Under the pieces are notes generated by a model. That model made no database searches and was not told the origin of the DNA. It saw nothing but the letters and a program-made list of their open reading frames with translations. DNA of 63,999 nt, the filler included, from Craspedostauros australis (lineage: Eukaryota): assembly GCA_030167865.1 (NCBI GenBank). It is 7 parts of 7 records of this genome, joined end to end, with 100 filler letters (N's around TTAATTAATTAA, not from the genome) between each part and the next. Parts side by side here need not be neighbours in the genome. Positions count along the whole stretch, not along the records: positions 18,968 to 32,664 come from JALAGF010003416.1; 6 more parts are not named here. One strand, 5' to 3'. The translations under genes were made by a program, and so were the position numbers. The stretch's first letter is position 1, and each line of letters opens with the position of its first letter. Shown here one piece after another: positions 1 through 63,999 of the stretch.

Positions 1-2
1 CG

Positions 3-3000
3 TCCGGCGAAACCGCAAGCACCGTCTCCATCCTCATCTCGGGCGAGGAAACAACCTTCCTGGGTTACGATGACTTGCACGATCGAGCCTACCAGTATCT
101 GCAAAGAACGTACAACATCTTGGACAACCATGGCAATCACCACCGCCACGTCCACTTCCCGTTCGGCCAGTCGCTCTTCACCTATTCCATCTCCGTCTAT
201 CCCACCGACGATCTCCGGAGCTTCTACGTCGACCACGTCCCCTACACGACGTCCTTATCCATCCTCCTCTTCTTCATCATCTTCATCGGCGCATCCTCGC
301 AATACGACGTTCACGTCCAGGAACGCCTCAAGCGGGCACTCAAGAAGTCCAAGGCCGACCAGCGCATCGTCAACCAGATCTTCCCCAAGCAATTCAGAAA
401 GCGGCTACTGCACAAGCCCAAGCTGAACGCCAAGCTGGTGGCAGGTCAAGGTGGTGCCATGGCCCTGTCCTCCATGCACAACGAGCTCTCCAAGTCCACG
501 CATCACAAGATGGAACGCCGCGGCAGCCTCAACTCCATGGCGTCTCGCAAGAAGAAGAAGAAGTACCTCACATTGGATTCGGATCACGGCGTGCGGGTCA
601 AAAGCGGTAGCATCATGGGCAACAACCGTGGCAACAACGAAGGTCTCAACACATCCCTGCATCCCAAGGATCAACTCAAGAACTTCCTGCAAGACGTGCC
701 CTCCACCGAATTCATGCTCGACGATAACGATGACGACGGTCTGGAGGATCACCGCAGCAGGGGCTCTTCGGACCCAGCGGCATCGCACACCAGCCAGGGT
801 GGTAACACTGCCAGCAACACGGGTCTGTCACAGCAGGAGATCATGGAGATCCTTTCGATCCAACCCATCGCCGACTACTTCCCCGCCTGCACCGTGCTCT
901 TTGCCGACGTCACGGGATTCTCAGCCTGGAGTTCCGAACGCGAACCAGAGCACGTCTTCATCTTGCTGGAAACGCTCTTCCAATCCATGGACCGCATCGC
1001 TCGGCGGCGTCGTGTTTTCAAGGTCGAAACAGTCGGCGACTCCTACATGGCCGTCACTGGTTTGCCAGATCCGCAGGCCGACCATGCCGTGCGCATGGCG
1101 CGGTTTGCGAGGGATTGCATGACGCACGTCCATCAGGAAACGAAGCAGTTGGAGAGTTCCTTGGGTCCCGACACTGGGGAGCTGCGATTGCGAATCGGAA
1201 TGCACAGCGGTCCTGTTACGGCGGGCGTGCTGCGTGGTGCCAAGTCGCGATTCCAGCTCTTCGGCGACACCGTCAACACCGCCGCACGCATGGAGTCCAC
1301 CTCCTTGAGCAACCGCATCCAAATCTCAGAGTCGACGGCGAACTTGCTCAAGGGTGGCGGCAAGGCGGTCTGGATCAAACCACGTACGGACGTCGTGCAC
1401 GCGAAGGGGAAGGGAGACTTGCAGACGTACTGGCTGGCCTTACAGCAGCGCACCTCGAGCGGCGATGCCACAGTCTCCAGCAACACCGGATCCACAGGCA
1501 GGGGCAACCTGAAGGCCAGCAGGCCCAGGAGACGAACCGACAGCTCCGGCAGCGTGAATTCGTTCGTCGAGAGCAGCGGCACCATGTCCGTTTCCTCCGG
1601 GTCGATCTCCACGACGGACTCCAGCTTGCATTCGACCGACGACCACACCCACAGCGATATCGAGGCCGCCACGTTCGCGCGCAGCTACAGCCAGCCGCAG
1701 GAATCATTCCATAACGTGGCCAAGAATTCCAGAATGATTGACTGGCTGTCCGATATCATGATATCGTACATCAAGAAGATCGAAGCGCAACGTCGTGATT
1801 ACATGATCGCACGGCACAACCACGAGACCACATCGTCAACTTCTGGTGCGCACCCGTTGGAGGTCCTGCAGCCGCTCGGGCGCCCCGATCACTGTCTCCC
1901 AACCAAGGACATGGTGTTGGATGAAGTCGTGGAGACCTTCACCTTCATGCCGACTGCACACAACATCATCCGGACTCGCACCGACCCGGAATCCATCCGT
2001 CTGAGCGACGCCGTGATTGACCAGGTCCGCGATTTCGTGCGTGCCATCTCGATGCTGTATCGTCAGAATCCCTTCCACAACTTCGACCACTGCAGCCATG
2101 TCACGCAATCGGCGACCAAACTGCTGAAGCGGATCGTCAACCCCAAACGCCATCAGCAAGGCAAACACATGCGGCAAAATGCAAATGGTGACATCGATTC
2201 TGTCGATGACGGCACCGAGTTGAAGGACCAGCGCAATTTGCACCATCAGACGCATGGCATCGCGGCGGATGCCTTGGCGCAGTTCGCCGTCGTCTTCTGC
2301 AGTTTGATCCACGATGTGGATCACCCCGGTGTTCCCAATGCGCAGATGTCCATTGAAAACCCAGCCTTGGGTCAGCGATACAAGAACCAAAGCGTGGCCG
2401 AACAAAACTCGGTGGACATTGCATGGGATCTGTTGATGCAATCCGAATTCACGCAGCTGCAACGGTGCATCTTCAGCAATCAGATGGAGTTGAAGCGATT
2501 CCGACAGTACGTCGTCAACATGGTCATGGCGACGGATATCTTCAATCCAGTAATGAAGAGCTTGCGAAACGAACGGTGGTATCGAGTGTTCCCTGCGTCC
2601 GATGAAAGCAATGGAGATGGTGGCAACGATGCCAATGCGAATGCGAATGTGACTGTGGCCACAGCCTCGGATGATGCGCAGAACAGTGTCGTGAGCGCGA
2701 ACAGCAGCAACGCCAACCAGGCAACATCTGTGTCGTCGCAAGGCAAGCAGTTGGAGAAGCAACAGTCTGATGTCAGCAGCAAAAAAGATACGAAGAATAC
2801 ATCGCGCAAGGCCACGATTGTTCTGGAGCACATCATCCAGGCAGCCGATGTCAGTCACACCATGCAGCATTGGAACGTCTACAAGAAGTGGAATGAACGC
2901 CTGTTCCGCGAAATGTACCACGCCTACAGAGACGGACGGGCGCAGCGCGATCCATCGGAGGGTTGGTACAAGGGTGAACTGTGGTTCTTTGACAACTACA

Positions 3001-4799
3001 TTATCCCGCTGGCGCAAAAGCTGGAGCGATGTGGTGTGTTCGGCGTGAGTTCCGACGAATGCCTTATCTACGCTCTTGAGAATCGCAAGGAATGGGCGAT
3101 GAAGGGAGAAAAGATCGTGGAGGACATGATGGCCACATTGAAGGAACCCGAGTCGGCCCCTCCTCCCATCAAGATCGCTGGGTATGACTTGTCAGATGTG
3201 AAGACCCTGGAAACAGACAAGCTCGTGAAGTCCATCAAGGATCTCATTCGCCGCGGCCGTTACCTGGGAACCTTCAAATCCGAGGGCAAGAAGGACGGGC
3301 AGATCCGTGCAGCCAAGAGCTGGATGGAGGCGTTGCATCTTCACGAAACGTGCCCTTCCAGCAAGGGCATCATGGACCTGTCCATAGTGCTGCCCATCTA
3401 CTCAGGGATCCTCGTTTTCCTCAAGGCCGGGGCGTTAGTGCAAGATCCCACAGGGAACTTCGAGTGGAACATGGTCTCGCGTTTCGTCAAGGAGGCGAAG
3501 CGAGATGGCAGCACCGTGCACATCGCTCGCGCATTGGCGGCACAGTGCGAATCCATGGCTCGGCGCGGGGACTACATTTCGGCACTGAATACATTCAAGA
3601 GCCTGACCGTGATCTACGATCCAAGGGAGCATTCGGCGGCGATCAGCAAGATCTACGGAACGGACCGCGCAGCGCAGGCATACTCGCAGCGGGCACTGTG
3701 GTTGGATGCCATCGGAGAGACGAACGGCAGCATATCCGCCTGTCACATTGTCCTCAAGGACATTCTTCCTCACATGGACCCCAAAAACGTGCTCAACACA
3801 TTCGAGTTGCTTTATCCAGTGCTTTCCATCCTCAAGAAGCACGGCGCAGCCGCACAGGTCCGCGATGTGTTCTCCAGAAGCGTCGTCGACAACTTTGCCA
3901 GCCACAAGCTCATGACGTCGATGTGCCGCCCGATGTTCCTTCCCATCCTCATGGCGTTGGATCTCTCATCTCCGGATCCGCAAGAAGTGAACGACCGGGC
4001 AGCGGACATCCTGGAATACCTGATCATCAAGATGAACAGCAGAGCCGACGGCGACGGCAAGGACGCCGCCGACGAGACTGCTGTTGTCCCAAATGGAAGC
4101 CTGCGCATCGATCCATTCTTGGACAGGCTCTACGGACGGCTGGGATGGTCTCCGAACTCCATCATGACAGAGCTCTGCCTTAAGGTCGCCAAGTATCTGA
4201 TATCGATCCGCCCGTCATCGACGCCGCCTCCTACCACTCCACAAGTGGCGATGCACGACTCAAGCAAGAGCGAGGGGCTCACCGCTCCCGTCACAAGCGA
4301 TTCCAGCGACAGCAACGCAAGTCAAGAACATGGGGCGCCTGATGGTTCTCGTCCAACACCCAACACCGCGAGCAACGAACGCAACGAACGCAACGAAGAG
4401 CTGATCCAGATCCTTCTGAAGCGTGCACTCGCCTTGTCGCGGTTGGTGGAGAAGGAGCACAAGCAGCACGTCCCGTTTCCCAAATCAAGCGGAACTGGCA
4501 CCGATACATCCAAGGCAGCCAGCAGCAAGAAAAACCACGAGAACGGCCCGAACACGAACTTTTCGATTGCGTACAAGTTCCATCGGCCGATCATGAAGGA
4601 TCTGTACGCAGTGGCGAGGCAGGAGATGGGAGATATGGCTTGGCAGGAATACAGCGATGGCGATGAGCCGGTCGCCGCACCAGCAGCGGCAGCAGCGCCA
4701 TCGGTAGCAGCCGAAGATGCGGCGTCCTCATCGATGGATCCGCATTACGCAATCGAATGCGCCCTTGGCGTGTTACGTCTTCGAAGTCTGACTGAGTAG
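3..4799 (+). CDS. Membrane class III (guanylate-type) cyclase - class I cyclic-nucleotide phosphodiesterase fusion with C-terminal TPR-like domain (5' partial)
   Basis: Frame is open from base 3. It has a TM helix (LSILLFFIIFIGA), cyclase motifs (TVLFADVTGF, FKVETVGDSY, GMHSGPVTAGV, RFQLFGDTVNTAARMES) and PDE motifs (YRQNPFHNFDH, IHDVDHPG, MATDI, QAADVSH). A helical region with IYDPREHSAAISKIYGTD follows. Confidence 0.9.
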   Translation, partial: SGETASTVSILISGEETTFLGYDDLHDRAYQYLQRTYNILDNHGNHHRHVHFPFGQSLFTYSISVYPTDDLRSFYVDHVPYTTSLSILLFFIIFIGASSQYDVHVQERLKRALKKSKADQRIVNQIFPKQFRKRLLHKPKLNAKLVAGQGGAMALSSMHNELSKSTHHKMERRGSLNSMASRKKKKKYLTLDSDHGVRVKSGSIMGNNRGNNEGLNTSLHPKDQLKNFLQDVPSTEFMLDDNDDDGLEDHRSRGSSDPAASHTSQGGNTASNTGLSQQEIMEILSIQPIADYFPACTVLFADVTGFSAWSSEREPEHVFILLETLFQSMDRIARRRRVFKVETVGDSYMAVTGLPDPQADHAVRMARFARDCMTHVHQETKQLESSLGPDTGELRLRIGMHSGPVTAGVLRGAKSRFQLFGDTVNTAARMESTSLSNRIQISESTANLLKGGGKAVWIKPRTDVVHAKGKGDLQTYWLALQQRTSSGDATVSSNTGSTGRGNLKASRPRRRTDSSGSVNSFVESSGTMSVSSGSISTTDSSLHSTDDHTHSDIEAATFARSYSQPQESFHNVAKNSRMIDWLSDIMISYIKKIEAQRRDYMIARHNHETTSSTSGAHPLEVLQPLGRPDHCLPTKDMVLDEVVETFTFMPTAHNIIRTRTDPESIRLSDAVIDQVRDFVRAISMLYRQNPFHNFDHCSHVTQSATKLLKRIVNPKRHQQGKHMRQNANGDIDSVDDGTELKDQRNLHHQTHGIAADALAQFAVVFCSLIHDVDHPGVPNAQMSIENPALGQRYKNQSVAEQNSVDIAWDLLMQSEFTQLQRCIFSNQMELKRFRQYVVNMVMATDIFNPVMKSLRNERWYRVFPASDESNGDGGNDANANANVTVATASDDAQNSVVSANSSNANQATSVSSQGKQLEKQQSDVSSKKDTKNTSRKATIVLEHIIQAADVSHTMQHWNVYKKWNERLFREMYHAYRDGRAQRDPSEGWYKGELWFFDNYIIPLAQKLERCGVFGVSSDECLIYALENRKEWAMKGEKIVEDMMATLKEPESAPPPIKIAGYDLSDVKTLETDKLVKSIKDLIRRGRYLGTFKSEGKKDGQIRAAKSWMEALHLHETCPSSKGIMDLSIVLPIYSGILVFLKAGALVQDPTGNFEWNMVSRFVKEAKRDGSTVHIARALAAQCESMARRGDYISALNTFKSLTVIYDPREHSAAISKIYGTDRAAQAYSQRALWLDAIGETNGSISACHIVLKDILPHMDPKNVLNTFELLYPVLSILKKHGAAAQVRDVFSRSVVDNFASHKLMTSMCRPMFLPILMALDLSSPDPQEVNDRAADILEYLIIKMNSRADGDGKDAADETAVVPNGSLRIDPFLDRLYGRLGWSPNSIMTELCLKVAKYLISIRPSSTPPPTTPQVAMHDSSKSEGLTAPVTSDSSDSNASQEHGAPDGSRPTPNTASNERNERNEELIQILLKRALALSRLVEKEHKQHVPFPKSSGTGTDTSKAASSKKNHENGPNTNFSIAYKFHRPIMKDLYAVARQEMGDMAWQEYSDGDEPVAAPAAAAAPSVAAEDAASSSMDPHYAIECALGVLRLRSLTE

Positions 4800-4949
4800 A
4801 TCACTACGGCCACGAACGTACGAGTAGAGTACACAGGGCACAATACTTGCAGTCGGTGGAGACTATGGGGAAAGTATGACACATCAACTTAGAATGTTGA
4901 AAGATCCTTTTGACATTATCCCTTTACGACCGGAACTTAACGCCCATAT

Positions 4950-5567
4950 CCCTAATGAGTTTTTTGCTGACAAATTTGGCACATGTGCCAAATTTGTCAC
5001 TTCTTTTGGGTTCGCATCAACAGCGCATGTTGGCCTCCACGTGTAGGTGGCAAGATCGCATGCCAGACCAACATGGTCCTCCAGTGTGGTGGCTTCTCTC
5101 ATTGTTTAACTGGAACCTTCTGGTGCAGGCAATTTCCGCTGCAAACAAGGCCACATAAAGAATTCAGAACCCTAAGGACATACCCCATAAATGAAATATT
5201 TATCAACAAGCCGGAACGCTTCGTGCATAGACACTGTTGAAAGACAATGATTGGATGAAAATCACAGACTTCGCTTGGAAATAGCACTGAANNNNNNNNN
5301 NNNNNNNNNNNNNNNNNNNNNNNNNNNNNNNNNNNCAACAGAAGCACAAACGCCAATCCTGGAGAAACAACAATCAAGAGTTTTGAGGACACAAAAGCGC
5401 CTCTCCGCGATAACGCTGTGTGAAAGTCGAAAAAACATTATCAGTACCACCTCAGCTGGCCGATGCGAACACACAGGATGTGACAAATGTGGCACATCGA
5501 TCCAAATTTGTCACATCGATGTGAAGTGCCAAATTTGTCACATCGGGGGCCCAAAATCTCATTAGGG
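4950..5567. mobile_element. Non-autonomous DNA transposon/MITE with CCCTAATGAG termini and ATAT flanks (piggyBac-like); contains an N gap at 5292-5335
   Basis: atat-CCCTAATGAG (4946-4959) is the reverse complement of CTCATTAGGG-atat (5558-5571). TGACAAATTTGGCAC-type subterminal repeats occur at both ends. Confidence 0.75.
4968..4999. repeat. Perfect 32-bp palindrome TGACAAATTTGGCACA|TGTGCCAAATTTGTCA
   Basis: Read directly from the sequence. Confidence 0.95.
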
Positions 5568-5711
5568 ATATCCACAATGATTTTGGCCGGGTGCTGGAAC
5601 GCCCAACATTTTGTCCGATTTTCACTTTTCTAACTCGTGACTTAACATACCGTGACTTAAAACGCAGCATTGAGACAGAAAAGTGAATCGGCCGAAATCC
5701 TGAAAAGCGTA

Positions 5712-6688
5712 CCTAGTGCCTCAAAGAGCCGGCTGTAACCAATTTTTTTGGTTACAGTTGGTTACAAGAAAAATGTCGTGTAGATCGTGGTACACGTTCT
5801 ACGTAAGTCCCGAACAAAAAGAGGCCAAAAACAGCATCAACCAAAGTTAAACTCTCCGGACTTAGCTCGTATAAGCCATCCTGTACTCATACTTCCAATA
5901 TGGCATCATATGACGTTTATATATACAATCCTAAAGTTTGGTGTCTGTTGCTCTCTTGCTCGGTGAGCACTGATGCCATTCATCAAGCACCCCCATCATT
6001 CACGGACGTTTTTGGCTTCTGATTGCCATGTTTTCTTATTCTGATTGGTCCAAAGAAGTGTTCCAACCATCGCTGACGTCACGATGACGCAGGTGTTGGA
6101 ACCAGATTTCTCCAAACTTGCCACCGAAATTGGGGATCCGAGTGGTCAAATATCATTCCGACCTCCATGGGAGCACTAAACGCAAGCATACCACCATACC
6201 ATCGCACTCAAACAACATATATACCATATGGTCGTGACCGCCTTAGAGATAGGATTCTTAAATGATATCTATTGTACAGATTGAGCCAAAGACCGCTAAG
6301 TCCGGAGACTTCAAAGATGGAGAGTCGAATTTCTCGAAGAATAGAGGCATGATCCTACCGGACTCCTGTAGAATTCTACGTGTAACCAACTGTAACCAAC
6401 GAGATCCAAAAAAATACCGGTCTGTCCGTCGTCCGAAGGCAAAACCACACCAATGGGGTCAACAAACACTAAAAGATCGACTAGATAGTAGTAACAACAA
6501 GATAATGTTATTACTTGCCTGGATAGCCCTGGCTCTTAAGTTTATGTAGATGCAAAGAGATATTCGATTGAGCGTCTACAGATTCAAGTCTGAGATCGGG
6601 AAAAATGGATCCAAAATCTGTAACCAATTGTGACCAATTGTAACCAATTGTAACCAATTTTTGGGGTCCGGCTCTTTGAGGCACTAGG
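5712..6688. mobile_element. MITE-like element with 21-bp terminal inverted repeats (possibly hAT-type TAGTG ends)
   Basis: CCTAGTGCCTCAAAGAGCCGG (5712-5732) matches CCGGCTCTTTGAGGCACTAGG (6668-6688) in inverted orientation. TGTAACCAA(T) subterminal repeats lie at ~5735-5765, ~6381-6399 and ~6619-6660. No convincing ORF and no clear TSD. Confidence 0.75.
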
Positions 6689-6737
6689 GTTACGCTATTG
6701 CATTTCAATTGTAGTTGGTTCAGGTCCAAAACGAGAG

Positions 6738-6830
6738 ACCGGACAAACCGGACAGAGCGGACAAAATAAAACGGACAGAATAGATAGACCGGACAAAATT
6801 AACGAACTCAGCGGACATACTTAACGGATA
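6738..6830. repeat. Cluster of CGGACA(A) short direct repeats, probably the subterminal region of another element
   Basis: ccggacaaaccggacagagcggacaaaataaaacggacaga...ccggacaaaa...gcggacata. Confidence 0.5.
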
Positions 6831-6999
6831 GTACACGCAAACCGACACTAAAGAAGGTTGGCGCGACAACGCACGATGAATCAAATGGAAGAAACACCGC
6901 GAGTGTCTGGGTTGAGTGTGGAGAACGACCTCCGGCCAGTATTGTTGGTTGATACAATTTGTACGTGGAAAGTAGATAGCAAAAGCTGTGAAGAGTGAT

Positions 7000-9300
7000 G
7001 CTTGTTGGAAATCTGGGGTAACCTAGTCTCTAGTAGTAGTCTCTGGTTACCTATTCCTGTTCTTGAATTGTTGGAACTGTGAGAACAACATCTTCATCTC
7101 TTGCATCTTCAAATCCATTGCCCATGATAATAGCAGTAGCACCCTGTAGTTGCTCTTGTATTCATCATTGCAAAGCTTGTTCATCATGCACATCTCCTCA
7201 TGTATTCCAGGTGTATTTGATCATGCTCACCAGTAGAGTTTTCTCTACATTCCTGCGGTACATGCATGCTGATGCCAAGTTTCATTGGCAGTGTCTCTCT
7301 CTTTTGGATCGATGACATCACTCAATTGTCCAATGCACTCTTTCATGCTGTTCACTCACTTTTGTCACATGGTCACGGATGGTCACGTTTGGATCAGACC
7401 GTGATGTTCTGGCACGATCGACTCATTCCTTCGATGATGTTCCAGTCCGCGCTTTATTCTCCTTCATGGTTCATTCACACTCACAGGATCATGTTCTGAG
7501 TTCTGAATGACAAAACAGTGATAGCACTGTCACATAGATGTTGGTTCATCGGTCACTTGTCATGTTCAGAACTATCAACATCTAGATCGAAGTTAGGTAG
7601 CATCTCCCATGACTGAAACGTAATTCGACTTGATTTGAGAGTATAGTCAGATGAGTCTTGGTGATGCGACGATGTTCAGCCACTACTGTCATCGAATCTG
7701 ACGTAGGCACTGACATCATCGATGACATCAGAGGGTCAGTCATAGTGATCCCAGGAATCGAGATTCTATTTTAACCATGGTATGCTGACTTGTCTAGCAA
7801 AGCCAAGTGCATCATCGAGTACGTGGCAACAACATTTAGAATACAGATCGACGTCATCAGAGATGATGCATGCATCTTGTTGACATCGACGGGTCGAGAT
7901 ATATGCAGATCAGACAGAGATCAAGATTAGGCAAGACCAGGAGAGATGAAGAAAGACCCAAGAGCAGGAATAACACGAGATATTGTGTAGATCAACATGC
8001 CATCTTGGGCAATGTTTTAGGAAGACTGCAAAATGAACCATGGTGTAATCATGCAGCACATTAGAAACCCATGCAATAGGCAGCATCTTTAGAATGATGG
8101 GATCTTGTTCTCATAATACAAGCCAATCATCAATTGAATACACCAACTAACTTAGCAACTATATCACCAAACATTCCAACCATTCCAGCTTCACCTGACA
8201 GATTGATCACCCTGGCGGAGGAGTAAGTGCAGTGATTGGTGCCCTGTCCTGTATTGAATTGCTGATTATCAAGAACACTTAGCATGCCAGTCTCCCTTTT
8301 TCATCCATTGTTCGCCATATTTGTCTGTCTGTCATCACACTCATGACATACCTGTTGTCTGTCTGTCACTTGTCACGTGTTGATATACAGGAGGACAGGC
8401 TACAACATATTCAGGAGTGTGTCCGTCTTTGATAGATTGACTAGTCTATTTTTGGTATTATGGGAGGTGCGGCAATAATAGGTTGTGAATAATCGGGTGT
8501 TCTGAACCACATAATTGCCGCACCTCCCAGGCATGTGGAGCCGAGCGTCATGACACGATATATTACCGCACCTCCCACTTTGGATCTTTGTGACACCAAA
8601 ATTGTGAGCTGCACGTGTTTTGAAGTGAAGAACGCCACGTGCCGAATGCGAACCGGTTCGTGACGTTCTTGACCTCAATACAGGAATGGGAGTCACACGT
8701 GTATATCGCAGGGGGCGGCGATGTTGGATTCGTGACCAGCATCACGATACACACGACTACGGCCCCCATGTTGCAACGAACAAGAAAAGAGTATTCGAGA
8801 CAGGCCGGCGTCACGAAGTATGAAATGGCTTGTGAACGAGTCCCTGACAACAAACTGGTGAATGGTCGGAGAGGATCGGAGATTGTCTCAGGATGAGAAG
8901 TTGCAGGAGCAATCGTCCAAGCTGTTCTTCTGAAACATGGAAACTGTGATCTGATCGAACAGAACGAGTCAGGTGACACCTGTGATTCAGCGATGCCTAT
9001 GCTAACAAAACTATTGGAGGCAAGACAATGTAATGAGTGCACAGACATGGGCAACTTGGTAGTGCATGCATGTTCATGATTAATTCGAGATGAATGCAAG
9101 ATGGATGCATGCTTGACTAGTAGATGGACCCATGGAGATCTCAGGAGGAGATCGAACTTTGGAAGTTGAGAGCAATGAAGAGCTCACAGTTCAGAGAAGT
9201 AGATTCTAACAAACAATTAGCTTTCTACTATCATCACCACCCCGGATTTCCAACAATGGGTATCACGACAAAGTTGCACCCTCGATTCCTGACATACGCA
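7000..9300. mobile_element. Degenerate, CpG-depleted repeat/TE-derived sequence
   Basis: No intact ORF. About 3 CpG in 7081-7380 and 1 in 7981-8220, against about 7 in the first 60 bp of the window. Lies next to a copia RNase H remnant. Confidence 0.5.
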
Positions 9301-9310
9301 ACACTACAGA

Positions 9311-9860
9311 TTGAAGATCCATCCAGCACGTCCAGACAACGACGGCTGGGACATGGAGCTCTTCTGTGATAGCGAATATGCAGGAGACAAGGACATGAGA
9401 ATCAGTGTGGGAGGGTTCATCCTATACCTATGCAAGGTGCCAATCCTATGGCGATCCAAGGCACAGAAGGCTGTGACACTCAGCTCATCCAAAGCAGAAT
9501 ACATTGCGCTTTCCGAATCGGAAAAGGAGATCTTCTTCATCATGCAGATACTCAAGAGTGTGGGCATCCCAGTGAAGACACCGATCAAGGTCCGCATGGA
9601 CAACATTGGAGCGATCCTCATCGCCAAGAACCCATCGACATCCCAACAATCGCGGCACATCGACGTGTGTCATCACTGCGTGCGGAATATGGTAATCAAC
9701 AAGACCATCGAAATCATTTTCGTCAAATCCGAGCAGAACACAAGCGACAGATTCACCAAGAACATCAAGGCCGACTTACAACGTGAACATGAGAAGTCGG
9801 ACCTTGATACATTGAGAACATTTGAGTGACCGAATGTATACAGGAAGGGTTTCGGGGATG
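9311..9860 (+). mobile_element. Ty1/copia retrotransposon remnant: RNase H domain followed by a polypurine-tract-like AGGAAGGG
   Basis: CDSEYAGDKDMRISVGG, ILWRSKAQKAVTLSSSKAEY, MDNIGAI, SRHIDV and NTSDRFTKN match the copia RNase H consensus, with inactivating substitutions. Confidence 0.88.
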
Positions 9861-10390
9861 TGCGTATGTGTATGTGCATCGTTCACCCGCTATTCTCTTA
9901 TACTCAGTTGAAGTTGGATTTTCGTGTGCTGTTGTGACACGATCCGGAAGGGATGGCCTAGCTGACTACCAGATTCAAGGAATCTGATGATGAAGTCAAC
10001 GTGAGGCGACCGTCTGGAGATTAGTAGTATGTGGCAATGAAGTAGATTAGTGTTGTAGTGCTGATCTTGAGTTGTGCTATTTGTTATTTGAATAGTCTGC
10101 ATTGTGAGTTGATCAGATTGAGATGCAGGATGAAGAGACGATGGTCAGTCTGAATGGTGCGGCTCTGCACTGACCTTCAGAGGTTCAGTGCTGAGGGCGG
10201 ACGGGTCCTCTCTTCCTCTCTTTCTCCAGTATCTCATCGTAGTAGTTCTACGTTCGAGTACTAAGCCTTGACACCTTGATTGAGGTTGAAATCGAGAACA
10301 CAGGTTGTCAGGCCGAGGGAATTGATGTAAGATTCCCTGCATGTGTTGAAGCAGGGAGGATCTCTTGGCTGTTGTCATGCAAGGTTGTCA

Positions 10391-10490
10391 NNNNNNNNNN
10401 NNNNNNNNNNNNNNNNNNNNNNNNNNNNNNNNNNTTAATTAATTAANNNNNNNNNNNNNNNNNNNNNNNNNNNNNNNNNNNNNNNNNNNN
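10391..10490. other. Artificial contig linker N44-TTAATTAATTAA-N44 (also 18868-18967, 32665-32764, 37576-37675, 59168-59267, 62889-62988)
   Basis: The same 100-nt all-frame-stop linker occurs six times. Confidence 0.97.
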
Positions 10491-12518
10491 CGCGAAGGAT
10501 CGGTGGATCAATGGAGCAACCTTTGCATGGAGTACTTGTAGTAGTACTCGTTCTTGCGCTCGTATGCAGGATTGATACGTTCGCACGTTGGGTTGATCGT
10601 GTCTGGAATTGCCATTGCTTTCGTGAGATTTCGCCGGCATATGTACCAGCAGAATGGCGGATTCCAAACTCGGAGCGTATCCTGTTGTGTTCCTTCGCTC
10701 TTGATCTTGCTTTTGACCTTGATCATGTTCTAAGACGGTCTCGCAGCATCACGAGAGAGAGGCACTTCACTTCACATTGAAGAGGAGTGCGTGTTGCTGA
10801 TTGTGAGTATCTGATTTGGTTTGTTGGTGGTTGGGGCGAAGCAGATCGGAGTGGCGATAGTTGCGTATGAAGCGAGTCAGCGAGTGGACCAACCATTTGT
10901 GCTCGCTGATGTTACCTTTTTGGAATAGAACAATATAAAACATATCTTGTCAATCCTTGTAGTGTAAATTGCATAATCGAAAGCAAAGAATGTTTCTTAA
11001 AGTTTATATTTTAAGTTTTATGGACCATCGAAGATATGGAGTCACTTGGGTCAAACAGAACAGTGCACCGTCTTTACTCTTGAAAATTTTTCTTTGGTGT
11101 TCTGTGCGAATAGCAGAAGGTGTCCACTCACGCTCTTGATTCCAGTTTCCTTCTCGCTTGTTCGTTGCAATGTCTATCGCAGAAGAATAGAAGTGGTCCG
11201 AAGAAGAACGTGATACCGGGTCCGTAAGACTTCAAATAGGCTATTATTCAAGAAACTAATTGCTCCTTGTAATAAAGACACTGCAAGGATTACAAATATA
11301 TGATTTCTTAGGTTGTTCCCTGATATGATATGAAGCCAAGATGTACCATACTTTTCGTTTACGAACTATGCCGGCTGGATGCAAAATCGAACGCAAGCGA
11401 CGGTTGTGATTGGCTATTTTCAGGACAAACTTCTTCAAGTCGTGCATCCTGGGCTCAAGCCACAAATTTGTTGTTTCTTCGACGAAACTCGAACTCTGCG
11501 CACGGCAAGTCATGGCAACAGCACTCTATCGTCAGCTACGACGTGAGTATGAAGCGCGACAGCGGTCCTCGCCTGCACACAATAAGAGAACCCTTGGAGA
11601 TTGACGAAACTGTAGCAACCACTCTTCCACTCGCTTGCGTTCTTGCCATGGTATTTGCAACACTCGCCACACCGCGATCTGATGGGGCTCCCGAAGCAGA
11701 CGAGTTCCGAGCAGCCAAAGGAAGCAACACAAGGAGCAGCAACAACAGCATCGATGGAAGCGTCCAAAACCCACGCAAGTGATGGACAGGATGGCCTCGT
11801 GAGCGCATCCTCTACTGTGCATGGGCCAGCCAGTTCATACACAACGTGATATTTGATGCAGTGGCGGTTGCAGTTGTATCATGGCTTGCAAGGACATGAC
11901 TTGTGCCTTGCTCGTTCATCGCATTGTCGCACCGAACTCAAAAGACGCGATTGATCATGCAGATGAGAAGTTGGAAGGAATGCTGAAGGGCAGCATGGCA
12001 GAACCAGAAGAGATGAAAGTGGTGCTCAATCATGCTGGCAACATACTTGGCGCTATTTCGTGATCTCCCATTCGCTGCAGTCATTAGGCGATTATCGACT
12101 GGTGGTTTCGTTTGCAGCTGTGGCAATTAGTGAGAGCAGAGCAGAGTAGCCCATCGACCACTTCCATTGGCGTGATGGGGCAACAGAGAACAGACTAGCA
12201 AAATAGCACAGCAACACATACTCAGAGTACATAGTGATTACGACTGCATGGTGAGTGCTTGTTGTATCAAGTGTTCTCGTTGAGCTAGAACACCATTGCG
12301 ACGATCCCAGCAATCGCCAATTGCAAAATTCAATGAAGCATCACCAGAAACACAATACAGAATATGACTACAGCGTCGTTGTTGTACCAGCAAACAGGCA
12401 TCAGACCTGAAGAGTCTACTCGTGTTGTGTCATTCTGCTCGACAGCTATATCCAATTCACGCGGCTTCAACTGCTTCGTCGATCAAAAGGAAATCAACTC
12501 TGCTTCGGCATATGGTGC

Positions 12519-13154
12519 AGAAGAAAATCCGGATAGCTGGCCCCATGGTGGACCCGATGTAGATCTGGTCAAAGTTCTGTCACTGCTATTTTTCAGTAGT
12601 GACGTCAAAAAGTTGGCAGCCAGTTGGGTGTTGGCAACCACCTGATTGTGCTCATTCTCGACGTTTCCGACGGCGACGTTGAGACACATGATCTTCGTTG
12701 TCTGGAACGTGATGGCGGCCTTGATCTCGTCGATCTTGCCTTGCATGTCATCTCCCAAGGCCAGAAGGGTTGGGAACTTGCCTTCCTTCGCCCAACCCGG
12801 TCACAACAGACGCGGGTTCTGCTTGATCATGTTGGCGGAGGCGATGCAGAAATCGAATCATTTGGCCAGCTTCTTGAGGTCCTCTACGTTCAGTTTGTCG
12901 GCCTGCTCGCAATGGGCTGCGTTCTCGAGGATGCAGCACTTGAGGTTGGGGCGCTGGACGGATGGGAGTTTGAAGGTTCCGGAGAAACGCTTGTTGCAGA
13001 CTGGGTCGCAGTTGATCTGGGCCTCGATGGTCTCGATGAAGTTGCGCTTCTTGCCATCCTTCTCTTCGCCACCGACTGTGACAGTCTCTCCGCTGGAGCA
13101 GGCGAGGATGTCAGTGACGGCCTTGTCGAGGAGCGCGGAGTTGAGCTTGGACAT
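12519..13154 (-). pseudogene. RPL10A: 60S ribosomal protein L10a (uL1) pseudogene
   Basis: MSKLNS...KKRNFIETIE.Q...DP...KRFSGTFKLP, then IKAAITFQ..KIMCLNVAVGNV, LAANFL.SLL and STMGPAIRIFF, spread over several frames with stops and internal deletions. Confidence 0.88.
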
Positions 13155-13854
13155 GGTTGTTGATGCTTGTTGGGGTATTGCGATTGCGCTGTGGACACAC
13201 TTTCCGAGTGATGATGGGAGGGACTAGTGAAACACTATACTCCGCTGTGTGGCTCTGCGTATGCCAACGATCATTGCGCATCATTGTGCGTCATGTTGCG
13301 GTGCGATGTTGTCGTCGTCACCGCTGTGAATGGCCGAGAAGGCGACGCCGAAGATGCAGGTGAGCAAAAATAGGATCAAGTGGTCATGTCAGCGTTGTTG
13401 AAGCTGAAGGATGCCATTGGTTGAAGGGTTCCCACACAGTATGAAGTATCGTATCGAATGGCTGATGGCATTCATTGTTCCGCGCGCTCCTCACAGCCAT
13501 CTTGTTGCAATTCGCAACTGCCCAAACGGCCGCAACAGGAGCATTCGGTCATGGTCGTTTCGACCGAGTGCGTGGAGTTGTGTATGTGGAGGTGTTGGTG
13601 TTGTTTTGTCGCGTTGTTTTGTCGCGTTGGCGCGTTCCAGTTAGAGCAAGCAGCCTGCGTCTGTCACTCAACCGTTGGTCATCTTTTGTCCGTGAACCAA
13701 TCATCAACCAAGATTGCGATCATCCAAATCAACCAACAACAATCGCGACACGCACCACGTCTGGCATCAAAAGATGATGGAGGTCACCATTGCGCGCACT
13801 TGCGATGAACAACAATAGTAACAATAGTTCTCTGGCTGCACCGTTGCATGCACC

Positions 13855-14450
13855 GTGGGGAAGCTGAACCAGAACAAGCGTGATACATTCTACCGAAAGG
13901 CCAGAGAAAGGTTGCAGAGAGCGATCAGCCTTCGAGCTGTTGCCGGTCGATGCCGAGTTTGGGATCTTCGATGGTGTGATGCATGCTGTGGATCTATGCG
14001 CGGCACCTGGTGCCTGAAGTCAGGTGCTGTCTGCTCTTTGCCTCTTCGGTGACATCAGCAACACCAACTACATCAAGATCGCCGCTGCGGACGTCCAACC
14101 AGTGACACCCATCGACGGGGTTCTGTGCATTCAAGGCGACAAGACGTCGATTGACACTGTCAAAAGCCACTTTCACCCGGATGTCACTGGATTGCACGAC
14201 CTCGATGAATACCAGATGCAGGACACACGTCTTTGTCGCCAAGACCTTTCCTTCCCGCATCTGTGGTCTCCTGTGATCTGCCACTCGATGGGATAGTGCG
14301 CATTCGGAGGTATTGGGAGAAATCGTGCAGTCGCTGACGTGCAGCGTTCTGTCCAAGTGGAAGCTGACAGGGAGCACCTTCATCCAATCACATGGATGGT
14401 GGCGGAGGCCGTTCGGAGGAAGCGCGGGCCTCTATCCCTCCCAACCCTTG
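13855..14450 (+). pseudogene. TRM7: FtsJ-family tRNA 2'-O-methyltransferase (Trm7/FTSJ1) pseudogene
   Basis: The start codon reads [29 protein letters not shown]-like, [31 protein letters not shown] and FVAK are interrupted by frameshifts and stops. The 3' end is approximate. Confidence 0.8.
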
Positions 14451-15413
14451 GACATTTCCTCTTGCGTGCATGCGCCTGATTCACCAGCAGGTTGCATGTA
14501 GCATAATGGACGAAGCGGGATCGCATGCTCCCCGTCAAATGCAGCAACGCGCGGACGATAGGGAGCGAATGCCACGGTCAGCACGGGTGACGAACAAAGC
14601 ACGAGTTTCTTTCAGCAGGTAAGCAACGTTGGCAGCTTTCTTCTCAGCATTTGTTTGCATGCGGTCCTCGATTGCATTCGTCTTGCGATTTCTTTCCAAT
14701 GTTACAGCACGCACACAACCCTCCTCTTTGGAGAACCCGCGCGATACGAAACACGGTGGAGGTGCGGATCTGTGCCTCGTCTGTTTCGACAGACAATCTG
14801 TAACAGATCCCTCGCTTCATCAGTCCTGCGCCACATTGACCGACACGATTTGCCCTTGGTGTGTCGATATCGCTTCCACGAGACACCAAGCTTCACATTG
14901 TGTCGACATACGTATGTATCATTCGTACGCACCCATGCTGCGACGATTGATGGACAAGCGGCTCGCGCTTGCAATACTTGCGCTCATATCAGTTTCATCA
15001 TTCCTTTCTACACATGTACCAAGATGCCGAGCAGTCCTGAAACAGACATCACACCAAAGTTGGGACACAAGTCGCCAAGTATGATCGACATGGGCGTAGA
15101 ACAACGCAGGGTCAGGCTGGGCATGTGCATTTGTGTAGAACGCACAAGAATGTATCAAGCATTTGTCGTGAGCTTCATGCCCAGCCTTATTAGTGCCATG
15201 ATCTTGCTCAATGCAAGAGCCCATCCTCGGTATCAATACTCTGTACGTAGAAGCGGAAACCCGCAGCAGGAATGCCCACACCTACTCGTACATTGGCGTA
15301 AAGCACGCAGCGACGAAACTAATGCAGGAAAACATTAATCGCTATTGTAGCTCGTCGTAGTCTGCTGCAGCACCAAATGGCTCATGCATCCTTCCATTCA
15401 TGTTGACATCCGT

Positions 15414-18400
15414 TTACTCATGATCTGTTAGAATCGAGACATCCTCATCTTGGGACGTCTCATCCGTACCCTTATTGCGGGTGTACCTCGCTTCAACAGT
15501 GTGTGTCAGGCTTCTGGCTGTTGATTGCTTCCGTCCGACACTTCCTACCATCACGCTCTGAACGTCTGTGCCAAAGTGCAGCTGGAGACGGTTGGTGGTT
15601 GCTCGCAGATACGGAGGGAGTGTCGCTATGTCGGACAGCGGTTCCTGTATCTTGATGAGCCGGCCAACCTGCGCTTGGTCGATATACCTTGAGTGCCTCT
15701 GCAGAAGATCATCGACCTTGGCTGTGGCTCCCCATCGGTGGTAGTATGTGCATGCTTGAGTCATGTACTTGGTGGCGTCGGCGTCCATCTTCAGGAGGAT
15801 CAGGTAATTCGCAAAGCGTTCGCATGCAAGCCCAGCCTCGTGGACGTGGCCAACTTCGCTCGACACGTAGATCGCATCCCGGAATGCCGCCTTGACTGCA
15901 TCAATGCTGGTCTTGTCACCTTGCTTCGATGTTGCTGCGATGTATTCGGCCCGGATGATGAGATGCCTGTTCTTGTGGCATTCACCCCTTGTGGTCCAGG
16001 CTGATTTGCTGTTCTTGTAAGTGGTCTTGAGCAGTCGCTTGAACTTGGAACGCTTGGTGTCACGGTATAACGAGGCAGCCATTAGGCCGACGTAAAGGAA
16101 CCGAGCACTTTGATAATGGTATCCTGGATCGTCGGAAGCATCCTTGTTGAGGCGTTCAAAGAGTGGGAGCATGGCATCAAACCTCTGGAAGTAGGTGGCC
16201 AGGAGGATTCTGGCCAAATACCCAGCAAGAAGGACGAAGGCGGTCTCCAGCGTTTTGGTGACACCCCCACCAAAGTGGGCAACTTCATCCCAGTCTATCT
16301 TGTTTTTCCCAAGCAGGATCGCCGGGACGTTGCCGTGCTGCTTGGACCAGTTTATTTGCGATGACACTTTGAATAGTGCCATCTGCTCAAACATCGACTT
16401 GTATGACTGTTCCATCTCTTGCACGGGATACCCCTCCCCTGAAGCGACCGTGTTGCCGCATTGCCAGCAGAAGAAGGCAGTCTCGAAGTCGCCCTGCTGC
16501 ATGCAGGCAGGATAGCCTCGATGCATTTTCTCAATGATCGAAGCTGCTGGTTCATGCCACCCAGATACGAAGAGGCCATTGATCATGTCGACCCATGCCT
16601 TGATGTAGGGGTCACGATTCCGTCGTATGATGGCATTCGCTATGCCAGCAAGGCGTACCGCCATGTCTTGATTGCCTAGGCCAGCTTGTACTGCGCCGAA
16701 GCTGACAAAACCCAAGGCAGCCTCTGGACAAAGTCCGTGGTGGATCGCCATCCGTACTGTCTTCATCGATGACATCATCCATTCCACCGCTTCTCCTCCG
16801 GTGAACGCACAGACCATGATCTGGAACATGAACTTGTTCATGACCTTCTTCTTGTTGTCGCGCAATTCTGGAAGTGCCAGGATCTGCTCGTCGGTGTGCT
16901 TCGCAAAGTACACCTTCAGCAAACACAGATCCCGAATCACGTGAAGCAAATATCCTCGCTTGGGGTACTTTCCGAGCAAGCGGATAGCTCTCCTGCTCAG
17001 CTGCATGCAGATATTTTGCTTGTCCTCCCTTGCGTATGCTGCTGCCATACAGGAGTATACCGGAAGCTTCTGCTCGATCGTTTCTGCCCTCTCCAAAACC
17101 TCTTGACCCAAACCATACCCGAGCTGGTAATGGCCCAGAGTGAGCTCTGCGTCAGCTCGGAGCTGATGTAGACGAAGCGAAAGATCGTAATAATCTTCCC
17201 ACGGGCTGCGGAGCCTGCGGAATGCATTGTGAGCCAGCTGCAAGTACACGGCGGCCGGTGCCATCGCTGCCATCTTCAATGCCTGCTCTCCGACTTCCAA
17301 GTTGAGCTGAAGCGAGAATAGATGATCCTTGGTTGGTATGCAGTTGAGATGATCGGCGGCAACGAAGAGCAGGCTCGCATCGATGGTTGGGAGTGGCCGG
17401 ACATCACCGTCGCTGCTGCTGCTTCTGGACGTGGATAAAGATGTCGGTGTTGTTGCAAGCGGAAGTTGGTTCTGTTCGCAGTACAACCTCCAGATGTGCA
17501 AGCCGATCCGATGTTTCAGCTTGCTTCTCGTTTCGCCGAATGGGACGAGTCCCAATGCTGCCTGCTGGATGCGATCATGGGCGAAACGGAATGTCTTGCT
17601 CCCGACTGTGTTGGAGAGGAGACCTTCCAGCACCGCCTGTTCCAGCTGATCCAACAGTGCCATTGAGCCCATTCCAGATGTTGGGAGCGTCTCTGCTGCT
17701 CCTCCGCCTCCATCGTGCTTGGTGGTGTCCGAGTCTGCAAAAACGAAACCGTCTATCGGAGGCTTATGAGTGCTCTCTTCTCTCAGCACAGACTCCAGTA
17801 GATCGAAATCAAAGCTGAAGCGGATGTACGACGCGATGATCAGCGCTGTACGAAGCTCGGCGGGCTGGTTGTTGAGCTTCATCGCCATGAGCTGGACCAC
17901 GTTGCCTGCAGATGCGAATGTTCGCGCCCGAAGCTGTTTGTCTCCATCTTGGGACATGCTCAGATCGTTGCTGCCGAGGGATGCATCATCAGGGATATGC
18001 CACTCCCATTGGAACGAGATGCGGCTGTACACGACGGCATTGCACCGCTCAAGCTCCTCCAGGAGCTGCAGCATGAAGAAGACGTTGCCTTCCGTCTTGG
18101 CGTAGATCTTGGATGTCAACGGTTGCAGCTCCTCCACTTCGCGGTCAAGAAGCTGCGACAGCCACAGTCCGACATCATCCTGCGTCATGTTGGTGAGATG
18201 GATGTCGGTCCATACCGCGCTTGCGTCTTGTGCTCCTGATGGTTTGGGCCAGGATTGGGGATGATTGGGAGACGCATGGTCTTCGGCATGATGTTGAGAG
18301 CTATGCAGCTTGTCAAACATGCTGGCAAGTGGAGACAACGATTCCAGCTCCAAGGTTTGGTTGGTGTGTGGATTTTCTTCCTGGCGGATGGCACCGATCA

Positions 18401-18867
18401 AGAGGAAGTTGCTGAGCTGCTTGTCTTGCAGCAAGGTGGTGAGAAGATCCAAGGCCACTTGGGAGCTCCACTGCATGTCATCAAGGAACATGACGACTGG
18501 TCGCTTCCTCGTTGCGATGGCCTTGATGAATGTTCCGAACATGTACTGTAGCTTGTTCCATGCCTTGTCGCTGGAGGCCACCATCTGCTCCACGGCATCA
18601 CTTTCGAGGTTGGAGCCTGTGCGTTGGTTTCCTCCTTGGATTTGATCTCTTGTCGATGATACTGCAGATGATGGTGGTGCCGGCGATGCTCCTCCACCGG
18701 CCTTCCTTCCCTTGCTTGCCTTCTTCTCGCACAGCCCATCATCATGCGAGGACTTGGTCTCCAGCAAGGATGCGATGGATGGTACCATGGTTGCCATTGT
18801 TTGGACTTCGCCGTCCAGAGCATTGCGAATGATGTCGGTCATCCGTTGGCGTTCATCTTTGGGTCCG
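15414..18867 (-). CDS. STAND-type (AAA_16-like) ATPase with winged helix and C-terminal TPR-like repeats, related to the core of bacterial kinase-AAA-GAF-HK proteins (5' partial)
   Basis: Frame is open to the contig edge. Walker B VVMFLDDMQW, KTEGNVFF, FRFAHDRIQQAA, LNLEVGEQA, HEAGLACERFA and YHRWGATAKV are present. Walker A would lie beyond the gap. Confidence 0.85.
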
Positions 18868-21800
18868 NNNNNNNNNNNNNNNNNNNNNNNNNNNNNNNNN
18901 NNNNNNNNNNNTTAATTAATTAANNNNNNNNNNNNNNNNNNNNNNNNNNNNNNNNNNNNNNNNNNNNGTGGTTGTGTGGATGTGTTGTTTCCACTGCGAT
19001 CCTTGTCATCGGTGTTGTTTCTGTCAATTGTGCTTGATTCTGTCAAGTGTTGCTTTCTTCCAAGTACAATTGTACGAGGACCTAGTACTGCCACGAAAGA
19101 GTGGAGCAGTAGTTGCGCGCATTCGTGTGCACTCGTACGGTTTCGATTATCGCTCTGTCGTTGCTTTTCTTCGCTTTCTCCGTTTCCTTCTTCTGCCCTG
19201 GACGACAGCATCGAATGTCGTGATGGGAACCGGCAATGATTGTGACGCCATTGTGTGATTGCGTGTCGGGCGTGATGTCGTGCGAGCTGCTTGCCTGAGT
19301 CTGTTTCGTTTGTTCTTCTCCGAAGCCGCGGCGCAATTCTGCACGGAATTGACATTCGTGATGTGGAGCAAGCTGACACTTGGCGCTGCCTTCGCAGAAC
19401 GGCTAATCGGGTTTATGAGAACCTCTTTGGGCTTAATGACCCTCTCGGATTGGCCTAGAGACCATCAGCGAATGACGTATGACACGTACGTAAGTTCAAT
19501 AGGACTAAAGAAATAGACCCATTCCGAGCGATTCTTCGTGATTGCGCAAGGATGACGCCGCACGCCAATCGTGACATGACACGCGATTTCTTCCAAATAC
19601 CAAATAACCTCACACAAAATCGCGTCGCCCGTACAAAAGCCAAATAACGGAACATCACACCTCCTCAGTCCGCGTGTAGCCGGAGACGCAACAACGGAGA
19701 GATGGAGATAGATAGATAGATAGATAGATCATGGGATGAAGATACCTACGAGCGCAGATGGGATCTCAGCATTGCGCATCGGAGGATTTTCTATGAGATG
19801 AGACCAAGACGTGCAGAACATGTCCGCATGATGTCTCAAGCTGCAGTCTTAAAGTATAGCAGAGCAGAGTAGGTAGAGTAGAATGAAACGGTCGTATGAA
19901 GTGCCGCTGTGCTATCATGCTCCTGCCCCCTCAGTGCCGAACCGAGTTGTTGGGAGACGAAGCTGGTGAACTGACATGCAAGCCGATGGAACGCCTCCCA
20001 ACAGGACCCGCACAAGAATAGTATGGAGAGTCTCACGAGGAGGTGGTCGTTGGCTGGCTTCATGCAAGCCCCATCTTGGAGACGTGCAGCGAGCGAGAGG
20101 AGAACAATGGGAAGAAGCGATGACTGGAGGAAAGAGAGAGCACAACAGAGGTATGAAGATCCATGGAGAGAGAGATTGGGAGACAGAATGCTGGTACGAA
20201 TGTACTATTACACCACGCCTGCCATCCTACCGCTGCACTCCATACTCGCACAGCCATCGACGAGAACAACAGAAACAAGATCCCATCAAAGAGGCGACGA
20301 GGAAGGAGAAAAGAAGGAAGAAGGAAGAAGACGAAGAAACAAATGCCAACGGTTGGAGTATTGGGATGGCACCACCATCCAGGGTGGCCTGTCTTGGTCA
20401 GGAGATCGCTGCTGGTGCATCTGGTTTATCAAGTGTGACAAGAGTTCTACAGGACTCCAGTCATCCATCATCGTGGAGTGATCTTGGTTCCAGTGCGGTT
20501 CTGCACCCCAAGAACCAAAGTGTTAACCTGCTCTTGGCCCTTGGCTCGCTGTTCATGTCCCCCCTCGTGCTCCATTTCTGGCCGCGGGACGCATCATCGC
20601 CCACGCACATCCCTGTCGAGGCGAGAGGGAACATCGCTTCCCGGTCCCTGGCCAACCTCAACCTCTGCTCATTATCTGCTCCACATCAGGGTTCTGGTTT
20701 GACATGTTGGAGGAATGATGTCAGCTCGAAGATTCAAGATACAGCGCACAACTCGTCCGTGGCGAGGTCCCAAGCGCGCTCCACCATCGCTGGTCCGTGT
20801 CTCCAGCGAGGCGCAGAACCGAACCGTGAGAAGGCAAGCGCGGCATTCCAGTGGCCAATGCGATGCTGTTTCCCATGCGACAATGACTTGCGCCAACAGC
20901 TACCGTATCCGCTTTGGCTGCGAACATGACGTCTGCGGCGTTTGTCCCTTTCTGCGTGTCCAAAGTACGAGTGGTGCAGGTCGACGTGACCGTGGTCCTC
21001 CAGAGGAGGCGGTAGAGGTTAGTACAGCGAGGCATTGGTACGTACGGCACCATGGGCATGTGGGTGTCGGTTGCACAACACACGGAGCAGATACGGTAAA
21101 GGAATTGTGTGGTATCTGTACCTGGACTTCACGAGTAGACTGCTCTTGGCGCCGATCCAATCGTTGCCGCCGCCAAGAGAGGCAACAAGAAGCATTGTGC
21201 GTCAGGTATGCATGATAGTGCCACGTTCTCACAAGCACAATCCCACACCACAACTGCCTTGCTTTGGCAGTTTTGGAAACTCAGTTTCTTCAGGCGAACG
21301 GTCACACTGGGGAACCATACAACCAGCGGTGCAAGTACGAGTACTTGACGTAGGCGCACCAGTATGTATGGACTGATTCATGAGAATGGCAGCTCGCGCG
21401 GGCAGAAAGGGAGACACATCATCACAGTGCTTACGACAAGTGAGGCCAATGCTCTGATGTGTCATGCGTGCGTGTGCAAAACGCTGCCGTGGATGTCCCG
21501 AACCCACAATGCACTCAGGCATGTGGTACCCCACAACCGGAACACCGACAATGTTGATGGAATCCCTACCAATTTGCTCGGAGGCAGCGGACAATGGCTC
21601 GGGAGCCACGTCAAATCGCATCGAGAACATGGAGATTGGGAAGTTCACTCTGTGCCGCATCACAAGGGAGGCTGATGATGGAACAAAGATGAGGAAGGTC
21701 GTTGTACCGGCTCATGGCAACGGGGCATCACCTTTGTTTATCCGGACGAGTACTGGTAACACTCAATTTTATCATGACACCATGCAACGGTGGATTAATG

Positions 21801-21994
21801 GCCTACGTCATTACTCGTGGTACCTCCAGCACCGCTCTGGACGCGCATGTGATGACAATCTTGTACCACCTCCAAGCTACTGCCTTGCGTGGGGCGGTGC
21901 CATCTATGTGTGGCGTGGTGCGGCGCGAGTATGCATCGTCGTCACTACCCTCTTCGCCAATTCTGTCGTGCCGCCACAATCTGCCACATCAGCT

Positions 21995-24900
21995 TCATCG
22001 GATGCGACGTCTGCCTCTGGATGTGTCAGACAGACAAAGGGCCATGATGAAGCAACCGGCGCCGAGCAGAAGCGACCCGGCAGCCATGGTGCCCCAGAAG
22101 TAACGCCGCACGAATGCGTCGTCGCTTCCGTTCTCGTTGCTGTTGGTGCCGCTCTTGCTTGTGTTTCTCCGTTCCGCCGACACCCCGTCACTTGCATCGG
22201 AGATACCACGTTTGCCCGATTCGGCGGGCATTGGGAGGTTACGATCAGCATCAGTCGTGATTGTAGCGGCATCAGCATCATCACGACTGCGACCATCACC
22301 GTTATCGGATTCGGCGTTGTTGGCAGACACGTTGGCAACCGTTGATGACATCGCCTGTGCTCTGTCTGCAATGGAAGATGCACCAATTCCACTCTTTCCG
22401 CTGGATTTCGTGTCTGCAGCGCCTGCTCCTGTGTTATCTCTCTTTTCTGCAGTCTCTGTGCTGCTCTGGGTTGTTGCTGTTGCATCGTTGGCGTTGTGTC
22501 CGTCGCCTGGCGCTGCGCTCAATTCGGTCAGTGTTGATGGCCGCTTCTCAATGATCTTGGGAGGTTGGATGGAAGATCCGTCTCCTCTGTTTCCGCCGCC
22601 TGGTGTGAATGGGGTGCCTGCAATGCTGCTCATCGCGTCAAAGCCTCTCTTGCCGATGCCCATGGTCGATTGGGAGGCCCCGTCGTTCCAGTCTTTCTCG
22701 CTCTTACCTTCCAAAATAGCGGAATCGAAGAAATTCTCCACCTCCTGGCACGTCAGTCCTTCTCGGCTGATCACTCGCAGCGCTCCAGTGTCGTATCTCG
22801 CAGCATCCTGCTCACGATCGGATTCGTTCATGTGGAATGGAGTGGCGTTGGCTCCGGGCGAGAACATGATCTCAACTCGGAACCGTCTCTGCAAAGGGAT
22901 GGTGGTTGTGTGGTTGTTGGATCGAAGTTGGAGCAAGACCAAAGATTTGGTTTGGGATGAGTGTGCCATGTTATAAGTATACGTACATATCAGATGTACG
23001 AGTTGGGAGCATGGCAGCAAGAAGCACAGGGGGGAACACTTGCAATTCACGTCAGACGAGAGTACTCGGAGACGACAGCCCCATACAATGTGGCAAACCG
23101 CAATGGTGCCATACGATCAAGCCAATGCATCTGAAACTGTGATTGCGGTTGCAGCTGCAAGTTCGACGTTGTTCCAGCCAACTTACCATATCATCCATCG
23201 AACGGCTGGTATCTTCAAACAACCGAAACACAATCTGCGTCAAGTAGCACAGTTCGCGAGTGTTGTTGATGATATCCGCTCCTTCGTCGGACACGGGCGA
23301 ACGGATGTCTTCCTCGCCAGCAAATCGCAAGACATTGATCATCGTGTGGAGATGAGATTCGGACGTGAAGTACAGACGCGTTCGGATGCGTCTCCCCATG
23401 GTGTTGATGGGAAGATCCGCCGAGTAATCCATGTTGATCATGTACCGCATGTCAGTCTTGTTGTCGATGCGTGCGATGTTGAGATCGTACTTGATCTTCT
23501 CCAGCAGGGAGCTGCAAATCTTGACCCCCACGCTTCTCTTCTCGTTGATACTGCTTCCGTACTCCTGTGGCACCACGCAATCCGCCATTGATTTGGCCAA
23601 CTCGTACAGCTTCTCCAGCGTGTGCGTGAGTCCCAAGTGAGGGTTGTGCAGCACACTACTCGTACAGCGTCACACATATAGTATTGTATGTATTGGTGGA
23701 AGTTGGCGGGAGAAGTTTGGAGGACACAAGAAGTTGAGTACAATGAAAATGTGACGCACGCTCTCATGGCAGCCATTGTACGCATGCATGGCACATATTG
23801 AGACTCCCCGTTGACATGCAACCATGAACATGACAATGATAGAATCAACAGCAACAGCCGCAGTCACAGCCGCACACACACACACACAAGTGCTGCTGGT
23901 GTGGCACTTACTCGAAGCGAACGTTGTCATGGACGTCAGGGATACGCGACAGATCAAAGATGTCTTCGTCGGTATCGTAGAGTCGCTTGTAGATGAACTT
24001 CCATCGTTCCGTCAGCTCGAGCAACGTCTCGCCCTTGTACAGCTTCACGCCGCTCAGTGCCACATCGTGCTCGCCATCGCCTTTCAGTCCCTCGCCGCCT
24101 TCGATGCGACGTTCGTCACCGCTGCCCATGAGCCCCAACATCTCCTCCAGCTCCGCGATGAGAAACCCCATCGTCTTGTAGATCTCCATGAGCGTCGCGC
24201 GTGGATTTCCAACTTCGGCGAGGGCATCGCGCATGGAGGTGAGCATGGCGGGGCCGACCAACTGCTCACGATCCTCTTCCGTTGTCTCGCGGTAGTCGAC
24301 GTTGCGTTGCAGGTTCTTCGTGATCTTCTCCTTGCATTCGTCCAGCTCCTGCTTGACATCCTTGACGCCGGATGGGTCCAGCATGTGCATGCTCCCCTTC
24401 TCCTTGTGCACCAACGACACCAAGATAGGCGGGATCTCTCCCTCCAGCTCCAACAACCCCTTCGCGAAGGCTGCGGCAGTCTTCATCACGCGTCCTTCGT
24501 CGCTGGTCTTGATCTTCAGATCGTGACGGAAGGTGGAATGCAAGCGCAAGATACCGCCTCCGGCAATGTCGGGGTACATGTCGTGTCGGAAACGCTGTCC
24601 CAGATGGATGGCCTGCTTCTCACCGAGCTTGGTCAAGTTGCCTCCCCACTTGAGCACCAGCTGGACTTCCGTGGCAGAGACAGCCCCGGTGGATGCATCC
24701 TCCTTCCATTCGCGCGGCTTGATCTGCAATTTGCGATTCAACCCGGTGATCTTCCAACGCTCCAGCACGTCCTTCATGTGACGCAGCTGATAGACGACCT
24801 TGCGGTTGGCCTTCGTGTTGGTGGTGGAGACGGATTCTTCGTCAAGCTCCTGCTCCGTCTTGTTGCGCAGGATGGTGCGGACGGTGTGCAAGAACTCGTG

Positions 24901-27077
24901 CATGGGGACCTTGTCCTTGATCTTGAGGTCCTTGCGTGGATTCTCGGCATGGTCGTGGAAGTACTTGAGGATCAACGGTTCGGTCATGTTGACCTTGAGC
25001 TTTTGCTTGGGCGTGCGGTCGCCATGGCGGATGACGGCAATGACGCAGCGCAACTCTTCCTGGTGTTCGTTGGGTCCGCACGGCAGGGTTTGGTTGGCCT
25101 TCAACTTGGACGTTTCGGAATCTGCGACGGAGGCCTCGGCGGATGGGCAGATGGATGCTGGTTCGGACGTGAGCTGATCGGGGATGTCGCGCACAGGGAT
25201 CGCACCTTCCTCAAGGGTGGTGGCCGCATTGGTGGAAGGTGTGATGGAATGGTCGGATTGCGACATGGCCTCACCATGGGATGAACCCACCGCCGCTTCG
25301 GCGTTGTCAGCATCCTTGCTAGCGGATGTGTCACCTTGCAGCATGTTGGCAAGCCGTGACAGAGTCGTGGTGGCGTGCTTGTGAAAGGCGCCGAGCTGGT
25401 CATCGTCATTGATGTTGGCACTGAGGGTGACCAATGGATCGACGGTCGAGAATCCCTTGAGGTTGTCCGGTTTGACAGCAGCCAGGATATGTTCCGTCAT
25501 GATCTGAGCGCAATCCTCATAGTACTTTCTGCATGAATGCATGAGTGCGTGTGTGCGTGTGGGTGGCCGAGCACGTGGTCACGTGATGAAGAGAGTGGAG
25601 TGGAGTAGAAAAGATGAGTACATGAATGCACGAGAGGAGATGGGGCAGAGAGCGAGACGAGGGCGTGATTCTATCCGAGATCTGCCCATTCGCTGACTTC
25701 CATGTTTCACATCTGCTCGTATCCACCAGACACAGGCACAGACACAGACACAGACACGCAATAAGCAACTCCAGCAGGAACGTACCTGCTGTTCTTGACG
25801 AAAGACCACCCGTTGACGTCGCAACAGTAGGACACGACCGAATGGTCTTCCTGCACGCGCAGCAGATCGAAGCCGCACACGAACTGCTTGAACCCCAGCA
25901 CGATGCGGCGCGCAATCTCCTTCTCGCGCAACGTGAGGATGACGGGGAACCGCACCTCCTTGCCATCGGAATTGCGCTGCACCTTGCCGTCGACGGTGGG
26001 AGATTTGCGCGCCTCGGCGTGTCCGTATTCGGGACCGACGGTGTACATCTTGACGTCCGTGCCTTGCGTTTCAACGAACTCCTCGTAGATGTAGCTGCCG
26101 TCGCGCCGCACCTCGTTGACGTCGGCGTAGAATTCGGAAGAGCGGTTGCCGATCTTGCGGAAGAGTTTCTTGCAGCCGCCGCCTGCCGATGTGGGATAGT
26201 AGATGGCGATGTTGTGATCATCGGCGTCGACGGGCTTCTCCACGAAGGGCTTGTGCAGAACGATGCCGTTGATTTCAATGTGATCGTCGTACTCCGTGAC
26301 GCAGGGATCCCTGCCACCGTTGCCATCGCCGGTGCCCGTGGAGACGTAATCATCGCGACTGAGGTAGACATGGCGCGGCACGTCGATGCCCAAGGCCTCG
26401 AGGAGATCGTAGGCCTTGCGACGATCCTTGAGCGACTCCTGCATCTCCAGATCGTTGAGGTTGAACGGCTTGCGCAGATCGACGTAGGCCTGCGCCTTCT
26501 GCAGCGGGTATCCCTTGGAGAAGAAGGCGATGAGGACGTCGCACGTCGGCCATTCCTCGATGGATCGGTTGAGGATGATGTCATCAGAGAAAAAAACGAC
26601 GTGGAACAGGGTTTCGTCGAGGCGGCTGAGGATCTCGGCCATGGGCTTCGATCGCGCCTTCTTGTCCAACGCGCAGATGCCCAAGCGGATGCGATCGGGA
26701 CTTCCGTCTGGCTCGGCCGCAGCGATGTACGGCATGGGTTTGGCGTTGGACTTCTTCTTCATGTGCTGCGGCTTCTTGAGGATGGGCGTCGGAGAGATGG
26801 GCGTGCTGCTCTTGCTGTTGCCCACGCTGCTGGCCGTGCTGTTGCTGTTGCTCTTGGAATGGGATGGGGCAGCAGCGAAAACGGACTGCTGCTGCTGTTG
26901 TTGCTGCTGTTGCTTCTGTTGCTTGGGTGGAGAGGATTGCAGCGTCACACTGGTCGCGGTGGAGGTCTCGGCTTGCTTCTTCTCTCCGCCATTGTCGTCG
27001 TTTTTGCCAATGTTGCCGCCGACCACTGCGGTGACGGCACAAGGGATGCCTTCGGACGGCGTGGAGGGAGTCGTCAT
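21995..27077 (-). CDS. VIP1: Inositol hexakisphosphate/diphosphoinositol-pentakisphosphate kinase (VIP1/PPIP5K); exons 27077-25786, 25528-23912, 23655-23187, 22888-21995
   Basis: ATP-grasp kinase motifs: [53 protein letters not shown]. Histidine-phosphatase motifs: [33 protein letters not shown] junctions restore NSRKYY, VRFDVLHN and DDMRRFRVE. Confidence 0.93.
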
Positions 27078-27525
27078 CGTGCAACGATGTCCCTGAAACC
27101 GACGACTCTACTCTACTCTACTATATTTGTAAGCCGCACGAGTAGGAAGTCAGGCACACATGCAGAAGTATGATACTCTATGATGCAATAGTTGTCGGTG
27201 AATCTCTGTGATGAATGAAGCAGAAAGTGTTCGGCATGGTGTGTGGCAGAATGTGGAACGAGAGGTGAAAACCTGGCGAAAACGACGAATGAGCGGCGCC
27301 GACTACGCCCCACGTCATGGTCAATGCGTTTGTCGCGAACACGACTCAAGCGACCAAAGTTCGCGTTTTGTTTGAGGGATGACTCATTTGACTACTTTGA
27401 ATCTTCCACTCTTCGCTTTCGTGACATCGCAGACCATCGCCACCAAATGACAGCCAAAACAACACGAGACAACCGTGGTAACGACAAGAACACCAGCAAT
27501 GGTGACAACGACAGACAGATGATCC

Positions 27526-27584
27526 CAATCACAATCACAATCACAATCACAACCACAACCACAACCACAACCACAACCACAATC
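27526..27584. repeat. Hexamer microsatellite (ACAATC)n-(ACAACC)n in the divergent VIP1/RGG-gene promoter
   Basis: Read directly from the sequence. Confidence 0.85.
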
Positions 27585-27827
27585 ATAGACACAACGCAAA
27601 CCCTCTCTGACAAGGCAAGCGACTGCCATTCAAACGCTGACGCTCTCAACCTCATCGTGTGATCACTGATCGACGCAGAGCTTCATCTTGTGGTTGGTTC
27701 TTCATCCAAACAGGGAGAAGAGAGAGAGAGAGACAGACAGATATAACATAGAATAATATCTTTTAATATATTCCAGAAAGCAATCCCAACACATCGCAAG
27801 CAACAACAAGCAACAACACGAAGAGCC

Positions 27828-29714
27828 ATGTCGGAAGAAGCCGCACATGCCGATGCGGCGCCGGAGGAGGACGACCCCAACGACGATTCCGTCGTGCTGC
27901 CGCGCAAGCTGACTGCGGATGAGACGCGCGAGCTCAAGATCGCCTTGCTCCCCTTCTTCCATGCGTCTTCGGACGCAGGGGGAAACAGCACGGAGGATTT
28001 CTCCGACTTTCTGGATTACGCATTCGCCATGGTCTCCAATTCCAAGTCCGTCAACTACATCGTCAAGGAGCTCGTTGGGATGGAGATGGACTTCTGCAAG
28101 GAGCCGCTGGCCAACAAGATCGGGGAGCAGCTCACCAATCTCCTGCAGAACTTGATCGACAAGGACAACGAGGCGGCCGGCGGCGGCGACGTTCATGATG
28201 CCAATGGCGACGGCGATGCTGCACCTGCTGAAAGCGAGGGGGATGACAAGGTATGTTCATTGTGTGCCGTTCCATCGCGCTGTGTTTGTTTGCACCGTCT
28301 TGATCCATGAATGCATGTATATATGCATGTATATATGCATGTATGTGTGTGCTCATGCGGTTGGCCTTTGGCTCTGCAATACTGCTCTGACGGATCCAAC
28401 CACTAACCCATCCATCAACCATCATCCATCAATTGTCACCATGTGCAAACGCTGTTCGCATTCACCAACTTGCCATACCCATGTGCTCACCATCCATTCT
28501 CTCTCATGATGATGCAGTCTGCTGCCGCTTCGAAGAACGCGCTGCTCATGGCAGGTGCATTGGAGGCTCCACGCCAAGGTGGCAAGGGGAACAAACCGAA
28601 GAAGGACGACAAAACCAAGGGCCCCAAGAAGTCCAAAGACAAGGACAAGGACAAAGACGGCAACAGGGATGATGGCAAGGCCGGTCGTGGCGGACGCAAC
28701 CGTGACCGCGATGGCGACAGAAGGTCGGACCGTCGCCAACGTGATGACCGTCAACGCGATGACCGCCAACGTGATGGCAACCGCCGTGGCGATGACCGCA
28801 GAGGTCGCTCACGGCAGTCGGAAGCATTCGATCGTCTCGCCAACGATGATCACGGCAGACGGGACCGACGCCAACCTCGTGGCCGTGATGCGGAACGATG
28901 GGATGACCGGCGAGGTCGTGGTCCACGACGTGCTCGCGGCGAGTCCGGCAACCGCCGATCGCGTGACGATTTCGAACGTGAGCCAGACTACGTCCCAGCA
29001 GGCCGCGGAGGCGGGCGTGGTCCCAAGATGGCCCGACGAGATGACGGGTACCACGAGGGCGGTGGACGAGGCAGAGGCCGTGGCGGAAGAGGCGGCAGAG
29101 GCCGAGGCCGAGGCAGGGGTGGTTACCGACACGGAGGCGACGACTACCACGAGTACAACGATTACTCACAGGGCTACGACGAGTACAACGACTACGACGG
29201 TTACGACGATCCGGGATACGGATACGGTGGTCGTGGTGGTGGAAGAGGCGGCAGAGGCGGCTACGGATACCACGAGGGTGGTGGCGGCAGACGCGGAGGC
29301 CGCGGGGGCAGAGGTCGTGGCAGAGGACGCGGTGGACGAGGCGGCAGAGGCCGTGGCGATCACGCCGAGCATCATCATCAGGGCGAGGGCCAAGATCACC
29401 AAGGCGAGCAGAAGCCTGCCGAAAGCGGTGGCGGCAACAACGCCCAAGGCGGGGACGGATCCGGGGACGCTTCGGCTGCTCATCCATCCCCAATCGTCCA
29501 GGCTGGATACTCCACAGGCTTCTCCGGATACTCTTACCGCGGACGTGGTTACAGAGGCCGTGGTCGCGGTCGTGGCAGAGGCAGGGGATTCCCTGGCCGT
29601 GCCGAAGTCGTCAACATGATGGCTTCCAAAACATGGGTGCGCAAGAAGCCAGAAGAATCTGCCGCAGCAGACGGCGGTGGCGGCGGTGATGCACCACCCG
29701 CCGCCGATGCCTGA
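27828..29714 (+). CDS. RNA-binding protein with N-terminal PWI-like helical domain and RD/RGG-rich tail; exons 27828-28250, 28518-29714
   Basis: N-terminal helical domain (DFLDYAFAMVSNSKSVNYIVKEL), a phase-0 intron GTATGT...TGCAG, and extensive RGG/RG and YDDY repeats. The PWI assignment is inference. Confidence 0.75.
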
Positions 29715-30619
29715 GGTTCAGCTTCAGCTGGACCGACCAAGCGAGCGAGAAAGCTCAATATGAAATGAATCCAACTGGACGAAACAAAATCATGTCAAGT
29801 GTGTTGTTGAAAATGAAGAAGCAAAGAAATGCAAAAACAAACAGAAAAGAAAAGAACAAAGAGATGGAGTGATTCAGCGGCATGGCGTCGAATGATCGTT
29901 TTCGTTGCACGATCATCCCTCCACCGTTCGCAATCACCCACAAGAAACAAAGAAAAATTAAATGAATGGCATTACACACCAAAAAAAGAAAAACCAAAAC
30001 AATACAAAAATGACATGAAATGAAATGAAACCCACACACTTGCCATCCCGACATCCTGCACTTTCCCTCACAGACACACCCAAAGAAATAGGCGGAGGAA
30101 TCCACGGAGGCGCAGACTCCATGCTGGGAGCCAAGATACGAACAGAGCCTCGTGTAGAAGGGCGACGGCACGAATCCGCAGATGAGATGGGCGGTTACAC
30201 GACGTCCGAATATGTATCTCCCGACAGGAAGGAGCAACAAGAAGCGGCATGCACGAGGGGGGCCTGGCCGATTGGCCATTGTTCAAGGCGCGCGAAGGGG
30301 GTCTGAAATGTGTGTGTGTGTGATGCGCTGTTGTTGATGAGATCTGTCGTTGCATGATGTTCCATTATTGCGCATACGATTAACATTCCTGACGACCTGT
30401 GCAAGTGGCTCATGATTCCATCATGTTGAATTCATTCCATTTGTACTAATATATGAATGGGCACGCATCAAGCATTTTGCGTGCCACTCTATGCTCGCAT
30501 GATCTCACACGCCATCCATGAAAGGATGAGCACGTACGTCTAACAATCTTGCAATTTGAATATCCATATTTACCCAGATTCGAAGCACCCGCTCTCCATG
30601 GCTCGTTCCATCGCATGTG

Positions 30620-31995
30620 TCATGCCTGAATATCGGCAAGAACATGCAAGCTGAGCGGCAAGAGGTACGGCACGATCTCATGCACACCCTTGGGGTTGCC
30701 AGGAAGGTTGGCGATGAAGGTGCGGTTGTTGTTCAGGATTCCGCTCGTGCCCCGCGACAAGGCAGCCAAAGGCTGGATCTTTGAGGTTTCGGCAGTGCAG
30801 AAGGACATCAATCCAGCGCACTCGTGACGCAGCATTTCTTTCGTGGCTTCCGGCGTGATATCCCGCAGCGCAAATCCGGTGCCACCAGATGTGAGGATCA
30901 CGTTGACACCGCCGGCATCACCATCCTCGTTGGCCCACTGTTCGATGGCACCTTGAATGGCGGACTTGTCATCTGGAACGATTTTCTTTTGAACGTTGGT
31001 CAGCTGAACATTTGGCGAGTCCTTACGAAGACCCTCGATGCATGATGTGACCGCATCCTCAACGGCCGGGCCCGACAAATCGCCCGTTTCGTACTCGCCC
31101 TTGGATGCACGATCGCTGACTATGAGGATACCGAGTGAGATCTTGATCTCAGTCGCTGGTGGCGCCGGTGGTTGATACGGCGGCAGCTCACGGAATTTCT
31201 TCTTTTGTGGTGGGGCTGATGTTGGCGCTGGCGCTGGAGCGTCCGGAACATCTTGGCAGCAAACGTTGGATTGCAGCGATTTGGTTGTTGCTGGCATTGT
31301 TCCTGCCGGCGCCTTGGATTCGTTGGACGGCTGTTGCTGCTGTTGAGCGTCGCTCTCAGTTGCAGTCAACTTTTTCTCCAGCAATTTCTTGTCATGCTTT
31401 GCCCACAATGGTTTGCTCGCATTGAACCGGTCCATTTGATCGTCAGACGCTTTCTTCGAATGCCTTGCCTTCCAGTCCTTGTAGTGCATGCCGTACACGT
31501 ACTTCGCAGCCTCATCGTATCCCAAGCCATTGAGGAGAGCGATGGTTTTAGCATCATGGTTGCTGCTGCTGCCGCTGGTGATGCCGTCCGTAGTCTTTGC
31601 CTCCGCCGCAATCTTTCGTGCCTCCAAGACCATCCACTGATGGCCAGCGCAACAAGCAGACACAGGGAATGCCCGAAGTTCATCGAAATTGATTGCATCA
31701 TGAGAGTATTTGAGGTGAGAAAGGCTTACTTCGAGCATGCGAAATCATGTGGCCATGCATCCTTCTCCACCTGCACTGTTTCACAGCTGATGAAACCACA
31801 AAGCAAAGACCTCGAGACGCTCACCTTCGCCAAGCAATTGCGGCAGAATCCCGTGAGGGTCATCATGTCGATGTTCTGCACTTCATCGCTGCGTTCCCTC
31901 AGATGCGCGCACACGCTTCGGAATGCTCCGGCTTCCAAACGCTCGATTACATCCCGCGGGATGTGCGTTGTGATGTAGTCGTCGTTGCTGGACAT
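30620..31995 (-). CDS. mogA: DUF1244 - MogA/Cnx1G (molybdopterin adenylyltransferase) fusion; exons 31995-31825, 31636-30620
   Basis: DUF1244: LEAGAFRSVCAHLRERSDEVQNIDMMTLTGFCRNCLAK|WMV...YVYGMHYKDWK. MogA: IVSDRA, DLSGP, VPDD, TSGGTGFALRDITPEA, LSRG, NLPGNPKG. A phase-0 GT-AG intron joins LAK to WMV. Confidence 0.88.
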
Positions 31996-32764
31996 TGTCG
32001 TCGCCGTTTCTTGTCTCTGGTACTTCAGGGGGTGTCGTGTTGGCGTGGATAGAGTAGGTACACGCTTGTATTGTGCGATAGTGGTGGATCTGCTCTTGGG
32101 TGATCCATTGATTGCGTCCCATCACCGCAGACACAACCACCAATCAACAAGCGAAAGCGAAGGATACGGTGGTGATGTTGGCCGTTCTTTTGGCTTCGCC
32201 ATGGTCGATGAATCCAGAACTGTCTTCTGGATCAGTTGAGCCCAAAAATGTCGTCTCCAATTTGATCGAACGGGTCAATCTCATGATTGTCTCATTTCAC
32301 AAAAGATCGCGGAGATTCCTGTTGGACAGAAGGAACTCCCCGTTCCTGTACGATGAATCATGAGGTGCTCCATTCATTCATCATCTAGGTCTGCAACTGT
32401 ATCTACGTCTGTATCTACAACCTCACATCAACACAAGGCGCAGGATCCGATACAAAGAGGCGTTCTGCAAGTGTTGGTTGATAGCAAGGGCCAGAACATC
32501 TGCATGTACAAAGGGCGGTGGTTGCTGCTAGGTCGGCAGCGACCGCCGCGCACGTTCCTGTCATCATAGTAGGGGCCACAAACAATGCCCTTGGGAGTGG
32601 CAGAAGACTGGTGGTACATGGAACAAAGCCAATTGGTATTACTGATGAGTGCTATTGCTGTATANNNNNNNNNNNNNNNNNNNNNNNNNNNNNNNNNNNN
32701 NNNNNNNNTTAATTAATTAANNNNNNNNNNNNNNNNNNNNNNNNNNNNNNNNNNNNNNNNNNNN

Positions 32765-33690
32765 TCTCTCTCTCTCTCTCTCTGCCTTCTTGATTCTCGT
32801 GCATCGCAGATTCAATAATACCTCCACCCTTCCTCCGCGAGCACGAGTACTAGACACTGTTCTCCAACCACGACTTCTCTCCGACCATTCTCCGACCAAG
32901 TCCATGCATCTCATACCAATACCATCCTATTCTCATTCTGCTCCTTTCTTTGTTCTACACGATCGATAATGCCTTGTTCTACAATATTCTAGTATACTTC
33001 AGATTTATTCACCATCCTCTCGGCTCCATTGGCCCACGGTGTCCATCCCGATCTTTCGCAAGTCCTCCAACTCCATGTGCGGCACATACTCACGTTCCTG
33101 CGGCAAGTCCACACGAACGGACTTCATGGCCTCCTCGGCGTCTTTGCCATTCACCGCTTTTTGGTGCGCTGCGTGCACCTGATGTGCCAACTCGGTCACG
33201 TCCTCGATCTTCCGAATGCTGTGTACGTACAGGTGAGATACATCGCGCGACAACCCGATTTGAATGGCTCGTGTCATTGGCATCTTGCGTGGGTCTTGCC
33301 CATCGCCGTGCTGCAGATCGCGTTCCGGATCCCACTGGATGCGACCCATGCTGCCACCGCCGCCATGTCCGCAAACACACCACGATAGCAACTCCGCGAC
33401 GTCTTCGTGGCTCACTTGGATGCGGAGGATGCGTTCTTGGTTGGCTTTCGTGGCGTACCCCGATCGGTACAGGACCCATCCGAAGGATGGTTTGATCCAT
33501 GTCATGCGCGTGGCGTGAAAGTCAGGACAGTCCGTGAAGGTCTGGTTCGCGACAGCGTACTCGGCGATGGAAGGGCGGAAGGCCTGGTAGAAGTACACGC
33601 CGTCGGCATCCCACATGGCGCGGAAGATGCGGGTGGGGCGGTCCTTGTGTTGGGCACTTGGTTTGGCGGTGTTGCTGCTGGGCATGTTTG
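32765..33690. repeat. ~926-bp repeat (DUF4291 CDS + 3' region + CT microsatellite); direct copy at 36650-37575, inverted copy at 37676-~38606
   Basis: The copies appear identical at an offset of 3885 bp, and the ORF track gives identical translations. Confidence 0.95.
33005..33685 (-). CDS. DUF4291 family protein, copy 1 (alternative start 33703)
   Basis: RAMWDADGVYFYQAF, RMTWIKPSF.W.LYRSG.ATK..QERIL, RIQWDPER and RAIQIGL are the DUF4291 signature. Confidence 0.85.
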   Translation of the reverse strand: MPSSNTAKPSAQHKDRPTRIFRAMWDADGVYFYQAFRPSIAEYAVANQTFTDCPDFHATRMTWIKPSFGWVLYRSGYATKANQERILRIQVSHEDVAELLSWCVCGHGGGGSMGRIQWDPERDLQHGDGQDPRKMPMTRAIQIGLSRDVSHLYVHSIRKIEDVTELAHQVHAAHQKAVNGKDAEEAMKSVRVDLPQEREYVPHMELEDLRKIGMDTVGQWSREDGE

Positions 33691-33774
33691 TTGTTCTTGT
33701 CATCTTGTTGGTGTTGATTTTGTTTGTTTTGTTCGATTTTGTGGGGAGATGTTTCTTGTTTTGTGATCTGATTC

Positions 33775-33839
33775 TCCAAACGTGTATGTATGTACCAAAC
33801 GTGTATATGTGTACCAAACGTGTATGTATACCAAACGTG
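33775..33839. repeat. ~19-bp tandem repeat (CCAAACGTGTATGTATGTA)x~3.5 upstream of DUF4291 copy 1
   Basis: Read directly from the sequence. Confidence 0.8.
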
Positions 33840-34720
33840 GATTGAGTCCACGATCGCAGCCGAGAAAGAAGTCCCAAGGTCGTTCCTCGGCTTCGAGCTG
33901 AAGGACAGTTCCAGACGGTGATGCTGTGTGATCGTATTGTTGGTAAATCAGATAGTTACAATTGAATTGCATGCTGGTTGTTTCATCTCTCTCTCTCTCT
34001 CTTGTTGTTGCCATCTGCTGCTGTTGTGGTGCTGTTGTCGCTGCTTTGTTCCAGCTGTCGCGTCGTCTCGGTTGGTCCTGGTTGCCTGATCTGTCCGTCG
34101 CTGGGGCTCGACAAAACCACAGGTGCTCGGGAAATAGGCCCTTTCGCCAACACAGCCAACGCCGCGGAGAATGTGTGGTGAACATGTCTGTGAGATCTGC
34201 GCAGGGGAGTTCACTTGGAGATCTTCACACGAAACTTTCAGTTCCTGTTGGACCAGCGAAGTCCCACCAACCTCTCCGTTGGCCGCTCAACCCTGGCAGT
34301 TCGGCGCCCACTGGCCGCAATTGGAGGTGACAAAGTCGGTGATTTCGTCAAAGAGGCGCGCGTTTGTGCCAGGGGCAACTGCTTCCCAACCCCCGTTTCT
34401 CTTGTGGCGAGCAGCAAGGAAACAAACAGAGAAGTTTGGCGATGCCTCTGCACACCGATACACCGATACACAGGCAAACAAGGCAAACAAGGCAACAAAC
34501 ACACGAGGCGGCAAACACACAAGCCAGCCACTGTGGAGCAGAGTTGTCGTATGCACGAGTTTTGATACACACGGATAACGACAACTGGATCCATCTCTTC
34601 CTTGCACCCTGCATCCCCTGAATGCTCCTGTTCTCATAATTCGGAAAAACAAAGCAACACAGACACAGACACGCATTCGCACCAATTCGCACCAATTCGC
34701 ACCAACAACCACCAGCAACC

Positions 34721-36379
34721 ATGCCAATCATCAGGAAAGACATCCTCGCTCTCGTCTTGGCTCAGAGCCTCGTCTCCAATGGCGTCGACGCGGTGCTGAA
34801 CACCAACAAGAAGGCAGCCGCAGATGACAAAATTGACGTCAATGTCGACGCCAGTATCAACGCCGCCAAGGCGAAGCTCCTGGAGTTGACAGCCAACCAC
34901 AAGAGGGAAGATGCCAACATGCCATACTCGCAATCGCACTCTCACCTGCACTCTCACTTGCACTCTCACCTGCACTCTCATGATGGAAAGGTCGAGACCA
35001 CAACAAACAAGGTCGCAGACAGCATCCGCCGTCCACGTCCTTCCATCACCACCAACATCAAGGACACGTACGCCGATCTCGGTCGCCTTCAAGCCCAAGA
35101 TGCGTCCAACGATGAGGATGAGCATGCATCGCACGAGCACGGCACTCTGTCTGTTGGAATGGAGACAGACGAGGCTCACGACGCCAACAGTCGTCAGCTC
35201 AAGTCCTCGAAATCCGCCAAATCGGCGAAGTCCTCCAAGTCCTCGAAATCGGCCAAGTCCTCCAAGGCATTCAAATCATGCTTCACTGGAACAGCCGAAG
35301 CTGTCACTGCCAAGTGCGCGGTCGAGGATGCCAGCTGTTGCGAAGCTTCGGTCAACGCCACATCCCCCGCATGCTCTTGGAGCAGTGAGAGCTCTGTAAC
35401 CGTCTGCCCCAACTCCTGCAATGGCGAGCAAGCTTGCTTCTTCAATCCCAACGTCACGACGACCATCCAGATTGCCTCCTACTCTTGCAACAGTGACAGA
35501 GCCTGCCAGTACACCGCCGTGTCTGTGCCCTCCCGTGCTTGCAATGGCGAGGATGCTTGCGGCAAGAATTCTGGCCCGGTCGCCGATGACGCTTGCAATG
35601 GTGATCGTGCATGCCTGGCCAACACGGGGGCTATCGGCAAGGGCTCTTGCTTTGGAGACCGGGCTTGCTTTGAAAACAGTGGCACTGTCGCCGATGACGC
35701 TTGCAACGGCAATGGTGCATGCAGGTACAACGAGGGGAGCATCAGCAAGGGTTCTTGCTTTGGGGGCGATGCTTGCGAGAAGAATTCTGGCCCGGTCGCC
35801 GATGACGCTTGCAACGGTGATATTGCATGCTCGTCCAACGAGGGAGCCATCAGCAAGGGTTCTTGCCTCGGATACTTTGCTTGCTTCCAGAACTATGGCA
35901 ATGTTGCCGATGACGCTTGCAGTGGTGAATATACATGCATGTACAACTACGGAAGTGTCAGCGACGGCTCCTGCGTCGGCACAAGGTCCTGTATGTACAA
36001 TTCTGCCGATGTGGGCGAAGGATCGTGCTTCGGCCTTTATGCGTGCTTCGGAAACGCTGGAAACATCACGTCAAACGCATGCATTGGCCAAAGCTCTTGT
36101 AGCCTGAATCGTGGCATCATCGGTGAAGGCTCCTGTCATCTTGAGAACGCTTGCAACAGAAACTCCAAAGACATCGCCAACTACTCTTGCATTGGAGAAC
36201 AAGCCTGCTACTCCAACGACGGCAAGATCGGAGCGGATTCGTGCCAAATGTACCAAGCGTGCTACCGCAACACCGGCGATGTTGGCAATGGAGCTTGCCT
36301 TGGTGCCATGGCATGCTATTCCAACGTTGATCCGGTGGCTGACGGGGCCTGCATCGGCAATTCTTCCTGTTCCGCGTAA
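34721..36379 (+). CDS. Secreted protein with His-rich segment, RQL site + (KxS/KSx)n lysine cluster, and 18-aa Cys repeats
   Basis: Signal peptide ILALVLAQSLVSNGVDA; (HSHL)n; RQL-KSSKSAKSAKSSKSSKSAKSSKAFKS; about 18 repeats of xxx[AS]CxGxx[AS]CxxNxGx[IV]. Confidence 0.85.
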   Translation: MPIIRKDILALVLAQSLVSNGVDAVLNTNKKAAADDKIDVNVDASINAAKAKLLELTANHKREDANMPYSQSHSHLHSHLHSHLHSHDGKVETTTNKVADSIRRPRPSITTNIKDTYADLGRLQAQDASNDEDEHASHEHGTLSVGMETDEAHDANSRQLKSSKSAKSAKSSKSSKSAKSSKAFKSCFTGTAEAVTAKCAVEDASCCEASVNATSPACSWSSESSVTVCPNSCNGEQACFFNPNVTTTIQIASYSCNSDRACQYTAVSVPSRACNGEDACGKNSGPVADDACNGDRACLANTGAIGKGSCFGDRACFENSGTVADDACNGNGACRYNEGSISKGSCFGGDACEKNSGPVADDACNGDIACSSNEGAISKGSCLGYFACFQNYGNVADDACSGEYTCMYNYGSVSDGSCVGTRSCMYNSADVGEGSCFGLYACFGNAGNITSNACIGQSSCSLNRGIIGEGSCHLENACNRNSKDIANYSCIGEQACYSNDGKIGADSCQMYQACYRNTGDVGNGACLGAMACYSNVDPVADGACIGNSSCSA

Positions 36380-36889
36380 ATGAGAAGCCATCGCACAGGG
36401 TGGATCGTAGGGTAATCTCCCTTTCGCCACAAGAAGTGATAGCAATTGTATTTCTCATCAATTCCGATGTTCGTTTGTGGTAGAGAGAGAGAGAGAGCAT
36501 GGTCTCTCTGCGCATTGCTGTACGACTACTTGTGTCGAGGATGTCGTCGCCCCCATGATCGTAGAACAGTTCTTCGTCTCGGGGCTTTGCTCTGATCGGA
36601 CGGAAAGCCCCAGTTGCGGTATGACGACTGAGTCGAGCATCGTAGTACTTCTCTCTCTCTCTCTCTCTGCCTTCTTGATTCTCGTGCATCGCAGATTCAA
36701 TAATACCTCCACCCTTCCTCCGCGAGCACGAGTACTAGACACTGTTCTCCAACCACGACTTCTCTCCGACCATTCTCCGACCAAGTCCATGCATCTCATA
36801 CCAATACCATCCTATTCTCATTCTGCTCCTTTCTTTGTTCTACACGATCGATAATGCCTTGTTCTACAATATTCTAGTATACTTCAGAT

Positions 36890-37570
36890 TTATTCACCAT
36901 CCTCTCGGCTCCATTGGCCCACGGTGTCCATCCCGATCTTTCGCAAGTCCTCCAACTCCATGTGCGGCACATACTCACGTTCCTGCGGCAAGTCCACACG
37001 AACGGACTTCATGGCCTCCTCGGCGTCTTTGCCATTCACCGCTTTTTGGTGCGCTGCGTGCACCTGATGTGCCAACTCGGTCACGTCCTCGATCTTCCGA
37101 ATGCTGTGTACGTACAGGTGAGATACATCGCGCGACAACCCGATTTGAATGGCTCGTGTCATTGGCATCTTGCGTGGGTCTTGCCCATCGCCGTGCTGCA
37201 GATCGCGTTCCGGATCCCACTGGATGCGACCCATGCTGCCACCGCCGCCATGTCCGCAAACACACCACGATAGCAACTCCGCGACGTCTTCGTGGCTCAC
37301 TTGGATGCGGAGGATGCGTTCTTGGTTGGCTTTCGTGGCGTACCCCGATCGGTACAGGACCCATCCGAAGGATGGTTTGATCCATGTCATGCGCGTGGCG
37401 TGAAAGTCAGGACAGTCCGTGAAGGTCTGGTTCGCGACAGCGTACTCGGCGATGGAAGGGCGGAAGGCCTGGTAGAAGTACACGCCGTCGGCATCCCACA
37501 TGGCGCGGAAGATGCGGGTGGGGCGGTCCTTGTGTTGGGCACTTGGTTTGGCGGTGTTGCTGCTGGGCAT
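36890..37570 (-). CDS. DUF4291 family protein, copy 2
   Basis: Translation is identical to copy 1. Confidence 0.85.
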   Translation of the reverse strand: MPSSNTAKPSAQHKDRPTRIFRAMWDADGVYFYQAFRPSIAEYAVANQTFTDCPDFHATRMTWIKPSFGWVLYRSGYATKANQERILRIQVSHEDVAELLSWCVCGHGGGGSMGRIQWDPERDLQHGDGQDPRKMPMTRAIQIGLSRDVSHLYVHSIRKIEDVTELAHQVHAAHQKAVNGKDAEEAMKSVRVDLPQEREYVPHMELEDLRKIGMDTVGQWSREDGE

Positions 37571-37680
37571 GTTTGNNNNNNNNNNNNNNNNNNNNNNNNN
37601 NNNNNNNNNNNNNNNNNNNTTAATTAATTAANNNNNNNNNNNNNNNNNNNNNNNNNNNNNNNNNNNNNNNNNNNNCAAAC

Positions 37681-38361
37681 ATGCCCAGCAGCAACACCGC
37701 CAAACCAAGTGCCCAACACAAGGACCGCCCCACCCGCATCTTCCGCGCCATGTGGGATGCCGACGGCGTGTACTTCTACCAGGCCTTCCGCCCTTCCATC
37801 GCCGAGTACGCTGTCGCGAACCAGACCTTCACGGACTGTCCTGACTTTCACGCCACGCGCATGACATGGATCAAACCATCCTTCGGATGGGTCCTGTACC
37901 GATCGGGGTACGCCACGAAAGCCAACCAAGAACGCATCCTCCGCATCCAAGTGAGCCACGAAGACGTCGCGGAGTTGCTATCGTGGTGTGTTTGCGGACA
38001 TGGCGGCGGTGGCAGCATGGGTCGCATCCAGTGGGATCCGGAACGCGATCTGCAGCACGGCGATGGGCAAGACCCACGCAAGATGCCAATGACACGAGCC
38101 ATTCAAATCGGGTTGTCGCGCGATGTATCTCACCTGTACGTACACAGCATTCGGAAGATCGAGGACGTGACCGAGTTGGCACATCAGGTGCACGCAGCGC
38201 ACCAAAAAGCGGTGAATGGCAAAGACGCCGAGGAGGCCATGAAGTCCGTTCGTGTGGACTTGCCGCAGGAACGTGAGTATGTGCCGCACATGGAGTTGGA
38301 GGACTTGCGAAAGATCGGGATGGACACCGTGGGCCAATGGAGCCGAGAGGATGGTGAATAA
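37681..38361 (+). CDS. DUF4291 family protein, copy 3 (may be the same locus as copy 1, assembled twice)
   Basis: Identical translation. It lies at the contig start and ends at exactly the same base as the preceding contig. Confidence 0.75.
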   Translation: MPSSNTAKPSAQHKDRPTRIFRAMWDADGVYFYQAFRPSIAEYAVANQTFTDCPDFHATRMTWIKPSFGWVLYRSGYATKANQERILRIQVSHEDVAELLSWCVCGHGGGGSMGRIQWDPERDLQHGDGQDPRKMPMTRAIQIGLSRDVSHLYVHSIRKIEDVTELAHQVHAAHQKAVNGKDAEEAMKSVRVDLPQEREYVPHMELEDLRKIGMDTVGQWSREDGE

Positions 38362-39964
38362 ATCTGAAGTATACTAGAATATTGTAGAACAAGGCATTAT
38401 CGATCGTGTAGAACAAAGAAAGGAGCAGAATGAGAATAGGATGGTATTGGTATGAGATGCATGGACTTGGTCGGAGAATGGTCGGAGAGAAGTCGTGGTT
38501 GGAGAACAGTGTCTAGTACTCGTGCTCGCGGAGGAAGGGTGGAGGTATTATTGAATCTGCGATGCACGAGAATCAAGAAGGCAGAGAGAGAGAGAGAGAG
38601 AGAAGTAGGAGAAGCAGAAGGAGTTGGTAGAGTACGAGCTGGACAAGCGAAAGGGTTTCTGGCAATCGGAGATGACTCGGTCAACGCCGAATTGATCATT
38701 TGTTCGTCCACAAGAGAGAGGAATGGCCGCCCACGAATCCAGAGGGATCTTGCCATGCAATGTGGATGATGTGTTAGTTGTGTGTGACGCAACATTGCGC
38801 ACTGCTTTTCCTTGTACGAGTACTTCCTCATCGGAGGCAAATCTCATGTGAATTCCTCGCGTCTGAATCGTGAGAAGTCTTGGACTGACTCGACTATTAG
38901 TCTGATACGTGTGGTATCGTGGCGGGACCGAAGCGGGTTCTGTCCGAGTCCCCCGGAGTCACTCGATCTTATAAATGTTGGTCATTCGCAAAATGTCGAT
39001 TGTGCATTAAGCCCCTTTGTGTCCGAAATCTCCATCCCGTTGCGGACAGATTAGCCGTTGGGTTGCCGCGTTGCGACTGCAAGAGCAAACAGAGCACAAC
39101 ACCACGTAGCAGCGTGGGACGCCCAAAACCGTGGTTGGCCGCGTTGGCGAAAACCGACAATGGTGCCCAAAGCGAGGTTCCGTTTAAGGCTCACAAAAAC
39201 CAAACAGTAAATGGAACTCAATCTCGCGTGTCTCTACGGGTCCACAACTTATCGTCGCACCATCTTTCATTTGCGCAAAGGGTGTTGAGTATTGCAACAA
39301 CAAAGTGCCAATAGTACGTCTTGGTCCCAGCGGAATCTCGTGCTGCGTCACATTCATTGCAGAGCAGCGTACAGCGTTAGCACGACTACATACCTTTCAG
39401 TGCTCTTTCAGAGAAACGGAACCGCAAGACCGTCACCGGGGAATTGTTTCGGTGTTGTGAAGTACTCGTGCAGGAACGTAACGGCGGTATCGATAACAAA
39501 CAAGACCGATTCCAAACCAAACCAGATCGAGCTGAAGTGAGCTAAAGTCAAACGCTCCTTGCCATCACATCATCTCCGTTGTTGTCTCCATCACTCCCAG
39601 GACGCCACCCGCCGCCAGCTTCACCGACCAGCGTGGCCAAGGCAGTACAAGTACAGTACGACCAACTGTGCGAGTATCCGCAGAGTCGGGAGCTCACAAT
39701 TCAACCAACAAGAAGAAGCACCCAACAGCCATAAAATCGAGCGCGCCAAACCTCACATCACCCATCACTCGCACAAGCACGAGCACGAGTACAAATACAA
39801 GTGCTCGAATACCCATACACCAACCAGGAAGATTCATCGAAGCAGTGGCAATCACAAACATCGCGCCAAGCCAGAGATCAAGCAGGAAAGGCGCATCACA
39901 CACAATGGCTGCTCATTCCAATAGTAGCATCTGTACGGCAACAACAGGAGGCCGACCATCAACG

Positions 39965-42708
39965 ATGGTCTCCATCGCGCTGATGTCCATCCTGATGATG
40001 GCAAGCACGAACAGCGTGCAGGGCTGGGAGCCGTACCAACCAGAGAACAACGCCCTGGACGACGACGTCTTCGGCCCCGACTACGCAAGCAAGGACGGCA
40101 CGCAATCCTTCCTGGACGGCAGCAGCAGCAGCAGCTTCCAGATCAGCTCGCGCGGCGGCGTGGACGACGGCAAGCCGCAGATCGCCCCGTTCATGTCGGA
40201 GTACGAGCGCGACGATGGCGACGACCCTCACGAGACCGTCGATGAGTACCGCGCGCGCAACAACATCAAGTTCTTCTTCGAACCGCAGTCCATCAACAAG
40301 GAGCTGTGCAAGTTCACGACCGAGGATGAGTGCAAGACCATGGACAACTTCTTCCGGACCAACTCGCACCATGCGCAGACCATCGCCAAGACGAACAACG
40401 GCGAGATCAAGGTCCTTGCCATCCTCGTCAAGTGGCAGGAGGAGACCAAGACGCTGCTGCCGAAATCGGACTTCGACGAGCTGTGGAACGGCGATGGCTT
40501 CTCGCCGACCGGCAGCGGCCCCATCCCCACGGGCAGCATCAAGCGCTACATGCACCTCAACTCCTACGGCAAGCTCAATCTGCACGCGGACATCGTGGAC
40601 TGGATCCCCACCAACGGCACGGAGGAGTACTACGCCGCCATGCCTCCCCTCCACATGCACCAGGACGACATGCGAGGTGCCTGGCATTACGTGCTGGAGC
40701 AGCTCGACGCCGCCGGCTTCGACTTCTCGCCCTACGACGTCGACGGCGATGGCTTTCTCGACTCCGTCTCCTTCTTCCACTCCGGTTACGCCGGCGAGAA
40801 CGGCGACTGGCGCTGTCCCGAGGAGTACATCGGCCATTACACCAGCAACAAGCGACGCGTCACGAGCCACGCCACGGCCGGCGAACCCACCAAAACCTGG
40901 GTCAGCCGCGATGGTCTCTACCGCCTCGGTAACTTCGGCGTCAACTCGGCCTACCGCGGCATGTGCACGCAGAAGCTGGCGCGACTCAACATCATCTCGC
41001 ACGAGTTCCTGCACACGTTCGGTCTGCCCGATATGTACGGCCAATGCGGCATCTGGTCAGGATTGGGTGCCTACGACATGATGGCCAAGTCCAACGGTGT
41101 TCTGGGTCGTCCCGCCCAGCCGCCCATCCTCAGCGCCTATTCCAAGTACCTTCTGGGATGGAGCGAGCCGACGGAGATCGTGCAGGATGGCACCTACACG
41201 GCGCTCCCGTCCATCTACGACGACAGTATCTTCGTCATTAAGCGGGGGTACGAAGATGGAGAGTATTTGAGTAAGTTTGATTCGTTACTCGGTTGATCGT
41301 GTGGTTGCAGCATGATTGATCGATGGTGGTGGCGTGACGTGCGGCATGGAGCTGATCTGGCTTGGCTGCCTTACTAACAAGCAATCGTGTCATTCCCTCT
41401 CACACACACTACACACACAAACATCCGATTGTGCAATTGCTCACGCATTCACTCAATCGCTCCCCAACAGTTCTGGAGAACAGAGTCCCAGCGGAATGGG
41501 AGAGCCAGTTGTGGAACAGCGGCATGCTCATTTTCCACGTCGACGAGAACAGGCACAGTAATGGACACATCCGCGGATGGGGTCTGATGGATAGAGGATT
41601 CCCGGGCTTGCCACGTGCGGCATGGCCCAGCTCCGGAGAGCACTACCGTGTCTCCCTCCTCGGCGCGGATGGTCGCTACGATTTGGAACGGTGCAACGGA
41701 CACGGCGGCGCCGATGACTTCTTCTACAGATCGGATCAGATTCTCGGACCGGGCAACGGTGAGCTGGTGGCGACCGACCAAGGCACCTACCCCAACACCG
41801 ATTCCTACGCGTACGGAAAGATCAAGGTGACCGGAATCACCATTTCCAACTTTCGCCGTCTTGGTTCCGGTGCGTTCCAATTCGATGTCTCTGGGATGGA
41901 TGCCATGAATGGAGGGGGCTTGCAGCCAGGGCCGGAGCAACCCGAGCCGACCAGCACTCCAACTTCGGCGCCAACGAGCAATCCGACATCCGCGCCAACA
42001 TCGGCACCGACCAGCAGGCCTACAAGCGCACCCACATCAGCACCGACCAGCCGACCGACGAGCGCACCCACATCAGCACCGACATCAGCGCCTACCTCAA
42101 AGCCAACATCGCAGCCAACGGCAAGGCCATCGTATCTTCGCAGCTCGGCGCCAACCGGCGCGCCCACGTCAAAACCAACGGATGAACCGACATCCGCACC
42201 GACCAGCGCGCCGACATCAAAACCAACCGATGAACCAACATCCGCACCGACCAGCGCGCCGACATCAAACCCGACTTCGGCACCAACATCCGCACCGACC
42301 AGCGCGCCAACATCGGAACCAACGGACGAACCTACGCCGGGACCGCCATCGGTGGAATGCAACGTCCGACTCGTCGAGAGCAGCAATCCCTACTGGATGG
42401 GACTCTTCATCGCATTCGACGCTTCTCGCGCGCGCATTGACTTTGGTCGCACCGATGTCAACATTGCGGATGGAAGCATCATACCCATGCGCACGTCCGC
42501 ATTCAAAAACGTCGCACCCTCGCAGGAGTCAAACTCGTTGACTTTGGATCGCGCGGTGTGGGTCAGCCTCGCGCAGAGCGGCTTCATCGGCTTCTCCGTC
42601 AATGGCAAGCATCCAGGGATTCTGGCGCTGTACGACAATCCGCCAACCTGCATAGGTATCAACGGCGACGCGCAGATAGATGCCACTTCTTCGTACAAAC
42701 ACACTTGA
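39965..42708 (+). CDS. Secreted M6-family (immune inhibitor A-like) zinc metalloprotease with PTSA linker; exons 39965(or 39905)-41270, 41471-42708
   Basis: Signal MVSIALMSILMMASTNSVQG; GSIKRYMHLNSYGKL; DFSPYDVDGDG; HSGYAGE; HEFLHTFGLPDMY; YDMM; ADGRYDLE; PNTDSY. The intron GTAAGT...CAACAG restores EYLILENR. Confidence 0.9.
41948..42340 (+). repeat. Coding (PTSA/PTSK/PTDE)n mucin-like repeat
   Basis: About 30 tetrapeptide units in the translation. Confidence 0.9.
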
Positions 42709-42968
42709 AACGAAGAACGCTAAACCCAATAGACAATACAGAATTGCATACATTTTATACAATACTCACAACTCTCTCTCTCTCTAGATGGGACTATACT
42801 TCGCACGAAGGGATGAATCAGAGCACTCCACTCTCCTCTCTTCTCTAGAGAGTAACACGTGTCCAGGCATCGCAGGCGATACCGCCAAACTTGGCATGAA
42901 CTTCGCCGCGATCATTTGCACCATCGTTGCCTCGCCTTCGTTTCTTTGCTCGCGAAGGTGCAATGCCA

Positions 42969-44225
42969 TCACAGCTCCCCCGCTTGCGCACAATTGCCAT
43001 CCCGTGCAATAGAATCCATCAACGCCTTCAAAACGCGTTCCGAGGATCCCACCGCACCTTCCATCACACCTGCCGACGCTTGATCCGTCTCAGTCCCCGC
43101 AAACAGCAACGCGCCATTCCATTCCGCCGTCGCCAAAGCCGCCACGGGATGCGGATGCGGCTGGATCGTCGTGGGCCGCGCCTCTTCGCTGATGTACGTC
43201 TCGTGAGGCCAAAACTGAACCGCTGCTTCTGTGTACGACGCCGCCTTGTCGGACAAGTCGAAGTTGCCAGTCGCTTTCCACACCTTGGCCAGTTGCTGCG
43301 CGACCTGCTCGATCAATTCGTCCTCCTTCGTCGTCGTGGACAACGTGAAGGCGGTGAGCGCATGCAACGATGTCGTGGAGGCATCGTACAGTTGAAAGGC
43401 AGGCCCCGACACGACACCGATGCGACCGTACGCTTGCATGGCGGCGGGGTTTTGCAACCAAAATCCATCACGATACACCAACGTCACCTTCGTGACACCG
43501 GCCATCCAGGTGTTGCTGCGTTGCATGGCGGCTTGCTTCGCCGCGGATAAGGGCGGATCAAACGTCACGTGCTTGTGGAGAAGTCGCGGTGGCACGGCGA
43601 ACACGACGTGCTTGGCATGGATCGACGCGGTCGTTTCTGAGGCATCTTCATACTGCAACTGCACGGTGCCGTCGTCCAAATGGCGACACTGCCGTACGGG
43701 CGCATTGTATTGAATGCGATCGGCCAAGGGCTTTGCCAATTCGTTCACAATGCGGACGGCCCCGCCTTGCAGGCGCATCGTCAAGGTGTACGGATCGACG
43801 GGCCGCTGCTGGATAGTGGCGATATCCAGTTCCTTGACCAGGCGTCTCATTTTGGGTTGATGATCCGGCCAGATCCATGCACCGCCCAGATCGATTTCAT
43901 CGTGGACCGCATCATTGCGCAATCGACCGCCCAATCGGTCCGATGCTTCCAGGAGATGGAACGCTGGCGATTGCTGTTGCTGCAGCCGGTTGGCCAGGAA
44001 GACACCGGACAAGCCGCCGCCGACGATGACGACATCGTAGATCATGGCAGGATTGTGTTTGGTGCTCGTTGCAGTGTTGTCTGCTAGTATTCCACTATTT
44101 GGTGGCAATCCGGATGATGCTGCAACCGTCAGCACCAACGTCGTCGTTGTTGCAGCCGCAAGTGCCAATGCACGTGAAGAAGTTGATCGCAGGATACGTT
44201 TGCCACTTCGCACGATGAAGTTCAT
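42969..44225 (-). CDS. Flavin-dependent amine oxidase (MAO-like) with possible mitochondrial presequence
   Basis: DVVIVGGGLSG, LEASDRLGGR, IDLGGAWIWP, LLFAGTET and GVMEGAVGS. The N-terminus MNFIVRSGKRILRSTSSR is basic and Ser-rich. Confidence 0.88.
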   Translation of the reverse strand: MNFIVRSGKRILRSTSSRALALAAATTTTLVLTVAASSGLPPNSGILADNTATSTKHNPAMIYDVVIVGGGLSGVFLANRLQQQQSPAFHLLEASDRLGGRLRNDAVHDEIDLGGAWIWPDHQPKMRRLVKELDIATIQQRPVDPYTLTMRLQGGAVRIVNELAKPLADRIQYNAPVRQCRHLDDGTVQLQYEDASETTASIHAKHVVFAVPPRLLHKHVTFDPPLSAAKQAAMQRSNTWMAGVTKVTLVYRDGFWLQNPAAMQAYGRIGVVSGPAFQLYDASTTSLHALTAFTLSTTTKEDELIEQVAQQLAKVWKATGNFDLSDKAASYTEAAVQFWPHETYISEEARPTTIQPHPHPVAALATAEWNGALLFAGTETDQASAGVMEGAVGSSERVLKALMDSIARDGNCAQAGEL

Positions 44226-45073
44226 TTGTGACACGGTTATCGTTGTGTGCGTGCGCTTATTCAAGTGAGGATAATGCACTATGCAATTCATCAACGATGC
44301 TCCCTGGGCACTCAAGCACTCTGCTCGGCTCCAATCTGTGGAATGCATCGGCGATGATGAATGATCGTTGTGGTGAGATCATCTCTCTCAGATGCGGCTG
44401 GAACTTCTTCGAAACTTCTTTTGTGCGCTATAGCTTAGCTATTGCGTAAAATACGAACGTCGGAAACACTGATCAATATTAGGGTTCTCATTTGCCATTC
44501 ACCACACGACTCAACAGATGAGGCGACGTGCCGATGGCCGACAAGGTGTCAACGTGGATTCCTTCGCTTCACTTGGGAACAGACACTTTTGCATCCGAGG
44601 GGGAGAAGAAACGGGACAGATGGCGTGAAGACCAGCAGGTTGCAAGGTTTTGTTCTCCACCCACATCAAGTGAGGTGACCCATTCTTGGTTGGTTGACAG
44701 CGAACTTGTGCGAACTGCACCAGTCGACAGCCGTGCAGTTGCATCGAGGGGCAATCCGCAGAGGTTTCGTGTGGTTGAAGCTTGTTCGTAGCCGAATGAA
44801 AATACGCAGTCTATTGTGTTTACGAGTACTATGGATTGCAACACTCACTCACTCTCCCGAGAGCTGGATGGCTTGTTGCGTTGTGTTGTGTTGCTGATGA
44901 TCAGATCGCGTGTTTGCTAATGATGACTCTGATGCTACTGCCTTGCACCATGTACGAACATCGCACGCATCGTTGTGTGCGACGTCATCGCATGGTGCGC
45001 TATGTATGGCATGGTAGTGTGGACTGATGTGCGGATATGGTGTGGTATGGTTTGTCACCTGATGCTGTCGCAG

Positions 45074-47152
45074 TTAGGAGATCATGACCTTGCGCCTCTT
45101 GGTGACATGATCCGCCGTCAAAGGAACCTGCTTCGGCTGCTGCCGACGTTGGTAATGCCCTGACGTGGCGCGTGTTGCAGCGCTGAATGCGTGCATGGCC
45201 GAGGAATCCTCGCTGTCGGTGTCCTGGTCGGTGGTGACAGCCGAAAGAGGCGCCGAATCGGAGAAGGATGAGACGTCATCGGTCATGGTGCGTTTGGCAC
45301 CGCGCTTGGATGTTGCGCTCTTCTTGCTGGTCCTCTTTCCGCCCTTGCTCTTTGTGGGCGATTTGGTGGCGCCAGCTCTTGGAGTGGGGGCCGGGGCCAA
45401 CAAGGCAAGGGAGGAGCCGTTGATCTTGGCAGCCTGCTGCTCGCGTGCGGCGTGCAGCCGTGACCAGATGCGCTGGAAGAAGACCTTGCGGCTGCCGTAT
45501 CGGGGACGACCAGCCGCGGTGGATGCGGCTGCCGGTGCCGCTGCTGCTGCGGATTCCTTCTCGGCCTGCTGACGCTGAAGCTCGAGGATTGCCTGACGGA
45601 TCTCCGGCGGGCAGAAGCGGCACTTGAGACCTACGTGCTTGAGGATGGTCTGCGATGTGGTGGTTTGTGCCAAGGATCGCACGGAGTTGGGGAAGTAGCG
45701 ACCGAATCCTGGCTGCCCGCCGCAGTGTCGGCAGCACATGCCGGTGAAGCCGATGTCACGCGACTTGTAGCAACCGACGCGATCGGCCTGGGTGAGGTCG
45801 CATGGCATCATCTGCGCCATGGCAACGAAGAGAGCGTCGGGCACAAGGTCGCGGTCCTTCGGGAGGACGAGGTCGGAGTCGCGCAAGAGTCCATCCCACT
45901 GGATGTCGCTGGCGGGCATGGCGGGGCCACGAGCTGCCGCAGGGTCCTCGACCAGGGCAGGCGTTGCCTTGCGTTGTCGCTGGTTGCGGCGACCTGGAGC
46001 GGCGTCCGGAAGGCCCGTGCTGACGATGCGGCGTGCGGATGGAGGCGTTGTCGCAGGCGAAGGTGGTGCCGATGATGCTGGCGAAGACAGCGAGGACGAG
46101 GTGAAGGATGCTGCCGTGGAGATGGTTGTTGGCACCTGTCGGTATCCGGCCTGCTGCTGTTGTTGTTGTTGCTGCTGTTGGCGGTGACGTTGGTTGATGT
46201 TGCTTCCGCAGGTGGAGGGGGAGACAGGCGACATGAGGAGTTCCTTCGTTGTTCGCGCCCCTGGTGATCCCTCGCGAACACTGACCGTGGCTGGGTATCC
46301 CGCCTTGCCACGGAAAGGTGACATGGATGGCGAGCCGACTCTGCGCTTGTCCTGTTGCTGCTGCTGCAGTTGGCGATGGTTGGAGAAGGCGTGGTTGTGG
46401 TTGGCCGGAGAACGGCTGTGGTCGCTTCCGTCCAAGGATATGTTGTGGGGGCTGGCCTGTCTGTTGGCTGTCATGTGTCGGTGACGATGGTGCATCATGA
46501 TGGCGGTGACAGCGCTGGTGGTGGAACTGGGCGTCGGCGAGGGTGGGACGTGGGTGGAGAAGTGAGGATGGTGCGGAAGGGCATCCATGAAGCCGGTCAT
46601 GATGGCGTTCGATCTCTTGTTCTTTTTGTTGATGCTGTTGTTGTTGGTGGTGCTAGTGTTGTTGTTGCTGATGGTGTTGTTGCTGATGGTGGTGGTCTTT
46701 GTTGGAGTTTCGAATGTCACATTCGTTTTGGTTGCGTTCGTCTTCCTGTTCTTGTTGTCATTGTGAAGATCATCGTCAGGTGCGACGTGCTGGTGCTTCA
46801 ATGCCATGAGGAAGCTGGCGAGCTCGGCAGTGCTGCCATGTTGTTTGGATTGGCCGAGGCCGGGCGTCGCAGCGTCATCATCAGTCTTGTTGTGGTTTGG
46901 CGCGATGATGTCACGCTGCGGTCTTTGTGGCTGTCGTTGTTGCTGATGGCGTGACCCCATGTTGTGCACAATCGTGCGGGAGGATGGTTGCAGGTTGTTG
47001 TTGTTGTTGATGGTGGTGGTGCCATTGTTGTTGTAGTTGACACTGTCGAGGCCATTGCTATGGTCGCTGCCTCCGCCTAAGACTGTCATCGGGTGCGAAC
47101 TCTGAGGAGGACCATTGATGTCATACATCACATGTGGATTTCTTGCCATCAT
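45074..47152 (-). CDS. Uncharacterised low-complexity protein with a C-terminal putative Zn-binding domain (CCRHCGG...H...C..CP...RYGSRKVFFQRIWSRLH)
   Basis: Single 692-codon ORF. The N/Q/H/S-rich N-terminus is followed by one compact Cys/His domain and NLS-like basic stretches. A regulatory role is inference. Confidence 0.78.
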   Translation of the reverse strand: MMARNPHVMYDINGPPQSSHPMTVLGGGSDHSNGLDSVNYNNNGTTTINNNNNLQPSSRTIVHNMGSRHQQQRQPQRPQRDIIAPNHNKTDDDAATPGLGQSKQHGSTAELASFLMALKHQHVAPDDDLHNDNKNRKTNATKTNVTFETPTKTTTISNNTISNNNTSTTNNNSINKKNKRSNAIMTGFMDALPHHPHFSTHVPPSPTPSSTTSAVTAIMMHHRHRHMTANRQASPHNISLDGSDHSRSPANHNHAFSNHRQLQQQQQDKRRVGSPSMSPFRGKAGYPATVSVREGSPGARTTKELLMSPVSPSTCGSNINQRHRQQQQQQQQQQAGYRQVPTTISTAASFTSSSLSSPASSAPPSPATTPPSARRIVSTGLPDAAPGRRNQRQRKATPALVEDPAAARGPAMPASDIQWDGLLRDSDLVLPKDRDLVPDALFVAMAQMMPCDLTQADRVGCYKSRDIGFTGMCCRHCGGQPGFGRYFPNSVRSLAQTTTSQTILKHVGLKCRFCPPEIRQAILELQRQQAEKESAAAAAPAAASTAAGRPRYGSRKVFFQRIWSRLHAAREQQAAKINGSSLALLAPAPTPRAGATKSPTKSKGGKRTSKKSATSKRGAKRTMTDDVSSFSDSAPLSAVTTDQDTDSEDSSAMHAFSAATRATSGHYQRRQQPKQVPLTADHVTKRRKVMIS

Positions 47153-49493
47153 TTTCTCGTTTGTTTGTTCGCTTCTTGTTGGATGCTTTGCGTTGGTGTC
47201 TTTGCGTCTTTATGAGTGTTGAGGAGCAAGTGTCTGTGTCTGTCAATGTCTCTCTTGCTATTGTTGTTGTTGCTGTTGCTGTTGTTGGATTTGTGATGAA
47301 GTGTCTGGCCTTGTGTGGGCTTGGATGAGCGCACTTGCGTTTTGTGGTTTGGCTTCGGCTATCAATGGTTGTGGTGGTTGAGTGAAGAGCACTTTCGCGC
47401 GTGTTCGTTTTGTGCCTGTTTCGTGTTGTTTGCAACGCGTCCCTTGCTTTTTGCGTGGTGGAGTTCCCAAATTTGTGTGATGTTGGAGAGTGTGGAAGAA
47501 TGAGAAGGAATCAGTTTTTGGCTTTGTGTTGTACGCGCACACGATGACATGCACGGTTGAGAGTACGTGGGAACAGTGCAGTGATTGGATCTCCGTGTGT
47601 CTCTTTTGGGGTGGGATTCAAAAATCTTGTGTGGGAAGAAAAATGACCCCCTCGTTTTGACGCAGAACCGCATGTGGGTGATGCCAACACCACAAAGCGA
47701 AACGGTGTTTGCGCTGTGGAGAAGTGGAAGAAGAGAGAGTCACACACAGAGGCCTTCCAACACTCACCACGCTGGACGATGTCGCTGATCGGTGCCAGCA
47801 GGCAGCTGACAGAGGATGCAAGCGGGTATTGATAAAATGAGAATTAGGTCGAATAGGAAAAGGCTTCTCTTCTTCACAGATGCAGATGTGAATGTGACTT
47901 GCACGGCGGTTATGCTAAAACGCGCGAGAGTGCACTGTCATCGCAGAGTCGGCGACCACACACCCCTCCGCACACGATGTCATCATCGTCGTCGTTCATC
48001 ATCGACACTCAACACCAATACTCAAACAGCCGCATCATGGCCATACACGCAAACCACAAGGCCCATGAAGGGCGCATCATGGGACAAATGCACCCCCGCA
48101 AGTACGCACACGGCCCCTCCACGCAACCAAACCAACAGCCGTTCATCATCCGTGTTTGTCCAGTAGTCGCTGGCACCGTCACAAATGCTGGCACTCTGCG
48201 TTTGGCAACTGTTCTCATTTTCAGACAGGGGGCCATCCGATGAAGATGCCGCCATCTGCTGCAATTGCCAGTTGGCCGAGCGGAATCCACAGCGGTGGAA
48301 GACTATTTATCGCCCCTCTGTTTTTCATCAGGCCTCACTCATCACCCAGAGCAAAACCAAGTGTCCCTGGTCTTGATTTCATCCTCAACCTCGCGATCCA
48401 CGATCTGCCGATGCAAATGTCCACGAAAGGTTGCAGCGTTCCAGTTTTTCTGTTCTCGCTGCCGGAATGGTCGCAGCCACCCATGGCGGGACTGTCGTTG
48501 CTGCCATTTGGTGGACGACGCTGTGACTCTCATGTTCATCTTCCTCTGATACTTCGCGTTCCTGCCCCACACTCCAACGAGCAATAGTACTCCCTACTAC
48601 AAGTTGCTGAGGTCGAATGACACCAAGGGACATCAGGCTCGGAGGCCAATCACACACACAACAAAGACACAAGAGACGGGGCAAGATGGATGAGGCCCAA
48701 TTATCTCCTCCTCCCCTCGCTCTGCATCGAAGTTGGTCACCGCCCGTCTGGCTGGAGGAATTCATTCCTTTCATCCAACCAAAATGAAGGGGAACAGATG
48801 AAGGCAATCGCATGCATGTCCCGCCCTCTCCACCTCGGCGAATGAGACATCGTCACCATCCAAACAAACATGTTCGTGTCATGCCATGCCATGCGCACCA
48901 ACCAGCTGTGGCGGCTGTTGTTGTTGTCGCTGCTATCGCGATGGTGAGAAACGCATGATGCGGTCACAAGCGAGAGAAAGAGGGAGGCTTTCGCCGACTC
49001 TGTGCCCCATGGTCGCCTATGGCTGTCGCCACAGTGCTGGTGTTTCCACTCGCACACCTGTCTTCGTCTGTGCGAACGCAAACATCCAGGTCGCGGGAAA
49101 GCTCCTCCCTCCATCTCCATCCCCCCAGTCTCTCTCCCCCTCCCCCAAACCGATCTGTTTTGTCTTCGCCTCGGCATCTGCTGCCCTTGGCATCATTTTT
49201 CTTCGTTCAGTGAGAAAACAAACTTCGTATCTTTCCTCCCACAGGTGCTGCCACAACCACATCACAGGCGGTCATCGCGAAGCGTCTTCATCCATGACTT
49301 TGAGCACATCCCCAGCATTCGTGAATGTGACAAATCGAATTGTCACGTGGAAATCAATTGAAACCGCATTCGCACAACGATGAGGATAACGGTTCCGTTC
49401 CTCACTTCAAGTTGCCAGTCATCGGCAGATTGCGCGATTCCACAGAGGGGGTGTTTGCGCGTCACGTTGTCTGCGTGAAGATGCGAACGTCGG

Positions 49494-49505
49494 CGTGACG
49501 TCACG
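49494..49505. promoter_or_regulatory. Palindromic CRE-like bZIP site CGTGACGTCACG
   Basis: Perfect 12-bp palindrome with a TGACGTCA core, about 590 bp upstream of the first CPN20. Function is unverified. Confidence 0.3.
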
Positions 49506-50092
49506 TTTCCACTTCACCGCGCAACGAGAAACCCATTTTCCACCGTCTGACCGCCGACAAACCACAACCAATCCAGGAGCGGTTGCCTCATCGATGTGTC
49601 ACGAGTTTGGGGTCGACTCCTTTTCGGACCGTTGGATGTGGGAATGGTGACAACAGTGACAAGTCGGAGTTGACAGACATGGACAATCCCCGAAATGAGT
49701 CGTGATATGTCCGTTCTGGACTTGTTCGAGTCGTATCATCGATGAACGAACAAAACGGAGTACAACGTGCACGTTTGCTTCCATGAATGAATCAACGATC
49801 ATATAATGCGTCCGTCCGGTAGTACGATAGCTGACGTTGCGATGGTTTGGGTCGAGCCATCAAAAAAATCAACGCAAGAACATCAAAGGCATCACCAACA
49901 ACCTCACGACGTTGCTTGGGGTGATGGCTGCCGACCATGATGAAAGATCAACAACACCGCCGCGCCATCTCTCTTCTGAGCCAAAGACCTTGCTCCACAA
50001 CACTACACAGCACTACACAGCACAGCATTGCACTGCACTCGACGATACGTCACGCTACGCGAAGCAAATAATTCTCGACCAAAGTGATTATC

Positions 50093-50896
50093 ATGAGACT
50101 CTCGATGCTCAGCGCGACATTCGGCCTGTGTCTGGCCTGGCAGCGTTCCAACCATGGAACGACGTTAGCCTTCGCACCAAGCCTGCCAGCCACCCGCAGC
50201 GCCATCGCCATCGCTCCACAATGCGACACGCGGCTATTCCTGCGCGTCGATGGCAAGACCACCGAGGGCGGCATCGAGACATTCGTGCCAACCAACAACA
50301 TGGTGCTGCTCAAGAAGACGGGACCCGTCGAGGCCACGGAAGGCGGATTGTTCCTGACGGGCAAGTCCAAGGAGAAGAAGACGGAGGGCGTCGTGATCGC
50401 GGCCGGGCCTGGCAAGACGCATCAGGACACCGGCACGTACTACCCCATGCCAGTGTCCGTCCACGACGTCGTCGTGTACCCCAAGGGATGCGGCACGGAC
50501 CTCGAGATTGATGGCGAGAAGTACCTGCTCATCATGGACGACGACGTCCTGGTGCGGTACCCAGGCAGCGAGGATGGCGAGACCGATCAGACCATCGCCA
50601 ACGCCGCGGTGATTCGGGACAACGTGCTGGTGGAGGTGGAGCAGAAGCAGAAGACGAACGCTGTGGCGACCGGCGGCATCCTGCTTGCCAAGTCCTCGAC
50701 GTCGGAAAAGCGACCATCGGTCGGTACCGTCGTCAAGGTGGGACCTGGCAGACTGGCGACGAACGGTGAGATCATGCCGATGGAGGTCCAGGTGGACGAC
50801 ATGATCAAATTCCGTGACTTCGCAGGTGCATCTGTGACCATCGATGACCTGGAGTACATCGTCGTGCGGATGATGGACATCGTGGCCAAATTCTAG
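50093..50896 (+). CDS. CPN20: Plastid co-chaperonin Cpn20 (two GroES domains), paralog 1
   Basis: Bipartite presequence ending TLA-FAP. Two GroES repeats: TEGGLFL/VIAAGPG and TGGILL/GTVVKVGPG...DIVAKF. Confidence 0.92.
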   Translation: MRLSMLSATFGLCLAWQRSNHGTTLAFAPSLPATRSAIAIAPQCDTRLFLRVDGKTTEGGIETFVPTNNMVLLKKTGPVEATEGGLFLTGKSKEKKTEGVVIAAGPGKTHQDTGTYYPMPVSVHDVVVYPKGCGTDLEIDGEKYLLIMDDDVLVRYPGSEDGETDQTIANAAVIRDNVLVEVEQKQKTNAVATGGILLAKSSTSEKRPSVGTVVKVGPGRLATNGEIMPMEVQVDDMIKFRDFAGASVTIDDLEYIVVRMMDIVAKF

Positions 50897-51743
50897 AGAT
50901 CAAGGCAAAGCAAAAGGCGGAATAGTTGACATGGTGGACCGGTCCATTGATCGGTTGCACGCGCTTCAAACAAAACGAGCACTCGCTTCACGTGAACGAC
51001 CAGAGCAATGGCAGCAACGACAGCACCAACGACGCCACAATGGTCGGTACCTTAGACTAGGCCAGGCTACATGGGTTAGAGCATCACTAGTATTGGCACC
51101 TAGGAGTAGAGAGCACTTGTGCCCTGCTTCAAAGTTTTTCTTTCGGCTGTGCTGGTATCTTCGAACATCGTTATTGTACAATGCGAGACGTTATTCAATT
51201 CTCTTCTGATCATGCTGGTATGTCTACGTACTACGGATATGGTTGCTTCGGCTACCAGTCCCCGCACATGTGGTATTGTTCCATTGTTGAAGGTGCGATA
51301 CACCAAAGAGAGGAACTGGAGAGGCAGGGTGCTCCATCCGCAGAGAAGGTGGTCCCATCTACTCTACTCTGCTATAATACAATACTAATAAAATGTACTC
51401 TACTCTACTCTCCTGCAACACTCGCGACACGTCCTCACCTCTAATCAAAAGATACTGGTCGGCACCTTCTTGGTCAATCCGTGGCGTGATTCCCGTCTGT
51501 CCGTGCCACCGAACTGACGTTTGCCCATCAAAATGTTTGGGTTGTTTGATTTTTACCATGGAATTCAAAGCCGACCACAGACGACACCAGACACATCAAA
51601 GCAGTCAACGCATCATCGATCAAAGCGATCATCACATCACCTCCCATCAGCCCTCTCTGCGTCCCGAGACTCATCATACCCATCATACCCATCATACATC
51701 CACACAATCACAATCACAATCACGCAAACACGACACACACACC

Positions 51744-52526
51744 ATGAAATTCGCAACCTTGCTTCTGACATCGGCTTTGGCCACCAGCAGCGCATCGGCA
51801 TTCACGGCAGCCTTCCTTCCATCCACAGCAGCCACGCAGACCGTGGTGCCATCGGCACAACGACAGGCCTCGCATGGCAATGCCCCCGCCACGCGCCTGT
51901 CCGTGAAGGTCGAGAACCGCGAGATCGTGGGAGCCGTGCAACCCGTCAACAACTTCATCCTCGTCAAGATCGCCGAAGCCGCCGACAAGACGGACGCTGG
52001 CATCCTGCTGTCAGAATCCGCCAAAATCCAAAAGACGGAAGGCACCGTGGTGGCCGTGGGACCCGGCATCACGGACTCCGAGACGGGCAAGTACTGTCCC
52101 ATCCCGCTGCAGCCCGGCGACGGCGTCGTCTACGGTGAATTCGACGGCACCGAGCTCGACGTCGACGGCGTCAAGCACACATTAATCCGCGATACTGACG
52201 TGCTCGTCAAGTTCGGCGGCGGCGAGTTGAAGCTGGACAGCGTCGACACGATCAGCGACAAGGTGCTCGTGCACGTCGATTTCAGCGAAACGCAGACGGA
52301 AGGCGGATTGCTGCTGGGTAGCACCAAGAATTCCGAAAAGCGGCCATCGACCGGCACCGTCATGAAGGTGGGTCCGGGACGCATCGCCTCCAACGGACAG
52401 CTATCACCCATGTCGGTCTCGCAGGGCGACACCATCAAGTTCAGGGATTACGCGGGCGGTGAGGTCGTCATTGAGGAAGAGGAATACACGGTGGTGGAGA
52501 TGCCCGATGTTCTGGCGAGGTTCTAG
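51744..52526 (+). CDS. CPN20: Plastid co-chaperonin Cpn20 (two GroES domains), paralog 2
   Basis: Presequence MKFATLLLTSALATSSASA-F. Two GroES repeats: TDAGILL/GTVVAVGPG and TEGGLLL/GTVMKVGPG. Confidence 0.92.
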   Translation: MKFATLLLTSALATSSASAFTAAFLPSTAATQTVVPSAQRQASHGNAPATRLSVKVENREIVGAVQPVNNFILVKIAEAADKTDAGILLSESAKIQKTEGTVVAVGPGITDSETGKYCPIPLQPGDGVVYGEFDGTELDVDGVKHTLIRDTDVLVKFGGGELKLDSVDTISDKVLVHVDFSETQTEGGLLLGSTKNSEKRPSTGTVMKVGPGRIASNGQLSPMSVSQGDTIKFRDYAGGEVVIEEEEYTVVEMPDVLARF

Positions 52527-52795
52527 GGATAGAGGTGCGCATCGTGTGGTTGTCTGCAAGAACTATCATTGTATGGTATTACATCATACATTAGACAACT
52601 CCATTGCATACCAGGAGTAGTATTCGCACGGTACGCAGTTGGAGATATGCATAGAGCAGTGTGCAGCAGAGTGATGCAATCCCGTATCATACTATAGCAT
52701 AGCATAGCATACTTGGATATGTGTAAAATGTCTACTGGAGTCGTATCCCCTACCTACCTGCCTGCCTGCATATATACCTGCCTCTACCTGCGTAC

Positions 52796-55700
52796 CTACT
52801 GCTCTTCGTCATTGTTGGCATTCAGCAGTGCGTTGTGTCCCGGCAACGAGAGCATGTCACCGTTGCCTGACGACCGCTGACTCCGCTCCGCCTTGATAGA
52901 GACGAAGTAGGTTTGCATCTCCCCCTTCCCCTTCACTTCCACCGTGGAATGCCGCCTCTGCAACCATTCCGTGTATCCTTGGGCTATCAGCTCATCCGCC
53001 GTGGCCTGCGAGCAGTGCACTCGGCTTCGTTCTCCGCTGCTCTCCATCCGAGATGCCGTGTTCACGGTATCCCCGAACAACTGGAACCTGGACTTTTCTC
53101 CGCGCAGCACGCCAGCCGTCACAGGTCCCGAATGCAGGCCCACTCTCATCTCCAGCTCCAGCGTATCCAAACCCAGGGTCTTGGACAGGGAGTGTCGCAG
53201 AGAATGCATCTTCCGAAGGCAGTCATGCGCGAACTGCACCATCGCTACTGCGTGATCGGCCTGCGCAACGCAAATTTCGATTTCGTTTATGTCGTTGTGA
53301 TTGTTGCGTTCAAAGTTGTGCGTTCAAAATTGTGTATTCGTGGTCACGTTTAGGACCATGAGCAAGAGAGTTCGTGAGTTTGTTATCATCGACAATGGTA
53401 TCACCAAGGTCATGATCACGATCATGCGTCATCATCGTCATTTCAGCGACGCTCCGATGGTTCGAACCCTCGGAGCTCTCCCATGGTGAAAGCCCTTGAC
53501 AACACTCAACATACCATACGCAATGTACAAACGTCCCGGCGCAATTCATGACGTACGCGTGGTGACGGCAATCCGGTTGCCGCCATGTAACAATCTCCGA
53601 TCGTTTCGACCTTGAACACGTTGTGGCGCCGCGCCAACCGATCGAATGTCCCGAACAACGTCTCCAGCAAGTCAAACACTTGCTCTGGTGTGCGCGTCGA
53701 ACTCCACTTGGTGAAGCCCGCAATATCCGCGAACAGGATAGTCGTGTGTTCGAACTTGTCGGCGATGGGGCGGCTGGTGGTGTTGCTGACGACGGTGGCG
53801 TCCGTCTTGACTTCTTCCTTATCCAGGAACGCATTCAACGGTTGGTTGGGCTGAGGATGCAGAGATGCTTGTTGCCGGCCCTTTGTGATGTTGAGTGCAC
53901 CGCCTCGACCAGCAATTGCCATTCCGCCGATACCATTCCCGTTGTTGCCCTTGTTGCCGCCGTCGTTCCCGTGATGACTGTACAACCGATCGCGGACGTT
54001 CTCTGGGAACAGCGATGAAACGACGGCGCCTGATTTGATGGCCTGGTCCATGACGAGCCGTTGGCGGTGCTCCACCAAGTAATCGTAAAAGATGAAGACG
54101 GCCGACGTGAACACAAAGACCAGGCCCACGACGAGGGCGTACCAAATCGGTCGCGTCGAGACGAACTCATCCTCAAGGTTCGATGTCGGGTAGACTCGGA
54201 TCCTGTAGTTGGAGTGATCGCGGTTGAGCTTGACGGATGTGTAGGACCGGGTCTCGGGCGATGCTATGCTCGCCACGTACTCGGCGATGTTGGCTTCATG
54301 CCCCATGCTGTCGTACTTGGGATCGTGGCGATCGCTCTTGCCAATGTAGGTCACCCGCGATCCGTCCAAACGGAAGGAAAAGGTCTGGTTGAGCGTGTTT
54401 TCCAGGACGCACACGATGCCCTTCACGTCCTCCGACAGCAGACTCTCAAAGTACAACCTCCAGTAGATGGAGGTGTACATGATGCCGACGACCTTCCTGT
54501 CTTTTCCGAAGCTATCAAAGACGGGGTAGTTCACGGGGCTGACGGGGTCACCGAAGTAGCCCTGGCTGTCGTGTCGGAATTGCCCACGATCCAAAAAGAT
54601 CTGGAAGGTATCAACATTGTCTTCCCGGATTTTGTCCGACAGGACTGGATCCTGGAGGTTGATGACTCGGCCGACGACTGCCTCCCCGCTGGTGTAAGCG
54701 GCTGTGAGCACGCCCTTCAGGAAATTGTAGCTGAGCATGTTGAGATTCAAGGCCGGGACAAGGTCGATCACCGGTGTCATCTGCCAGATTGGAAGGAAGG
54801 GCCCGGAACCGATCGGTTCTGGTCCGTAACTGTCTGCTCCCAAAGTTGTGATATCAAAGATGTGCTCACGGTAACCCGGTGGAGGCGATTCCTCCAGGGA
54901 GCGCTTCGTTTGGGAAGCATGCCCTTGCTTGGCCTGCTGTGCTTGTTCGTTGCCGTTGAGGCTGTTGAGAAGCATGCGGCGAGTGGGATCGTATCCAAAC
55001 TCCACGTCTTGCTGTCGGCGAAGGACATCATCGGCCGCCAATGCCGCTGGTAGATGATTGGCATGCGCTTTCGCATACGCCTCCCATCCAGCCCGATCCT
55101 CGTCGTGGACCAGAGGCAGATAGTAAATGAGAAGAGCCTCCGCGTTGACTCGGGCAGCATTACCTCGAACCTCCATGTTGGCTGAGGCGTCGAATCACGG
55201 GTAGGAGCGTCAACGATGGTGACGGAACAGTACAAGTGCCACGATTTACGAAAGAGACAGACAGAGATGAAAACAGCAAGTAGAGCGGTGAGCGATCAGA
55301 ATGTCTGGAGCAGAAAGTGCAGGTGGCCGACCTACAGAAGGAGCAATAGAACGAATGAGCAAACGAACGGCGCCACCAACTCTTGACCATACTCGCGCCA
55401 GAAGACTTACGAATCGTGACATTTGGGAACGTCGATCCGCTGTCGATCGCGTAGGATGTAACGGATGAGGAAAAGGAGTCCAGCGCCTTCAGTTTGTTTT
55501 CGACGGACTTGTGAAAGAGCTCCAGGATGCGGCTGGCCTACTCGTACGTATGCGTGGCAAACAGTGGTCGTTGCAGTATAGCAAGGCAGAGTGTTGCAAT
55601 CGACGACATGGTGGCGATGAGTGGAGGTGGTTCCAAGAAGAGAGGGAGGCGGTGATGATAGCGAGGATGAGATCAGATGAGTGATAAAATCGATGATAAG

Positions 55701-56305
55701 GGGGGAAGGCGAGAGACACGCCTGGGAAATAGGAAGGAGCGGACCTGACATGAATCTCAGAAGAACCATGATGTAATAGGATCCTTCTTCGTCCAAAGTC
55801 AACACCATCACCCAGCCAGCTCGAGAGGATCTGAACTTACATGCGCATCGAAGTGATTGCAAAAGTCCTTCTCCTCATCGTTGCGGACGAAGTAGTACAC
55901 AAGGGTGGACACTGTGATGGCCGATGTCATGAGGATTCCAAAGACGATGAACCGGGCGCACGTGACCCTCTTCGTTTCACGTCTCCCCAATCTGTGCTGC
56001 TCCGCATCGAGGTGTCGCATGTGTCCAGCTGCGGTGGCATGGCTCGTGGCCACGGATCGCGAGGAATTCATGGAGATTTCTTCTTCGATCGTCGAGTCGA
56101 CTTCGCTCTGCATGTGTTCCTCGGCGTCGCCAGGCTGCTGTTGCTGAGAGTCGATGTTCTGTCTGTGTCTGTGGTTATGGCTCTCCATAGTCCCAGCCAA
56201 GTCACCACCTGCGCTTGAGTCATCATACTTGTCTTCACCATCGTTGCCGTTGGCGATGCTGATGTTGTCCATGTTGGTGGTGCTATTCACACTGTGCTCC
56301 ATCAT
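52796..56305 (-). CDS. Receptor-type class III (guanylate-type) cyclase: TM - extracellular sensor - TM - cyclase; exons 56305-55841, 55537-55411, 55181-53557, 53260-52796
   Basis: Two TM helices. TILFADIAGF, FKVETIGDCY, GLHSGPVTAGV and RFQLFGDTVNTASRMES are present. GT-AG junctions restore FDAH|ASRIL, NVTIPNME and LPSPR|ADHA. Confidence 0.88.
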
Positions 56306-58468
56306 GGCGCGCGGGTCGATGCTTGTGCTGCTCGATGTAGTATACGGTGCCTATGGTCGCATGTATTGTGCGGTTGCTGCACTTGTTCCAATAGTGAAGG
56401 TTGTGACGTGATAATGGTTGAAGAGATGTGGTGAGAGATGTGAGGAATGAATTGGCAAGTCAGGAGAATGGGAGGATTGCATCTCAACCAACGGAACGAG
56501 TTTGGATCATCCTTCCTTTCGCTTGTTCACTCCTGCTGTTGACAATGTAGATGTTGATAATGTTGATAATGATACTGCCGGTACGTACGTGCTCGTGGGA
56601 CGAGGGCAAGTCAATTCCGACAGGAGGGTGGAGCGATTTTATGGCTGGTGTGCTCAGGACGACTTTGGCGTATCTGTGGGGTCACAGCGCTTCCGACAAC
56701 AAATGGGTGCAGTGTTGGTGTTGATACACACACCCTGGTGCTGGTGGCGCGTCATGGCAGTGCGTCATGGCAGCGCGACCTGAACGATCCGCAATCGCCA
56801 ATTCTCGCCGTTGTTTCCACCCGGAGCAACCACGAGGAACACAAATCATCACTTTGTGCCTTTCGCCACACTTCTGCCTTCTTCGTGGCTAGGCCCAATG
56901 CAATACCACGTTCACAAATGATTTCTCCAGTGTACACGAAGAAGAAGGCCCTTCTGTGCTTTCAATGTACTCTGCCATACTACTACTCGTACTGCGACGA
57001 TCACCCAAGAGAAAACACTGTAAAAACACAGAGCAAAGAGAGTATTGCACTCGACGTCATCAAAAGGCATAAGACGCCGCAATGACAATTCCTCAGTCGA
57101 TGTCGCTGTCTTGTCGCTCTCGGTGGAGTATCCCTCGGTTAGTGATGAACGAACAAAGAATCCTCGATCGACGACTTTCTGGGCTGTCATGGGCAAGTCT
57201 CACAAAATTCCGAATGAGCTCCAAGAGGTGCGTGTTGTTGTGGATGTTTGTGTTTGCGGAACAAGGCAGTCGCTCGTAGCTCGTGGTTTGACCACTTCAT
57301 ACAACTACAAATCGGCTTGCTGGCTGCGACAAGTGCATGACGCTGCCGCCATCAACGATCGTCTCTCTCTCTCTCTCCACTCGTGCAAGGGCTCTATCCA
57401 AACAACCAATTGCCAAAGGAAGGAAACTCATCCACGGGACCGCGATCGACAAGCAAATGGTTCGCATTCAGCAACTTCTCACTTTCTGCGAATGCGTGCC
57501 TTGGGATCCATCGCAGACTTGAGATCGGCGAAGACCATGGAACACAGCGCCCATCGCGGCTCTTCGTTGGATCGTTCAGCAGATGAGACATCCCGAAAGC
57601 AAATGACGTAGGATAACTCCAACTTCTTCACTATTGGAATGAACATCGTTGCACTCGGCAAGGCCTTGTTCCCCTTCGTCTGAAGCATCAACCACATCGC
57701 CAAGATCCGTTGCACAAGACTGCCGGTGCTGTCTCGAAGACTGGTGACAGAGGGACGGCAAAACAAGCTCCTGTGCCTGACATTTTGAGAGGCCGGACAA
57801 GCGATTGTGCCACGGATCGACGGAGCAGACGCGGAAGGAGAAAGACACACTCAGGCTCTGCGCGCGCAAGAATCGAGATAGCCATGGGTCGCGAGAAACA
57901 TGAGGGAGTATCGCATGGAGCAGAGCGGAGCGGAGTACGCGTACGGCACCCGCGTGTGTGATACGAGCACCAATGGTCTCCTTTGCCTTCTTGTTGGATC
58001 ATCGAGCGGCTGTTGTCCGGGCGAGTCTTCGCGTTTGGTGCCACAGAGATGAACACGAATGCGGGACGGAAATCCAACCAACCTCTCTCACTCGAGTTTG
58101 GAACCCGAACACTCAGATACCAACAATCGACCAAGCCGATCAACCGGCAAAAAGACGGTATCGACTAGTACGAATAAAGAAAACCTCACAAATCAAATCA
58201 AATCAAATCAAACAGACAAAATGAAAATGAGAACTTGGTGTGTTGTTCATGATCATGTGAACGTGAGAAAGGTGAAGGATCTCAACAACACGCCCTCGTC
58301 CTTTGTGTCCATCCACAACCTGCGATGATGGACTCTCCCAAATGACCATGGGCACAGCAGAACGCTCTGCTTTCTGCCGCAACTGCTGACGCACATGGCA
58401 CGAAGACTGCTCAACATACATGTGATACCACAAACGCACACCACAGTGCACCACACGAGATTGGAACG

Positions 58469-59167
58469 ATGATGCGATCTCGCAAACAGCCAACGATGGC
58501 GACTACCGATGAGCGCGGCTCTGGCGTATCGACAGGGAATGCTGCTGCCACAATGTCGTCACAGAACCGACCAACAGGTCGAAGATGTGTGCTGAGGAAT
58601 GTTGCGCTGATCGCAGCAGAGATTGCAGGTGCTGCGTCTGTGGGGATGCATCAACCGGGCCTGGCCTCTTTCAACTTGCAACTCGCTTTGAATGGCATTG
58701 TGGAAGACGACGCAGCGAACGATCAACATCACATGTGTCAGGAGCAGATCTGGCAGCAGCAGCAGATGGATCAACAACAGGTGGATCAGCCGCCACAACA
58801 ATCGCAGCCACCCTTGAACACGCTGCCAACCATCACCATATCGCACCATGATGTCGTCTTTGATCGATTGCTGCCACAATCGCACACATTGTGCAGTGCA
58901 TTCATCATGAATGTCACAGGGACGACATGCAGGAAGCTACCGTTGCGACGGACATCAGAGACGCAAGCAAGTCTCGATGTTGTCGTCCTCGTCACTCCCA
59001 CGCTTCGCAGTAGCGCGCAACATGCCACAGCACCACTTGCACTCAGCATGCACAACGTATTCCAATTCGCGAAGGAGGGAATACGGCGAGTCGTCTTCGT
59101 GATCGCTACAGATGTGCTGCAATCATCGCCATCAATCACAGTAGCAGCAGCAACAACAACAACAACA
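58469..59167 (+). CDS. Hypothetical protein, 3' partial
   Basis: Frame of about 230 codons open to the contig end, with a Q-rich tract. No family recognised. Confidence 0.4.
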
Positions 59168-59267
59168 NNNNNNNNNNNNNNNNNNNNNNNNNNNNNNNNN
59201 NNNNNNNNNNNTTAATTAATTAANNNNNNNNNNNNNNNNNNNNNNNNNNNNNNNNNNNNNNNNNNNN

Positions 59268-62200
59268 CACCACAATCTTCCATGCATCGTTCTCCAATGG
59301 ACTCGGTCTCATCTTCAGTCCATACTCTCTCGTATCCGTCACGAACTCCATGACCCTCAGCATCTCCTTGTATGCTGCAGCTGTTGGTCCATCCAACACC
59401 TTGGTCAATTCTTGCACTGCGTTTGCGATGTTGGGTCATGAGTGCTTCACCAGGTATAGCAGCATACCTACTCCACTTCGGTATTTGCTGCGTCGCTGTT
59501 TGTTCACCTTCGGCGAGTCACTCTCTCTCTCTCTCTCTCTCTCTCTGGATGCCTTGCCCTGGTGTTCCTGGTGTTCCGTATCATTGCAGCTTCATCACGT
59601 CGTCCTTGAAAGTGTTGACAATGTTCTTGATGATGTGTGGTTGGTTCACCCAGCAGTTGGTCTCATCACGGTTGAAGTTCATCTTGCAACTGAGGTAGTC
59701 TTTGAGATCTTCCTCCACCTTGATACTGAACCACTCTGCCTTGAAGTCTCCCACAAGATCCTTCAGCTCCTGTTCATCCCCGATGCACAGGCAGTCGTCA
59801 ACGTAGGTTCCGATTGGTAGCAGTCTCCCTTCCTGATTCCGAATCAGGAGGCATGGATCCACCTTGCTCTGTCTGAATCCCAGTTTGATCAGGATGTCGA
59901 CCAGCCTCTTGGTCCACTGTCTGGCGCTCTGCACAAGCCCATAGATCATCTTCTTGAGCAACAGGCATTCGTTCTCGCCATGCTCCTCATCTGATCATAT
60001 CGTAGAACTCCTTGTTGATAGCCTTCCGCCATTTCGTACCCTTCGATGAATCTGCATGATCTCAGCATCCTTCGAATGCGGTGGGGTCCAACATCATACC
60101 TGTGTATGCATGCTCGGACGTCTCATCCCTTCTCTCATGGTTGCTGGGGTCTTCTCAGCTTCCTCAGCTGACTCACCACCTCCACTGCTTGATTCTGAGT
60201 CGGAATGGTGTGTTGGCGCGTTGTTGTGCGGTGCCAGGCCGCGTAGCATCCGTGGCATCCTCGCCACTGGTCTCATGGGAGAGTACTCGAGGTCCTTGCC
60301 TTCAGCGGCTTGCCTCCGAGTCGCTCACACTTCATCCCTTCCGCTCGTCAGGATCCGCATGATCCTAGCATTCCTCAGGCGTACGTAGACTCGGCATCAT
60401 TCCAGTGATGATGGGCTCGAATCTCTTCGCCATCGCATTCGCCCTCAACATCCTGACTCGCAGTGACAAAGTCGATCGCTCTCATCCTTCATTGGGTAGC
60501 ACCGATCCTCATGCCTGCGACGTCCTTGTTGATGATTGACCCGTCTTGTTCGAAGTTGGGTCCATCTGTTGCCATTGGAGCGGTCATCGTCTCCTGTGCA
60601 GTTGCGTAGCCATCATAATCTCCCGATTCTGATGCTTCGTTCGTCACCCTTGTTGGGAATTGCACGTTGTGGCACGCTGCCAGCTCTGTCATCGTGTTGC
60701 CTTGCAACCGTGTCGTCGATCGCCCCCATCCTCTTCTGGATAGCATTGATTCATCATGCTGCAGCTTCTTCGTCATGGGAGTTGTTGGTGGCCTCCTGCC
60801 ATTCATCCTCCATTCATCTGAGGTTCCTCCCTTCCGGCTCTGTCATTGGATTCTTCATCCGACATGCTCGCGTCTCTCATTGATCGTATATCGATGCGCC
60901 TTGGCTCACTGTATCTGGAATCCGCCCTTCATGGCTCTCGCTCTCATAGCTGTGTCCTTTCCAGATTCTAGTCTCTCTCTCGTAGACTTCATGCTCGTTG
61001 CGCACCGATCTCATCTCTCTGCGCTTGTGGTATCTCGCCGATCATTCGGCGTCCGGTTCTTCTTGATCATCTGCCATGCTCATGCTGTGGCCATATCACT
61101 GAACCGTTCCATCATGGCCTCCCGCCATTCATATCTCTTCTCGGGATCCGCATGATCCCAGCACTCCTCGAACGTCGTTGGATCCAACATCAACACCGTA
61201 TTGGCTTGTTCGGACCGCTCACCATTCCGTTCGCTCTCAACATCCTGACTTGCAGCGATGAAGTCGATAAGTCTCATCCTCCCTTGGGTAGTATCGATCA
61301 TCATGCCCGCAACGTCTCTGTTGAACACTGACCCATCCGTGTGGAAGTTGGGTCCTCCTGTTGCCGCGGGGACTATCATTGTCTCCTGCGCAGATTCGTA
61401 GCCATCATCATCTCCTGATGCTGATGCTCTGTCTGCCTCCAATTCCGAGTACAATTCTGACTCTCGTTCCCTTTCCTCTTTGGGAATCGGTCTGTTGTAA
61501 TAGGCCGCAAGGCTACTCAACATCCTCGGTGCGCGCGCAACAGGTCTCACGGGAGAGTGGGCAGTCGATTGGTCCCTCGCCACATCGCTCTGCCACACTT
61601 CGTCATTGTCCCTTCCGGCTTCATCGTCGTCATCATCGTCCGATGGTTCATCCCCTTGGGCAGGTAGCAAGTCATCTTGCTCGCGAGCAGCGTCTTCTGT
61701 CTCTGTATCGTCTCCGGCTCTTCTGCTCTGATCAGCGTTGTCGGTCTCCATGCTTCGGATGGTATCCGCACGTCACTCCCAAGTTGCTCTTCTATCTGGG
61801 GAAATCATCCCTGAAGTAGAGTCGTCATTTCCCAGGCCAATCCATACTGGCCTGTTGGCATTCTTAATACACTCGAATTGCCCACATGACTGATCCATCC
61901 ATGTCACGTTCCTCGTGATTAGGATCCTGGTTGTCGCCAGGTTCACTGTGCGGTCCATACCGCTTGCATGTGACACATGTATCCAATCAGCATCTGTTGG
62001 ATCGGAGTCAGGTTGTTGTTCTCCAGCATGTCGTCGATGGCATACACGTTGCGAGCCACATCAAGTGCGCTCTGCACGCCAATCTCATGCATCATGTAGT
62101 GCAATGCGTGTGGGTGCACGCATCTGCACAGTCGACTCTCGAAGTCATCGATCGCATCGTAGCAGATCGTCGAGACCTCGAAGCGCACATCATTCGCACA

Positions 62201-62888
62201 TTGTCAACATGTCGCTCAACGAGTATCGAACCAAGAGGCAGATCGGACCTGCATCCATGTGCAGTCCTCTGCGCTCCTCTTCGCTTGTCTCGCCTTCGTC
62301 GTAGTTGGCATTGCCGTCTCTTCCTCATTCTCGGATGAAAAGGGTTCTCGGTTGATCAACTCCTCGTGATCGATCGTCGGCTTGTAGTAGCCATACACTC
62401 CTGGAGTGTACTCGGCCATCTCCTTCCTGGTCCACTCGTAGTTATTGGCTGGTGTTCCGCTGTTGAAGTCGGAAACCCCATCGTTGTCGATCGTCACGAG
62501 TGCCATGTTGTTCGTGATCGCGTTGTCGTCGCGCATCATCGTGTAGTTTCTCATGGTCACATTTTGGTCGTTGTTCGCGATTTCGGTGATGGCCACGAAT
62601 TTCGTGTTGGTCACATTTTTGGTGCCGACCACATTTTCGTTGATGGGCATGGACATTGGCTCGTCGTTTGTGATGAGAGCGATGTCATCCATCCCGTCCA
62701 TCCTGTTTGTCGCGACCTTGGCCGACCAAGCTTCCTTCATTTCACTGTCGTGGGCATCGCGGTTAGGACATCTGCTCCTGAACCGACCAATCCGTTGTCA
62801 GTGCCATCTTTCTCTCACTGCCGTTGCCTCGTGCGCACTTATAACCGTGTTTGATACGGTGGCGGTCGTAGATGAGGCTCATGGCTCT
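59268..62888 (-). mobile_element. Degenerate, internally rearranged Ty1/copia retrotransposon (Zn-knuckle remnant, post-integrase region, RT fragments)
   Basis: RT: LKKMIYGLVQSARQW, GFRQSKVDPCL, YVDDCL, YRSGVGMLLYLVKHS. Also ILITRNVTW and DPTTFEECWDHADPEKRYEWREAM. Many stops and frameshifts. Confidence 0.88.
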
Positions 62889-62988
62889 NNNNNNNNNNNN
62901 NNNNNNNNNNNNNNNNNNNNNNNNNNNNNNNNTTAATTAATTAANNNNNNNNNNNNNNNNNNNNNNNNNNNNNNNNNNNNNNNNNNNN

Positions 62989-63700
62989 ATGGCGCTTGTT
63001 CTTGATAGTGATCGAGCGCTTTTCAGCCTCGAGCAAGAATGCCTTGTGGATCCAGTTCCTTCCTCTGGTCTTCCCGATGTTGCGGAGGGTCTTGATGGAC
63101 TTGCGCAGGGTTGCCAGATGGCGGAGGTGTCCTGTCTCTCTGTACCTTCCCGCCGCAATCAAGCCTGCGAAGAAGGGTGAGGCCAACACCATCAGACAGG
63201 TATGGTCTCGGGAAGCAAAAAAGTCGAAGGAGTCGTAGAGGCGTTCCGCAGTTTCATACCGTCGATGGTATACCAGGGTCCACTCCCGAGCATATAAGTT
63301 TATCAAATCTGCTGGAACCTCAGATGGATCCAATGACTCTTTGTCGAGACCTTGTGCGGCTTGAGCCTCGAAGTCTTGCCATGGGATCGGCTCATCACCA
63401 GTCTGCCACTTAAAAAATAGGCGCATTTCTGCGCCCATGTTGCTCGTGGAACGAACTTGATGGATGTCGATTTTTTGATGGACTGAATGGGACGCCTTGA
63501 TCAGAGAAGGCAATGCGCCTCCAATCTGAAAACTCAGCATGATAGTGATTTGGTAGTTCACGATGCCCATCTCAAACTCTCCAACTTCCATCGAATCATT
63601 ATATCCCTGCCGACATTCTCGCATCAGCTCTAGGTAAGGAGAGTTGAACGATGAGATGAAGTTGGTCCTGATGATGGATGTTGGAACATGACGAATATTC
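62989..63700 (-). CDS. Fragment of the TPR-like C-terminal region of a STAND ATPase-TPR family protein (paralog of 15414-18867); partial or pseudogene
   Basis: RQGYNDSMEVGEFE, FFAGLIAAGRYRET and NWIHKAFLLEAE align by eye with HRGYPACMQQGDFE, LYVGLMAASLYRDT and CHKNRHLIIRAE. No clear start. Confidence 0.6.
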
Positions 63701-63999
63701 AGATTCGTGTATGACCCAGTAGGGGTCACAGTTGCGCAAATGACTGCTCACACATATTTGTTTGTCCAGAACTCCTTCTCACGATCAAATGTTCCAAACC
63801 CGAAAACGGAAAATTCACAGCAGAATCCTCGAATATGACGAAAGAATCTCGGAATCTTCAGAAACAAATAATCTACCGATCGAGAGGAATCTAACGTCAG
63901 TGGGGACGTGAGGAACAGAACATGAACGTCAGCAGAGGAGCAAGACCAGATATATATGGATGAGAGGAACCACTTAGGTAAGACGTCAGGATTAGAGAC

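What the first reader, a model, noticed from the sequence alone, without database searches (positions are those of the whole stretch)
30620..31995. DUF1244 fused to MogA: a Rosetta-stone link between an unknown bacterial-type domain and molybdenum-cofactor synthesis
Seen: one phase-0 intron joins a DUF1244-type domain (QNIDMMTLTGFCRNCLAKW...YGM.Y..WK, with a CxxC) to an intact MogA/Cnx1G domain. The linker carries a CCQD motif, and there is no MoeA/E domain. The ORF track hides the fusion because the intron splits it. Established: eukaryotic G domains are normally fused to the E domain (Cnx1/gephyrin), and DUF1244 is a small, mainly proteobacterial protein of unknown function. Inference: the CxxC/CC domain may bind or deliver a metal (Cu/Zn/Mo) or provide redox control for MPT adenylation. 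That would matter for nitrate reductase maturation.
Basis: partly seen in the sequence, partly recalled or inferred. Interest (0 to 1): 0.75.

Follow-up and report, generated by a model that had tools for sequence, protein, structure and literature searches.

The report
Unknown domain joins molybdenum-cofactor enzyme
A diatom gene joins a molybdenum-cofactor enzyme to a small unstudied cysteine-bearing domain, and because that domain is also fused to the same pathway in many marine protists and sits among, or occurs only with, the pathway's genes in bacteria, it is very probably an overlooked helper of molybdenum-cofactor synthesis.

Summary
Observation confirmed: one 188-nt phase-0 intron splits DUF1244, which is joined through a low-complexity linker with SNVCC to a catalytically intact Cnx1G-type domain. 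Splicing rests on homology, not on RNA reads. It is the only intact G-type gene found in this genome; the E domain is separate. The fusion is general: all 120 best homologues carry both domains and VCC, and DUF1244 is fused to Cnx1 in five domain orders in dinoflagellates, Perkinsus, Incisomonas, Picozoa, diplonemids and Cymbomonas. Bacteria agree independently: 87 of 87 DUF1244-bearing alphaproteobacterial genomes have MoeA (control gene 92 of 106); in one streamlined order it lies within 12 kb of moaC in 51 of 55 genomes; it favours MoaB-type over MogA genomes. Pathway link about 85%; metal/thiol handling at the molybdopterin dithiolene about 50%, untested. No paper found on it; this scan noted the same fusion earlier in another genome (e1-7504573).

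The parts
31825..31995 (-). Exon 1 (57 aa): N-terminal half of DUF1244 (EAGAF...VQNIDMM...GFCRNCLAK)
   Evidence: PF06844 1-19; PDB 2o35 E 9.5e-11, 3fyb E 5.4e-8
31834..31845 (-). CxxC motif (CRNC, residues 51-54)
   Evidence: coordinates; conserved in bacterial DUF1244
31637..31824 (-). 188-nt phase-0 GT-AG intron
   Evidence: junction matched by homologues; not shown by RNA
30620..31636 (-). Exon 2 (338 aa + stop): C-terminal half of DUF1244, linker, G domain
31379..31525 (-). C-terminal half of DUF1244 (YGM.Y..WK ... KHDK)
   Evidence: (PF06844 32-66)
31250..31270 (-). SNVCCQD motif (residues 180-186) inside a variable, predicted-disordered linker
   Evidence: VCC in 120 of 120 homologues; pLDDT under 50 in two models of relatives
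30623..31141 (-). Cnx1G/MogA-type molybdopterin adenylyltransferase domain with VSD, VPDD (Asp515 equivalent), GGTG, RD (Asp548 equivalent), LSR (Ser583 equivalent), NLPGNP
   Evidence: fold of relatives matches Cnx1G

Best explanation
The gene is this diatom's molybdopterin (MPT) adenylyltransferase (Cnx1G) carrying a tethered accessory domain, DUF1244, that is an unrecognised component of molybdenum-cofactor synthesis acting between MPT release and molybdenum insertion. Shown: gene structure, intact catalytic residues, sole intact G-type gene found in the genome, repeated fusion of DUF1244 to G and E domains, and bacterial linkage to moa/moe/mob genes. Inferred (about 85%): DUF1244 works in this pathway. 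Inferred (about 50% overall): a DUF1244 dimer uses its CxxC to hold a soft metal (Cu(I) or Zn) or a reducible thiol pair and so caps, uncaps or keeps reduced the MPT dithiolene while MPT or MPT-AMP sits on G and passes to E; in eukaryotes the S[DN]VC(C) motif is a swinging cysteine arm that shuttles the metal or electrons between the CxxC and the G active site. It improves the step rather than being indispensable everywhere.
For: Fusion: 120 of 120 best hits have PF06844+PF00994; 93 of 132 new 50%-identity representatives have both, 82 of those 93 with a CC in the linker, 6 with one Cys, 5 with none. Orders D-c-G (diatoms), E-D-D-c-G (Cymbomonas, Gymnodinium, Polykrikos, Incisomonas), E-D-G (Perkinsus), c-D-E-G (Picozoa), D-c-G-D-E and D-c-E (diplonemids): shuffled order on flexible linkers fits a small-molecule or metal handler. 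The Cys motif travels with DUF1244: S[DN]VC in 197 of 228 D+G proteins, 28 of 74 D+E, 0 of 55 E+G without DUF, 0 of 115 other DUF1244 proteins (redundant sets). Alphaproteobacterial sample: DUF 87, MoeA 104 of 151, DUF without MoeA 0; control FGase without MoeA 14. Streamlined order of G108: DUF 56, MoeA 59 of 101, DUF without MoeA 0; DUF within 3, 6, 12 kb of moaC in 22, 37, 51 of 55; moaB within 1.5 kb in 10 of 10 loci. Further arrangements: moeA-DUF (G041, 14-nt gap) and DUF-moeB divergent from mobA-mobB (G302, G378). Gammaproteobacterial sample: 32 of 34 DUF genomes have MoaC and the other two have MoeA- and Mog-length genes; among 84 MoaC genomes DUF is in 31 of 53 with MoaB, 1 of 31 without, and 1 of 22 with MogA; repeated in alphaproteobacteria (18 of 20 DUF genomes MoaB-type; 10 of 17 DUF-less MoeA genomes have only another G type). 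Dimer: SCOP lists DUF1244 among interlocked oligomers (PMC2954204); tandem copies in centric diatoms fold at pLDDT over 90. Copper on Cnx1G-bound MPT: PDB title 1uux/1uuy.
Against: No metal, thiol or ligand binding was measured or predicted. Most proteobacterial DUF1244 genes are not beside Moco genes: 0 of 80 GTDB loci (5 kb flanks) had a G or E gene (positive control), 0 of 30 alpha and 2 of 30 gamma loci (1.5 kb flanks), 0 of 11 small-genome alpha loci. The commonest long bacterial form is a fusion to N-formylglutamate amidohydrolase (69 of the best 120, counted by eye). 17 of 104 MoeA-bearing alpha genomes and 52 of 84 MoaC-bearing gamma genomes lack DUF1244, 21 of the latter with MoaB and no MogA; 10 of the 11 control genomes with MoeA lack it. 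Bacterial DUF1244 has no CC arm, and the second Cys is absent in several protists. Co-occurrence p-values ignore phylogeny. The motif stays undocked in both AlphaFold2 models.
Confidence: 0.5

Rival explanations
1. DUF1244 is a sulfur (persulfide) carrier or thiol reductase for the MPT synthase step (MoeB/MoaD/MoaE); it is tied to Cnx1 only because Cnx1 anchors the biosynthetic complex.
For: CxxC plus a mobile Cys arm resembles sulfur or electron relays (recalled). DUF1244 directly precedes moeB in G302 and G378 and directly follows moaE in G218 and G230. Plant Cnx1 interacts with Cnx5 and Cnx6/7 and the sulfur donor of Cnx5 is called unknown (PMC11434336, PMC9370521).
Against: Every eukaryotic fusion found is to G or E; no ThiF, MoaD or MoaE fusion among the best 120 of 1249 long forms. 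The tie to the type of G protein points to the G step.
Confidence: 0.2
2. DUF1244 is a carrier or scaffold without cysteine chemistry: it binds MPT, Moco or molybdate, or its obligate dimer cross-links G trimers as the E dimer does in gephyrin; the cysteines hold only a structural metal.
For: Interlocked oligomer; G is a trimer and E a dimer (PMC9458074); diatom G has no fused E; a conserved polar surface N..LM..GFCRNCL..W, YG..Y..WK in 170 bacterial and 230 eukaryotic domains (FCRNC is 100% there by selection).
Against: Many fusions keep E in the same chain, so no replacement dimer is needed; this does not explain a linker CC that is invariant in 74 of 74 aligned proteins.
Confidence: 0.17
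3. DUF1244 is unrelated to Moco synthesis (for instance a formate or one-carbon helper of FGase); the eukaryotic fusion is one old passenger event and the bacterial pattern follows lifestyle and phylogeny.
For: FGase is the commonest neighbour and bacterial fusion partner; a single origin of eukaryotic DUF1244 is not rejected (p-AU 0.64); 82 of 87 DUF alpha genomes have FGase.
Against: Among 106 FGase genomes DUF1244 is in 82 of 92 with MoeA and 0 of 14 without; three different Moco gene neighbourhoods; concordant presence with MoeA in 98 of 101 genomes of equal size although the two genes are mostly 65 kb or more apart; retention through domain shuffling.
Confidence: 0.08

Closest known systems
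Arabidopsis Cnx1 G domain (PDB 1UUX/1UUY/1O8N), gephyrin G domain, E. coli MogA: MPT adenylyltransferase
   Same: Best solved relatives by sequence (E 1.4e-24) and, for models of close relatives, by fold (Foldseek E 6e-16; Z 24.7, rmsd 1.8); catalytic Asp and Ser positions kept.
   Different: Carries DUF1244 and a Cys arm at the N-terminus; no E domain in the chain; below the bacterial MogA equivalog cut-off (88.9 vs 158 bits).
Split CNX1G/CNX1E of Chlamydomonas and other algae
   Same: G and E on separate genes (PMC4620153 passages; here G000 C4837 holds E).
   Different: No extra domain is mentioned for them in the passages read.
DUF1244 / PF06844 / SMc04008-like (PDB 2O35, 3FYB)
   Same: Sequence and fold (3fyb rmsd 1.3 over 87 residues, Z 7.7); CRNC and YG..Y..WK.
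   Different: Bacterial members are mostly stand-alone 80-110 aa proteins without the CC arm; diatom copies have an insertion of about 20 residues between the two halves. No function is assigned in the papers found.
Archaeal MoeA-PBP fusion (PMC11733289)
   Same: An accessory domain fused to a Mo-insertase domain, read as a metal-supply aid (passages).
   Different: PBP is an oxyanion-binding fold on E; DUF1244 is a helical CxxC dimer tied mainly to G.
Proteobacterial MoaB
   Same: The G-type protein that DUF1244 accompanies in bacteria.
   Different: The diatom G is not MoaB-type (52.8 vs 222.4 bits). E. coli MoaB is reported inactive and MoaB-only bacteria are named an open question (PMC3896444).

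Membership tests
MPT adenylyltransferase (Cnx1G/MogA-type G domain) | MoCF_biosynth domain above Pfam cut-off | tested here: met
   60.7 bits vs 26.6
MPT adenylyltransferase (Cnx1G/MogA-type G domain) | Catalytic Asp515 and Asp548, GGTG, Ser583 equivalents | tested here: met
   VPDD, SGGTG, RDIT, LSR align with Cnx1G; residue roles from PMC9458074; numbering fixed by the 33-residue spacing and the S583A chain 1UUY
MPT adenylyltransferase (Cnx1G/MogA-type G domain) | G-domain fold | tested here: met
   On models of relatives P0006 and P0021, not of the window protein itself
MPT adenylyltransferase (Cnx1G/MogA-type G domain) | Trimer and MPT-AMP formation | not testable with these tools
   needs biochemistry
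Bacterial MogA equivalog (NF006932) | Score above curated cut-off | tested here: not met
   88.9 vs 158 bits
Proteobacterial MoaB (TIGR02667) | Score above curated cut-off | tested here: not met
   52.8 vs 222.4 bits
Two-domain Cnx1/gephyrin Mo-insertase | E (MoeA) domain in the same chain | tested here: not met
   No MoeA_N/MoeA_C in either exon; E gene on contig C4837
DUF1244 (PF06844) | Profile match above cut-off with CRNC and YG..Y..WK | tested here: met
   38.6 and 37.6 bits vs 27 for the two halves; 2o35 E 9.5e-11
DUF1244 (PF06844) | Interlocked oligomer | not tested
   From PMC2954204; tandem copies fold confidently but no contact data were returned
Metallochaperone or thiol-disulfide relay (works-like claim) | Metal binding or redox-active CxxC; Cys arm reaching the CxxC or the G site | not testable with these tools
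   Only conservation was measured

The most novel reading that the evidence does not exclude
DUF1244 is a dedicated, so far missing factor of the molybdenum-cofactor pathway that loads or removes the metal cap of the molybdopterin dithiolene. It supports the MoaB-type route in proteobacteria, including streamlined marine alphaproteobacteria, entered eukaryotes early from a proteobacterium, was fused to Cnx1 with a swinging cysteine arm, and was lost in animals, fungi, land plants and oomycetes, the organisms on which the textbook pathway was worked out.
Probability: 0.3. Interest if true: 0.85.

Novelty: new variant of a known kind. Interest (0 to 1): 0.68.

Why it matters
Molybdenum-cofactor synthesis is treated as solved, from E. 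coli, plants, fungi and animals, none of which showed DUF1244 here. This would add a component used by diatoms, other marine protists and more than half of the alphaproteobacterial genomes sampled, give a function to a domain with two solved structures, and make two questions directly testable: how bacteria with MoaB but no MogA adenylate molybdopterin (left open in PMC3896444), and how the dithiolene's metal cap is handled. In diatoms the gene is the only intact G-type gene found, so nitrate reductase would depend on it.

Tried and rejected
RNA confirmation: no RNA holder listed; the one run with half of the words gave a single contig over 30223-31660, 24 nt into the intron, with no joint, and may be DNA: no evidence either way. 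Complex prediction of tandem DUF1244 plus a 34-residue SDVCC peptide with zinc: no answer, score 0.01, alignments not used: no evidence either way. Idea that the 177-residue tail of the E gene (L001) is a decayed G domain: no Pfam hit, hhalign probability 0.5%, Atlas hits below its reliability mark: not supported. Moco neighbours in the 80 bacterial loci closest to the diatom domain: none (two unverified radical-SAM hits and one coxL-like hit). Number of origins: DUF tree needs 5 label changes but starred branches force only 1; one clade not rejected; DUF-fused and unfused G domains interleave with weak support: unresolved. 'DUF1244 is required by MoaB': rejected as a rule, 21 gamma and 10 alpha genomes examined have MoaB-type G without it. 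Artefact or chimera: rejected, the fusion lies within one exon and recurs in transcript-derived proteins. Literature: 'DUF1244' 2 papers; COG3492/SMc04008/PF06844/2o35/3fyb 3 papers (two seen as listings only); diatom+Moco+cnx1 5 papers; none links the domain to Moco in what I saw.

Full report
Observation. The gene lies on the minus strand: exon 1 31995-31825 (57 aa), a 188-nt GT-AG phase-0 intron 31824-31637 with stops in all three frames, exon 2 31636-30620 (338 aa), 395 aa together. PF06844 (DUF1244) positions 1-19 hit exon 1 and 32-66 hit exon 2, both above cut-off; PF00994 hits exon 2. Half of DUF1244, SNVCCQD and the G domain share one exon, so the fusion does not hang on the intron. 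The junction is fixed by homology: of the 120 best homologues 54 run through CRNCLxxW by pattern, 25 start exactly at the junction, 8 have other sequence before it (one of these, P0041, is in fact continuous with CRNCI) and 33 fell outside the pattern. No RNA proof was obtained. The N-terminus has no hydrophobic stretch (best 11-residue mean 0.89), so a cytosolic protein is inferred.

The G domain. Best solved relatives are Arabidopsis Cnx1G chains (E 1.4e-24), then Thermus MoaB, gephyrin G and MogA proteins. The Asp515, Asp548 and Ser583 equivalents and GGTG are present (roles from PMC9458074, passages). It is below the cut-offs of bacterial MogA and MoaB. Models of two relatives match Cnx1G. 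In the own genome PF00994 finds five places: this gene three times, a MoeA-type E gene and an FAD synthase; the three copies are identical over 3,474 nt and C3416 is the window's own contig. So this is the only intact G-type gene found. A 906-aa frame with the Mo-oxidoreductase domain, of nitrate-reductase length, is present (identity inferred from length). The G domain groups with pennate diatoms (SH-aLRT 93). A lone G is ordinary in algae (PMC4620153; PMC11733289; PMC13262936; passages).

The fusion in eukaryotes. All 120 listed best hits of 3,095 carry both families; the named ones are pennate and centric diatoms, several from transcriptomes; 15 have two CRNC motifs. VCC is present in 120 of 120 and C325-C326 are invariant in a 74-sequence alignment, although the linker is otherwise variable and predicted disordered. 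Among 132 new representatives at 50% identity 93 have both domains, 82 with CC, 6 with one Cys, 5 with none. DUF1244 is also fused to full Cnx1: E-D-D-motif-G in Cymbomonas, Gymnodinium smaydae, Polykrikos and Incisomonas; E-D-G in Perkinsus genomes; motif-D-E-G in Picozoa; D-motif-G-D-E and D-motif-E in two diplonemids. The Atlas adds clusters whose commonest taxa are Chlorophyta and Haptophyta (few members have a record). The dinoflagellate and single-cell records could carry prey or contaminant sequence; the Perkinsus and Cymbomonas records are on long genomic contigs. Oomycete, plant, fungal and animal Cnx1/gephyrin hits in the same search lack PF06844. S[DN]VC is found in 197 of 228 D+G, 28 of 74 D+E, 0 of 55 E+G without DUF and 0 of 115 other DUF1244 proteins (redundant, query-biased sets): the motif belongs to the DUF-Cnx1 module.

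Bacteria, against. The 80 GTDB loci nearest to the diatom domain (of 563 confirmed) hold stand-alone proteins of about 105 aa without CC and none has a G or E gene within 5 kb (positive control); neighbours are FGase, acyl-CoA ligase, pyruvate kinase, EamA, GapR. No Moco gene was beside 30 alpha loci and 11 small-genome alpha loci, and only 2 of 30 gamma loci. Of the best 120 of 1,249 long DUF1244 proteins, 69 are FGase fusions and 5 Cnx1 fusions (counted by eye).

Bacteria, for. In 151 genomes of the class of G003 (Alphaproteobacteria, from the named locus L024) DUF1244 is in 87, MoeA in 104, and DUF1244 never without MoeA; the control FGase is in 14 of the 47 MoeA-less genomes; within 106 FGase genomes DUF1244 is in 82 of 92 with MoeA and 0 of 14 without. 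In 101 genomes of the order of G108 (unnamed, all 1.1-1.5 Mb; SAR11-like is my inference) DUF1244 is in 56, MoeA in 59, MoaC in 58, never DUF1244 without MoeA; DUF1244 is within 3, 6 and 12 kb of moaC in 22, 37 and 51 of 55, within 1.5 kb of moaB in 10 of 10 loci, and reads for example moaA-moaC-(moaD)-moaE-DUF1244 converging on moaB in G218 and G230 (moaD named from size and position, no family hit). G041 has moeA then DUF1244, 14 nt apart. G302 and G378 have DUF1244-moeB divergent from mobA-mobB. In 131 genomes of the class of G002 (Gammaproteobacteria, from L056) 32 of 34 DUF genomes have MoaC and the two others have MoeA- and Mog-length genes. Among 84 MoaC genomes DUF1244 is in 31 of 53 with MoaB and 1 of 31 without, 1 of 22 with MogA and 31 of 62 without. 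A follow-up on 40 chosen alpha genomes (all 17 MoeA+ DUF- of the class sample, the 3 of the order sample, and the first 20 DUF+ genomes up to 3.5 Mb) gave MoaB-type G in 18 of 20 DUF genomes, no hit in 2, and only another G type in 10 of 17 DUF-less genomes. These counts include unpublished genomes G229, G291 and G369, rest on samples with incomplete assemblies, and are not corrected for phylogeny. DUF1244 is not obligatory: many Moco genomes lack it.

Mechanism. Shown: intact adenylyltransferase, tethered DUF1244, three lines linking DUF1244 to the pathway. Inferred: the step. Fusion only to G or E, adjacency to moaB, moaE, moeA and moeB, and dependence on the type of G protein place it between MPT release and Mo insertion. 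Shuffled domain order, long flexible linkers and no confident inter-domain packing in two models (pTM 0.50 and 0.60) suggest it handles something small. Conserved CxxC, His and a mobile Cys(Cys) arm suggest a soft metal or thiol redox; copper is known on Cnx1G-bound MPT (PDB titles; the protective reading of that copper is recalled). I put about 85% on the pathway link and about 50% on metal or thiol handling at the dithiolene; rivals are a sulfur relay for MPT synthase (20%), a carrier or scaffold (17%), or a passenger (8%). Origin is unresolved.

Novelty. 'DUF1244' occurs in two papers, neither on Moco (passages); synonyms in three (one read as a passage, two listings). Three recent surveys of Mo-insertase architecture do not contain 'DUF' in their main text (PMC11733289, PMC13262936, PMC11489736, term searches); 8 of 9 and 12 of 21 supplementary files of the first two gave no hit, and PMC11733289 draws unnamed grey domains in a figure that I could not see, so the extra domain may be pictured there. 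Subscription papers are not searched. PMC2944026, PMC9370521, PMC11434336 and PMC6321594 were read as passages only. The architecture is already annotated automatically in databases. An earlier agent of this scan reported the same fusion and bacterial co-occurrence on another genome (e1-7504573); I saw it after my own results. Verdict: real, a new variant of a known enzyme that points to an unrecognised accessory factor; mechanism untested; interest 0.68.

Noticed in passing
G000 C1007, C3416, C3667 (L003-L005); window 29156-32629: The locus occurs three times in the assembly, 100% identical over 3,474 nt; assembly redundancy or a very recent duplication.
   Followed up: partly
L001:2371-2901 (G000 C4837): The diatom MoeA-type E gene ends in a 177-residue extension with no family hit, at the place where plant Cnx1 has G; not shown to be a decayed G.
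   Followed up: partly
P0131, P0145 and others: N-formylglutamate amidohydrolase-DUF1244 fusions are common (named ones alphaproteobacterial): a second Rosetta partner that the Moco reading does not explain.
   Followed up: partly
L117-L135 (order of G108): A TauE/SafE-family transporter lies beside moaB and DUF1244 in 10 of 10 loci; a candidate molybdate or sulfur-compound transporter of streamlined alphaproteobacteria.
   Followed up: no
MoeA-bearing alphaproteobacteria without DUF1244 often have a G-type gene in a 300-375 aa frame, which may be a MoaC-MoaB fusion.
   Followed up: no
window 31070-31551, run X1: A related strain or allele differs at 10 positions, 6 changing a residue, none in the conserved motifs.
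   Followed up: partly
window 32665-32764 and similar places: Contigs in the window are joined by two 44-N runs around a 12-base TTAA spacer, so neighbours across these joins need not be adjacent.
   Followed up: no
window 33008-33700 (-) and 34640-36379 (+): A DUF4291 gene (E 3e-45) and a cysteine-rich DUF7640 repeat protein (four stretches) lie beyond the contig join.
   Followed up: no
L116:3784-4263: A 159-aa ORF overlapping the end of DUF1244 in G041 looks like a truncated globin (recalled motif; no NCBIfam hit).
   Followed up: no
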